Of a stretch of 64,000 bases of DNA, positions 1 to 64,000 are shown piece after piece. The notes under the pieces were generated by a model. That model was not told the origin of the DNA. It worked only from the letters and a program-made list of their open reading frames with translations, and searched no databases. The DNA is from Podarcis liolepis. Its lineage: Eukaryota. How positions within the stretch are numbered: position 1 is the stretch's first letter; the number at the start of each line of letters is the position of its first letter. The position numbers were made by a program, and so were the translations under genes. Location of the stretch: NCBI GenBank assembly GCA_965112155.1, contig OZ218105.1; one strand, 5' to 3'.

Positions 1-689
1 GAGATACGACTCATCACCCCCAATATGTAAATCAGATTGTTCTGTTCAGTCTAAAACGGTTGCTAAGTAGCTCCTTTGCTATGATAGTCCACCAGATCAC
101 ATGTAAGCACTTATGGAAAATAGTTTATCTCTGCTGTATTACATTTCTATCGGGCACAACTACAATAATATTATTTATTCTTTAACGATTGCTAATTAAA
201 AAAACAAAGCAGTAGTTGAGAATGCACCACTACAGTGATATGGACTTTAAGCAGAATAACATTACATAAGCAAGATAGGAAACTTATCTCCATTTGGTTG
301 CCTGAAGCTCCAGGAACCAACAACAGAGCCAAGTGGCTAGCACACAACACCCAACCAGTCAGGGCTTACATCAAAGCTCAAATTTATATGCTTCAGACCC
401 TTGGTGGTTGAGTGCCTCCAGGCCTGATATCTAAATCTTCCACCCTGTCCCAGAAGTCATTATTGGGATGGTGTGGTGTGTGTGGGTGTGTGTGTGTTAC
501 ATCACCTGCCACATCCTGGTGACACTTATATCTGAAACACAAACAGTAAATCAAGACAATAAAGCAAAGCAAAAACCCAACAAGTATGGAGAAATAATTG
601 GACAAACCAACTGGACTTCCAGAAGGTGATCAAGCAGAAGGTGATCAAGCAGAGGCTTGACAACCATATGTCAGGAGTGCTCTGATGGT

Positions 690-759
690 GTTTCCTGCTT
701 GGCAGGGGGTTGGACTCGATGGCCCTTGTGGTCTCTTCCAACTCTATGATTCTATGATT
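690..759 (+). mobile_element. CR1 LINE 3' end fragment
   Basis: GGGGGTTGGACTCGATGGCC...TTCCAACTCTATGATTCTATGATT tail typical of CR1; similar tail at 44606-44648. Confidence 0.75.
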
Positions 760-1093
760 CCTCCTTCAGCTGTCTCCACTCCTCACCGGTGGTGGCCCTT
801 GACAAATGAAGCCCAAAGAAATGTGACCATTGGCTGAAAAAGCTTGCCTACCCCAGCCCTGAAGATTAAGAGTTTGAGACAGGAAGGAACATGTAGAGGA
901 AGAATAGGCAGAGAGGAACGTGAACATGGCGAATTGCAAATATGAGACAGCTTGAAGTTCGTAATGACTTCAAATAATCAGCTGCATTCTTGGCCTTTAG
1001 CTTATTAGTACGAAGGAGAGAACTGTGCTTGTCCTTTGTACAAAGCTGTTGGTGCATTTTTCAGTCTGCGCATCTTTTCATCACCTTCCACAG

Positions 1094-1175
1094 CCAAGCT
1101 TTCTGCGGATGACAAGACTCAAGTCCTTAAGCATCACAGACGCAAAGAGCTGGAGGATCGTCAGAAGATGTATCG
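1094..1175 (+). CDS. ALOX5: Arachidonate 5-lipoxygenase exon 3 (exons 1-2 lie upstream of the window)
   Basis: AG/GT bounded, 82 bp; translates AKLSADDKTQVLKHHRRKELEDRQKMYR, cf. human [28 protein letters not shown]. Confidence 0.93.
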
Positions 1176-1798
1176 GTCAGTTTCCTAAAACTTCCTATTT
1201 AGCGCTATAATTTTTCTATAGTACCCTGAAGTTGTGATCAAGGAGACCTAGCTTTAATTTTACTATATAATGAAACACCAATGCCTACAAGCTGTGGCTC
1301 TCAAACGTCTCTCAGACAATGCTTGGACAATGCTTGCATATTTTATAGAGACTTAGAGCCACACACAGCCATCACTTCTGGAACTGCTACATAAAGTACA
1401 AGGGCATTCTGCACGTTCCATATATGCTGAGTTCGTTAGGCAAGCGTTAGTTTCTACTAGTCGGCTGTGAAGTCCAATCCCAGCAATAATACAGCAATTT
1501 ATCAACACATAGATTGTCTGAAATTTTTCCGCAAACTCTGGACTCTTGCGGTAACGGGGGGAAAGTTCTCTGATTAAAAATGAATCAAATTCATATGAGT
1601 TTCAATTACATCAGTTTTCTGATCTAGGTCAAAGTAAAGTTTCGTCTTCTGCACTAGTGAGATAGTGAAAACGTAGTATACTCACGACCCAAGAAACGTT
1701 GATTAGTTGCAGAGCCGGAAAGGGGGGCATTCATATATCTTCTTCTTTTTAAATCAGAGAATAGAGTGCAATTAAAAGCCTTTTGCGTATTACATATA

Positions 1799-2057
1799 CT
1801 GTATTTTTCGCTCCATAAGACACACCAGACCATAAGACGCACCTAGTTTTTGGAGGAGGAAAACAAGAAAAAAAAAATTCTGAGTCTCAGAAGCCAGAAT
1901 AGCAAGAGGGATCGCTGCACAGCGAAAGCAGCAATCCCTCTTGCTGTTCTGGCTTCTGGGATAGCTGCGCAGCCTGCATTCGCTCCATAAGACGCACACA
2001 CATTTCCCCTTACTTTTTAGGAGGGAATAAGTGAGTCTTATAGAGCAAAAAATACGG
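1799..2057. mobile_element. Tc1/mariner-pogo type MITE (C(C/T)GTATTTTTCG TIR family)
   Basis: Terminal inverted repeats with TA flanks; same family at 4965, 7181, 44985. Confidence 0.85.
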
Positions 2058-2402
2058 TATGCAGGGACTACAAATTATGACTGGCTTTGGTAGCAAAAGA
2101 TACATCTAGGCATGCTCAGGTACCCAGAGGCACTATTCCACACCCAAAGATAGCTTGCCCAGTTCATAACCACCACCACCACCACCCCAGTTGTTGACTA
2201 AGGTATATGCAGGAAACAACTAAAAGTTGTGTGATCATTTCTGGCTACCTGGTGGGCAATAGCAGATGGGAGAGGAGTCGCCACTGTCCTTGCTGCCGAA
2301 TGGATTGGATGGAAGAAGGAACCGTGGCCAGGTTGTGTTTCCTGTCCCAGCTTGCCCTCAAATGGAGAAGCTGCCTTCTGAGTTATTTTCATTTTTAACC
2401 AG

Positions 2403-2525
2403 GTGGGCAGAATGGCACCCAGGCTTTCCCCTGAACATAGATGCCAAATCTCACAAGGAATTGCCTCGAAACATCCAGTTTGACAGCGAGAAAGGAGTCG
2501 ACTTTGTTTTGAATTATACTAAAGC
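2403..2525 (+). CDS. ALOX5: ALOX5 exon 4
   Basis: 123 bp, AG/GT; [41 protein letters not shown]. Confidence 0.96.
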
Positions 2526-3820
2526 GTGAGTATTATGGTGGCTCTCATTATTTGGTAGCGATTTTCTGGATTGGTCTGGGATAATGGGGGAAAGGACAAA
2601 ATTGATTAAAGTACAATTTAAACATATATTTTAATCACGTAACACTTTAAATGATGATGCAAAACAGCACATGATTCCATTTTGAACGTAAAATTTCAGT
2701 AATCAGAACAATGGTAACAAACATAATACTTATGACTATACTTCATAAATGTTACCTTTACAGTACAACCCAAATAATCACTAAAATGATACTAACACTA
2801 ACAACATATTCTAATTTTATCTACCCAGCCCCTGTCTTCTCACAGTCTAGCTAAATTTGTAAAATTAGCCAGTTCTAATATAGTCTAAGTTTTTTAAAAA
2901 ATCTTTTGTATGGAGGCTTTGCCTGTCTGTCCAGCTACTGTCTCAATTATTGCTGTATTTATTTATTTAAAAGCATTAAAAAAACACATAATGTTCTTCA
3001 AAGATGTCTTGTTCACTTCTTTATGATGGCATTGTTGAGTTTGGATCCCAATCCACAAATCTTTTCATTTAGCAGTAAGTTGCATGCGCAGGACTACATG
3101 CAAGGGTGAACTGAAAGTAGAGTTGTGTGGAAATGACTCCTTAAAGTTCTCCACTTTGTTAATGGGTAGAGAAATTGGTGGCCGTTTCACCAAATTTCTC
3201 CAAGGGGAGTAGCAGTTCTCCAACAGTTTCTCAGTGGTGGGGCTCACAGCACTGGCAATGCTATTAATACAGTTTTTCCTAAGGTTTGTTGTTGCTGTTG
3301 CTGTTGCTGCTGCAGTGCCAGCTGTGTTTGCATCCAATCCAATTAGCTTAGTACAGTCATAGACGGTGTTTGCCATTTTTTAAATCCTCCATGATGCCCT
3401 GGACTTGGTGTTCCAGAGAATCGTGATGGAGAAATAGCAGCTACCATTAAAAATGGTGGATAATGTTCAGCAAAAAAAATTGCAACTCAACCTTGTTTTT
3501 CTTGGAGGATTAGAAAAAGAAAAATCTTAGATATATACTCAGTAAAATGTCTCCTGAGAAATTTTGGTGCAGTTCTTTGGAAGGTAACACAAGATGATTT
3601 AGAAGTGGTGCCAATGTCCAATATGTTTTAAAACACTGGTACCATTTTGCTTGTGAGATTTAGTTCCTAGATTTATTCCCCTTCATTTAATCCACGTCCT
3701 TCATTTCTGAACATTTCATACAGAAGTAAAGAAGTTATGGGAAAAGTGAAATGTGCAAGGAGAGAAATGAAACAAAAAAGATTACAGCCAATGACCTCAC
3801 AGAATTTTTTGTTTTTTTAG

Positions 3821-3927
3821 GATGGAAAATCTCTATGTTAATCGTTTCATGCACATGTTCCAATCTTCCTGGAGTGACTTTGCAGATTTTGAGAAGATCT
3901 TTGTCAGAATAAGCAATACAATTTCTG
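3821..3927 (+). CDS. ALOX5: ALOX5 exon 5
   Basis: 107 bp, AG/GT; [35 protein letters not shown]. Confidence 0.96.
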
Positions 3928-4964
3928 GTAAGATTGATTGCAGTTGTTGACACTAGCATCAGAAGATGAATTAATTTTTATGTTGCTGACCAAAATTTTA
4001 GTTTGGACGCCATTTAGTAATTTTTCAGCTAAAAACCTTTGGGATATGAGTTAGGCCAATAATTATTGGAATTTATGTACCCAGCGGTTGCACAAGTCGA
4101 AGGGCACTCAAGAAACTAAAGGTAAGTAATGTAAATTTATTAATTTAATTACAGCATCCACTTATACTGTACTCTAATAATGGTACACTAAAGGCAATGT
4201 GTGTTAGGAGGTAAACCCTGTAAACATGTATCTCAGGAGCCAAATCATGGAGTAATAAGCCTGTAGAAACCGAGTTTTCATTTTCACCATAGCAGGGAAG
4301 CCTTGAGAGGCCACGGTAAACCAATAAGCTTTTGGAAAAGAGGTATAAAACAGGACACCCGCCCCTAATAGTTTTGCACAGTAGAGACCTAGCTAGTGGG
4401 GAAAGTCGAGTTAGAATCAGAAAAGTCTACTTAGCTTTCACCTCAAAGTCAGTGTAACTTTTAGTTTTTAGGGGAGGAAAGAGCAGCAAACCGAGCAAAA
4501 TAAGGAAGTATTTGCTGAAAGCTTCAGTTTTTCGTGCAGTTTTCAAAACCAGAGTGCAAATGGCAGCTTAAAACTGTGGGGTAACTTGCCCTTATCTTGA
4601 TTTAAGAACAAAGCAGGCATGACTTAAGGTTGTTAAGAGCACCTTGAAAGTGAAAGGATAGTCTTCCATCCAAGTCTTAGCCAGGGGTGAAATTGCCAAT
4701 GTCAATTTCTCTCACTTTTTCATCTTTGCAACCTTAAACTCAGTTCTGAACACTTCTGCATCGCTTGAATGCACCTTCTTGTACACATTACTTGGTTGGA
4801 GAGCTGGACTACAATATTCCGAGACATGTGGATTTTCTGAAGGAAGGCTACATGTTGGCTCTCCTATTGTTTTGCAAAATGCAAATTAGGTAGGGTCAGC
4901 TGTCCCGAATCAAATTTCTCCTCCATCCTTACTTTCAGCTCTGCATAAGCCCACTTCTCAACTA

Positions 4965-5368
4965 CTGTATTTTTCGCTCCATAAGACACACTTTTTCCCT
5001 CCTAAAAAGTAAGGGGAAATGTGTGTGCGTCTTATGGAGCAAATGCAGGCAGGAGGCTCCTGAGCAGAACCTCCTGTCTGCATTCACATCTGGGATGCAT
5101 ACACGCTCTGCTCAGCGCTCCCTTGTAAGGGCTCCCTTTTGTCCTTCATCCCGCTTTGCTGGGAAGCCAGCAGAACAAGAGGTGTTGCGCAGCTATCGCT
5201 CTTGCTCTGCTGGCTTCTCAGCAAAGTGGGAGGAGGGAGGGAAGGGTTTAAAGCAAGAAAAGTGAGAGCCGCTTACATGCTCTGACAGAATATTTTTTTC
5301 TTGCTTTCCCCCTCTAAAAACTAGGTGCGTCTTATGGTCAGGTGTGTTTTATGGAGCGAAAAATACGG
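4965..5368. mobile_element. Tc1/mariner-pogo type MITE
   Basis: TA|CTGTATTTTTCGCTCCATAAGAC ... TTATGGAGCGAAAAATACGG|TA. Confidence 0.85.
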
Positions 5369-5474
5369 TAGTCAGTTTCAAAAAGCTTTTAAAGGCAGTC
5401 CTAGAGGGCTTCAACTGCCCCATAACCTCTGCATCATTCCCACTTAATCACCACCCAGTATCCACTCCCTTGAC

Positions 5475-5610
5475 CAGGCATAGGCAAACTCGCCCCTCCA
5501 GATGTTTTGGGACTTCAATTCCCATCATCCCTGACCACTGGTCCTGTTAGCTAGGGATGATGGGAGCTGTAGTCCCAAAACATCTGGAGGGCCAGGTTTG
5601 CCTATGCCTG
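5475..5610. mobile_element. hAT MITE
   Basis: TIR CAGGCATAGGCAAAC/GTTTGCCTATGCCTG; 8-bp TSD CCCTTGAC. Confidence 0.9.
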
Positions 5611-5618
5611 CCCTTGAC

Positions 5619-5871
5619 CATAAGTAGGCAAACAAGGCTTGGGGCCTGGATGCGGCCCAATCGCCTTCTCAATCCAGCCCACGAATGGTCTGGGAATCAG
5701 CATGTTTTTACATGAGTGGAATGTGTGCTTTCATTTAAAATGCATCTCTGGGGTATTTGTGGGGCATAGGAATTCGTTCATTCCCCCCCCCCCCAAAAAA
5801 TAGTCCAGCCCCCCCACAAGGTCTGAAGGACAGTGGACCGGCCCCCTGCTGAAAAAGTTTGCTGACCCCTG
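5619..5871. mobile_element. second hAT MITE, different family
   Basis: Imperfect TIR CA..GGCAAAC / GTTTGCTGACCCCTG; flanked by CCCTTGAC on both sides. Confidence 0.8.
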
Positions 5872-5998
5872 CCCTTGACAAACATCCCCATTCTCACAGC
5901 ACTAAATGGACCTCAGTCCATCTGCCATGCCATTCCTGCTCACTGGAATTTGGCAAGCTCAATAGTTTGACTTCTTGTTCTACTTGGTTTCATCATCG

Positions 5999-6641
5999 GA
6001 CTTCCGGGTTGGCGCCATCGCCGAATGGCGGACTCCCTCCGAGCTCCGGAGGGAGTCTGCTCGGCAGGGGTTGGGTCCTACCGCGCCGGCGACGCGGGGA
6101 CCCTCAAAAACCACGGGCACGGAGCCCGTGGACATGGTTGACTCGGCGGGCACCGTTAGCGCCCCCCCGACCTGTGAGATCTCCAGGCTGACAATAGACA
6201 GACTGATGGACATGGGGAATCGAAACCGGGGGAAGGGGGGGGGAGATTTGGAATCCTAAGGGTGTGCAACTATTTTTTGAATCTTTTCATATCTTTTACT
6301 TTGATTGGACGTGTTTATTAAAAAAGGGAATTCGTGGAAGGAAATTGGGGTGGACCTTGGGGGAAAATTTTTCTTTTAATGATGAGGGATGGTGGAATGG
6401 GAAAGTGGCTATATAACTAAATTGAATAGTGGGTTAAACAAATTAAGTTTTAAATTGGGAGTAAGAGCTTGTGGAACCAAATTAATGAAAGGGGAATACA
6501 AATTGGGAGGGGGATGGGGGAGTCCTGGAAAGATGTTAATGAAAGTAAGGCCTTAACTGTAAAGGTGTATTTTTTCTTTTTCCTTTGCTTTTTTTTTGTG
6601 TTTTGGAAACTTTAATAAATATGATTTTTTTTAAAAAAAAA
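5999..6641 (+). mobile_element. Short non-autonomous L1-type retroposon (5'UTR-like head + 3' tail)
   Basis: 17-bp TSD ACTTGGTTTCATCATCG (5982-5998, 6642-6658); CpG-rich head GACTTCCGG..ATGGCGG; AATAAA and A-tail. Confidence 0.75.
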
Positions 6642-6985
6642 ACTTGGTTTCATCATCGACTAGACAGGGCTATATATGTAGAACAATTTAGCAAAGGAGC
6701 CCATTATGTGTATGTATGCTTTTTATGTAACAATATTTTGATATCCAGTAATCTCAGTCTCTCCCAGTGCCTTTAATGAAGATTGCATGTGTGCTGGTCA
6801 TATCATGCTGTTAAATAAATTTACCCTGAGCCTCATTTTCAGGCTCTGCCTTCCTTTTCTGTTTGGTTTTTTATTTTATTTTTTGTTTTACTTGATATAG
6901 TTTAATATAGAATAGTTATTATTTTTTGGAAGGAGTTCTGCTAAAAATAGTCTTTGGGTTTCGTTCTCTTTTTTTCTCCTGTTAG

Positions 6986-7158
6986 AGTACGTGATGCAGC
7001 ATTGGCAAGAAGATTTTATGTTTGGATACCAGTTCCTGAACGGGTGCAATCCTGTCTTGATCCAAAAGTGCACAGAGTTACCAAAGAAATTTCCCGTGAC
7101 TACGGAAATGGTAGAATGCAGTTTGGAGAGAAATCTGACTCTGGAAGAGGAAATAAAG
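6986..7158 (+). CDS. ALOX5: ALOX5 exon 6
   Basis: 173 bp, AG/GT; [58 protein letters not shown]. Confidence 0.96.
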
Positions 7159-7180
7159 GTATAAAAATAAAATGGATTTA

Positions 7181-7969
7181 CCGTATTTTTCGCCCCATAA
7201 GACGCACTTTTTCCCCTCCAAAAATGAAGGGGAAATCGGGGTGCGTCTTATGGGGCGAATGCCTGCAAGCCTCGCGCGCCCGGCAGGAGGTCCCACCGGG
7301 TGCGCGAGGCTTGGGGCGGCAGCCTGTCGCCCGAAGCACGGGGAGCCCTCGGGAGGGCTCCCCCTGCTTCGGGTGAGTGTCTGCAAGCCTCGCGCACCCG
7401 GCAGGAGGTCCCACCGGGTGCGCGAGGCTTGGGGCGGCAGCGGACTGCTTGTGCGCACCTAGAAGCTTGGGGCGCGCTGAGCTCAGCACGCCCCAAGCTC
7501 CTGGTATAGCGCAGCGATCCGCTAGCCCTGGGAGAGCCCCGCGGCTCTCCCAAGGCTAGCGGACTGCTTGCGCGCACCTAGAAGCTTGGGGCGCGCTGAG
7601 CTCAGCACACTCCAAGCTCCTGGTGTAGCGCAGCGATCCGCTAGCCCTGGGAGAGCCCCGCGGCTCTCCCAGGGCTAGCGGACTGCTTGCCGGCACGCAG
7701 AAGCTTGGGGCGCGCTGACCTCAGCTTGCCCCAAGCTTCTGGATTAGCGCAGGGGTCCTCTAGCCCTGGGAGAGGCGCCCAGCTCTCCCACGCTAGCGGA
7801 GACCTTGCCGGCACGCAGAAGTTTGGGGCGCGCTGAGCTCCGCACGCCCCAAGCTCCTGGTGTAGCGCAGCGCACCTGGGGGGGAAATAAATTTTTTTCC
7901 CTTTATTTCCCCCCCCAAAATCTAGGTGCGTCTTATGGGCCGGTGCGTCTTATGGGGCGAAAAATACGG
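7181..7969. mobile_element. Tc1/mariner-pogo type MITE with internal GC-rich tandem repeats
   Basis: TIR CCGTATTTTTCGCCCCATAAGACGCAC at both ends, TA flanks; internal units of about 120 bp. Confidence 0.9.
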
Positions 7970-8834
7970 TATTTCATTGTTATAGTACTTGTCATTTTAA
8001 AAGCTTTTCAGGAAATGTATAGAAGCAGATTGCATTCTTTGGGAAAGGAGTGCTTTGTCATCCAAGCAGAAGATTTGCAGTTTGAACACTGAGTTGAAAT
8101 TCAGTGAATCAATTTGTATGTAAAGTACGTAATTTGAAGGCAACATTCAGGTCAGGATAGGGAATGCCTACTATACAGTATTATGGGGTGCACTTTTTAA
8201 TGCTGAACATTTTGATGAAATTATAATACTTCTTCCTTGGCTCCATGAGGAATGATGGTCCTGTGAGCCACCGGGAGCAAGTTATCCTTCCTCCGATGAT
8301 CACATAAATAAAAAGATTACTAACCCTATTAACACATTGTTATATTATATTTCTTTTAAAGCGATAACATCTGCCCACCCCCATTGTCTGACTTGTCTTT
8401 AAGACAGGAAGCTTCTTGAGGGCAGACACCTGTTTCTTTTTGTAAAACTCTGTGAGATGCATGCCTGGTCTGAGACATCTAACAGGCTTTGGAGGCAAGA
8501 TCTGCTGGAATCAAAAGCTTAGGATACAGTGGGTCTCCATCAGCATTAAGTCCCTGACGCTGGCTCAGCCAAAGATAATTTGCTCATCCTGGTTCCACTG
8601 AGGCTCAGCCAGTCTTGGCTTCTGGGACGTCAACAAGGCCAGTGTTAATGCCCCAAAAGGGATGTCCTGCAGGGAGACTTAGGCTGGATCTCAACCCTGT
8701 TCAGCTCAGCCGTATGACCTAGTAACCCAGTGTAGAACACTCTTTTAAAGGCTTGTTTTGCTTCTGCCTTGATTCAGGAGAACAACAGCAGCTGTCCCGC
8801 TGCTGTACAGTTTTTGGATCTGGTGTAACTTTAC

Positions 8835-9355
8835 CATAGCTGTCAACCGTCCCTTATTTGGTGGGAAAGTCCCTTATCCCAGCGCTGTGTCCCGCTGCTG
8901 TCCCTTATTGATGATGTCCCTTAAATTTCCCGGGTTTCAAAGGAAGCAGCTCCTCTCCCTCTCTCCCTGCCGGCCAGGGAGGAGGGAGGCTCCAATTGTA
9001 TTGCTTGGCTGCATTGCTCACCCAATAAGGAGTCTAAGAATGACTGGGGGGTGGAGCTTGCATGCCTTGTGCCGATCCAATCGGCCGCGTTGCCTGGGGA
9101 CTCGCCTTTGCTCAGCACTTCCCAGCGGAGAGGTGACGGTGGTTTTCCTTGCTGCGTCCCCTTTGCCGGGTTGCTGCGCTGTGGGAACCACCGCTTGAGG
9201 CTTCGTTTGGCTGTGGCTGGGCTTTCTGCCTTTGGCTTGGAGGGGCTCAGAAGCTGAACATACCTGTGCTCGGAAAATCCCTTATTTTGGCTACTGATCC
9301 CTTATTTTCGAGGCTGCTGGTCCCTTATTTTCAAATCTGTAAGTTGACAGCTATG
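8835..9355. mobile_element. hAT non-autonomous element
   Basis: TIR CATAGCTGTCAAC/GTTGACAGCTATG; perfect 8-bp TSD AACTTTAC. Confidence 0.9.
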
Positions 9356-10025
9356 AACTTTACTCTGACATAACCTGTTTGCTTTAAGCCAGTTTCTTGG
9401 GCATAGGATTGCTACCCTAAGAATTTAGTACATTCTCAGGGACGAAAATTTGATGCTCCTAAAAAGAGGCTTAAAGGACACACATGACAACACATTTATG
9501 CTACGTAAGTTGCAACACTGTGATGTTATGTTGGTCACAAGTAATGTTGCATGTAAAGCATATTTCAGTTAATATCTCGCCACGTTTTCTTCATGCTAAG
9601 AACCTCACAAGACAGGGATGTAGCTAAAACATAGATTTTTCTTTTCATTTGTTGTGGGGAGAGTATGTATTTTTGTGACTAATGTAACACAAGCAGCATA
9701 CGTTATGCTGCCTTTAAGCTCATTTGATTTTCATAAAATTTATTGCCATTTCACCAAATGAGAAAGTAAAGCTATCAATAACCTATTCTCCTGGGGGTGG
9801 GGGTAGAGAAATTCTGAGTCGTCTTCTATGTCACACTTCTGGTTGTTTACTCCAATTTCAAAATAACGTTGCCATATGAAACTCTTGAAAATTATATTTA
9901 GAATGATATAGAACATGTTAGCGATGTCCAAAAATGAAAGCTGAGTCTGTAGGTTGGCATTTTCATGGAATAACCCATTTACCAAAGTAAACAGGTGTGC
10001 ATGTTTTCTTTCATTTTTCCTACAG

Positions 10026-10172
10026 CAAGGGAATATTTTCATAGTGGATTATGAACTTCTGGATGCTGTTGAAGGCAATAAGACTGACCCCTGCACTGTG
10101 CAATATCTGTCTGCTCCAGTCTGCTTATTATATAAGAATTTAGAGAAGAAGATTGTCCCTATTGCAATCCAG
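10026..10172 (+). CDS. ALOX5: ALOX5 exon 7
   Basis: 147 bp, AG/GT; [49 protein letters not shown]. Confidence 0.96.
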
Positions 10173-10250
10173 GTAATCTATATTTTACCCACTAAAATAA
10201 TAATCTTTCATTATTGAAAGAATTGTTAACTATTTTGTTACACTCCCCAG

Positions 10251-10454
10251 ATAAAACAAGCTCCTGAGCCAGGGAATCCTATTTTCCTGCCATCAGATGC
10301 AAAGTATGACTGGTTATTGGCCAAAATTTGGGTACGTTCTTCGGATTTCCACATCCATCAGACTGTTACTCACCTCCTTCGGACTCACTTAATTTCTGAA
10401 GTGTTTGGAGTAGCCATGTTCCGGCAACTGCCTTCCGTCCATCCTCTCTTTAAG
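10251..10454 (+). CDS. ALOX5: ALOX5 exon 8 (iron-ligand histidines)
   Basis: 204 bp after a 78-bp intron; ...[49 protein letters not shown], lipoxygenase His-rich signature. Confidence 0.97.
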
Positions 10455-10636
10455 GTGGGTTAATTGGGTGCTAGGAAGGTGTGCATATCAGAGATGATTG
10501 TTTTGTTTTCTGCAAGACCTGCAATTTTCTGTTAAATGTATTGTTAATAAAAGTAATATTTGGAATTGTACAGACGAGAGAGCCCCTGTATATTTAAGGC
10601 AGATAAGGCAAACAGCATTCTATCATTATAAGACTG

Positions 10637-10638
<2 letters not shown>

Positions 10639-10688
<50 letters not shown>
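10639..10688. repeat. (AT)n microsatellite
   Basis: Direct reading. Confidence 0.95.
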
Positions 10689-10692
<4 letters not shown>

Positions 10693-10821
10693 GATAATTT
10701 GTCCCAGCTCTATGAAATGTGGCAAGAAAAAATTGCCTCTTCTGAACTGTAAAATGGCTCATTTTAAAAATATTCCACTAAGAAAAAGCTAAGATAACAC
10801 AGTTAAACAGTCTTCTTAAGT

Positions 10822-11668
10822 AATACACCCAGGAACCTCACCAAAATGCTGGAGAGGGTGCACCTCCACAGGCACATACCTCCACATGTGGTGGGAGTGT
10901 CCCAAAACCCAACTATTCTGGACAACAGCCATACAAGAAATATGTAAAATAACTAAGCAAGTAATAGACATCACCCCAGAATTGGCCCTACTAAACATCT
11001 TCCAAGACAACAATGCCCGTTTACACCACAAAGAACTCATAACCCACCTGCTCTCAGCAGCCAGAAACACCATAACCAGACACTGGAGAGACCTGTCAGG
11101 AGTAAGCATGGACCAGTGGTACCAAATAGTATGGGAAACAGCCCTACTAGAAAAATTAACTAATAAACTGAAACTGACACGGGGACAAACAGAAGAAGAC
11201 ATCTTCACCCCGGTATGGCTCCCCTTTATCACATACACAGCCCAACAGGACAGTGACAATAATCCACCAACAGCATACAAATCAATATGGCTAACCTGAT
11301 CCAAAACACCCACCCACCTCACCCACACACGAAAACAAAGATCACCACAGCCAATCACAAGCAAACAATCACACCCTAGGCCAACCCCAACCTCTCTCAC
11401 CACCAAAGGAACACAAGTGAACAACACAAGCAACGCTGACACCAAACTCTACATACATTAAACATAATAGAAACACCGTCACCCGACCCCACCCCCATCC
11501 ATCTTCCCTCTCTCCACCGCCCTTCTTTTTTCTTTTCTTCTCCCCCTAATGCCTCAACAAATGAAATGGATTTGTAAAAATGTTACATGGGGGAAAAAAA
11601 AACGAGGCACTACACTTCTGTAAAACAAGAAAATCCTGAATAATATATATATATTTTTAAAAAACAAA
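10822..11668 (+). mobile_element. 5'-truncated L1/Tx1-clade LINE (ORF2 C-terminus + 3'UTR)
   Basis: CWRGC..GTYLHMWWECP cysteine-rich motif; A-rich tail; 17-bp TSD AAACAGTCTTCTTAAGT (10805-10821, 11669-11685). Confidence 0.88.
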
Positions 11669-12077
11669 AAACAGTCTTCTTAAGTTTTAAAAAAACCTGG
11701 CCATTTTAATTTTCTTTGAGCCATTTTAATTTGACCAGTATTAGATAAAAAAGCACACAAATAAATAAATAGTGTCTTCAAGTGGCAAATTGTCTACAGT
11801 GATTTGTGCCTGAAGCTGGAAGTAACGTGCAGGATGAAGATGGATTAATGGTTCATACCTTGTTAAAGAGTGCGCCCTGAGGTGCCCTTGGACAACAACA
11901 CTATGTATAATTGGTCTGAATTATATGCATCTGTAAGCCTTCTCTAAACTGCCCAAATTGACAAATCAATATCTTTGTATTATTTTGCTGGAGAACCCTA
12001 CTTAACCTTCAATTCTGGTGCAGTGCAGTCCAACATGTTTGAACATTACCTACATGTTTGAACGCCTTTTGGCAGTA

Positions 12078-12303
12078 CAGTGGTACCTTGGGTTAAGTAC
12101 TTAATTCGTTCCGGAGGTCCGTTCTTAACCTGAAACTGCTCTTATTCTGAAGCACCACTTTAGCTAATGGGGCCTCCTGCTGCTGCTGCGCCGCCGGAGC
12201 ACAATTTCTGTTCTCATCCTGAAGCAAAGTTCTTAACATGAAGCACTATTTCTGGGTTAGCGGAGTCTGCAACCTGAAGCGTATGTAACCCGAGGTACCA
12301 CTG
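12078..12303. mobile_element. Tigger/pogo-like MITE
   Basis: TA|CAGTGGTACCT...AGGTACCACTG|TA; near-identical copies at 51499 and 62446. Confidence 0.88.
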
Positions 12304-12522
12304 TATAAGGTGCATGTTTCTCATACTGTAGATCTGATATCTAGCAGCATCTATCAATTTGTAAAGGACTATGCTTTGAAATTGTCTTCAGTTCATACAC
12401 ATAATTTATATTAAAGCTATAGTTCCTTATTTAAAAGCAAGTTGTTTTGGGAGCCCATCATATTCCATTGTTAACACTGCAGGAATATTTCATTCTTATC
12501 TACTTTCTCTTCTGGTTTACAG

Positions 12523-12609
12523 CTCCTGGTATCCCATGTGCGGTTTACAATAGCCATCAACACTAAAGCCCGAGAACAGCTTATCTGTGAATATGGCCTT
12601 TTTGACAAG
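12523..12609 (+). CDS. ALOX5: ALOX5 exon 9
   Basis: 87 bp, AG/GT; [29 protein letters not shown]. Confidence 0.96.
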
Positions 12610-12720
12610 GTGAGAGAGCCTCGATTTCATAAGTTTGTACCTCTAGGAAGTGGCTTTCACATAGTTCTTTCAATGACTTTTCTCCATAAAATAAATAAAA
12701 TTAAATTAAAAAAATTAAAG

Positions 12721-13036
12721 AATTCCTTCCAGTAGCACCTTAGAGACCAAGTAAGTTTGTTCTTGGTATGAGCTTTCGTGTGCATGCACACTTCTTCAGA
12801 TACACTGAAACAGAAGTCACCAGACCCTTATATATAGTGAGAGAGTGGGGAGGGGTATCACTCAGGAGGGGGTGGGAATGGGTGATTGACTGATAGGTGT
12901 GGTAAACCTGTTGACTGTTAACAACTGCAATTGGTCTTACAGGAAAAAGCAAGAGATGAGGCGGCTTTATCATGTATAATGAGATAAGATAAAGCTATTT
13001 TTAGCCATCTCACCCCTTCCTTTTTCCTGTAAGATC
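12721..13036. mobile_element. Penelope-like element fragment
   Basis: AGTAGCACCTTAGAGACCAA..GAGCTTTCGTG..CACTTCTTCAGAT motif recalled from sauropsid Penelope ends; inverted partial copy at about 52262-52348. Confidence 0.55.
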
Positions 13037-13367
13037 AATATTTTATTCAACAGTAAGCTCCACTATATTCCGTGGATTTTACTCTGAAATACAGTACAAG
13101 TTGTAAAGGGGCTTCTTATCAGTAAAGAGATGCCCATGTTGAAGCAGATATGAACAGCTAAAATAGCAAGGCTGAATAGCAAGGCCAGACAACATGCAGC
13201 TGACACAATGCTGGCAGAAGAGAAAACACAGAACTCAAAATAGAGGCTTGGAATTATTACAAAGCTAGAGCAGACTGTAAAATAATCAAGTAAACCCAAG
13301 CCAAGGCACCAAAGAGAAAAACCCACAAGGTCGGACCTAAAGAAACCCCCCTCACAAGCCCTCTAAC

Positions 13368-13531
13368 CATAGCTGTCAGCCTTCCCTTTCTTTGCGGGAA
13401 ATTCCCTTATTCCAGTGCCGTTTCCCGCTGCTTCCTGCTGCTATCCCAGATTGTTAGATATCCCGTAGACTGTCCCCGGGACAGGTGAGGCTGCTGATCC
13501 CTTATTTTCAAACTGAATGTTGACAGCTATG
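13368..13531. mobile_element. hAT MITE related to 8835-9355
   Basis: CATAGCTGTCA/TGACAGCTATG TIR; TSD CCTCTAAC/CCTCAAAC. Confidence 0.85.
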
Positions 13532-13794
13532 CCTCAAACGGCCATGCCTTTTACATGAAGGAAACTCTCCGCAAAGTAATTTTATTTGTACTCAAGCTAA
13601 TTGCATACTTTCCAGTCTCCAGTTACTGTAACACTTGGCTTCTTTAAAACAAGCGAGCATATACCATTACGAATACTGATTTGCAGTTAAGCAGTTAATC
13701 TGTAGAGTGAGATTTTATGCTGGTTCTATTTAGGACTAGCATGACTGACTTAGGTTCATGAATTTAAGTGGGTCTACTCTGAGTAGGTCTAGCA

Positions 13795-14179
13795 TGTGCA
13801 ATTTGATTTATCTGCCGCGGTCCCCGCTAATTGATTTGCGACTCCAATTAGCGATTTATGGCCGCCCGGCACACTTCCTCTTGTGCAGCTCTCAGTTACG
13901 TCTCAGCAGAGTTTCGCACAGCGGTGTAAACTGTCACGTAGTTTTGGCTTCCAGACAAACACACACAGAGTCCAGGTTTGTCTATTTACAGCTTTTATTC
14001 CAACATTTCTCAGGAATTTCCAGGACTATTTGCAGCCATGACAAAACTGCATCCTTTCCCCACGAAGCACAGAGTGGGACTGGCTAGCTCTTCCCAAACT
14101 CCTCCCAGGTTCGAAAACTGACGTCAGAATGGTGTGGCATCATGGGAAGAACTTAACTCGTTAAGTTCCAGCCTCAACA
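13795..14179 (-). repeat. 3' LTR of Copia element
   Basis: Direct repeat of 17169-17553; contains TGACGTCA and a minus-strand AATAAA. Confidence 0.95.
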
Positions 14180-16934
14180 CCCCCCCTTGCTGCACCTTCT
14201 GACAAGACCCTTTTGAGTTCAACACCTTCCCCTTTGCCTTGTGCTTCTTCCCGGCATCTTTCCCAGGCACCTGTTGAACCCTTTCAACATTCCCAGAATC
14301 ACACTGTGCGAATTTTGCCCACGCACTTGTCGCTTGGTACCTTTCAGGTGGAATGCCCTTTGTTGTGCGACTAGACCTTCTGGGCATAAACTCAGATGTT
14401 ACCTCTGACTCACTGCCACCAGGAACTGTGTCCTCAGCATCACGGGATTCCCCCTCTGACTTAAAGCGTTTTCGAATCCTCTCCATTACACTCACAGGAG
14501 AACTAGGCTCACTCTTGGCCTCTCTTTTCACAACCTGTGGAGAAACTACAGATACCTCCTCCTGTTCCTCCTGTTCCTGACTTTGGTCAGTTACCTGATC
14601 ATCATCATCAGACTCAGCTTCTTCTTCCTCCCCCTCAGAATCTTCCTGTTCTGAGTCAGAGAGACACTCTGAGAGAACATCACGCTTGACAGCAGTCTTT
14701 GACTTTTTATCCTGCTCATAGAACTCAGCGTACTTGCTGATCAGTAACTTACTCTGATCACCTGATGGAAACGCAAACCTCCATGCACTCGCTGTTGGCT
14801 CATACCCACAGAAAATCATTTTCCGGAACTTGGATCCATCTGGCCCCTGCAAAGCAGCAGGTACTGACACAGATGCATGTGATCCGAACATACGCAAAAA
14901 ATGAATCTGGGGTTTCCTGCCATGCAACAACCTAAACGGTGTGTCACCTACCATTGAATTGTAGGTCCGATTCCAGGTGAAGCTTACATACTTGATTGCC
15001 TCCAGCCAAAACCTTGGAGGTAACCCAGAATCTTTCAGCAACACCTGTGCAGTTTTAACCAGAGCCTGACACTTCAGCCCTGCCACCCCCCACTGATTGG
15101 GTGAAGTCACTGTGTGACGTATCCCTTTCTTGCGAAAGAACTTCTGCAAAGCAGAACCTGTAAACTCAGCTCCTCTGTCACTTGTGACAGCTTGTACTTT
15201 GGTGGAAAACCTTATTTCTACCTCCTCAATCCAATGTTTGATCAGCTGTGCTGCATCATCCTTGGATTTGAGACCGTGTGTCCAGGAATTCTGTGTAAAA
15301 TCTTCCTGCATCGTAAGCAGATACCTTGACCCTCCCAGACTTGGTTCCTTCACAGGACCCCACAAATCTATGTGAATTTGTTCAAAAGGTTTTGTTGTTA
15401 TCCTCTCTACTTTCGGATAACTGCATCCTTTTACCTTTGCCAGTTTGCAAGTTTCACAACTTACAGCATGTCCACATTCTGAGATCTTACAACCTTTGGA
15501 AACTTCAGGTAGCACCTGTAGTTGTTCCAAACAACCATGAGCTGTTCGTGTATGCCAAGTATGGACACATGAATCATGATTGGGAATTGTAGCACGCAGT
15601 GCTTGTGCTTTCTCAACCTTCCCATCACCCTCCAGAGGCGTTTTAAGAATGAAGAGATCATTCTGCCCCTTTTTAACCTTGGCAAGCATCCTCCCTCCTT
15701 TGGAGATTGTGCACACATCATCCTGAAAACAAACCGTAAATCCCATTTTCAGTAAATAAGGCACAGATAAAAGACAGTGGTGCATCCCAGGAACAGTACA
15801 ACACTCCAACGTTTCCTGTAAAATAGGCATAAAGAGATTTGTAACGTTAGTCACATATTTTTTCTGTCCATTTGCAAACAGTACAGTCTTCCCAACCGGA
15901 ATTGCCTTGCAATTCCACCTCTCAACAGCAGGTGTCTCTGGAATCAAATTGCAGTTAGCTGCAGAGTCAATAACAAAATTTAGCTCTGTGCTTGTGTCAC
16001 AGCTGTCTTCAGACAAAGCCAGACTAGCTGTTATCTGATACGTCTCCTCACGTTGTTTTCCACGTCCTTCTCTTGCGTTCCCACGCTGGCCTCCTCTCCC
16101 AGACTGGTTCCCATGGAAACCCGACTGATTTCCATGATAGGTGTCCTTGAAGCCTTCCTGTCCAGCTGCCCTCACTTTCTGTGGGCAGTCTCTTTTGAGA
16201 TGACTGTGGGATCCACACACGTAGCACCGACGAGTGGAAAAAGCCTGAACAAAGCTCTCATCTGGCCTGGCCCCCCCCTTTTTCCCGGTGGAGCTCCCTG
16301 CGCCAGACTTGCTCTCCCTGAGGCGCCTCTCCTGTTCGTCAGCCAAGCGTCCTGTGACGTACGCCAGAGTCAGATCCTGCGGATTCATAGACTCCAAAGT
16401 TAGACATAAATTGTCATAGCTTTTGTCCAGAGAGCTTAGCAAAATATAAACCTTCAACTCATCTGTAAAGTTCACCTGCAACAGCCGCAGTTCATTAAAC
16501 ACAGAGAGCATCTCTGTAACATGCTGTCTTATGTCCCCACCTGGACGCAGCTTCATCTCAAACAAACGCCTGGTGGTGTGGATTTTAGCACCAGCTGTGG
16601 TCCTGTGGTGCACTCTTTCAAGAGCAGCATAAGCGTCATGCGCAGTGTCCAAACCCTCCACATGGGGCAACTCTGAACCCTCCAAACTGAGCACTATAGC
16701 TCCCAGGGCTTTCTGGTTTCTCCTCTGCGAAGCATGCGCATCTGCAATTGCTGCAGCTGCAGCTCCGGCGGCTGGTTGAGGCAGTGGAGGCCTTAAGACC
16801 GCGTCCCACAGACCCTTAGCTACCAGCCAGGCCTTCAGCTTTCTGCTCCATTCCGCCCAATTTTGGCCGTTTAACTTTTCGAAAGGCACGGAGAATGAAT
16901 CATGGCCGTCCGCTATCTCCTTCCGTTCTCCCAA
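14124..16934 (-). CDS. Copia Gag-protease-integrase polyprotein, 936 aa, truncated before RT
   Basis: KLNGQNWAEW Copia-Gag N-terminus, zinc knuckle CYVCGSHSHLKRDC, protease-like FVIDSAA, HHCC (WHTRTAH/CETC), IHIDLWGP, SDRGAEF, MIFCGY, RRSSRTTKG linker; reads through the PPT into the 3' LTR. Confidence 0.9.
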   Translation of the reverse strand: MGERKEIADGHDSFSVPFEKLNGQNWAEWSRKLKAWLVAKGLWDAVLRPPLPQPAAGAAAAAIADAHASQRRNQKALGAIVLSLEGSELPHVEGLDTAHDAYAALERVHHRTTAGAKIHTTRRLFEMKLRPGGDIRQHVTEMLSVFNELRLLQVNFTDELKVYILLSSLDKSYDNLCLTLESMNPQDLTLAYVTGRLADEQERRLRESKSGAGSSTGKKGGARPDESFVQAFSTRRCYVCGSHSHLKRDCPQKVRAAGQEGFKDTYHGNQSGFHGNQSGRGGQRGNAREGRGKQREETYQITASLALSEDSCDTSTELNFVIDSAANCNLIPETPAVERWNCKAIPVGKTVLFANGQKKYVTNVTNLFMPILQETLECCTVPGMHHCLLSVPYLLKMGFTVCFQDDVCTISKGGRMLAKVKKGQNDLFILKTPLEGDGKVEKAQALRATIPNHDSCVHTWHTRTAHGCLEQLQVLPEVSKGCKISECGHAVSCETCKLAKVKGCSYPKVERITTKPFEQIHIDLWGPVKEPSLGGSRYLLTMQEDFTQNSWTHGLKSKDDAAQLIKHWIEEVEIRFSTKVQAVTSDRGAEFTGSALQKFFRKKGIRHTVTSPNQWGVAGLKCQALVKTAQVLLKDSGLPPRFWLEAIKYVSFTWNRTYNSMVGDTPFRLLHGRKPQIHFLRMFGSHASVSVPAALQGPDGSKFRKMIFCGYEPTASAWRFAFPSGDQSKLLISKYAEFYEQDKKSKTAVKRDVLSECLSDSEQEDSEGEEEEAESDDDDQVTDQSQEQEEQEEVSVVSPQVVKREAKSEPSSPVSVMERIRKRFKSEGESRDAEDTVPGGSESEVTSEFMPRRSSRTTKGIPPERYQATSAWAKFAQCDSGNVERVQQVPGKDAGKKHKAKGKVLNSKGSCQKVQQGGVLRLELNELSSSHDATPF

Positions 16935-17168
16935 GGGGGCCCCAAGCTGTACTTACAAAAACACCAGCTCCTCTGGCTTCTCTCCCTGGAGAAACGATAC
17001 CTTGCTGCTCTCAGCTCTCAGCAACACAGGCAAATCTCTGCGTTTTTCAGCTTGCTTGCTTGCTTGCTTCCGCCTCCTACCGTGCCTCCTGCTCGAAACC
17101 GCAGATCAAAGCTCCGGCAGTATCTCCCGTGACAGTTTTACGATCGATGATTTAGGTTACCCATAACC

Positions 17169-17553
17169 TGTGCAATTTGATTTATCTGCCGCGGTCCCCG
17201 CTAATTGATTTGCGACTCCAATTAGCGATTTATGGCCGCCCGGCACACTTCCTCTTGCGCAGCTCTCAGTTACGTCTCAGCAGAGTTTCGCACAGCGGTG
17301 TAAACTGTCACGTAGTTTTGGCTTCCAGACAAACACACACAGAGTCCAGGTTTGTCTATTTACAGCTTTTATTCCAACATTTCTCAGGAATTTCCAGGAC
17401 TATTTGCAGCCATGACAAAACTGCATCCTTTCCCCACGAAGCACAGAGTGGGACTGGCTAGCTCTTCCCAAACTCCTCCCAGGTTCGAAAACTGACGTCA
17501 GAATGGTGTGGCATCATGGGAAGAACTTAACTCGTTAAGTTCCAGCCTCAACA
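17169..17553 (-). repeat. 5' LTR of Copia element
   Basis: Direct repeat of 13795-14179; only one substitution noticed by eye. Confidence 0.95.
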
Positions 17554-18181
17554 TAGCATTGGATATAACCTATTCCAGTGTCTTTCATATTATGTTTACC
17601 ATACACTTAGCTGGCAGGTTTCTTATTCTATAAAAGGAACAATAAATACAATTTTTACACAATGACTATGTAAAGGAAAGCACACATCCTTATTTCTTGC
17701 CTGGCCTGACAAGGTTGTATGCATTCTTTGGGGGACTTGGAAGTGGTCAACGGCCATGCCTTGGGCATGTGTGTCCGTCAAGGAGGTTTACAATGGCACT
17801 AATCCCACTCCATGTGGATCCATGTGCACTATATCACGGCTGCGTGATGCAGATATCAAAACTTCACTCCAGTGTGGCCTAGGCCCTCATCTCCAAATCC
17901 CCTTGTACAGTAAGATCCTCCCCATTGTTAAGAAAACTCATATTTAAGGCTATGGAACACAGGAGCCAACTCTTAGGGGCCAAGGTCCTTTTGCCCCCCC
18001 CAATAAAAGATTTGAGGGGGCTGCCCCCTCCCCAAGTTGATGGGTATTGCCATTCAAATGGTGTGTGTGTGCAATATCATGTGATCAATTACCTGTCCCC
18101 ACATGTTTTATTCAAGTTGGCCCCTCTTCTATGGAGCCTCCATTCCTTAATTCTCTCTTCCACTTGTTTTGGGCGCCAAAG

Positions 18182-18360
18182 GCCAATGCCACCGGAGGAG
18201 GAGGGCTTGCGCAGATACTCCAGCGAGCGATGAAGCACCTCACCTACAGTTCCCTGTGCTTCCCTGAAGAAATCAAGGCAAGAGGCATGGAAAGCACGGA
18301 GGACATTCCATACTACTTTTATCGGGATGACGGTCTCAAAGTGTGGGAGGCCATAAAGAG
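18182..18360 (+). CDS. ALOX5: ALOX5 exon 10
   Basis: 179 bp, AG/GT; [59 protein letters not shown]. Confidence 0.96.
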
Positions 18361-18805
18361 GTAGGAGATGGTCGGAAATAAATTTTATTTTGTCATGCTG
18401 AGAACCAGGAAATCTAACGGAGACCTTGGAAGTGTGAATCTACCTATTGCATGTTCCTTTTAACAATGGTCCACACGAGGTGCTTTTTGAAGGAGCTGAG
18501 AATCGTCACATGGCCACTAGGTCATAGTGAATCCATTTTGTTTTGCTCTGTGACAGATGACTCATATTATTGGCAGGGGACCAGTATTGGGGATGGTCCT
18601 GTTAGCCACCATTTTAGAAGGGTCTAATAGGCATGGCTCTGCCACCTACCTCTACAAAGTCTTCCCTATAACCCTTGAGTTGAATTTCTCAACATTTCTT
18701 TGTTTGCTCATATCGTTTATCCAGATCGACTCATACTATATTTCTAGGAGTATCTGTCTGGACCTAGCTGCCTGCCTAGTCGGGTCCTCCCTTAAAGAGG
18801 GCATG

Positions 18806-19557
18806 TGTTGCGGTGAGACCTGGCAACCAAACCCTGTGTTGTGGGTGGGTTCAACTGAATAACCACAACTCCCAATTGGTAGGTCCCTTGATGCTGGGTT
18901 TAATCAGGCCAATGGGACGCAAGCTAAATGGATCAAATGACCTATATTTACCCATGCACGTGACACAGAGCTTCCTCTTTCGGTGCGTGCATCGGAACAC
19001 CCGCCCACCTCTCCCTACTTTTAGGGCTTTGTGCTTGGACCTTACTATGCCGTCGTGTGTCGTCTGTCATTGGGACAGGGGCACGGCAGGAATTTTCCCC
19101 ACTTGGCTGATTGGCTGGCGCCATTTGGGTTTCACCTGCTGTGTAGCAAATCATCACAACTTGCAGATAGGCTCTGGTTCAGGTGATAGGGATGGGAGAA
19201 TGCTCTCGCCATCCCTATGTGAAGGGTATTCCATTAGAGGAATCCAGGGACTTGATGGTTTGGGCAACCCCTGTGAGGGGGTTGTGCCCGTGCCTGAGTC
19301 CAGGAGGACATTTGGGTGGCGGAGATAGCCTGTTCCCGGCTTTCTGCTTATCCAGGTGTTCACCCTTGGCTGACCTATTCTAGTGCCCTGGGTCAGCGCT
19401 ACTTGCAAGGGTGCAGGGAGCTAGTCAAACCAGAGCCTATGCAACCACTCACTTGCTGTAATCAATAAAGTTGTGGCCTAAATTCTGCCAAAAACCAAAC
19501 CAAAATTTGAGTCTTGTCTGAATTTAAGGGGGAGGTTTAAAGGTCTGAACACGCAAA
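18806..19557 (+). mobile_element. Probable solo LTR (ERV/Gypsy-like)
   Basis: Begins TGTTGCGGTGAGACC, ends GGTCTGAACACGCAA (imperfect inverted ends); AATAAA at 19464; TSD not resolved. Confidence 0.5.
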
Positions 19558-20343
19558 TACAGACAACCAGCTTGCCATGCGATAAGGATTTGTACAATGG
19601 CTTTGCTGGGTTGTCTGCAGAGCCAGAAGTAGAAATCTTGGCACCTGAGATTTGGCAACATGAAACATGCCCTTTATGACATAAATAATCCCCAGATGAA
19701 GAGTGGTATAGAATCAGAGAATCTTAGAATTGTAGAGTTGAAAGGGACTCCTGCTACCTGTTGTAACAAATCACATCATAAAGCCTTGCGGAAGACACAC
19801 AGTTTACCCATGACAGAAATTATCTTTCTGCCTCATTCAGCCGTAGACTTCTCACGTGTAAGGAAACACACAAGAGAAGCAGAGGTATGCTGCCATCAGC
19901 ACGTGATTTAGTGACCTCCATGCTTTCGAGGGTAAAGATCAGAAACAGGGAGCCTTCTCTACTCATGGAGTCTTCCCACACAATTATAAACCCTGCTTCT
20001 GAAAAATATATTGGCTCCGCCCAGAGACGTATGTGGAAGCAAGATGGGCAAGGTACCACTGGACACCATTAAGGAAAATTTCAAAATATAATTCATCCAG
20101 ACTTTTTATTCTGTCTCTAACCTAACGGGATGCTGAGTATTGACATACAAAGCAGCCTGCTGTTGTTTTTCTACAGGGAAATACAGATTTTTCCAGATAC
20201 CGCGAAAGCTTGCGGCCCTCCCACTTCCCAGTTGCATTTTTTACAAAAGTTATATGTGCGTGTGTGTGTGTGCACTCAGTGTTAACGGAGCAGTTCAAGA
20301 GAATGTAAAAGCTTTTAGTCACTTTCCTTTCTGTTTTCTGCAG

Positions 20344-20465
20344 CTTTGTGACAGATGTTGTGGACCTCTATTACGATAGCGAAGAGATGGTTTGTGAAGA
20401 CGTAGAACTCCAGGCCTTTGTGAAGGACGTCTATGTTTATGGGTTGAGAGGAACCAAGGCTTCAG
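20344..20465 (+). CDS. ALOX5: ALOX5 exon 11
   Basis: 122 bp, AG/GT; [40 protein letters not shown]. Confidence 0.95.
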
Positions 20466-21605
20466 GTGAGATCTGCTAGCCAGATTCTCTGTCCTGTGGC
20501 ATTGCTGGCTAATGAACAGAAATGCATTCCTCCTTTGATCTGAAGCTGAGAGATGTAAAATTTCCAGCAAATGAATCCATTCCTCTCCTGGAATAAATGG
20601 AAATTTGGAAGACAATCTGAAATGTATGCAATGCTTTCTTATCACCCCATTCAAAAGTTACAGAAAATAAGATATTAATAACAAAAGAATAGGCACGACA
20701 AGCAAAAAAATTACTGTTAGCACAAGCGTTTCTCAATATATCACATATGTGCTCTGAACTTCACTTGTAAAATAAATATGAGCATTGCCATAATTGATAA
20801 AGTATCTGCTAATCTCTTGAAAAAAATACAAAAAATTCATTAATTGTGTTCTACCATTTACTTGCATTAGGGACATTTTTATTCATGCCTATTCTAGCCA
20901 CTATAATAATGTGTGATAAAAGTTAACATCAATAATTTGGGCTTTTTAAAAAAAGTGAATGAAAACATTTTAAGATCCAAGTCAAATCGATATATTGTTG
21001 ATATCAATCCAGATCTTTCTTTCTTTCTGCATTCAAATTTTATTTATTAATCAGGTTGAAAGCAGCATAGGGTTGGACACTAGCAATGAATTTAGTGCAA
21101 AACATTTAAAGAATAGGAAAATTTCCATAATCTGGTAGGCTGGTTTATATGTATTATTTTGTAATAAATTAGCTTAATCATAGGGTCCAGGGTCCAGGTA
21201 AGTTCATATGGAGAAAGGTGGTTCTTGAGGCATTGCAGTCCTGAGCCGTTTAAGGCTTATAGGTCAAAACCAGCATCTGAATTGGGCCTGGGAGTTAATT
21301 GGCAGCCAGTGCAGTTGGACCAGGATTCTTGCCCCAGTGAGCAACCTGGCAACTAGCTGAAGCTTCTGAACTGTGTTCCGAGGCAACCCTATGTATAGCG
21401 CATTTCAGTAATCCAGCCTAGAAGTTACCAGAGCATAGACAACAGAAGTTAGGCTGTCCATGTTCAGATAGGGGGGCAGCTGGGCTACCAGCCAAAGCTG
21501 ATGGAAGGTAATCCACACCACTGAGGCCACCTGAGGCTCAAGCAACAGAAAAGGATCCATAAGTAGCCCCAACCTTTGTAGCTGCTCCTTCAGAAGGAGT
21601 ATAAC

Positions 21606-22218
21606 CTAGGACCCTCATACTTACTGGACCGCCTCTCCTGGTATGTCCCACAGAGGACCCTAAGGTCCATGAATAATAATAGCTTGAGGTCCCGGGCCCT
21701 AAGGAAGCCAGACTATCCTCCACCAGGGCCAGGGCTTTTACAGTGATGGCTCCGACCTGGTGGAACGCTCTGTCCCATGAGACTAGGACCCTGCAGGACT
21801 TGATCTCCTTCTGCAGGGCTTGTAAGACAGAGCTATTCCGCCTGGCTTTCAATTGGAATTAGCCTGATCCTCTCTTCCCTTTCCCCTTTCCTCTTCTATG
21901 AAGACACCCTTTCTGGGACCCCACATTTGAATTCTTCCCTGTTCCTCTTGCTGGCCCTAGTAGGACCAACTTGGCCAGTTAGCCCTGGTGATCATTTGAT
22001 GTCTACTGACTGGGTTTTTTGTTTTCCCCCAAAATGACCCCTGAATTTTTGAATTTTATTGATATTGATGCTGCATTTTATGTTGTATTTTATGTTGTTT
22101 TATACTGTTTTTAAGTTGCATTTTAATCAATGTTTTATATTTGCTGTTAGCCGCCCTGAGCCCAGTTTTTAAATCGGGAAGGGCAGGGTATAAATAAAAA
22201 TTTATTATTTATTTATTA
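21606..22218 (+). mobile_element. L2-type LINE 3' fragment, back-to-back with a minus-strand fragment at about 21210-21605
   Basis: AGGGCTTTTACAGTGATGGCTCC..TGGAACGCTCT core; GTTAGCCGCCCTGAG..GGGTATAAATAAA tail. Confidence 0.7.
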
Positions 22219-22407
22219 TCAAGAGCAGACAAGCTCCCCTTTCATCTGGTCTCATCTCATGGGACAGTGAAAAATAAATGTTGTGTTTCCAGGTGGAGGA
22301 GAATTCAGAAAAGTTCCACAGCCTTCCTTTAGTTTATTAATTACTAATATTACTACTACTACTACTACTACTACTACTCTTATTAATTTAACTCTTTCTT
22401 CTTTCAG

Positions 22408-22508
22408 GATTTCCTAAGACAATAAAGACACGCCAGAAGCTGTCAGAATATCTTACCATAGTGATCTTTACAGCATCTGCACAACATGCAGCAGTAAATT
22501 TTGGTCAG
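22408..22508 (+). CDS. ALOX5: ALOX5 exon 12
   Basis: 101 bp, AG/GT; [34 protein letters not shown] (His/Asn iron ligands). Confidence 0.97.
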
Positions 22509-22668
22509 GTACAGTTTATCTGGAAGCAATTCTGTCCTTGAAGTGGGTTTACACACCAGTCCAGCCAGTCTGATAAAGAAATATCAACAATGAGAATGGT
22601 GGGGTCACCTGAGTGCCTGTTAAAAGGCATAGAGCAGCCTAACCAAATTTTTGTCTTCCAGGTGATTT

Positions 22669-23028
22669 GGACGCGGGTAGCTCTGCAGTCTAAACCACTG
22701 AGCCTAGGGCTTGCCAATCAGAAGGTCGGCAGTTTGAATCCCTGTGACGGGGTGAGCTCCCGTTGCTCAGCCCTAGCTCCTGCCCACCTAGCAGTTCAAA
22801 AGCACATCAAAGTGCAAGTAGATAAAGAGGTACCGCTCCGGCGGGAAGGTAAACGGCGTTTCTGTGCGCTGCTCTGGTTCGCCAGAAGCGGCTTTGTCAT
22901 GCTGGCCACATGACCCGGAAGCTGTCTGTGGACAAACACCAGCTCCCTTGGCCTATAGAGTGAGATGAGTGCCACAACCCCAGAGTCGTCCGCGACTGGA
23001 CCAACGGTCATGGGTACCTTTACCTTTA
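22669..23028 (+). mobile_element. Sauria SINE (lacertid POM-type)
   Basis: tRNA-like head GGACGCGGGT..TAAACCAC..GAATCCC, body GCTGGCCACATGACCCGGAAG, ACCTTT tail. Confidence 0.88.
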
Positions 23029-23892
23029 ATAGCAGTTCTGTCCCCAAACATTTGGCGGGCACCAGTCTTGAGAAAGCTAGGAATGGCGTAAAGGAAACAA
23101 AACAGCACCTGTGTGACCATCCTATCCTAAAAACACGTTAACAAGGTCTTTCTTTAAAAAAATAAGTCTTCTTTCGTAATGCCTAAAACCTATTCACCAA
23201 CACCACCATTCAAGTATCTAGCAGTGAAGTTGAAAGACGTTCCCTCTTCAAGCCCACCTGAGCTTCAACTTGAATTGAAGGAGGTTGGGCGGGGAGGGAT
23301 CCTGCTAGCAGTTAGCCCTGGTGTCAGCTTCAAGAAAAGCACCAGCAAGGGCGTCTGAGTGCTGAAAGCCAGCTTTACTTCCCAGCCCAGCAACTTTGCT
23401 GCTTGGTGGACAATTTGGCCTGGCATGGGCTTGGCCAATGAAACGCTTAAATCATAGCTGAAGAGGTTCACACTGAATGTTAAGATCAGTAAGCCATAGT
23501 TAAAGCTGTGTTCAAATGGAATAATAAGTCACAGGCTGTTAATTCACTCTTATTTAAACCACAGTTTAACATGATATGTGAACCAGGTCAGAGGCATACC
23601 AGACTGAGGAGGAGAGAAAACAAAACAAAAGGGAGGAAGGAGGGATTGCAGTAGATTAGAGATAATCCGACTGCAGTTTCACCAGAGAATAAAGGGAAGA
23701 CTTTGGAAATGCTCGGAATTGAGATGTGGTGAGGGCAGAGGAGGGCCAAAGTTTGCACATCTGTGAAGTACAGGAAACCACGGTATTTGCAACAGTTAAC
23801 ATAACAGTTTTGAGAAGATGAGAAATGAGGATGGCTGCCCCCATCAACATGCATATTTCTGCACCCATCACCTTGAAATATACTTGGACTCC

Positions 23893-24115
23893 TGTAGTGA
23901 TTTCATGCTCTTTATTGCAGCTTGTAAAACAGTGATTGAATTTCCCCCCAAACCTCAGGCTTTTATATACATTATTTACACAATGAGTCCCGTCTGATTG
24001 GCTGATTCTGCTTTCTTCCTGGAGCCTGATTGGTCTTTTCCTGCAGGCCAATCAGTTGTTGCATTCTAGGATCCTACCCGCCTATTGTTCTAGGATCCAA
24101 GCTTAGTATGTAACA
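23893..24115 (-). mobile_element. Short solo LTR (Gypsy-like)
   Basis: TG..CA ends; minus strand shows CCAAT boxes, TATATAAAAG and AATAAA in promoter-to-polyA order; flanks CTCC/CACC. Confidence 0.6.
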
Positions 24116-25101
24116 CACCTGTTTATATTTTGGAAAATACCTCACGTATTGGTATATCATGTTATATATAGCAGTTCACGTAGAGTTCTGTTTTAGGTAT
24201 CTGCGCTTTATGCTTTTCTTTTGATGCATAAAATCAGCTCACCATGTGAACTGAAACTGCTGTGAAAGGGCAGGTTGCCGAATCGCAATTCTCAATTGAT
24301 GCTAAACTTGTTATTCTCTTGGAGGTTACCCATTTTCTCTTTAGGCATTATTTCCCCTAAAGATAATCTGCTAATCTGGGGCATTATTTTCAGCTATTTA
24401 GGCTAGTGGCTGCTGCCGGCTCTTTACATTGGTGGGACACAGGATAGCTAATGATAGGTAGTTGGCTGCAGTTCTGAACACGCTTCTATAAAATAAAGTT
24501 CCACTGGATGCAGTGGGAGTTACTTCTGAGTAAATGCATAGGGTTGTGTTGTAGTCACAGCTAAGTCACATTTCAGCAGTATGCCTGCTCTTTACAGATT
24601 GTGTCAGTACATCCTTCCAATAGAAAAACCATCGTAAACAGTTATTTTACAACACAAAGCCCAATCCAAAGCAGGTTTAGTCAGCCCTACTGAATACATA
24701 GGACTTGCTCCAAAGAAAGTGTATTAGACATTAGGGTTTTTTACTCCCCACTCCCTCCACCGCCTTTAATACCAGCCTGACATCAAAGAGTAAGTCACGG
24801 GGGACACAAAAAACAGTGCCCCATTCCAGACTCTGGACTAAATTTCATGACTTTTCAGTTATGACTTCTTATATTAGCTCACCCTGCAATAACAAAGAGG
24901 AAGTGGAAATGAGAATCCTGTCTCCTCCTTCCAGCTGCAGCCCTCAAAAACATGTTCCAATGTGGGATTATGCTACATGGGACTGAAGTTCCAGTGAAAA
25001 ACCCTTTTTGTATAAACAGGAGTGTCTTCCAGCCACACAAGCACCCTCTATGTTTCAGAGAGATTCCTATATCTTACTGGCTCTGTCCTGTTATTTCCCA
25101 G

Positions 25102-25272
25102 TACGACTGGTGTTCCTGGATTCCTAACGCCCCTCCCACGATGCGTCGCCCACCCCCTACAGAAAAGGGGAGCGTCACCATTGAGTATATTGTTGAGAGT
25201 TTACCGGATAGAGGGCGCTCTTGTTGGCATCTTGGTGCTGTTTGGGCCTTGAGTCAGTTTCAAGAGAACGAA
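25102..25272 (+). CDS. ALOX5: ALOX5 exon 13
   Basis: 171 bp, AG/GT; [57 protein letters not shown]. Confidence 0.97.
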
Positions 25273-25500
25273 GTAAGTGAAACTTCTAAGATATTCCCCT
25301 CATATATCTCAGTCATAATGCATGAGGCCAAAGCTGCAGGTCAGTGCTTAGCTTGGAAATCCATGTTTTTCCATAGTGCTTTCAGAGCATTTTGATGAGT
25401 TGTCAAAAATTTGGGGCCTGTTAACATTTCCCGTAAACACACTTCTGGACAGCTCTAACTGCAGGAACTGAAAGAAGCTTTAGTTTTTGCCAATCCCTAT

Positions 25501-25818
25501 GGGGGTGGTGCTGTGGGTTAAACCACAGAGCCTAGGGCTTGCCGATCAAAAGGTCAGCGGTTCAAATCCCCGTGACAGGGTGAGCTCCCGTTGCTCGGTC
25601 CCTGCTCCTGCCAACCTAGCAGTTTGAAAGCATATCAAAGTGCAAGTAGATAAATAGGTACTGCTCCGGCGGGAAGGTAAACGGCATTTCCGTGCGCTGC
25701 TCTGGTTCGCCAGAAGTGGCTTAGTCATGTTGGCCACATGACCCGGAAGCTGTACGGCGGCTCCCTCAGCCAATAAAGCGAGATGTGCACCGCAACCCCA
25801 GAGTCGGTCATGACTGGA
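25501..25818 (+). mobile_element. Sauria SINE, 3'-truncated
   Basis: High similarity to 22669-23028. Confidence 0.88.
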
Positions 25819-26183
25819 AATACTTTATTGTCACTCGTACAACTTGTACACAGTGAGATTACACAAGCACCCCCCACTCAGCTCTCTTAGTCTTAATTCT
25901 TAATTTACTGACGCACACCCACCAAACCCGAAAGTCAGCTGCCCTGTTGTTATCTTTTCATTCAGCAGCCTAACAGCCAACGGATAGAAGCTGTTCTTTA
26001 CCCTGTTGGTGCGACTAATATTTAATACTAAATATATTAAATTAAATATATAATTAATATTTAAATATCATCTTTGCTCACTAGACGAGGAAGGGTCTAT
26101 TTTTGCAGTGTCTCAAAATTAGCTGCATTATTTCTTTTAGACATTTCCCAACAGATACGTTTTGTGACTTCTTCTCCAACTAG

Positions 26184-26363
26184 GTGTTTCTGGGGATGTA
26201 TCCAGATGAACATTTCATAGAGAAGCCAGTGAAAGAGGCCATGAGGAAATTCCGCAAGAATCTTGATGAAATTACCAGTTGCATTGCTGAGCGGAACAGG
26301 AACAAAAAACTCCCCTACTATTATCTTTCCCCGGATCAAATACCTAACAGTGTGGCTGTTTGA
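26184..26363 (+). CDS. ALOX5: ALOX5 exon 14 (terminal, to TGA)
   Basis: 180 bp incl. stop; [59 protein letters not shown]. Confidence 0.96.
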
Positions 26364-27022
26364 ATTAGCCTTTTCGAAGGCATGAAAAGGCAGTGAACCG
26401 GAGTGACAATCATGGCAAATTATCTGCAAGCAAATCAGCTGGCTTCAAACCAAATTGGGTCTTATTTTGTACTAGATACTATTGTAGTTTTAAGTTTTCT
26501 TTGAATATCTATCCCTCATATATAATTAGTTGATACCGTGTTACTGTTCGATAATAATTTTTATAATTGTCAGGAAATACAAAACCTTAAGGAACATTTT
26601 TTACCTTAAAAAGAGAACCTTTACCAATGGAGAAACTCTATTCCACACATTTGTGGTCAGAACACCTCTGTTTTGGAAGCTGTTACCCCGTTTTCAGTAA
26701 GTTTTTGTTTTTAGGAACCGAGTGAATGTATGATTTCCATAAGGAATGTTTGTTGGCTGGTCTGGTTGTTTTTACAGGAGCTCACCAGCAATTTAAAAAT
26801 TGCTTTTGTTGGGGTTCAGAGCAACAGATGAAGACATTAAGGATGGTCTGGGGGACATGGAACTGGGGAAGATTGAAGCCAAAGGAGTGTCTGAGCAGAA
26901 GCTTGACCCTACCTCAGATTTCCATGCCACCCAAGGACCCACAATATTATCTGAGGCAGAAGGACGAGTAGCAACATAAGTTGCTCCCTTCATTTGCCAT
27001 CAGAAAGAAGAACCCCAGATCA

Positions 27023-27023
<1 letters not shown>

Positions 27024-27063
<40 letters not shown>
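27024..27063. repeat. (CA)n microsatellite
   Basis: Direct reading. Confidence 0.95.
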
Positions 27064-27064
<1 letters not shown>

Positions 27065-27450
27065 CAGTGTTGTGCTTCCTTTAAGGGAGCGGGAGCTGCA
27101 AGAGTCCAGTTGGAGGTTGACCTTTGTAAGGTGAGCAGGCTGGACTTGGGAGATTTCAGCAGATTTTGAGCTGAGCTCCGCTTGCTTTGGATATGCACAC
27201 AGGCTTTCGAATGGGGTCAGTCACGTTTTTAACGACCCCCTTCAAATGCTTGTGACATTCCTGGTTGTCGTTTTTATAATGATAAGAATACTTACAAGTC
27301 TCATACATGCCCAGTTTGGGGGGGGGGGTGTCTACCAGTTACCTAGCAGGAAACAAGGTCTCATTATCTCCCCAAGTCAGAAGAGTGGTACTATTGGTCC
27401 TTGACCAACCACAATATAATATATAAATACCAGCTTTCATTGGAAGGTTG

Positions 27451-27851
27451 TGTGAAAGATTTTACAGCTTCCTTAAGCACTTTGTTGAACTGCTTCTGTG
27501 ATTCCTTAACATGTAAACAAAAATCCTTCCTTACATGTTCAATGGATAAAGTGGATTATTATGTCCCCACTTTCCTGTTTGTTCTGTGAAAGATTTTACA
27601 GCTTCCTTAAGCACTTTGTTGAACTGCTTCTGTGATTCCTTAACAGGTAAACAAAAATCCTTCCTTACATGTTCAATGGATAAAGTGGATTATTATGTCC
27701 CCACTTTCCTGTTTGTTCTGTGAAAGATTTTACAGCTTCCTTAAGCACTTTGTTGAACTGCTTCTGTGATTCCTTAACAGGTAAACAAAAATCCTTCCTT
27801 ACATGTTCAATGGATAAAGTGGATTATTATGTCCCCACTTTCCTGTTTGTT
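27451..27851. repeat. Tandem repeat, 3 x 134 bp
   Basis: Units start at 27451, 27585 and 27719 with TGTGAAAGATTTTACAGC. Confidence 0.95.
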
Positions 27852-28447
27852 TGGTTCTGAAGTATTTAAAATAATGTAAAAACAATGTCATTCTTATTCG
27901 GCATGCAAAAGCTTTGTGTTTTTAAAAAGATGAGGTAGCTGGTCCTGAAATGCACTTATTTACTAAATCGGGAAAGGATTGATAAAATATCAGAGCAGCC
28001 CAAGCCCTGGCATAATAGTGACAGCCCATCACAGAGTACTGCACACAGAAGCCCTGCCAGTCATGCCAGCTGGGGCAGAAAGGGCAGGCAAAACATTGGA
28101 GCTGGCCTAGCAATGGGACCCAATGCTATCCAGGGGTGGATCCTGAGCTGGATCAGCCCCCGCCCCCCCAAATACCATTTGGGGGCTGCCTGTGCGCTGC
28201 TGTCACTGGCAGAAAGCCTACTACTGGTGGTTACTGCCTCCTGCCCACACTTTTGAGCTGGTTGAACAGAGAGCTTTATGCCAGTGGAGTAATGCGAATG
28301 TCTATCTGTGGGCAGAGGCTGGTGGAGGGAGACAGGGCGGATTAGGAGTTTGAATCTGAATTAAATGATTCTGCTGGAAACCCACTAATTCTAGTTGACA
28401 TACTGTTGTATAATGCAACGGTGATACGAAATTCGAATCTTTGCGAA

Positions 28448-28616
28448 CAGTGGCGTAGCGTGGGTTGTCAGCACCCGGGGCATGGCAAGTAATTTGCGCC
28501 CCCTAACCTGTGGATTTGCGCCCCCTAACCAGTGGATTTGCGCCCCCTAACCCTAACCCCCAGATGTTGCGCCCGGTGCGGCCGGCCCCCCCTGCACCCC
28601 CCACGCTACGCCACTG
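28448..28616. mobile_element. hAT MITE
   Basis: TIR CAGTGGCGTAGCGTGG/CCACGCTACGCCACTG; perfect 8-bp TSD TTTGCGAA. Confidence 0.9.
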
Positions 28617-28853
28617 TTTGCGAAGTGCATAGATTTAGTTAGTGCATTGCACATTGCCTGCATGTCTGCTTGGAAGTAAAACCCATCACAGCCTGTGACT
28701 CCCTCCTTTGGCAATCTACCCAATGGTTGCCATCAATTTGATTTGAAGTAATTTTTTAATGAAATGATTTTAAAATGTTGTCTTATTTTATTGTTGTTAG
28801 CCGCCCTGAGCCCGGCTTCGGCTGGGGAGGGCGGGATATAAATAACAAATTAC

Positions 28854-28889
<36 letters not shown>

Positions 28890-30746
28890 GCTCAACTGGT
28901 TTTATTCCAATGTAAATTCACATAGGATTGCAGTCTAAATTGTTTTACATGAAAATTATGCAGGGTTTTGATAGTGTGAGAGATGAGCACCACTTCCTAT
29001 TTTTCAGATAACTAAAAGCTCATCAGTTTTCTGTTCACCACAGATTTTTGCTGACTGCAAAAATCATAAGAACTTTTGCTTATCCAACGACTTCCTCTTC
29101 CAAGATATCATAGTTTCAGTTCCACAATTGCTAAAATAAGATCACTAATCTATTTCAAGCCTTCTTAGCAGGTCCCAATTCCATTGCAATCTTGTTGCTC
29201 AAATTCATTTTTATCACAATTATCCTCTTTTTCAAAATTTGAGTAATTTGGGGTCCCCCCCAAAAAACCTGGTTAATCAACTTCTATAGTATATTAAATA
29301 ACACTGAGATTTCAATATTTCACCAGGTGCTTCATGCTTCCTTTGCTATCATTAGAACACAGTCCTTCACAAACGAACCATGGTAAGGAAGGCATTAGGA
29401 TTTTCTTTGGAACATTTCCAATAGGTAGTGCTCGCTGCCATCGCTGTGAATTGACCAGCATTGGATCTCCTATTTTGGTATGGAAACGCAGGCAAACAGG
29501 CAAAATGTAATGTAGTAAACCAACATTTAAGCACATTCAGCCTAAAACCACATCCCTTCAAGTGCAGGAAAGGAAGGCAAACCCCAGCCCTCAAGTTCCC
29601 CAGAAGCTGAGCAGCTGAGCAGAACTCTAAGCAACCCTTGGAGGTGACACCATCTTCAACAGAACAAGGGCAATTGTGGTGGGAAGCTGGTTGGTTAAAG
29701 TCCTTCAGGAGAAAGATTCTCTCTTCCTCTGTTTTGTATTTTAAAAGGAGACTAGTTGTCTGAAAATAGCGATGAGCTCAGCATGTTTCCAAGACCACAT
29801 CCCCCCCCCAATATATTTTATGCTTGATACTGTTACGGCTTTAAGGTGTTTTTAAAAATAGTAAAGTGGGTTATAAATGATATTAAATAAACAAACAGCA
29901 TTTTATTCCTGTGCCGGTGTGACTTTTCACTCTTTTCGTAGCTTGTATAAAACTGTTTAGGACTGCCTCAGGCCATTTTCCAGTTTGCTCTCTAGCCATT
30001 CCAACTGAAATTGATTTTTTAAAGGCTTAAAACAATAATCACAGGGTATCAAATTCCTTTCCTTTACCCTGATCACCTGTGCAGCAAACCAGAAGAATCT
30101 GAGTGGCTTCCCCACCCATCCTTTTCCCATGCATGCCTCCTCCTTGACCTCTCCCAGCCCTTCCCGTTCTCCTAGCCCTTTTCCTCCCAGTAATAACATC
30201 CTGAGACCCATAGCACGCCATTCCCTCTGCATCCCTTGACTTCTTTGGCAGAAGGATTCTTGCTGCTCTGCATGGTGAGTAGAAAGCCCTTTGTTCGTGT
30301 GGCAAAAGGGGTTTGTGCGTGGTCTACCTAGAGATTATCTTGTGGCTGGTTACAACCCCCCAGGAGTCAATTTGGGAGCCGTACACAAAAAAAATTCACA
30401 AAATTCCAGCAGGCCCCTGGTCCCGCAAAAAAGTTGAGGACTCCTACTCTAGTCATTTCTCTAGCAATTTATTGACGATAGCAATTTTGAATCAGTTCTG
30501 TCTTGGCTTCAATTTCCAGAAATGTCTGGTTTCCAGTGTTTTTAGCCAATGGCCATTACAATGCAACTCCAGAGCAAAAATTTAAGCTGTCAGCCCTTAA
30601 AATTGCAAAGTTCCCCAAATCATTCAGGATAAAATCACAGATTTATGAATAAGTGTTTTTAGAGATCTTTAGAAGTTAATGCACCAGATATCAGGGCAAC
30701 TATGCGGGATTCTAAATAGTATTATGTAGGAACTTATTTTACATTA

Positions 30747-30997
30747 CAGACGTACCTTGGAAGTTGAATGGAATCCGTTCCCGAAGTCCATTTGACTTCC
30801 AAAACGTTCAGGAACTGAGGCACTGCTTCCGATTGGCTGCAGGAGCTTCCTACAGCCAATCAGAAGCTGTAGAAGGCCTGCTGGGTGTTTGGCTTCCAAA
30901 ACAACATTCAAAAACCAGAACAATCACTTCCGGTTTTTGATCGTTCAGGAGCCGAAACATTCGGCAACCAAGCCATTCGAATTCCAAGGTATGACTG
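30747..30997. mobile_element. Tigger-like MITE
   Basis: CAG..GTACCTTGG / CCAAGGTATGACTG ends; related copy at 46289-46526. Confidence 0.75.
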
Positions 30998-33900
30998 TGT
31001 ATCCAGTTTATCCAGAGCTACTCCAGTTGCTGCACCATATAAAAAGCAAGAGACAGTTTTAGCAACAATTTTTTTATTGTCATTTCTAACAAATGATGAC
31101 CTAAGGGTCACAATAAAGTGTCTTTATAGCATCCAATGAATGGGCAGGTAACATTTTAATTGCTTCCTAATGGGTGTGTGCCACAGGGTGTTTTCACAAA
31201 AATGAAGCAACACCGTTTGACCATTCGGGATCCACTTATGCCTTTTAAGAAACACAACCACTTTGTTCTTATTACAGTATAAATCTTCCTGCTTACAATA
31301 AATTTCAGATTGGAGAAGGAATCTTCTCCATTAGAATGTTTCGATTATCAATTGAGGGGAGTCAGGGAGAGAAGAGAGTTATTGTATGAGGGTTATTACA
31401 TAAAAACAGTAGTGGGGACAAAATACAACACTGTTGTACTCCCTTTATGTAAAGATTGAATATAAAAGACAGCCTGCAAGTGCAGTTCAAATTTTTGCAT
31501 CATTCTAAGGAACAACAGCCATTTGTCATTTATCCAGTGAATTGCCTGTAATGTTTCCCCCCAAAGTCAGATGAGAGTTCAACAAATGCAACACGCAACT
31601 TTTTTTTGGTGGACTGCTAATGGACTTTTGTAAAACGTCGTCATTGATCAATTGTACTATTCAGAAAGCCAGCCTGGATTGGCTACAGGACTGAGGACCA
31701 CCTCCTCTTTAATCTATTGTTCTAACTTACCTAAAAGATGTCATGCATATATATATATTGGTGGGAACAAGACAAATTAGTGGGTGACACCCCACCTGCC
31801 TTTCTTAAAAGATTGGAACTAAAATACTTGATGTTGAGAAATACATGTCCTTCGTATTCAAGGAACAGTCAGTACCACCAGTCCTATCAGTTTGCAACAG
31901 GTCTCAGAGCAGGCATGCAAATCTCTGCCCCATGGCCAAACCAAACCTGCCAAGGCCCCAGGTCCAGCCCCCAGCTGGCTGTGAGGCCCTGGGGAGCTTC
32001 TACACCAAACCCCTTGCCAGCCCTGAGCTTGGCATTTGGGAAGAGCAAATGACTCTCCTATGCGGAAAGAATTACTCATTCCGTTCTGCATCTTTTGAAC
32101 ATCCCCTCTGTATTCTGGGAAAAAAAATAAAACAAGACTTGTAAAACAATCCATTAGTAGTTAATTCCAATTTTTTTAATGATAGAAAACTGTAAAATTG
32201 CATATCTTTATAACTCACATTGTGTCATCTTTTGTATTCCCAAACCTTGTAAGACTCTTGCTGCGTAATAAGCTTGTTTGGTAATCTGTATCATTATTGC
32301 TTGCCTGCCTCTCACAGTATGTTAAAAGTATGAAAAGATGCAATAGAATTTATTCAGGCTCATGATTTTTCTTTAAAACTCTTCCACTTTGTTTTTAGCT
32401 AGGCAATCTTTGTCAGTGCCAAAACCTTTTGTCCAAGTGCACTTATAGTACATTCTTCAATGCAGGAAAATATAACATACAGTGCAGATAAGGAATTCGA
32501 AGGAAACCCAGCTGAATAAATAACAAAGGGAGTGATGCTAATATCTTAAACTTATAACATAAATGAATATGAGATTGAATATTTTGGAGGCTTAGTAACA
32601 TTTCAAGAAGTTCATGATTTAGCTAGGCCAAATACTTGGGGGGGGGGGGGCGTTGTCAAAGGAAGGGACATCAAACTGCAATCTTAAAGTATTATGTTTA
32701 GAGCAATCTGTACAGTAAATTAGGTTCCTTCCACCAGAAGTCCCTGGCCTTTGCATCATGAAAAGTGTCTTACTGTTATAGCACGGCTTCTTCTCTTGTC
32801 CACTGCGACAGCTCAGAAATGTCATTTTGGAAAAGGCTCTTTATAGAAAGGGCTCTTTAATAATCTTTGAAAATAATGCTTGCTATTTTAAAGTGCACCG
32901 CTTTTCATGAACACAGTCTCTCAAGTCTTTTTTCTTTAAACACATTTTGTCAGAACTCACACTGAAATTCAGGCGGGTACACTTCCATCATGGGAGATCT
33001 TACAGCAGAAGCATGATGGGCACTGCAAAGATTACTGAAGCAGTGGTGCTAGGAAAGGAAAAGCCTTTTAGCTGTTGGCAGTCAGACGACCTGCTTTTCT
33101 GCCCCACGGAAGCCCCTCTCTAAAACTAAACATTTGCCCTGTTTTTAAGAGCAGGTAAAATTTGTTCGCTACAATGTTCTTTCCCTATTTTCTCAACTAG
33201 AAAAAAGATATACCTTAAAATTCAGTAGGCTGAAACTCTTCACAAGTGATATGTTTAGAATTATTGTTCGAGTAAAAATTAAGGCACTTTGCATGGAATC
33301 CTAAGGGCCCCTAGGACAAATCAGATCAACTCCTCCTATGCTGGAGACAGAGCTCTGATGTCAGAAGCAACCTCCCAACTTCTGGCTCCTCCAATGCCCT
33401 GGCCAAGCCATCGTTGGAGATCCAACATCAGCAGGGCCAACCAAAATGGAGAGCATTTGAAGGCCCACTGCCCCCCTGACACACACCCAAACTGGAGATA
33501 TCCAGCCACGCTCTTGAGTAATATAACCACTTTCATATTCCCCTCCCTCCCCATCTTTGGACTGCACTACAATTAAGATTTCATAAATTTACAAAGCAAT
33601 ACGATGTTAAATACTAAATCATACACATGTCATGGTCTTCATAGTAAACAGTAAAGTACATTTAAGTTTGATACAAATAAGTTCACAGTCACTGGTTTTG
33701 TTTATTACATTAACTAATGATGTTGGTCTAAACACCTTTGTTAGAGAACTTTGATTTGCAAAAGTTCTTTGGAAATAAATCAGAAGTTTATAGAAAATGT
33801 TGAAACAGTCAAAATGGAAAACAGAGTTGTATGTGGCCACATGGACCAATGTATTTTTCAAGTTATTTTAAAGGATCCTATCCCCTTTAGGAAGTGTGAT

Positions 33901-34390
33901 CAGCTGATCAAAACAACCAACATCACTTTATGAATTCTTGTTAAATGTTCTACTTGAAATTCCCAGGTGGAAATAACAGAAAACATACATATAAGCAGCA
34001 TCCCAAGGCCTTCAAAATGCAGCATCAAAATTCCCTTTGCAATTCTCTGTATAAGAAATTAGTCTATTGACTGAGTCTTCGCTCTTCAGACAAGCAATTC
34101 AAAACACTGAAATGAGTCTACATTTAATCTATGGTTATATCAATTTTTCCTTGTTACAAAACTCAAATGTGCAATATTCCCAGAAAAAAATATACTCCTG
34201 GAAAAATGCCCAGAGAACTTGTAGTGTTAGGCTTAAGAATGTTTGTAGATTCTTAATATAAACCATGTCTCCTTTTTGTTGTTTTAAGGCAAGTGGTTAG
34301 CTCTATGTTGCAACTGAGTCTTGATTAAGTCAAAGGAACAAACCGAAAAGAAATTATTTAATTTTTCAAAAATAAAATAAAAACAATTAA

Positions 34391-34770
34391 GGGAGCAATC
34401 CTAGGCTCCCTGAAAGGGTGGCAAAGGGGTCGTAAGATGCTGTGGACCTCTGGGACCAGAGACAGTCTGCTGTAAACTTTGCAAGTGTGATGGTGAAAAT
34501 CTATGTTGTTGTCACTGCTCTGATTATGACTGAGCAAAGATCAGCAGTTGCTGGATGTGTGACCAGGGAGTTTGTGGGTCTGCAGGATAATATGGCTACT
34601 TCTTCCCCTGGCACTCCTCCAAAAAGGTCCTTAAGTGCTGGTGCAGTTAATTCTGTCCCACTGGCTGCAATGGGAGGGAACAAAATGAAAAAGAAAGGGA
34701 GGTGTGAACCACACCACTTCCTGCTCTGGTTGCCACAGATCTCTCTCCCTCGATAGGCAGGATTGCTCCC
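34391..34770. mobile_element. TIR element (Harbinger- or Kolobok-like MITE)
   Basis: TTAA|GGGAGCAATCCT ... AGGATTGCTCCC|TTAA. Confidence 0.7.
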
Positions 34771-36040
34771 TTAAAGTGCTCTATGCTTTGGAACCTCTTT
34801 TTTCCTGTTATAATATTCAGCAACATCTCACAGCTGGAACTTAAGCAGATTGCTTGAGGTATTTTAGAACTACATTAAGACTTGCAGGCTTACAAGTGGT
34901 GGTGGTGGTGGTGAGCCGGCTTCCTGATATGCTTGTTTTGTGTTTGCAGGAAGTAAGGATGGAGAAACCTGTAGAACTGGTGCCTAAGTGGACCAGGACT
35001 GGTTCCTAAGTGGATTCGATCAGGGAGGCTCACGACGCAGTTTTTTTTTCATTTTGGAATGTGCAGCCCTGCAGGTCTCATAATAATAGGGTGGTCTGCG
35101 GACTCCAGTGCTGCCTCTAGCAGTTTTTCCTTTTAGAAGTTTGCTTCTCCAAAATCAGAGCTCCAGAAGTCTTCCAGATGCTCACAGCTTAGATCAGCTC
35201 CTGTGATGGGGTTTTGACATTGTGTGCGCCCAACAGAGCAAGTCTCCTTCTGAAGAGATGGAACCTGTTGACGCTCCAGCACCATGAGGGGACTGTACTG
35301 GGCAGGGGGAGGGGGCTGTCGCATGGAAAAGCTGGGACAGCCAAACTTTCCCCCCTCCCTCTCAGAGCGACAGAAAGCCACCAAGTCCTGCTGCTCTCTA
35401 TTCGACTCAAAACACACCACAGTATGAAGCCCCCAAACGAGGTGCTCTACGCTGCGAGTGGCTGGAAGACTTCTGGAGTTTTGCAAAAGGGATTTTTGGG
35501 GGAACAGATTTGAGGCTGGAGCCCTCAGACAGCTTTTTAAGTACTTTTATTTCTCGAACAGAGATTTTAAAGGATGGGGTGGACTTAGTTGCATCCCCGA
35601 GTAGTCTGTAATGGGTCTGTCCATCCCTTGCAAGGAAGTTTTTCTTTTTACGTAGCTGGGAAGCATTCAGACATATCATTTATAGATAAAGATGGCATGC
35701 TTTAGCTCCTAGAGGTCGCTTTTGGTTGTTTCGCGCAGTAATGGTTGCTTCATCAGTTCTTACATGGCCCTGGAATAGCGGAGGATGGTTTTTTTGGGGG
35801 GACGGGGGAAGTAGGCTCCAAAAACTGACAATTCTTTACAGAAGACAAGGACATTTCACCTCATTTACAAATCTTGCAATCAATCCTGTATTTCTTTCAG
35901 GTCAGTTTGAGATTTGCAACCCTGGTAATGTGTTTATTAAGTGCAAAAGAAAAAAAGCTGCACCAGCTCCACCTTTGCTGATTTTGAGCTGCTGAGCAGG
36001 GTAAACAATGCTGGTGCAGATCTTCATGGAGGGAAATATG

Positions 36041-36345
36041 CTAGATATGAAGAATGTTTGCCCTGGAGTCTTCAGGCTCTGTATAATGTAAACTGCTCAT
36101 TTCTGCATGATGACTCGCAAGCATATCTGTATTTTCAAGATTTGGTTCAATAAGCACGGGTTTTTCAAATATGTTCTTTTTGCTTGTTTCTGGACAGTTC
36201 TGAACATATATAACACGGTTGTAAGCCTTAAGTCTTTTCCAAAGCTGTATGTAGACTTTGCACTGAACATACATGAACAAAATTCCTCCAGTGAAACCAA
36301 TAGCTACCACTACTAGTTTAGTCCAAAATGGCCACTCTAGAATAC
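36041..36345 (-). CDS. MARCHF8: E3 ubiquitin ligase MARCHF8 (MARCH8) terminal coding exon
   Basis: Polypyrimidine+AG acceptor; [62 protein letters not shown]...ILHI*; tail-to-tail with ALOX5 as in human; upstream exons not found in window. Confidence 0.9.
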
Positions 36346-36659
36346 CTAAAGGAAAGAAGATAAGAGGAAGTTTAAAGGGCTGGCATAGTGAGTCTCTGTT
36401 AACAAAAGATATAACCCACCAAAATGTTTAAATTCAAGGTTCTCTAGACTATGGGAACAGATTTATTGTAAGAGCTAAAAACATTGTGCAAACACGTAAG
36501 AGAAACTGCATTAAAACTGATAAAGAAAATTGTATATATATATATACACATTTGGCATAAATTCACTCAGCTTCTGCTATTTCTAAAGAGCAACAAAACA
36601 TATTTCCCACCCTTCTCCCAAAGGGGCCTAGGGCAGCCCTAGTAAGCCAGTTAATATGT

Positions 36660-37300
36660 ATAAGGTGGAATCAAATACCTGCTGGAAGTGTCAAGAGAAG
36701 GAAGGCACTTTTTTCAAATGTGGTGGCCATGTAACATAGCAAAAGTCTTCTGGGAAATGGTTTATAAAGAGTTGGAAAGAAACGTTGAAAATAACTTTTG
36801 TTAAAAAACCAGAAGCTTTCCTTTTAGGTGTAATCGGTAGAGAGGCACCGAAAGAATAGGAAATATATATATTTATGTATGCTACTACAGCTGCCCGAAT
36901 GGTATATACCCAAAGATGGAAAGAAGCAGTTCCAATGAAAGACAATTGACAACTAAAACTGATGGGATACACAGAGATGGCAAAAGTTACCGGAAGAATT
37001 ATAGATCAGGATGAGAGACATTTTTTTAACGGAATGGGGAAAGTATGCTGAATATATGAAGACCAACTTTAAGCAATTAAAAATGTTAACAGGATTGACA
37101 TAAACACGTGCAGCAAGAAATATTTAAAAGGGAACATAAAGAATAAATTTGTAAATAGGTTTGAATTGGTTATGCAGTAAGAAAATGATATAAAATAAGG
37201 AACTGCAGAGAGAGGGAAGTTGAAGAAAACGTAGGATGAATTTGTTTAGATTTATTTTTTGTTGTTAATACATTGTAAAATGCAAAAATGCAAAATAAAG
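36660..37300 (+). mobile_element. Degenerate L1/Tx1 LINE 3' end
   Basis: TGCTGGAAGTGT..GAAGGCACTTTTTTCAAATGTGGTGG (decayed CWKC..EGTF.MWW motif); A-rich 3' end. Confidence 0.65.
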
Positions 37301-37839
37301 TACACAAGTACAAAAAATAGAAAAGATAATAATTAAAAAGTAATTAAATACTAATAGAATTCTAAAAATAAAGACCCATGAAAAATACAGGTAACAAGAA
37401 GTAGTCTCTTCTTAATGAAGGCAGATTGTGCCAAGATCCACTTCCTCTTTGCATGTGCAATGAGACCACATTTGTTGCACTATCTGCCGCTGAGCAAAGT
37501 TGAAGGAATCAGACAGTTTAGCACTTAGCATTTATTTCAAACTTTAAGCGTTAATCATAATTACTTGAATCAAGCTAATCTCATAAGTAATAGTTTGAAA
37601 TCAGTTTGTTACAACTGACCATAGTTAAGATTTGCTGCATTTCAGATTCAAGGCATTACACCGTCACCGTGACTAACAATCATTGATAGCCTTTTCCTCC
37701 ATGCATTTGTCTAATCCTTTTATAAAGCCATCCAAGCTGGTGGTCAGAGGGCCAGCTGAACTGAGCCTCTTGGTAACAACGCATTATTGCAAACCAGAAG
37801 CAACTCATCCTTTTGCCAGACTCGATTCCAAGAATAGCC

Positions 37840-37985
37840 GTAAAAAAGAACTACAGTACAAATGCTGTAAAAACTGGGCCAGCCTGCTTGTGAAGAGTGT
37901 CTTTAGCAGACATCAAGGAAAATTTAGCTGCTGACGTGACCGTGGCCTGTTGCATCTTCCACATCATCTGTGAGATGAAGGAGGA
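37840..37985 (+). pseudogene. Decayed PIF/Harbinger transposase C-terminal remnant
   Basis: Frameshifted peptides ..LLVKSVFSRHQGK and VTVACCIFHIICEMKE resemble Harbinger VECAFGRLKG and IxACCVLHNICE. Confidence 0.55.
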
Positions 37986-38872
37986 CATTCTTCTGCAGAA
38001 TCATCTCAACCTCTCTGGGCAGGGAGCAAAAGAAGATGAAGAAGTCATGCTTGCAGGCTGGGAACTAGTGACCGATACAGTCACTGTACAGAGATTTCCC
38101 TCATATGCTAGGTATCTGGGTTTCCAGCAGAGATGTTTCACAAATCCGTTCACCACAGGTCAGGCACCTTTTGGGGCTTCTAGACCATTTTCTAAAAACT
38201 TTATGGAGACGCGGACAGGTATCTTGTAGCAAGATATTATTTTGTTCCAGAGAACTGGGAGGAAAGGATTCTGGGAAATGGCAGCAGGCCTCTGTGGAGT
38301 GGAGTGCGCTAGAACTGAGGGAAGTTTTGGAAGTGTGTTTGGCAGCAGTGGTTGCATCTTCTGTTGTGTTTCTGCTGCCAGCCAATGGTAAATGAACTGG
38401 TGATGTGGTAAGGCAGCACCAGTTTTGGACTGCTACAAAGGCTTGTGGGGTATCAGAGGAGTACAAACAAAAGAGGCAGTCGCAACAGGAATTTTCATTA
38501 CCATAAATATCCTGCTATTGGGAGAGTAAGGAAGGTGTTCCTTCTTATGCTTTGCATCTGCCTCTCACGCCAACAAGAGGCAGGGTCATCTTCCACTTTC
38601 GACTCCTCTGACTGGAGATGCTACCATCCAGCTAGACCAGACTAATCCTCTAAAATCTCTTAAGATTAACAAGACTTCTCAAGGCCTTAAGCTTTGTTTT
38701 TCAAAGTGTACCACTATACAAAGGCCTTCCAGGTGTTCCCATCGATTTTTTCCTCAAAGCAAAGAGGGCTTCAAAAACTGTGTCATTATCTAAGTTACTG
38801 CAGTCAGATATTTTCAGCCTCTGTGCCAGCGGTTCTCAACCTGTGGGTCCCCAGATGTTGTTGGACTACAAC

Positions 38873-39072
38873 NNNNNNNNNNNNNNNNNNNNNNNNNNNN
38901 NNNNNNNNNNNNNNNNNNNNNNNNNNNNNNNNNNNNNNNNNNNNNNNNNNNNNNNNNNNNNNNNNNNNNNNNNNNNNNNNNNNNNNNNNNNNNNNNNNNN
39001 NNNNNNNNNNNNNNNNNNNNNNNNNNNNNNNNNNNNNNNNNNNNNNNNNNNNNNNNNNNNNNNNNNNNNNNN
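38873..39072. other. Assembly gap, 200 N
   Basis: Run of exactly 200 N; left contig ends inside a hAT-MITE-like sequence. Confidence 0.99.
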
Positions 39073-39997
39073 CTGCTCTAGAAACAGGGGTTCAGGCTGT
39101 GTGGCACTAAACACAGGTTATTATTTTGGAATACCCTTGGACCCAACTCTGACAAATTATGTTCAGGTGACAGCTGTGGTGGGTATTCCTTTGCCCAGCA
39201 CAAGCTGGTACACCAACTACAGATCTGGCCATGAAAACACATGTCTTAGTTACACCTTGTCTGGACTACTCTTACTGGATGCACTCTAAGTGGGGCTTCC
39301 TTTGAAAAGGTATCTGGAAACTCAGTTTGGTCCAGAGTGCAATACTCTTTAACATCCATTATGGGGAGGAATTGGACGTTGCACTTTTCCAATGGTTCTG
39401 TCAGCGTAAGCACTTCAGCTTGCTGACAGAACACTCTCCCCTTTCCTCCCGCCAGGCACTGTTCTAGGGGTTCTCCAGACCCTGAAACACACATATACCC
39501 CGATTCAGTTTGCTGTGCTGGTTCCTGCTAAAGCACCTTCTTAGTTGAACTGGCCTGTGGTTTTTAGGCTAATGATACTAAAGGGACTGTTTTCTGCACT
39601 ATTAACTGGTCTGCCCACTAAGATCATGGTCAGATGCCCTCTTGTGTGTCCCAACTGACCAGCGCAGTCCGTCAGGCTGTGTCTAAGGAGAGGCTTTCTC
39701 ATAGGAAGTCCCTCCTGATGAAGTGAATGCTGACCCCTCCCTTACAATAGTTTGTCAGATGGCAAATACCTTCCATTTTATACTGATGACATGTGCCAAT
39801 CGTAGTTTTTTGTTTTGTCTCCTGCTGCTTTCTCTGTAGATTACATTTTTATCTTGCTGTTTTATGCTACTTATGTTTTATAATACAATCTTAAATGTTT
39901 TGATTGCTTTTAAGAGGGATGTTATGGTCGGATTATTTTTTGTTGAAAGGTGGGATATAAATATTTTAAATAAAAAATAAAATAAAATAAAAGTTAC

Positions 39998-40037
39998 CCG
40001 GAGTTTCTCAAAGAGCTCAGAAATTTTCACCAAGTAC
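39998..40037 (-). CDS. SNX5: Sorting nexin 5 coding exon 9 (last one found)
   Basis: 40 bp, AG/GT; (K)YLVKISELFEKLR vs human KYLLKVAELFEKLR. Confidence 0.88.
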
Positions 40038-41437
40038 CTGGGGAGGAATAGGGTGAGAAGAGAATGTTAACTGTATCTCCCAAACCCTGAACTCACACCA
40101 ATAGCTTTATATTAGCAGCAAACCTCCTGCACTGGGGCAAGGAGTTGGGGGGGCCACATCAGCTATGGCTGCCAAGTTAGTGGTTAAATTCATAGGTGCA
40201 GTGACCTGGCTCCATGCCTCCTCTGCCAAACTATTTGGCTTCTGTGCTAACTGTAGGGGGAAGTCTTTCTTCCACAACCAGGATAGAAACCTCCAGGTTG
40301 GATCACCACCAGTCTACCTGGAGGAAAGCAATATTTTTAGTCTGTGTTTCCAGGCTGGCTGGGAAGGAGAGTGCTCCCCCTTTTCTATGGCCAGCACAGT
40401 GACATAGGCTACTAGCCCCTTAGCAGGCATGTAAAAGAAATGGCACTGCAGGTAACTTTTGTGGGCTTATTTATATAAGACTAGATTCTGATTCTACCTG
40501 CCTGAACAGATTGGCCTGTTCCGTAAGACTCCAGAGTTATGACGACACAGAAGAACACAGGGCAAGGAAGGAGGTACTAACAGTAGAGGTATGAAGCCAT
40601 ACGAAAGACAAGAGGTGCAGACATCCCTGACCAACAGAAGCTACCACACCTTATTAACTGGATAATCTGGTGAATGTATTTATGCTACTGAAACCTGCTA
40701 GGCAGTAATGAAATTTTAGCAGAGTCTTCCAGAGGGAACTCAATTTTCATCACTATAAACAAGTCCAACAGAGATGAGTCAGGAATTATGCTTGAGGAAG
40801 ATAATATAGTACTAGAAGACAACTTACATTAGAGGTTGCCAACATGGAGCCCACAGGCATCAGTGTGCCCCCCAAAAAGCCTCAAAAGTGCACAACACAT
40901 GAGGGACTATTTGGTCTTCGTGCTCAGTCCCTATTAGCACTGGTTTCCCCTTTCCTACAATGAACACTTTCCCCAAAACATGTCCACTTTTCATTGGATG
41001 CCAGGACTGGACACCCACCTTCACTTCTGTTCTGAACAGAGGGAAAATGTGGGGGTGCCTGATGTAGTGCCTCCCCCTAATTGATTGGAGTGGGGCAATG
41101 GGGCATGCCTGTGCCATTTTGTAGTCCTGCCTCTTGTTCTGCTCTTAGCTAAGGCAGCCATTTTGGTTTAGGCAACAACCCCCACTGCAGCCATTTTGTG
41201 ACTGGAGCCCACAGCACTCTCTCAAAATTCCAGATGTGCCCACTGGCCCAAAAAGGAGACCCCATAGAAAAAGAACGAGGGCTGGTGTTGTTCTGGTGCA
41301 AAGAACCAGAAACATACATGGATCTGGAATAGAATGTTCAGCAATTGTACATTTGCAAAATTTTAAACCTGAGTTTCAGAACGCTTTTGTATCAGTAGGT
41401 GACAGCACACTCAAGTGAAGAGCACTGCACTGGCAAA

Positions 41438-41813
41438 AGGTGGTGCTGTGGTCTAAACCACCAAGCCTCTTGGGTTTGCTGATCAGAAGGTCAGCGGTTA
41501 GAATGCCCATGATAGGGTGAGCTCCCATTGCTCTGTACCAGCTCCTGCGAACCTAGCAGTTCGAAAGCATGCCAGTGCAACTAGATAAAGAGGTACCACT
41601 GTGGTGGAAAGGTAAATGGTGCTTCTGTGCGCTCTTGCACTTGTCATGGTGTCCCATTGCACCAGAGGCGGTTTAGTCATGCTGGCCACATGACCCGGAA
41701 AGCTGTCTGTGGACAAACGCCGGCTCCCTCGGCCTGAAAGCGAGATGAGCGCCGTGCCCCATAGTCACCTTTGACTGGACTTAATCGTCCAGGGGTCCTT
41801 TACATTTACCTTT
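41438..41813 (+). mobile_element. Sauria SINE
   Basis: Similar to 22669-23028. Confidence 0.85.
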
Positions 41814-43197
41814 TACTGGCAGCAAAAAATACCATAAGGGGTTGCATTCAAAGTAGCGCTAATAATAATAATAATAAATAAGCCGGGCTCAGAGCGGCAA
41901 ACAACAGTAAAAGTAAAACAGCATTCTAAAATCAAATCAAAATCAAATTAATGGCAACCATTGAGCTAGAGTTCTATCAGACTGTGCCTTGGCCAAAGGC
42001 CTGTGGAACAGCTCGGTCTTGCAGGCCCTGCGGAAAGATGTCAAGTCCCTAGTCTCTTGTGACAGAGCGTTTCACCAGATCGGGGCAACAGCCGAAAAAG
42101 CCCTGGCTCTGGTTGAGGCCAGCCACACCTCCAAGATGTGTTTGAAGACTGTAAGGTCCTCTGTGGGACATACCAGGAGAGGTGGTCCCATAGGTACGAG
42201 GGTCCTAAGGAGATTGTTCCACCAGTACAGGCATTTCTGCTTGCCCAATGGAATGTTCTCCCCTCTCCTTGCTCTGTATGCTGTTCTGGGGGCTCTCAAG
42301 ACCTTCCAGTGCAGATCGGGGTGTGGGTGGCAAGGAGAAGCAAGGGCAGTCCTCTTACCCTAGTGGGACTCATTACACTGGTTTCTGCTAGGGCAACAAT
42401 TTAGTTGAATACAGCCCAATGAATCCACAGGAGTCAATTGCTGTTACACGAGAGGGTAAGAACAGCAGAATGCAGGCAGCAGAAGCAGCTAGCTGCCAGT
42501 TGAGAAATCAATAGTATTAAGACAAAAACAAAGAACAGAGAAATTTACAGACACTAGGTGATTTCAACATTCATCATACTCAAGAGAAAACCCACTGAAA
42601 TAAATAGGTCTATGCTGAATACGACATGGGACAGTATCCAACTGAACAGTTCCACTAGTGTAAGGATTCTTAGTTGTGCAATGGAAATTCCTCACCCTCT
42701 CCTCACCCTGCACAACCTGTAAATCTGCTCCAGAGAGGGGAAGGATCCCCTGCAATAGATTCAAAGGTCAAGCTGGAAGGGGGCGGCAGCACAGGGAGAA
42801 GCGGGGATGGTTCTCTTGAACAGCTGAAAGTTCTTGTCCTAGTGAAACAGTACAGTTGGATAACTCCCTAAGCTGGATATCACCTACTAGCAAAAAAGAA
42901 TCAATAGGAAAGAAATACAGAAAGTGAAAATCAAAGGCAGAAAAATAAAAGGAAATAGCATGAAAACTAATCAAATTTACAGAAGGCACCAAAAGTTAAT
43001 ATTCTGAATTCTAATTTCCCTTTAATATTGTTTTCAGGTTTTTGATTTGTCTTAATTATACAAGAGGTCTCAACTGTGTCACCCCTAACATGTCCTGCTA
43101 CCATTTAAATAAAATAAAAAAGTTATCAGGATAGCAGGATGAATCTGACACATCACATCTACTTTGAACCTTAGTGGCCTTTGTCACTGTGACAAAG

Positions 43198-43200
43198 TAA

Positions 43201-43251
<51 letters not shown>

Positions 43252-43253
43252 AT
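43198..43253. repeat. (AAAT)n microsatellite
   Basis: Direct reading. Confidence 0.95.
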
Positions 43254-43352
43254 ATAATAATAATACCTTTATTGTCAATGTACAACCTGTGTACAATGAA
43301 AGTTTGAGAATTTTGCCAGAGCTATTTTTGAAGAGGAATGGCATGGACTTAC

Positions 43353-43428
43353 TTTTTAATGGTAGTTGGTTCTTCTAGAGCCAGACTATTTAAGCAAGCC
43401 GAAGTATGAATATAATCATCTGCAACAT
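43353..43428 (-). CDS. SNX5: SNX5 coding exon 8
   Basis: 76 bp; NVADDYIHTSACLNSLALEEPTTIK. Confidence 0.94.
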
Positions 43429-43524
43429 CTATTGAGAAAGAACACAAAACACTTTCAGTCTTGTCTCTGAACTGAGCAGTATTTAGAAAATACTCTTGAG
43501 TGTCTCTATAGGTAAAAAGGTTAC

Positions 43525-43630
43525 TTTTATGAGCTCTTGTCATCTTATCTGCCTTTGCACATGCATCCTTGATTCTGTTGTAGTAGTTTATAAGAAACGT
43601 CTTCTCTTGTCCAAAGAAATCATCTACTTC
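43525..43630 (-). CDS. SNX5: SNX5 coding exon 7
   Basis: 106 bp; EVDDFFGQEKTFLINYYNRIKDACAKADKMTRAHK. Confidence 0.95.
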
Positions 43631-44466
43631 CTGGAAAGAGATTTTCGGGTGATTAAGGTAGTGTTTTGACCAAGAAAACGCGAAAATTAGGCTACAGTTA
43701 CTTTCACATCAACCCTCTTTAGTAGGAATGCAATACGAGCTTGGCTTTTGAAATCATTTACAAAATATTTAGCTACCTGAAGCCTTCCCTGAAACAAGTG
43801 AACATCATGTGAAGGTCTGTGTACGTGTGCAGGATTATGACAGCCCCAACCCACATTTACCTGAAAGTTACTTAAATCTTTTCAAAATAATCACCCTTAA
43901 GAAAAACACCTTAAAAGTCATGCTCTGTTAGGTTCACTGCACAAGCAATCTCCATTCCCTCAGCTCTGTTCCCTACCCCATAAAAAAAATCCTGATAAGT
44001 TAGTTTTACTTTACAGTGGAAAGGAAAGTGGTGGGGAAGATAGAACTTTGCTCTCATCCAGCATGGCTGTTGTTAAGTCTATACCTCCAAAAATAGGGCA
44101 GAGGAGTGCTCGCAGTAGTACTGAATTCATGGTGTCCTGGAGCCCCCCTCCAACCCACTCCATTGCTAAAGAATGAGCCTAAGTGTTTGTTCTTAGCAAC
44201 GCAATTTGCACAATTTCATGCCAGAAAGTCTTGAAGTGATTTACAATTTAAAAAAGCAGTTAAAACAATTGCATATATAAAAAGATTTTTTAAAAATAAA
44301 TATAAAAGCAGTTCAAAATAACATCAGCATTTATATGAAAATTATTAAAATCCAAGAGAGCAACTGGAATAAAGGTCTTTAAATGCTAGTAATACAGTAT
44401 ATGTAAGCAGGCATACAGATTGATGGAAAATAAAGCAAGAGACAATTTAGCTTTAAGAACTCTTAC

Positions 44467-44562
44467 TTTAACCCCAGAGAACAGAACTTCGTCAGCGCTC
44501 TTCACCACAATTTTGAAGAAGCCACCAAACATTTCTTTTGTGTTTTTCCTCCGAACACTTAG
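44467..44562 (-). CDS. SNX5: SNX5 coding exon 6
   Basis: 96 bp; LSVRRKNTKEMFGGFFKIVVKSADEVLFSGVK. Confidence 0.95.
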
Positions 44563-44984
44563 CTAAGAGAGATATGGAAAGAGACACATTAGGCAGTGAT
44601 AAACTATCTTCCAACTCTATGATTCTATGATTCTATGATTCTATGATTATGCTGGAATTCAAACCTGTGATATTGGTGCTATTGGCACCATACCCTAACC
44701 CATGCATTTCCACCATTCTACCCACAGAGCCCACTTTAGAGTGGTAGCTATTAATGAGGACTATGTGTGATAAACTGGCACTACAGGAGCAGAGCCAGTT
44801 ACAAAATTGTGGCAGATGGAGTTTGGCATATTCAATCAGCAACTGCAGACATAATTTTATTATTTCTAATCCCGTTTCAAAAATTGCTGAATTCTTTCCT
44901 TGTGGCAAGGAGTTCCATAGTTCAGCTGTCCTCAAATTAAATAGGTATTATTTACGGAAGCAATGTGAAGTTGTATATGGCGTA

Positions 44985-45738
44985 CCGTATTTTTCGCCCT
45001 ATAGGACGCACTTTTTCCCCTCCAAAAATGAAGGGGAAATGTGTGTGCGTCCTATGGGGCGAATGCAGGCTTTCACTGAAGCCTGGAGAGCGAGAGGGGT
45101 CGGTGCGCACAGACCCCTCTCGCTCTCCAGGCTTCAGGAAGCTATCCGCAAACCTTGTGAGCTCTGCGCGACTTCCCGTCGGGCTCCCAAGGCTTGTGGA
45201 TAGCAGCCCGCATCCTGAAGCCCGGGGCGCGCTGTGCAGCTTCCTCCAGATATCAGCGCGCCCTGGGCTTCCTCCAGCGCGCCCCGGGCTTCCTCCAGAT
45301 ATCAGGAAGCCCCACAAGCTCGGGGGACAGCGGGGAGGCGGAGCGCCGCCATCCTGCTATTCCCCGACCTGGTTTTGGAGGCTGGCGGTGGGGAGAAGCG
45401 CGCTTCTCCCCACCGCCAGCCCAAGCTCGGGGCACAGCGGGGAGGCGGAGCGCCGCCAACCCGCTATTCCCCGACCTGGCTTGCAGAGTTGCCTGCATCC
45501 CGAAGCCTTCGGGCAGATATCCGCAAGCCTGGGGAGACCGGCGCGACTTCCCGCGGGCTCCCTAGGCTTGCGGATAGCAGCCTGTTCTGGGGGCTGGGGT
45601 CGGGTGAAGCTCGGGCTTCCCCCGCCCCAGCCCCGCGCCTGGGGAGGAAATATTTTTTTTCCCTTTATTTCCCCCCCCCCAAAAAAACAACTAGGTGTGC
45701 CCTACGGGCCGGTGCACCCTATAGGGCGAAAAATACGG
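44985..45738. mobile_element. Tc1/mariner-pogo type MITE with GC-rich interior
   Basis: TA|CCGTATTTTTCGCCCTATAGG ... CCTATAGGGCGAAAAATACGG|TA. Confidence 0.9.
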
Positions 45739-45971
45739 TAAATGCAGTCTTGCCTTCCCTTGACAGGATTTTTGGGGGCTTGATTCTTTCAGTGGTTCTT
45801 GTAATTGTCTGAATTGTTTTAAATGGAAGAATTTTGTTTTTATATTTTAATGCTTATATTAATTATGAATTTTGGTGTTTTAATTTAATGATCTGTAAAT
45901 CATCCTGGGATATTTTTGATGAAGGCTGGTTTAGAAATAGTGTAAATAAATGAAAAGCCGATGTGCCTTAC

Positions 45972-46095
45972 ATCCTGATCATACTCAAGGAAGACATGAA
46001 AGTTGTGATCTTGGCTGAGAAGAGGGTGGGCAGAAATTCGCTGAAGGAAGACTTCATGTGACGATACGGTTTTCTTGAAGACTGCAAGGTACTCC
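45972..46095 (-). CDS. SNX5: SNX5 coding exon 5
   Basis: 124 bp; [41 protein letters not shown]. Confidence 0.95.
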
Positions 46096-46288
46096 CTGGA
46101 GGAAAAATAATATTGGAATGAAAAAAAATGTGCCCCACATTGTGCACACTTCGGCCTAAGGTGCACCTGCATCGTAGTGCGCTGTGCGTACAAGCATTGC
46201 AGGTATCTTCTTGCATAGAATCGAGGAGCTGGAAGGGACCTAAAGTGTCATCTGCCCCTCAGGAATCATAGCTAATTGCAGTCAATTA

Positions 46289-46526
46289 CTGTTGTACCTT
46301 GGAAGTCAAACGGAATCCGTTCTGGAAGTCCATTTGACTTCCAAAACATTCAGAAACCAAAGCACAGCTTCTGATTGGCTGCAGGAAGCTCTTGTAGCCA
46401 ACTGGAAGCTGCAGGTGTTCATCTTCCAAAAATAGTTCGCAAACCAGAACAGTCACTTCCGGGTTTGCGGCGTTCGGTAGCCAAAGCCTTTGAGAAGTAA
46501 GCTGTTCGAAAACCAAGGTATGACTG
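46289..46526. mobile_element. Tigger-like MITE
   Basis: Related to 30747-30997; TA flanks. Confidence 0.75.
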
Positions 46527-46800
46527 TAATTGCTTTCAATGATGAATGCCATAACTTCTTATTTACATTTTAGATGACAGATTAGATGCCACTCTCCCAC
46601 CCGACTGTACAATCAGTGGCTGCAATGACCATATACCTCGAATTATGTGCACAGGTCCAGATCTGGCAGTAAGAACTACACGCACAGCCAGAGGCTGGAA
46701 TTATAGACCATCACCAGAAGCAGGACTTTGGGCTCCTGCATCACAGCAAACTCATCTCCCTTGCTGAACTGGGATAACTTCCATCACGTACAATTCTTGT

Positions 46801-46938
46801 CAGAGCTTTTTTCCTAAAAAATGTTTAGAGGTACTCTCATTTTCCTTCTCATATTGAGATACTGCCCCTCAATGAGGCCAAACTTAGATTCACAAAATGT
46901 CTAGGGTACCCCTGCATCCCCCTAGAAAAAAAGCACTG
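46801..46938. mobile_element. hAT MITE
   Basis: CAGAGCTTTTTT/AAAAAAAGCACTG TIR; TSD ATTCTTGT/GTTCTTGT. Confidence 0.75.
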
Positions 46939-48286
46939 GTTCTTGTATCCAGATATGAACTTTAGCTTCTTCACACACACCCATATCTTGATATTTTAAA
47001 TCAGTATTCAACCTCTCAGACTTAAGACCTACCCTTTAATCCCACTAAAAAAAATACTGCAAGGCTTTCTGCCATGACAGGCTGATAGATCGACTGTGAC
47101 ACTAAGCTGATAAATGTGCTACAAGCCAGCATACATATCTGTCTCCGATGACAATGCTGGATCAAAGAGTCTACAAGCCAGATCGTTCAAGGCAGGGATG
47201 GGGGACCTGTAGCCCTCCATTGCTGACTCCAATTCCTAATTTGATCCAGTCAGAATAGTCAGTCAAGATCTGGACAGCCACAGGCTCCCTGTCTCTTCTT
47301 TTTCGTGTGTGCATGTTAACTCCTTCCAGAACAGACTGAATACCAGCTAGTTGGACAGATGACATTCACACTAACAGCAACTCTGCCTTCAAACTGGCTC
47401 CCAAGCACAGGTTCTTAACTTTAAAGCCCTCAACGACTTGGTTCTAGTAATCTCTGAGAATGTGCAAATTCTCCCAGGACTTGAGATCTTCTGAAGAGAC
47501 CCTATTTTGAAACATGTCTTATGGGAAGCCTAGGTTACCCTCAAACAGGAGAGGAGCCTTCTTCGTAGCAGCTCTGATGCTCTGGAATAGTCTACCAAGA
47601 CAGGTCTATTCTCTTTTTGGAGAATGGCGAATTTGCCTACCCCAACCTTTCACAAACACTGGATGCCAGACTGCTATCATGTATTGTACCTTTATTGAAA
47701 TGTTTACTTATGTTATAGGTTTTCTTAAGCTTGTAAATGACAAATTGTCTGAATAGTGGTGTATAAACAGATTTAAATAACATGAGCTTTTAACTAGGAC
47801 TGGGGAAACTGGCTTCAAATCCCCATTGGCACTTGGACTTTAACTGGGTGAACTTGAGCCAGTCACTACCTCAGAGCCAAACCTGCACACAAGGTTTGTT
47901 GAGAGGATAAAACCATAGAATTGTAGCGTTGGAAGGGACCCTAAGGATCATCTAGTCTAACCCCTGCAATGCAAGAATATGCAGCTGTCCCATAAGGGGA
48001 TCAAACGTGCAACCTTGACATTATCAGCACCATGCTCTAACTAACTGAGCTATCCAGGGCCATATATTGTCCTTAGAATAAAGGGAGGATATGAATGCAA
48101 CAAACTAAACTAACAGACCATGCAGAGGAGTGGGAAGACAATGCAAATTCAGAAAACTTACTAGGCTGTTTTAACCTGTAGAGTCTTGACAGTTCAGAAG
48201 CCTTCTTTACACTCACATAGATTTGTCAGCAAGCAAACATTTACATGGGATATAGAGGGTCTTTTCGTTAAGTATGATCACACTCA

Positions 48287-48430
<144 letters not shown>

Positions 48431-49763
48431 TTAGGAACCTCCTTGTCCAAAAAGAGAACTTCAGTAATTTCTACTGCCTAGCAATTTCTACAAGAACACT
48501 GCAAGTCAAACATCTAATTTTTATGGAAATACCTTCCAGCTGAGGTCAGAAAAGCCACCTCTCTGTTGAGCTTTCAGTGCTTTCTGAAGACTTTTTTATT
48601 CATTTTTTAATAGAATAGAACAATAGCTTTTAGTCATATTTAGTTTCATTGTATTGTGTCTCCTACTGTAATTAAGTAGTATATAATTTGTTAAAGTAAA
48701 TAATAAATAAATAACTTGGGTACAGTATAGTATAACAATATTTCTCTATAGAACAGCAGTGTAAATGCTGAAAAGATGTGAAAGGAACTAAAATATGAAC
48801 AATGTATGCAGAGTGTTCTAAGGGCAAATCTGTGGCTACAGATCTGGTGGGACAGAGATTGAGGATAGACAGTGGTGGAGACGTAGCACATTGCAAGTAA
48901 ATGCAAAACTGCATCTCAAAAAAGTAGTATTGTATTGTATGTCTAATTTAAATAAAATGATGAAATTTGAAGTGTGAGAAGTCTTGACAATAATCTCATT
49001 GCCTTTGTATGAGCCCCTTGCACAAAAAATAGGGGCAACTGTTGAGGGGTGTCAAATGCTCTTGGAGCTGAAACTGAGAACAGCACTCTAGCACACACAA
49101 GCACACACACACTCTTGCTGCTAAACATATATGTCATTTCTCAACTACTTCAGTCTTCAATAAAACCAACAAGCTAAAAAATTCAAACCAACAATAGTAC
49201 AATTACATTTATTTTAAAAACTGGAGAAAACTCAGAAAACCACACAATTCAAAGATTAACAAAATAAAGAAGAATTTAACTGCACTTCCGCAAGACCCAC
49301 ATCTCTGGCTCTTCTCAGATCTCCTTTTGGAGGGAATTTCACAAAAGAATCCACTATAGTATCACTATTTCATTAAATTATCATCTTGCTGCCCTCAATA
49401 AGGTTTCATTATTTGATAAACTCAAAATTAGTTATTGTAAAGAGTTGAAATGTGGTTACTTAATAGTGCAATCCTACCTATGTCTACTCAGAAGTAAGTC
49501 TCACTGAACCCAATGGGGTTTAATCCCAGGTTAAGTGGGTACAGAACTGCAGCATAACTGAAATATCCATAGCAACCCCACTCATGCATTGAAATGAGTT
49601 TCAAGGCTAAAGATATATACCAATATACACTGGAGATTAAGAATCAGTACTATGAAATTCTAAAACAAAAAATCAGAAACCACAGAATTACTTGTTTGCA
49701 ACTTGCAATTTCATTGTTTAGCAAAGATGTCTGCATTTTAAATCAGATTTTGTAAGTACTTAC

Positions 49764-49874
49764 AATTAGTCCTGCATACTCTTCTGTCTCAATAAATGTA
49801 TCATGCAGCCACTCAAAATCTTCATGCTGTCTTGTAACAGAGAATTCTGTGCTCTGAAAAACTGGCAATGTAGT
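49764..49874 (-). CDS. SNX5: SNX5 coding exon 3
   Basis: 111 bp; [37 protein letters not shown]. Confidence 0.95.
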
Positions 49875-50842
49875 CTGAAAGCAGAAATCAGTTACTCCTT
49901 TGGACCTCATTAATACAAAAAATAAAAATAATAAATAGTGTAGGATTTTGAGACTGTTAAGCTGGAACATGGGTGGGAAGACTTCAGGTTTGTAGGATCT
50001 ACTTTTTTTTTAAACTAGAACCCTGAGAACCACCAACTGGAGCCGGGTGTAAAGAAACACGTGTAAAATTAAAGGATTCTGAGACAAGAGATGAGAAATT
50101 TGTTCTGAATGCCAGAAATTGAGTTTACAGCCCTTCCACACAAAACTCCACTATCAGCTTTCCTCAACTGCTGTTGCAACCATATCCCATATTCAGATCC
50201 ATGCAGGCAGCACAACTGCCATCAAAAACTGTTTAGAAGTCAAGATACAAACAAATAGAAAAAGACTGAACTGATTTTAAATTTTAATTTTAAATTTAAA
50301 GTCCCAAATCTTGCTCCCCTTACTGAAATCAAATCTGAATTACTACACGTTATTAAAATCAGTAATATAATGTGTGAAAATAAAGTGAGATTAAACAATT
50401 GAACCAAAAACCAGTTTCTTAAATTTCTTAACCCCAAACCAGTATCTTAAAATGACCCATGAGCAACACCATCCCTGGAATATTGCTTTTGTTCAATTTA
50501 AACAAAATCTCATCTTATTTTGGCCATGGTTCATTTTGAATTTTATATAAATGGATATATATATTGGTTTAAAACGTGATATATAGCTTTTCAGGTGGTT
50601 TTCAACACATTGCTCAATCTTGATTAGTACAAGAGGTATTTAGATGTCTATGGAAGCAAGTGAAAAAATAAAATATAATAAAAAGTAGAAGGAAATTTCC
50701 CAAAAGATAATTTTGGAGAGACAGAGCACATCATCTTTAAAAAAACAGGCATAAAAATGCTTTCATTTCAATTTATGTGAGGTAAGGCTATTTTCCAAGC
50801 CATGTTCACTAATCTGTAACTTCATAGAAGTTACCTTGGTCA

Positions 50843-51049
<207 letters not shown>

Positions 51050-51498
51050 TCAGCAATAGCTTCCTACATCAACTCCATACCCGTCAAACCTCAGCTAGGA
51101 GGATGGGACAGGAATAGCAATTCTTTGGAAGCAACCTTCGGGTCACCTATTTACTGTGGTACTGCTGCTGGGGAGTCCTTTGGTGGCAGGAACCAGGGGT
51201 GTTGCTAACTGGGCACTTGCACAGGCGCTGCAACTTGTGATTGATAGGAAAGACCCACTTAAGTGAAAAGGTGAACATATCTCTGGGAGGAGACGGAACG
51301 GCTGTCTTTTCTTTAAAAAATTGTCCTTGCCAGAGTTCAATCTCTATTTGTAACCATTAGCAGTAACAATACATGAAAAATATATGAGAGGGTTATTATA
51401 AGATCAATTGAATAAAAACAGGACTTGGGGTGGGGAAGATAAAACTACTTTTTTTTCTTTCCTTAGGAGCAGCATGACATTTAGGTAGTTTAGAATTA

Positions 51499-51707
51499 CA
51501 GTGGTACCTCTGGTTAAGAACTTAATTCGTTCCAGAGGTCTGTTCTTAACCTGAGGTACCACTTTAGCTAACGGGGCCTCCTCCTGCCGCTGCGCTGCCG
51601 GAGCACGATTTCTGTTCTCATCCTGAAGTAAAGTTCTTAGCTCGAGGTACTACTTCTGGGTTAGCGGAGTCTGTAACCTGAAGCGTTTGTAATCTAAGGT
51701 ACCACTG
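51499..51707. mobile_element. Tigger/pogo-like MITE
   Basis: CAGTGGTACCT TIR, TA flanks. Confidence 0.88.
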
Positions 51708-51905
51708 TATACTGCAGTCTCAGAGAAGCCTATGCAGGACTGGCAGAAAGTTAATTTGAATTTTATTTCAAAATTTATTTCAAAAGAAGGGCTAGAATTA
51801 ATTTCAGCATTGTTTATCAAAACTGCTTGCCCCTATGTATGATGATGACCTCCTCCCACACCACTCTTAGTGCATTAAGATCTTCAACTGAGGTCTCTCT
51901 CTGAG

Positions 51906-51908
<3 letters not shown>

Positions 51909-51948
<40 letters not shown>
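51909..51948. repeat. (AT)n microsatellite
   Basis: Direct reading. Confidence 0.95.
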
Positions 51949-51950
<2 letters not shown>

Positions 51951-54900
51951 AAATCAGAGTCATAACTAGGGCTGTGTGATGTATCAATACATTGTCTGAA
52001 ACCTGTCTGAAGATCAGATCGCGGTAACAGTTTCAAAAATTTTGAGCTTGCAAGCGTGCAGCTCTGTTGGGCGGCGATTGCTGGGAAGGACCACAGAGAG
52101 CGATTGACGTTGTGGTGGCCTTGGCAGAGGAAGCCTAAGAAGGTGCTCCTCTGCCTGCCTGCACCTTCCCTCCCTCCACAGCCCAGCTGTCCCTCCTTAA
52201 TTCAGACGTTGTAATATATTGGTGTACTGTATTGCGATGGTTAACTAGTGATATATCACTAGTTCTTGGTATGTGAAGAAGTGTGCATGCACACGAAACT
52301 CATACCAGTAACAATCTTAGTTGGTCTCTAAGGTGCTACTGGAAGGAATTTTTTAATAGTAATATATCACAATGTGAAAAATCAGATGTCGTCTATCTAG
52401 GAGCAAGGAACTGAAAGCTGAGCAGAGTGGAAAGGAAACAGAAACGAAACAGCGGAGCAAAGACAGACAGGGGCTGAGGGAGAGGTTAGGGTGGGCAGGC
52501 TGAAAAATGAGTTGCTATTGCCTTCTGAATGCTGGGTAGAGAGTGGGAATGGCCAGACCACAGAAGGACAGTTTGCTTTGGTCTTCAGTTGCTACCTGCA
52601 AAGTTAGCTGTTCATACTGCTCCCAGCTCCCAAGTGAGAAGGAATCCATTTAACCATGTGAAAGAGTTTTGTTTACTTATGCCAAGAGTACCACAAGGGA
52701 GTCTTTTCAGCACATCAAAAGGCGCAGTGCTACTTTTCCTAGAAAAAGAGGTGCCAAAACTCACCATGAACACCTCACTCGTTCTCTCAGAATGGCAATG
52801 ATGCCCACCTGAGAGGTGCTGAAACTGAGTTTCGGTGAGTTCAAGCTGAGAAAAAGCCCTGAAAAGGCTTCAGGGGAGCAGCGATGAAAAGGAAAGCCAA
52901 AAGCTCAATAGCTGGTGACAGCTTTTCAGCTGTTTTAGTCAGCAAGAAACACTACTCTTGCGCTCCTGTGGTGGTGATTTCTGTCACAAACAAGTGGCAA
53001 GATTTCTATCTCCACATGGTCACAAGGGGGCGCTCCTTAGTTCCAAAAGGCGACTGGCTCCCGGTTAGTTTCAAATGCTGATGCAGCAGGCACATAAAAG
53101 TGCATAAAAGTGCCGCCTGTCTATATGTATGCATGTCTGTGGCCCGTGTGTACAAAAAGTGTGCACAAGTATGGTCATGTCCACGTCGTCACATTTGCTG
53201 CAGCTATGTGCCTCTACAAACTTGGACCAACAGGGAGCGTGGCAAAAAATTCTTAGTCATGTCTGCACTAGACTTCTCAGTATTGTAGCAGGTCTAGGGT
53301 AAAGAAAAGCCTGCCTGCTGCCATTCAGAAAACAGACAAATTGCTAATTAATTAATATTTTGCATCCTTTTCCCCCTCCAAGTTCATCTGACTTTACACT
53401 TACAGCCTGGTATATTGTCTGTTTCCCTGTGTGAGGAACAGACCTATGAAGCTTGCTGCTCAACAGGATCAACCGGACAGAGTTTTCAACCAATTTGGTT
53501 CCTTATTAATGTAGCAGGTGGTCATATTAGCCTCCCTCTGAACTCAAAACGCATTTTGGGGGAAGCTGTTACATCATCTCAATCTTCTACCCTTTCCTCT
53601 TCCACCCTACCCATCATTTAATTTTCTTCTATTGCCTTTTGGAGTGCTTAACTGGCTAGATTTTCTTTTTGTTTTGTGGAATATTCTTGCTTGTTTGATG
53701 TACTACATTGTCCCATGCTCTGAAACTCTAAGAAAAAAAATAGACCCTAACTTCTGTCACCTAGCGGGATCAGGGCTTCCTGCACTTCTGAAGTTACATG
53801 TATATACAGGCAACCCCCATTTTGTGTGGGGGTTACGTTCTGGGTCATCGCACGCGTCAGTGGAGTGCGCATAAGCCCACCCTGCCCACTTCCGGGTCCA
53901 AAAACAACTCCAGCATTTATGGTCACGCACTCTTTGAACGCACACAAAACAGGAGTTGCCCATAGACTGTGTGCCATGTCAGCACATTCAATTGCCAAAA
54001 GGTTTATACAGCTATTCTGAAGTTACTTATCTTAACTGCCCAGGCACATTCTATTGTCAAAACAATATATATTGCAGAGTACATGGGGGGGGGGGGGAGG
54101 ATACTGGACAAAAGAAACAGCTTCCGCTCGGATAACACTCTATTCCAGAATAAGCAACAGATTATGCATGAAGTTCATAGTGCAATTTAGGATCACTTCA
54201 CATTACGTGCAGATTGGTTTCCAGCATGTCCTTTTGTGGTACGCAATGCTACTCCTACTCAGAGTTGACTTTGCCTGCAGGCTAATAATTAATGATCCCA
54301 GGCAAACAAGGAAGGAAAGCTGTAGCCCTCCAGTGCTGTTAGCCTCCATTAGCCTCCATTAGCCTCAGCCAACACACTCAACTGGCAGCAGTCAGAAACT
54401 ATGATGGGAGTTGCAGTGCAGTCCAACACCATCTGGGGAACCACAATACATATTGTAAGGATTTATTAAGCATTATTCTATTAAAAATATAAAAATGTGG
54501 GTCACAAATTGAGGTCGACTTGATGTTAAGATGAAGGCATATTAAAAATGTGGGCACAGCATAATCTTAGCATTCAACAGCTTTGAGTGGGGGGTTGTGT
54601 GTGTGTGTTTTTTTATCAATCAATGGTATATACGTTCTAAAAAATAAATTTTAGGCTGCAATTCTATGCACACTTTCCTAAGAATAAGCCTTACTGAAAA
54701 CAGTGGAAGTTGCTTCCAAGTAAAGTTGCAGAGAATTGCACAAGAAGTCCCACTGATCTAGGGCTGAACTGAACAGGATGGTAGTAGTTCTTTGTATTTA
54801 AGCACAACAAATTTTAAAAGTAAACTGACTGGAGATGGGCTGCAGTTCACTGGCATTGTTTATTTATTCCCCTCTTTCTCTGACATGACTCAATCTGACT

Positions 54901-55593
54901 TACAGATGAAAACAAGAACCTCGAAAAACACAAAGAAAAAAAATCACTGAAAAACTACTGATAGAATTAAAACTATATACAGATATAAAATATATTAAAA
55001 CCATACCAATAATTACAATAAAAACAGCATGGCACCAGTACTTTCATTAAAAACAGTCAGTTCCCCAAAGCCTGCTGTAACAGAAAAGTATTCACCTGCT
55101 GGTGGAAGGAAAGAAGGATGGAGATGATCTAGATTCCCTAGGGAGGGAGCCCCAGAGTTTGGGAGCAGCCACCGAGAACATCCCCACTCAGCCTGCCTGT
55201 GAGGGTGGAAGGACAGAAAGAAAGGCCTCCCACAATATCTCCAAACCTGGGCAGGTATATGAGGGAATACGGTCTTCCAGGTCATAACCAGCACTTTCAG
55301 TTGTGCCTGGAAACAGACTGGTAGCCAGTTGGGAGCTATTTCTAGCAAGTCGTCTGCTCCCCATAACAATCTGGCTGCAGCTCTTTGAGGCAGCTGGAGT
55401 CCCTGAACACTTTTCAAGCTCAGCCCCACACAGAGAGGACATCACTAGGGCGACGTGTCACTGTGGCCAAACCGGACACCTCCAGCAACAGGCGCCCATC
55501 TCCTTTGCATACATGAAGTTAAAGTCCTTAGGGTCTCCTGGTGGGGCTCGGAGGGAACCTTGGCCAAATAATAAAATAATAATAATAATAATA

Positions 55594-55853
55594 CAGTCAT
55601 ACCTCGGGTTGAAGTAGCTTCGTGATGAATATTTTTGGGTTGTGCTCCACGGCAACCCGGAAGTAACGGAGCGTGTTACTTCTGGGTTTCGCCGCTCGCG
55701 CATGTGCAGATGCTCAAAATGACGTCGCGCGCATGCGCGGAAGCGGCAAAATGTGACCCCCACGTGCACAGACACGCAGTCGCGTCTTACGTTTACTTCA
55801 GGATGCGAACGGGGCTCCGGAACGGATCCCGTTCGTATCCAGAGGTACCACTG
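55594..55853. mobile_element. Tigger-like MITE nested in an L2 tail
   Basis: TA|CAGTCATACCTC ... GAGGTACCACTG|TA. Confidence 0.8.
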
Positions 55854-56142
55854 TAATTTATTATTTATACCCCACCCATCTGGCTGAGTTTCCCCAGCTC
55901 CCAATCGAGTGTTAAAAACAATACAGCATAAAATATTTAAAACTTCCCTAAACAGGGCTGCCTTCAGGTATCTTTTAAAGAGAAGATAGCTGCATATTTC
56001 CTTCACATCTGAAGGGAGGGTGTTCCACAGGGTGGGCGCCACCACCGAGAAGGCCCTCTGCCTGGTTCCCTGTAACCTCACTTCTCCCAATGAGGGAACC
56101 GCCAGAAGGCCCTCGGCGCTGGATCTCAGTGTCCGGGCTGAA
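55854..56142 (-). mobile_element. L2-type LINE 3' fragment
   Basis: Reverse complement of 60619-60963. Confidence 0.8.
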
Positions 56143-56848
56143 TCCCTCGGCCAGCCCCTGCCAGCAGTACTGAGCTAGCAGACCACAGGCCTGGCATGGT
56201 GGAAGGCAGCTTCCTACGAGCGCACCGCCCCGTGTCCGGACTGCAGCCCGACCCACCTCCTCCCCACCCGCGCTGGAGGCGCAGCCCGAGAAGCGCCTCC
56301 CGGGGCTTCCTGAGGCAGAGGCCCCGCAGCCCTCGTTTCGGCTTCGGGAGGGCCGAGAAAAAAGGCGCCTGACGGGGGGTGGGGTGGGGTGTGAAGCAGG
56401 CACCGCATGAAGGAGCCGGACGGCGCGCAGGAAGCGGGCTGGCCGCGTCCACACGGGCGGGCAGGCGCAGGTAAGCGGCCCTCTCCCCTCCCCGGAAGCG
56501 GTGCTGTCGCGCGACGCCCGTCCACAAGCGAAGCGGAACCGACTCGCTCCCTGGGAGCCGTCAGCCCGGACTCCGGAGGCCTTTTTCTGCTCCGCGCCTT
56601 GGCCTCAGAGGGGGGGGGGTTCAGTTGGGTAAAAGTCGCGCGCATTCCCTCCCCCCCCTCAAAATATGCGGGCGCCTCACACAAACAGCGCTTCTCTGAG
56701 GGGAAAAGAGGCGGGGGGGGGAGGGGACGGGAAGCGCTTCTTCTCCGGCGGGGCTGTGGGGAGGCTTCCCTTCCCTCCCCCCCCCCAGGCCAAGCCCGGA
56801 GAGAAGGTCTCCCCTCGCCCCCCACCCCCGGCACCGCGCGAGCCTCAC

Positions 56849-56908
56849 CTTCTCCCGGCTCCCCTTCTCCTCCTCCCGCGGCAGCGGCTCCTTCGCGGCC
56901 ACAGACAT
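56849..56908 (-). CDS. SNX5: SNX5 first coding exon
   Basis: ATG in CpG island; MSVAAKEPLPREEEKGSREK then AAG|GTGAGG donor, phase 0 matching exon 2. Confidence 0.75.
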
Positions 56909-57260
56909 GACAGCGCCTTGCCTCTTCGGCCCTCACTGCGCAGCCGCGGAGGCTCCCCCGCGCGCCGCCTTTTCTGCCGCTCGGGAGGAGGAGGAGGCGG
57001 CCCCGCCCCGCCCTAGAGATAAGAAAAGGGTAGACGAGCCCCGTTTGCCCCTGCCAGCGCATCTTCTCCCTAAGCCGCCTTGAGTCCCGTGTCCGGGGAT
57101 GGGGAGGAAAGGTGGGCAGCGCCGGCCGCCCAGGAGGAGAGCTGAGGCGACCGCCTTTCGGCGGCAGGACCCACGGGGCAGCAGGTCGCGATGTAAGCCT
57201 GGACAACACGCAACACAAGACACCCCTCTATGGCCCAAGGGTTGCATTAACCCTTGCTTA

Positions 57261-57678
57261 AGGTCCGTAAAGCTATGGTTTTCCCAGTAGTGATGTATGG
57301 AAGAAGGCTGATCGCCGAAGAATTGAGGCTTTTGAATTATGGTGCTGGAGGAGACTCTTGAGAGTCCCATGGACTGCAAGAAGATCAAACCTCTCCATTC
57401 TGAAGGAAATCAGCCCTGAGTGCTCACTGGAAGGACAGATCCTGAAGCTGAGGCTCCAATACTTTGGCCACCTCATGAGAAGAGAAGACTCCCTGGAAAA
57501 GATGGGGAAAGATGGAGGGCACAAGGAGAAGGAGACGACAGAGGACGAGATGTTGGACAGTGTTGTCGAAGCTACAAACATGAGTCTGACCAAACTGCGG
57601 GAGGCAGTGGAAGACAGGAGTGCCTGGCGTGCTCTGGTCCAGGGGGTCACGAAGAGGTGGACACGACTAAACAACAAC
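57261..57678 (+). mobile_element. RTE/BovB-like LINE 3' fragment
   Basis: AAAGCTATGGTTTTCCCAGTAGT..RVPWTARRSN..LKLRLQYFGHLMRREDSLEK..GGACACGACTAAACAACAAC. Confidence 0.9.
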
Positions 57679-58992
57679 CTAGCAGGAGTCACCTGGCAGC
57701 GGTGGGTGTGGCCTCAAAATTCGCACACCCAGGGCAGACTCCCTGCAGGTGAGCGGAGAGCGGGGGATGAGCTCTGATTCGCAGGTGACTGACCTGACGG
57801 CTTGCGGGGGGGGGGACTTTGCATCTCCAGGGGAAGCCGGGGTGGGGAGGGCCACCCGCATCGTGCAGCGGCTGCGTGGCGGGGCACTGGAAGAGCTGTC
57901 CAGGCATGCCAGTGGAGAGGCTATTTGGGGGCGCTTTGCCGAGGCCCCCCTAAAACCTGGAACCCTATCTCTTTGCGGTCAAAGACAACAGGTTTGTGCG
58001 GATCCCTCCCGGCATAGCAAAGACTCCCAACACAGAAAGCTTTTACTAAATCGCACCATGCAAAATGGCTTGAAGCACACAAATAAAAATATGCCCTCGG
58101 AGTAAGGTCAGGAACTGTGCTTTGCTTCTGGATTCCTCCCGTCGGGCGGGTGGGGAGAGGGAGGGGGAAGTGTATTGAAACCCGGAATATCCCCCCGCGC
58201 GTAGCATTCACCATGTTCTAGCTCTCGGCTTCTCCTTTTCCGCCCGCCTGGCTTCGCTTCCGGCGGACAAGGCGGGCGGAAGTGACGTCGTGAGGCCAGC
58301 GGCTGAAGGAGGCCGTCGGGATGTTCGTCTGAGGCTGGCGTCGCTCCCGCGGGACGTGGAGGTCCAGCCGGGTGACTCCCGCCTCTTATTCAGGTGGCTC
58401 TTAAGGAGTTGTCTTTCGCTCCAGCCGCTTAGACGCATCTTCTTCCCTCAGCCGCTTCCCGTTTCGACTGCTCTTCTTCAAGGCTCCGGCTTTATTCAGC
58501 TGGGAAAGCTGCCGTGGTGACTACAACTCCCATCATCCCTTGCTAGCAGGACTCATGGTCAGGGATGATGCGACTTGTAGTCCGAAAACAGCTGGAGACC
58601 CAGGTTCTTGGGGGAAACGGGTTATCTCTGATACTGATGGCACTTCCTTCTGAGGAAATGTGCCTCAGAGAGAATTGTCAGTGCAGCTAAAAAGACATGA
58701 TAGTAGTTGGAGAGCCCAATACATTTTATGATTAAATTGTGCCCCTCTTGGTGGTAAAATGCAATTATTTCTTGAATATGTCATACTTTGCTGCACTTTA
58801 CTGTTACCTCAAAATCTGCTATCTGAAGCATATTTGATGTATCACCCTGACAGTAGTCGTGGCAGACCTGATGACAGCACACAGCAAATAACCAAAACTT
58901 TTTATATTTAATAGGAAAATTATGGGAAAGTAGAAGCATTTCTCAATGAAACATCTTCTGGAGTCCGCCTTCTGTAAATACTGTCTTGCAGT

Positions 58993-59518
58993 ATGATGTC
59001 ATTTCTCTGCATTAACAGAAAATGTTGGAGAGTCCCAATGTTGTTGAGAGGAATGTTGAACCAGGAAGGATTCAGGTTTAGATCACTTGCTGCTTCATGC
59101 TCTCTCTATGGGAAGAAGAAAACAACCATCCGGTATGAAAACATTGACCAAGAAAAATACAGAGATTTGATCAACTACCTCACATCCTACAAAGACAGTT
59201 CTCAAAGACCTGAATTGGTATTTGAAGAAGGTAACATGCTAAATGGACCAGAAAGGAAATATAAGAACTCAGACCAGGAGGGTGAACCAAAAGTTTGTAG
59301 GAACTGGAGTCCTCTAATGAATCCCAATAAGAGCTCTTTGCCTCAAGAAACTGCTCCGGGGCAGCCTTTGCAAATCAGTTTGCAAAGGAAAAACTTGGCT
59401 AGTGTGACAGCTGTTCTACAACAGACCATGCCTGTGGAGCAAGCTTTTTATCTGGAGAAGTGGAAACAGCGGATGATTCTAGAACTTGGGATAGAGGGTT
59501 TTGCCGAATACACTAAAA
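58993..59518 (+). CDS. MGME1: Mitochondrial genome maintenance exonuclease 1, first coding exon
   Basis: Basic N-terminal presequence-like stretch; YENIDQEKY...SVTAVLQQTMPVEQAFYLEKWKQRMILELGIEGFAEYTK resembles human MGME1; GTAAG donor; head-to-head with SNX5 as in human. Confidence 0.9.
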
Positions 59519-60618
59519 GTAAGCAATGACTAAATGTATTGATATATATATATATATTTAGGAACATCCTAGGGTGGGTTGATTGAAATCACCAAGAAAA
59601 AAGGGGGCGAATTAATCAATGATTCCATGTTCTGAGTTTAGTAAGAATCAGCAATGTAATTTAGTAACAAATCACCACTTCCTTTCCCCTACCCCTCTGC
59701 TGCTGGAGGCCTTGACTGCTTTTACTAATGCACATATCAGTAAGTTTAATATGTTAGTCAAATCAGTGTCAGAAATTTAACCTCATTTTGCTCAACTCCC
59801 ACTCTGCATTTTCCTTCTGTGCTTTGCTATCAAAGCTGTGAGCTCTTCCTACCTGGATAAAGTGCATGTGTTTCAAGACAGCACTTCACACACATCCCGT
59901 TTCCTCCCCTTTTCCAACTGTGCAAGTCCATCTGTTTGAATCCCCATCCTAACAGCATAAATATAACACACCCAGAAGGGTTTCTGCTGTTGTTGCAAGA
60001 ACTTTACATTAAGGTCACATAGGACAGATGCAGCTTAAAAACCTTTTCAGCCGCAGATACTGCATCAGCTACAAGCTAAACAAGGGATGAAATTTAAGGG
60101 TCACAGCATGCTCACAAATTTGGTTCATTCACCATCTAAAACCAGTCAAGCATGCAGCTGTCGCAAAGTGATTGTTCAAAGAAGTTTGCAACTCCAGCTT
60201 AAGCTGCAGCTGTGACTCAGCTTAAGTGGAGTGGAGTTCAGTAGCAAAAGGAGTCCAGTTAGTAGGCAGAGTTTCCAGCAATGTCAGCTTCAGGAAAAGC
60301 ACCAGTGAGAGGAGCTGGGAACTGAGAGTGGCTTTATTTTCAAGCCACCCTTGTCTAGCACCTTTGTTGTTTGACAAGTGATTTGGGTGGGGTGACATAG
60401 CAGACTGCAGGTGTCTGTTTTCACTTGTAACACTAAGTCATAGTTAATGTCAGTAAGCCAGCAACAAACCATGGCTTATTTTCATGAACAAGCCATCATT
60501 AGCAAACCATAGGTAAGGGACATACTGTGCAAGCCAGGTAAAAGGCACCCATTATAGACTTTATTAGTTTTAAGCAGCTGACTGACTCAGTAGAAATTGG
60601 TGCAGGTTGGAATCATTA

Positions 60619-60963
60619 TTGGTGAAGGAGCGTCTCCACCCCCATCGTTCAGCCCAGACACTGAGATCCAGCGCCAAGGGCCTTCTGGCGGTTCCCTCAT
60701 TGCAAGAAGTAAGGTTACAGGGAACCAGGCAGAGGGCCTTCTCGGTAGTGGCACCTGCCCTGTGGAACGCCCTCCCAGCAGATGTCAAAGCAATAAACAA
60801 CTATTTTACTTTTAAAAGAGAACTGAAGGCAGCCCTCTTTAGGGAAGTTTTTAATGTCTGATGCTGTACTGTTTTTAATATTCAGTTGGAAGCCGCCCAG
60901 AGTGGCTGGGGAAACCCAGCCAGATGGGCGGGGTATAAATAATAAATTATTATTATTATTATT
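60619..60963 (+). mobile_element. L2-type LINE 3' fragment
   Basis: RAFSVVAPALWNALP..FKRELK peptide; GGAAGCCGCCCAGAG..(TAT)n tail. Confidence 0.82.
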
Positions 60964-61220
60964 ACTGTGAATCAGGTCATTCTTGGCACTAGAATGCTGT
61001 GGTTGCTTAGGCTGTTTACAGATTATTGAGGGTCAGGTGCCATGGGTCTTGGGTTATGAAGCACTTTCCCTACGAGTCCTAATTTAACAAGATGTTAAGT
61101 GAGAGTCCTTGAAAGTGCATATACTGCCCTTCTCTTGACACCCCAAGTTGTCTTCCCCAGTTTTTGTTTTTATTACTTTCATACTTTGTATAGTGGACAA
61201 ACTCAAAAGCCATCAAAATA

Positions 61221-61546
61221 CAGTGGTGCCCCGCAAGACGAATGCCTTGCAAGACGGAAAACTCGCTAGACGAAAGAGTTTTCTGTTTTGGAGGTGCTTC
61301 GCAAAACGAATCTCCTGTGGGCTTGCTAAGCAAGACGAAAATGTCTTGCGAGTTCCTGCGGGGTTTTTCCCCTCCCCCCCTATTTCTAAGCCGCTTATCA
61401 GCTGATCCGATAAGCTGAAAAGCGGCTAAAAGCCGCTAATAGCACTAATCCGCTAATCCGTCAATGGGCTTGCTTCGCAAGGCGAAAAAACCGCTAGACG
61501 AAGAGAATCACAGAACGGATTCTTTTCGACTTGCGAGGCACCACTG
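61221..61546. mobile_element. Tigger/pogo-like MITE
   Basis: TA|CAGTGGTGCC(C/T)CGCAAG TIRs. Confidence 0.88.
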
Positions 61547-61745
61547 TATACAGTAGATGACTATGAACAAGTTACTGTTCAGTCAAAGCAGTTCATACAG
61601 TGATCTGCAAGTCATCAAGTTCTGAGTAATCAGGTTATGAAATAAAGTAATGTTCAATTTATGTGTGAAATGGTCCGCAGCATTAACCTTGCAAAGCCAA
61701 AGTTTGATTAAGTACTCAGTATAATTATTTTTTCTTGTTTTGCAG

Positions 61746-61965
61746 ATATCTTTCAACAAGGTAAATTATTCCATGCAGCCATGGAAACTTTACTTTTAGC
61801 TGAAGAATTCTCTGTGGAGCAGGAAGAAGACACCAATGTATCTGGCTACATAAAAAGTGTGCAGCATGTGCTGCAACATGTTACTGGAGTGAGAGTCCTT
61901 GAAAGTGCAGTACAGCATGAGACCCTTCATTACCAAGGCCTAGTGGATTGTGTGGCAGAATATCG
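61746..61965 (+). CDS. MGME1: MGME1 second coding exon
   Basis: 220 bp, AG/GT; NIFQQGKLFHAAMETLL...SGYIKSVQHVLQHVTGVRVLESAVQHETLHYQGLVDCVAEYR. Confidence 0.94.
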
Positions 61966-62445
61966 GTGAGTGGCCAACTTTGCATAATACTGTACGTGAA
62001 CGCTCCAAACCATGTTCAATGCTTTAAAGTCATGTTGACTTAGGCATATGCTTTGCTTTCCCATTGAAATCAATGGGACAAAAGTGTCTAACTTCAGGTG
62101 TCTTGTGCCCTGAATGTTTAAAACTATCTAGATTTATACCTGCCCTATGCTGCAAACTGAGACACAGGAGTCTGCACCCCATTCATCCTCTCCCAAACTC
62201 TGGGAGTTGAGTCAAGAGTGAAGCCAAGGTAGCTTGCCCAAAGTGACTCAATTAGGTCATCCTTTTCCCTAATAATAAATTGGGTGGCTTTGTACTTACT
62301 AGACCAGCAAAACAGGCCACTCAGAGAAAAAGTGTAGGGGGATTCTGCATAGTCATTGCCACCTTGCTTTTGTACCACTTTTGCATATATTTATTTCATG
62401 CATTAAATTGTTTGTGCTTTTTAAAAATGGTATAATAGCCAAGTA

Positions 62446-62689
62446 CAGTGGTACCTCTAGTTACGAACTTAATTCGTTCTGGAGGTCCGTTCTAATCCTG
62501 AAACTGTTCTTAACTAGAGGCATGTTTTCACTAATGGGGCCTCTTGCTGCTGCTGCTTCGCCGCCGGCACACAATTTCCATTCTCATCCTGGGGCAAAGT
62601 TCTCAACTCGAGGTAACTCTTCCAGGTTAGCGGAGTTTGTAACCTGAAGCGTTCATAACCTGAGGCGTTTGTAACTCGAGGTACCACTG
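62446..62689. mobile_element. Tigger/pogo-like MITE
   Basis: CAGTGGTACCT TIR, TA flanks. Confidence 0.88.
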
Positions 62690-63374
62690 TAGTAGATTGA
62701 TAGATTTTACATTTTTAAATTTTACTGCTGTAAAGCTACCTTGTATTTGCTGCCATGGCAGCAAAGCTGCAGTGCAAGCACCTTAAAAAATATAGATATG
62801 ATTAAAACACACACATAACAAATACATTAAATCTGATTTCTCTTAAGATTGTGTACAAGCACTCCTCAGGGGTACCTTGTCCACAGTTCTTCACTCTTGA
62901 AGGACCCTACATTCCTTAGTCCCTTCATCAGATGAAGGGAGCATCAGAGGAGAGGCTCCAGAGAGCTTTGGCACATCTAAATTTCCACCTCTGTTGAAGT
63001 AACAAAACAGGAGGAGGAGCTGCCTCTGCCTCAGTTAGCTGAGTGGCTTCCACAAGCTCTGCAGCCTGACATCAGCACAAGTCCCCACTCTTCACCTGGG
63101 CCCTGGGATGGAGGCTCTCTCTTATGTTGTGCTGATTTTAGAAGCACTTGTGTCAGCAATGAGAAACTTTGCTGATGAATTTATACAACCGGAAGCAGCC
63201 TCATCTCACTGGAGCTGGAGAAGAGGGGTGGACTTGTCCAACAGGGAGCCCCTTGCTCAGTGTGGTGTTGGACAAGCCCTCACCCCCCTCCCTCAGCGAG
63301 GAGGGTCTGTAACAAGCACAAGCATTTTGGCTGACCGATTCATAACTGTTTCCTTTTTACGCTTGGGCACACAG

Positions 63375-63507
63375 AGGGAAATTATGTGCAATTGAATGGA
63401 AGACATCAGGGAAAGCGAAACCATTTCTTCGGAATACGTTTGACAATCCACTCCAGGTTGCAGCATACATAGGAGCCATTAACCATGATGCCAATTACAA
63501 CTTTCAG
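63375..63507 (+). CDS. MGME1: MGME1 third coding exon (final exon beyond window)
   Basis: 133 bp, AG/GT; [46 protein letters not shown]-(D/E)xK motif. Confidence 0.94.
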
Positions 63508-63685
63508 GTCAGTAAAGTGGGCATGACAATTCAAATAATTTTTTGCACTTGCTGCCTCTTATTTCCACATGCTCATTCTGGAGGTGAATCTGTTTTATCC
63601 TATGACATTCCAGAAAAATAAGGACAGTGAAGGGTGGGGCAGGGAAAAAGGTGTTCCTATACCCTGGGTGAGCTGGGACAAAGTA

Positions 63686-64000
63686 CAGTGGTGCCTCGCA
63701 AGACGAAAAGAATCCGTTCTGTGATTCTCTTCGTCTAGCGGTTTTTTTGTCTTGCGAAGCAAGCCCATTAGCGGATTAGCGCTATTAGTGCTAATAACGG
63801 CTTTTAGCGGCTTATCTGCTGATCGGATCAGCTGATAAGCGGCTTAGCGGCTTAGCAAAAGGGGGGGGGGGAGAAAAAAAAACCTGCAGGAACTCGCAAG
63901 GCATTGTCGTCTTGCGAAGCAAGCCCATAGGAAATTCGTTTTGCGAAGCACCTCCAAAACGGAAAACTCTTTCGTCTAGCGAGTTTTCCGTCTTGCGAGG
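63686..64000. mobile_element. Tigger/pogo-like MITE, inverted twin of 61221-61546 (runs off the window)
   Basis: Reverse-complement match along its whole length. Confidence 0.88.

Follow-up and report, generated by a model that had tools for sequence, protein, structure and literature searches.

Positions 13795-17553 of the window, which is the whole 64-kb stretch of DNA analysed here, carry a 3759-bp Ty1/Copia element on the minus strand. This element is likely to be a recent insertion from a non-autonomous lineage of lacertid (Podarcis-type) lizards that lacks reverse transcriptase (RT) and RNase H and would be mobilised in trans. Because both the start codon and an integrase catalytic residue have been lost, we regard the locus as an ordinary dependent element whose capacity to encode protein is unproven; it is a Copia copy that is both young and non-autonomous and that probably does not code for protein. 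The coordinates of its features are collected in Table 1.

Table 1. Features of the RT-less Copia element, with positions numbered along the window
Feature	Position	Strand	Remarks
5' LTR	17169..17553	-	385 bp, TG...CA ends
CRE-like TGACGTCA	position 54 of 5' LTR	-	
AATAAA	position 181 of 5' LTR	-	
3' LTR	13795..14179	-	385 bp; one mismatch versus 5' LTR
Target-site duplication TAGCA, left copy	13790..13794	.	
Target-site duplication TAGCA, right copy	17554..17558	.	
PBS-like GGTTATGGG, 9 nt	17160..17168	-	adjoins 5' LTR on the sense (minus) strand
Open frame, 936 codons	14124..16934	-	Gag, zinc knuckle, protease, integrase, acidic linker, RT N-terminal remnant
ATA (Ile) codon where all relatives have the initiator Met	16914..16916	-	placed by the N-termini of relatives
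Gag (DUF4219 plus Retrotran_gag_2)	16311..16874	-	
CCHC zinc knuckle	16185..16226	-	C-X2-C-X4-H-X4-C intact
Protease active-site triplet	15960..15968	-	D-S-A versus D-S-G in relatives
Integrase zinc finger and core	15096..15590	-	HH..CC kept in finger; both Asp kept in core
Integrase catalytic Glu position	15078..15080	-	Gly in this copy
Integrase C-terminal SH3-like domain	14706..14924	-	
IN-RT linker (RRSSRTTKG) and degenerate remnant of the first ~50-60 residues ahead of RVT_2	14205..14384	-	colinear with P0175, P0160 and P0003
Deletion junction	14192..14204	-	homology to RT-bearing relatives stops here, beside the purine tract
Purine-rich tract	14180..14200	-	adjoins 3' LTR
Purine tract core AAGGGGGGG	14188-14180	-	

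The two long terminal repeats (LTRs) differ at a single CpG position (13884 T versus 17258 C) and lie within a perfect TAGCA duplication. Both features had been described in a first-pass annotation of this DNA, and their coordinates are now fixed on both sides. The same annotation had proposed that the element was copied recently, which is borne out by a contig from read set X1 that joins position 13795 to position 17566 with a single TAGCA, at a depth of 46.6 versus a flank depth of 93. The presence of this empty-site allele, together with the one mismatch between the LTRs, indicates that the insertion is young.

Several characters place the element with Ty1/Copia: the TG...CA ends of its LTRs, the 5-bp target duplication, a Gag of the Retrotran_gag_2/DUF4219 type, and an integrase that lies ahead of the RT position and is followed by a colinear remnant of the RT N-terminus. 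The RVT_2 reverse transcriptase and RNase H expected of this group were found in the element by neither Pfam nor tblastn, and it is therefore a deleted derivative and not an autonomous Ty1/Copia member. With regard to the priming signals that had been claimed, the purine-rich tract adjoining the 3' LTR stands, whereas the primer-binding site (PBS) amounts to a 9-nt PBS-like sequence. This sequence may pair with the anticodon arm of initiator tRNA-Met, which would make it of the half-tRNA type. Searches with Rfam and ARAGORN gave no match inside or near the element and no tRNA within the window. Half-tRNA priming is used by Drosophila copia (PMC5371799).

Neither RVT_2 nor RNase H was detected by Pfam or tblastn anywhere in the 64-kb window. 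When full-length lizard Copia polyproteins served as tblastn queries, residues 1-883 of 1381 and 4-902 of 1385 aligned with the element, and the same queries had no other match elsewhere in the 64 kb. We mapped the breakpoint by colinearity with these full-length proteins (1381-1385 aa), and the missing RT/RNase H portion corresponds to about 480-500 codons. The initial reading, in which only a short degenerate stretch follows RRSSRTTKG, thus holds by Pfam, tblastn and colinearity alike. With RT and RNase H missing, copying of the element must have relied on enzymes from elsewhere. This part of the earlier proposal stands, and we infer that an autonomous partner provided the enzymes in trans.

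An internal deletion would have removed everything between a point just before RVT_2 and a point just before the polypurine tract, and would have spared the LTRs, the PBS, the leader and the purine tract. A transcript that retains these could still be packaged, reverse-transcribed and integrated, with Gag, RT/RNase H and integrase presumably supplied in trans by an RT-bearing Copia of the same genome. Protein homology searches with the whole frame and then with the integrase region returned no close relatives. The closest RT-bearing proteins found are just ~40% identical (~38-42% for the full-length 1381-1385-aa P0160 and P0175), a distance that counts against our preferred explanation and that assigns P0160 and P0175 to other families. 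The frame was not present in an exact-sequence protein cluster look-up, and searches of JGI metagenomes and IMG/VR for related loci found nothing related. Logan contigs end wherever the graph branches, and an RT-bearing partner could therefore not show up in their loose ends. Over the element, contig depth summed to ~100-900x that of the single-copy flank (93) in X1 and to ~40-470x single-copy flank in read set X3; these are rough values and not copy numbers, with RT-less and RT-bearing copies merged in the depth bins. A raw-read run (X23, 74 reads) is too thin to calibrate copy number.

The 936-codon frame had been called intact and uninterrupted. It does read on through the purine tract to a stop at 14124 inside the 3' LTR, as described, but the term 'intact' is overstated. 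In the open-reading-frame listing the frame begins at TTG, an ATA codon occupies the place of the initiator Met, and an in-frame stop lies 13 codons upstream of this ATA codon (16916-16914). The earliest in-frame ATG is codon 127, within the Gag domain. The ATG at 16903, the only one close by, lies in another frame and meets a stop after 10 codons. This ATG was considered as an old start split off by a frameshift, and was rejected because the N-termini of relatives put the Met at 16916-16914. Thus, the coding part of this copy is not intact, and without a canonical start codon the copy is, judged from its sequence, unlikely to make Gag. That its frame is open is best explained by descent from ancestors that were under constraint until recently, and does not prove that this copy makes protein.

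Pfam recognized DUF4219, Retrotran_gag_2, zf-CCHC, gag_pre-integrs (weakly), rve and SH3_retrovirus in the element, and found no Pol_BBD domain in it, although this domain is detected in relatives. Of 59 columns that show no variation across 11 autonomous Copia proteins, 13 deviate here, compared with 0-10% when each of those proteins is left out in turn. Together with the altered protease triplet and the integrase Gly, this result confirms the strong divergence of enzyme motifs that had been noticed at first. Read-set contigs with Glu at the integrase catalytic position account for 69% of the depth in X1, 89% in X3 and all of it in X11. Gly is therefore a minority state among related copies, and the change from Glu reflects decay of this copy or its sub-lineage rather than a family trait. 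Judged by its lost start codon, altered protease motif and replaced integrase catalytic Glu, this copy is a decaying passenger.

Because the family is highly repeated, repeat collapse or a mis-join during assembly might yield a false short element. Such an artefact is hardly credible here, given that complete LTRs lie inside a perfect 5-bp duplication, that the matching empty site with one TAGCA comes from an independent read set, that the window has a single run of Ns, far from the element at 38873-39072, and that independent contigs span the junction. These contigs also bear on a one-off deletion, in which an autonomous Copia would have lost RT/RNase H by template switching at copying, or by a later genomic deletion, such that no RT-less family exists. 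Internal deletions are common during reverse transcription, but we consider an isolated event of this kind quite improbable. A 153-nt contig from read set X11 (organism H; possibly RNA) covers 14129-14281 ungapped with 11 mismatches (~93% identity, or ~7% divergence), and it crosses the same junction: it starts in the LTR, passes the purine tract and reaches the RT remnant. Other X11 contigs tile 14283-16729 of the element. In addition, the Podarcis muralis protein XP_077785850.1 (P0005) shares 68% identity across residues 632-910, has the same remnant, and ends ~30 residues past it without RT; it is a gene model without DNA context, and hence its end in an LTR is presumed. The protease and integrase of the element are also more diverged than a fresh deletion would permit. 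That only this copy lacks RT, which the first-pass annotation had raised as a contrary outcome, is made unlikely by the shared junction and the shared remnant. The RT-less form is probably a lineage, not a single accident, and by these comparisons the deleted form appears to have lasted long enough to be present in more than one species, with a divergence of several percent.

A less remote alternative, which we nevertheless doubt, is that the lineage is held protein-coding by selection, with its own Gag (or Gag-PR-IN) packaging the RNA in cis or interfering with a partner; the element would then count as a parasite that encodes protein, or as defective-interfering. Gag is as similar to three autonomous relatives as they are to one another (identity ratio 1.05), whereas the corresponding ratios for the protease and integrase domains drop to 0.74-0.80, and the CCHC knuckle is intact. 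A long stop-free frame also rarely survives neutral substitution: in simulations, a frame of this length remained open in ~3% of runs at 3.5% substitution and in ~0.1% at 7%. Furthermore, 17 of the best-supported 31 of ~250 family variants in the frame are synonymous versus 9.0 expected (rough dN/dS ~0.34), although this comparison sets the present copy against all family copies at at least 90% identity, which may include autonomous ones. The estimate lies below the dN/dS near 1 across the ORF that had been named as contrary to selection, but the listed variants all fall in the integrase/C-terminal part and none of the 31 is in Gag. Mouse IAP I-delta-1 supplies a precedent in its fusion protein acting in cis (PMC6466679), whereas the lizard copy has no start codon.

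The element transposed recently, yet it has no initiator Met and its first in-frame ATG comes as late as codon 127. It may therefore have moved without translating a Gag of its own, unless the start codon was lost in the course of the last copying or later. Moreover, the synonymous excess and the conservation of Gag could come from autonomous ancestors, so that these signals do no more than hint at selection among RT-less copies. The conservation pattern fits past constraint on Gag but is no demonstration that the RT-less lineage itself has been under selection. Hence, the original suggestion of selection on Gag or particle function survives in part: Gag is conserved and synonymous changes are in excess, but this copy has no start codon and the signal is possibly inherited. 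It is a tentative proposal, and one we would not favour, that an RT-less Copia lineage across wall-lizard species is kept by selection on Gag while its protease and integrase decay. If true, such a lineage would be a vertebrate Copia counterpart of IAP I-delta-1 or TR-GAG, and would either package itself in cis or compete with its autonomous partner.

The preferred reading, a dependent lineage mobilised in trans, can be set against several known systems. Squamates have record numbers of Copia elements, more than other metazoan groups surveyed, and every assigned one falls in the Mtanga clade (PMC11889832). Placement in this clade is defined on an RT/RNase H tree (PMC11889832), and both domains are absent from the present element; surveys that rely on these domains are blind to derivatives without RT. 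The autonomous squamate elements represented by P0160 and P0175 have the same domain order and N-terminus as the lizard frame, but they possess RT/RNase H. A dependent lineage that is still inserting and polymorphic would be a useful marker, and would offer a natural test of whether translating its own Gag aids the spread of a non-autonomous element.

Among non-autonomous elements, mouse IAP I-delta-1 resembles the lizard element in that an internal deletion leaves one long frame and all cis signals, proteins are needed in trans, and the lineage is active with new polymorphic insertions (PMC6466679). Unlike the lizard element, it is a betaretrovirus-like ERV, and its deletion takes out part of gag and pol, not just RT/RNase H. 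For the comparison with IAP I-delta-1 and ETn-type lineages, the relevant observations are the same junction in another organism's contigs and the P. muralis protein that ends after the remnant. Plant TR-GAG elements likewise are <4 kb and retain LTRs, PBS, PPT and a Gag frame while lacking RT (PMC4350172). However, they occur in plants and not in an animal, and Gag is their sole coding domain, with protease, integrase, RT and RNase H all absent, whereas rve, SH3_retrovirus and a protease-like region are present here. The non-coding internal region of LARD and TRIM elements also differs from a 936-codon frame with Copia domains. Barley BARE-2 is a non-autonomous Copia that parasitises BARE-1 and does not make its own Gag (PMC4350172). 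BARE-2 keeps RT/RNase H, whereas the lizard element has lost both; the loss of the Met codon is seen for this copy alone and not for the family. Non-autonomous LTR lineages mobilised in trans are a known kind, and this lizard Copia is probably an added member.

The insertion is recent; the element retains every cis-acting signal and lacks reverse transcriptase (RT) and RNase H, and its deleted form also occurs elsewhere. The LTR lengths, the target-site duplication and the purine-rich tract adjoining the 3ʹ LTR are as the first-pass annotation described them, and comparison of the two LTRs gave a single differing column (13884 T versus 17258 C, a CpG/TpG difference). Read in the sense direction, the 5ʹ LTR has ...GCACA as its last letters. 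Next to it, at 17168-17160, lies the 9-mer GGTTATGGG, a putative primer binding site that we take to be complementary to the anticodon-arm region of initiator tRNA-Met, as in priming of the ‘half-tRNA’ type. Such priming has been reported for Drosophila copia (PMC5371799; Pseudoviridae profile PMC8515867). The only run of N in the window (38873-39072) is distant from the element.

Features of the Copia element and other repeats in the window
Feature	Coordinates	Strand	Description
Copia element	13795-17553	minus	3759 bp
LTR pair	13795-14179 and 17169-17553	minus	385 bp each
TAGCA	both element ends		target-site duplication
Open frame	16934-14124	minus	936 codons
Purine-rich tract	14200-14180	minus	adjoins 3ʹ LTR
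Tandem array	7439-7913		about 119-nt units, 4 copies
Tandem array	27447-27851		about 134-nt units, 3 copies, 99% identity
Inverted repeat	55897-56142 / 60648-60893		246-nt arms, 86% identity, 4.5 kb apart
Inverted repeats	61245-61548 / 63684-64000		98-136-nt arms, 90-95% identity, about 2.1-2.5 kb apart

Pfam searches of the long open frame identified Gag (DUF4219 and Retrotran_gag_2, E = 5e-31), a CCHC knuckle, a weak match to gag_pre-integrs, the integrase core rve (E = 6e-12) and SH3_retrovirus, and neither RVT_2 nor RNase H was found there, as had been claimed from the sequence. When two full-length lizard Copia polyproteins were searched against the 64 kb by tblastn, residues 1-883 of 1381 (P0175) and 4-902 of 1385 (P0160) matched the element, and no match was found outside it. 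Past the linker RRSSRTTKG, the element is colinear without gaps with the approximately 50 residues that precede RVT_2 in P0175, P0160 and the RT-bearing relative P0003. This stretch is degenerate, and homology to the RT-bearing relatives ends at about codon 910 (14205), with the purine tract within about 13 nt, which bears out the earlier description of a short remnant. The missing RT/RNase H portion amounts to about 480-500 codons.

The first-pass annotation had itself raised the case against its reading, namely that RT was lost only from this copy. Read set X11, one of four runs compared with the window, comes from organism H and speaks against this: a 153-nt contig aligns gap-free to 14129-14281, with 11 mismatches, spanning the LTR, purine tract, deletion junction and RT remnant, and further contigs tile 14283-14484, 14475-16269 and 16269-16729. 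Likewise, a 315-aa Podarcis muralis RefSeq protein (XP_077785850.1) is 68% identical to frame residues 632-910, carries the same degenerate remnant and ends, without RT, after about 30 unrelated residues. Between 14% and 47% of the element’s 31-mers are present in 20 runs (11 studies, nine organisms), and summed contig depth over the element, which is not a copy number, is roughly 100-900x that of single-copy flank in read set X1 and 40-470x in X3. Together, these observations make a one-off deletion an unlikely origin of the RT-less form. X11 is probably a transcriptome, although this is only a guess from its size. One of its contigs omits 155 nt of the 5ʹ leader (window 16958-17114); the skipped segment lacks sense-strand GT..AG ends and so resembles a deletion variant of organism H more than a splicing product.

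The insertion is young, as first proposed. One mismatch in 385 bp corresponds to roughly 0.5-1.6 My if 0.8-2.4e-9 substitutions per site per year are assumed, and the interval around this estimate is very wide. In addition, an X1 contig joins 13795 to 17566, the intervening letters matching the right flank apart from five additional ones. This contig represents an empty site with one TAGCA, at a depth of 46.6 versus 93 for the adjoining flank contig, and a close relative or conspecific therefore carries at least one allele that lacks the insertion. With 4 differences from the window over 438 sites of the flank contig, X1 represents another individual or haplotype. Relative to the filled allele (window 17559-17566), the empty site has an extra TACAG seven bases right of the target; this small indel is linked to the haplotype that carries the insertion.

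Immediately left of the element, at 13300-13617, lies a very high-copy repeat (summed contig depth about 4000x single-copy flank in X1) that is probably SINE-like; many reads carry a short backward joint at 13473-13512, which suggests a variable internal tandem unit. The inverted repeats and a GC-rich stretch near 55900-57400 could represent further mobile elements or a CpG island.

The enzyme motifs are indeed divergent. The protease triplet is DSA versus DSG in relatives, and Pfam detected Pol_BBD in the relatives but not in the element. Integrase retains the HH..CC finger and both Asp, and has Gly in place of the catalytic Glu (15080-15078), beside a 3-residue gap. The middle base of this codon differs, yielding Glu, in 69% of X1 depth, 89% of X3 depth and all of X11 depth, and the Gly defect is therefore specific either to this copy or to a minor sub-lineage. 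At 59 columns invariant among 11 autonomous Copia proteins, the element deviates at 13 (22%), versus 0-10% when each of those proteins is left out in turn.

The frame had been described as an intact ORF. Its 936 codons are open, but it opens at TTG in the ORF listing. All relatives, namely P. lilfordi Gag fragments (77-82% identity), P0003, P0160 and P0175, start ‘MA..(E)SF.VPF’, and their initiator Met position, to which P0175 residue 1 aligns exactly by tblastn, is ATA in this copy (16916-16914). Upstream of it by 13 codons the frame has a stop, the sole nearby ATG (16903) is out of frame and runs into a stop after 10 codons, and the earliest in-frame ATG is codon 127, within the Gag domain. 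This copy is therefore unlikely to yield full Gag by canonical translation. Among family variants across 13795-17553, sites with A on the sense strand of this copy where other copies have G number 35 per 1000 reference bases, versus 16-22 for the other three transition classes. This strand asymmetry could reflect G-to-A cDNA editing or polymerase bias in this copy’s ancestry; the changed start codon belongs to the same class.

Selection on Gag, also proposed previously, is suggested rather than demonstrated. Among the 31 best-supported of about 250 variants from copies at least 90% identical to the element, 17 are synonymous versus an expectation of 9.0 for the same types of change (rough dN/dS about 0.34), but all 31 fall in integrase and the C-terminal part, and the compared copies may include autonomous ones. 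Identity to three autonomous relatives, divided by identity among those relatives, is 1.05 for Gag and 0.74-0.80 for protease and integrase. At 3.5% neutral substitution, about 3% of simulated frames of such length stay free of stops; at 7%, the share is 0.1%. These data fit constraint on Gag with relaxed enzymes, whereas selection for the RT-less lineage’s own Gag is a doubtful proposition, the variants lying outside Gag and this copy having no start codon.

The element’s transcript would depend on proteins from RT-bearing Copia elements for its packaging, reverse transcription and integration. The lack of RT/RNase H, the retained cis signals and the recent insertion agree with the proposal of copying by an autonomous partner; the supply of proteins by that partner is inferred, and the closest RT-bearing proteins recovered by homology searches are only about 40% identical to the element. 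Copia elements are abundant in squamates, and every assigned element falls in the Mtanga clade; because assignment relies on RT/RNase H, it is not applicable here (PMC11889832). Our literature search found no account of an internally deleted, trans-mobilised Copia in a squamate, which is weak evidence of absence.

The element probably belongs to a known class, the internally deleted, trans-mobilised LTR retrotransposons. It falls outside TR-GAG, which is defined by Gag alone (PMC4350172), and differs from BARE-2, in which pol functions are kept but Gag is lacking. Among working systems, the nearest counterpart is the IAP I-delta-1 form of the mouse, which combines an internal deletion and one long frame with helper dependence and accounts for a large proportion of new insertions (PMC6466679).
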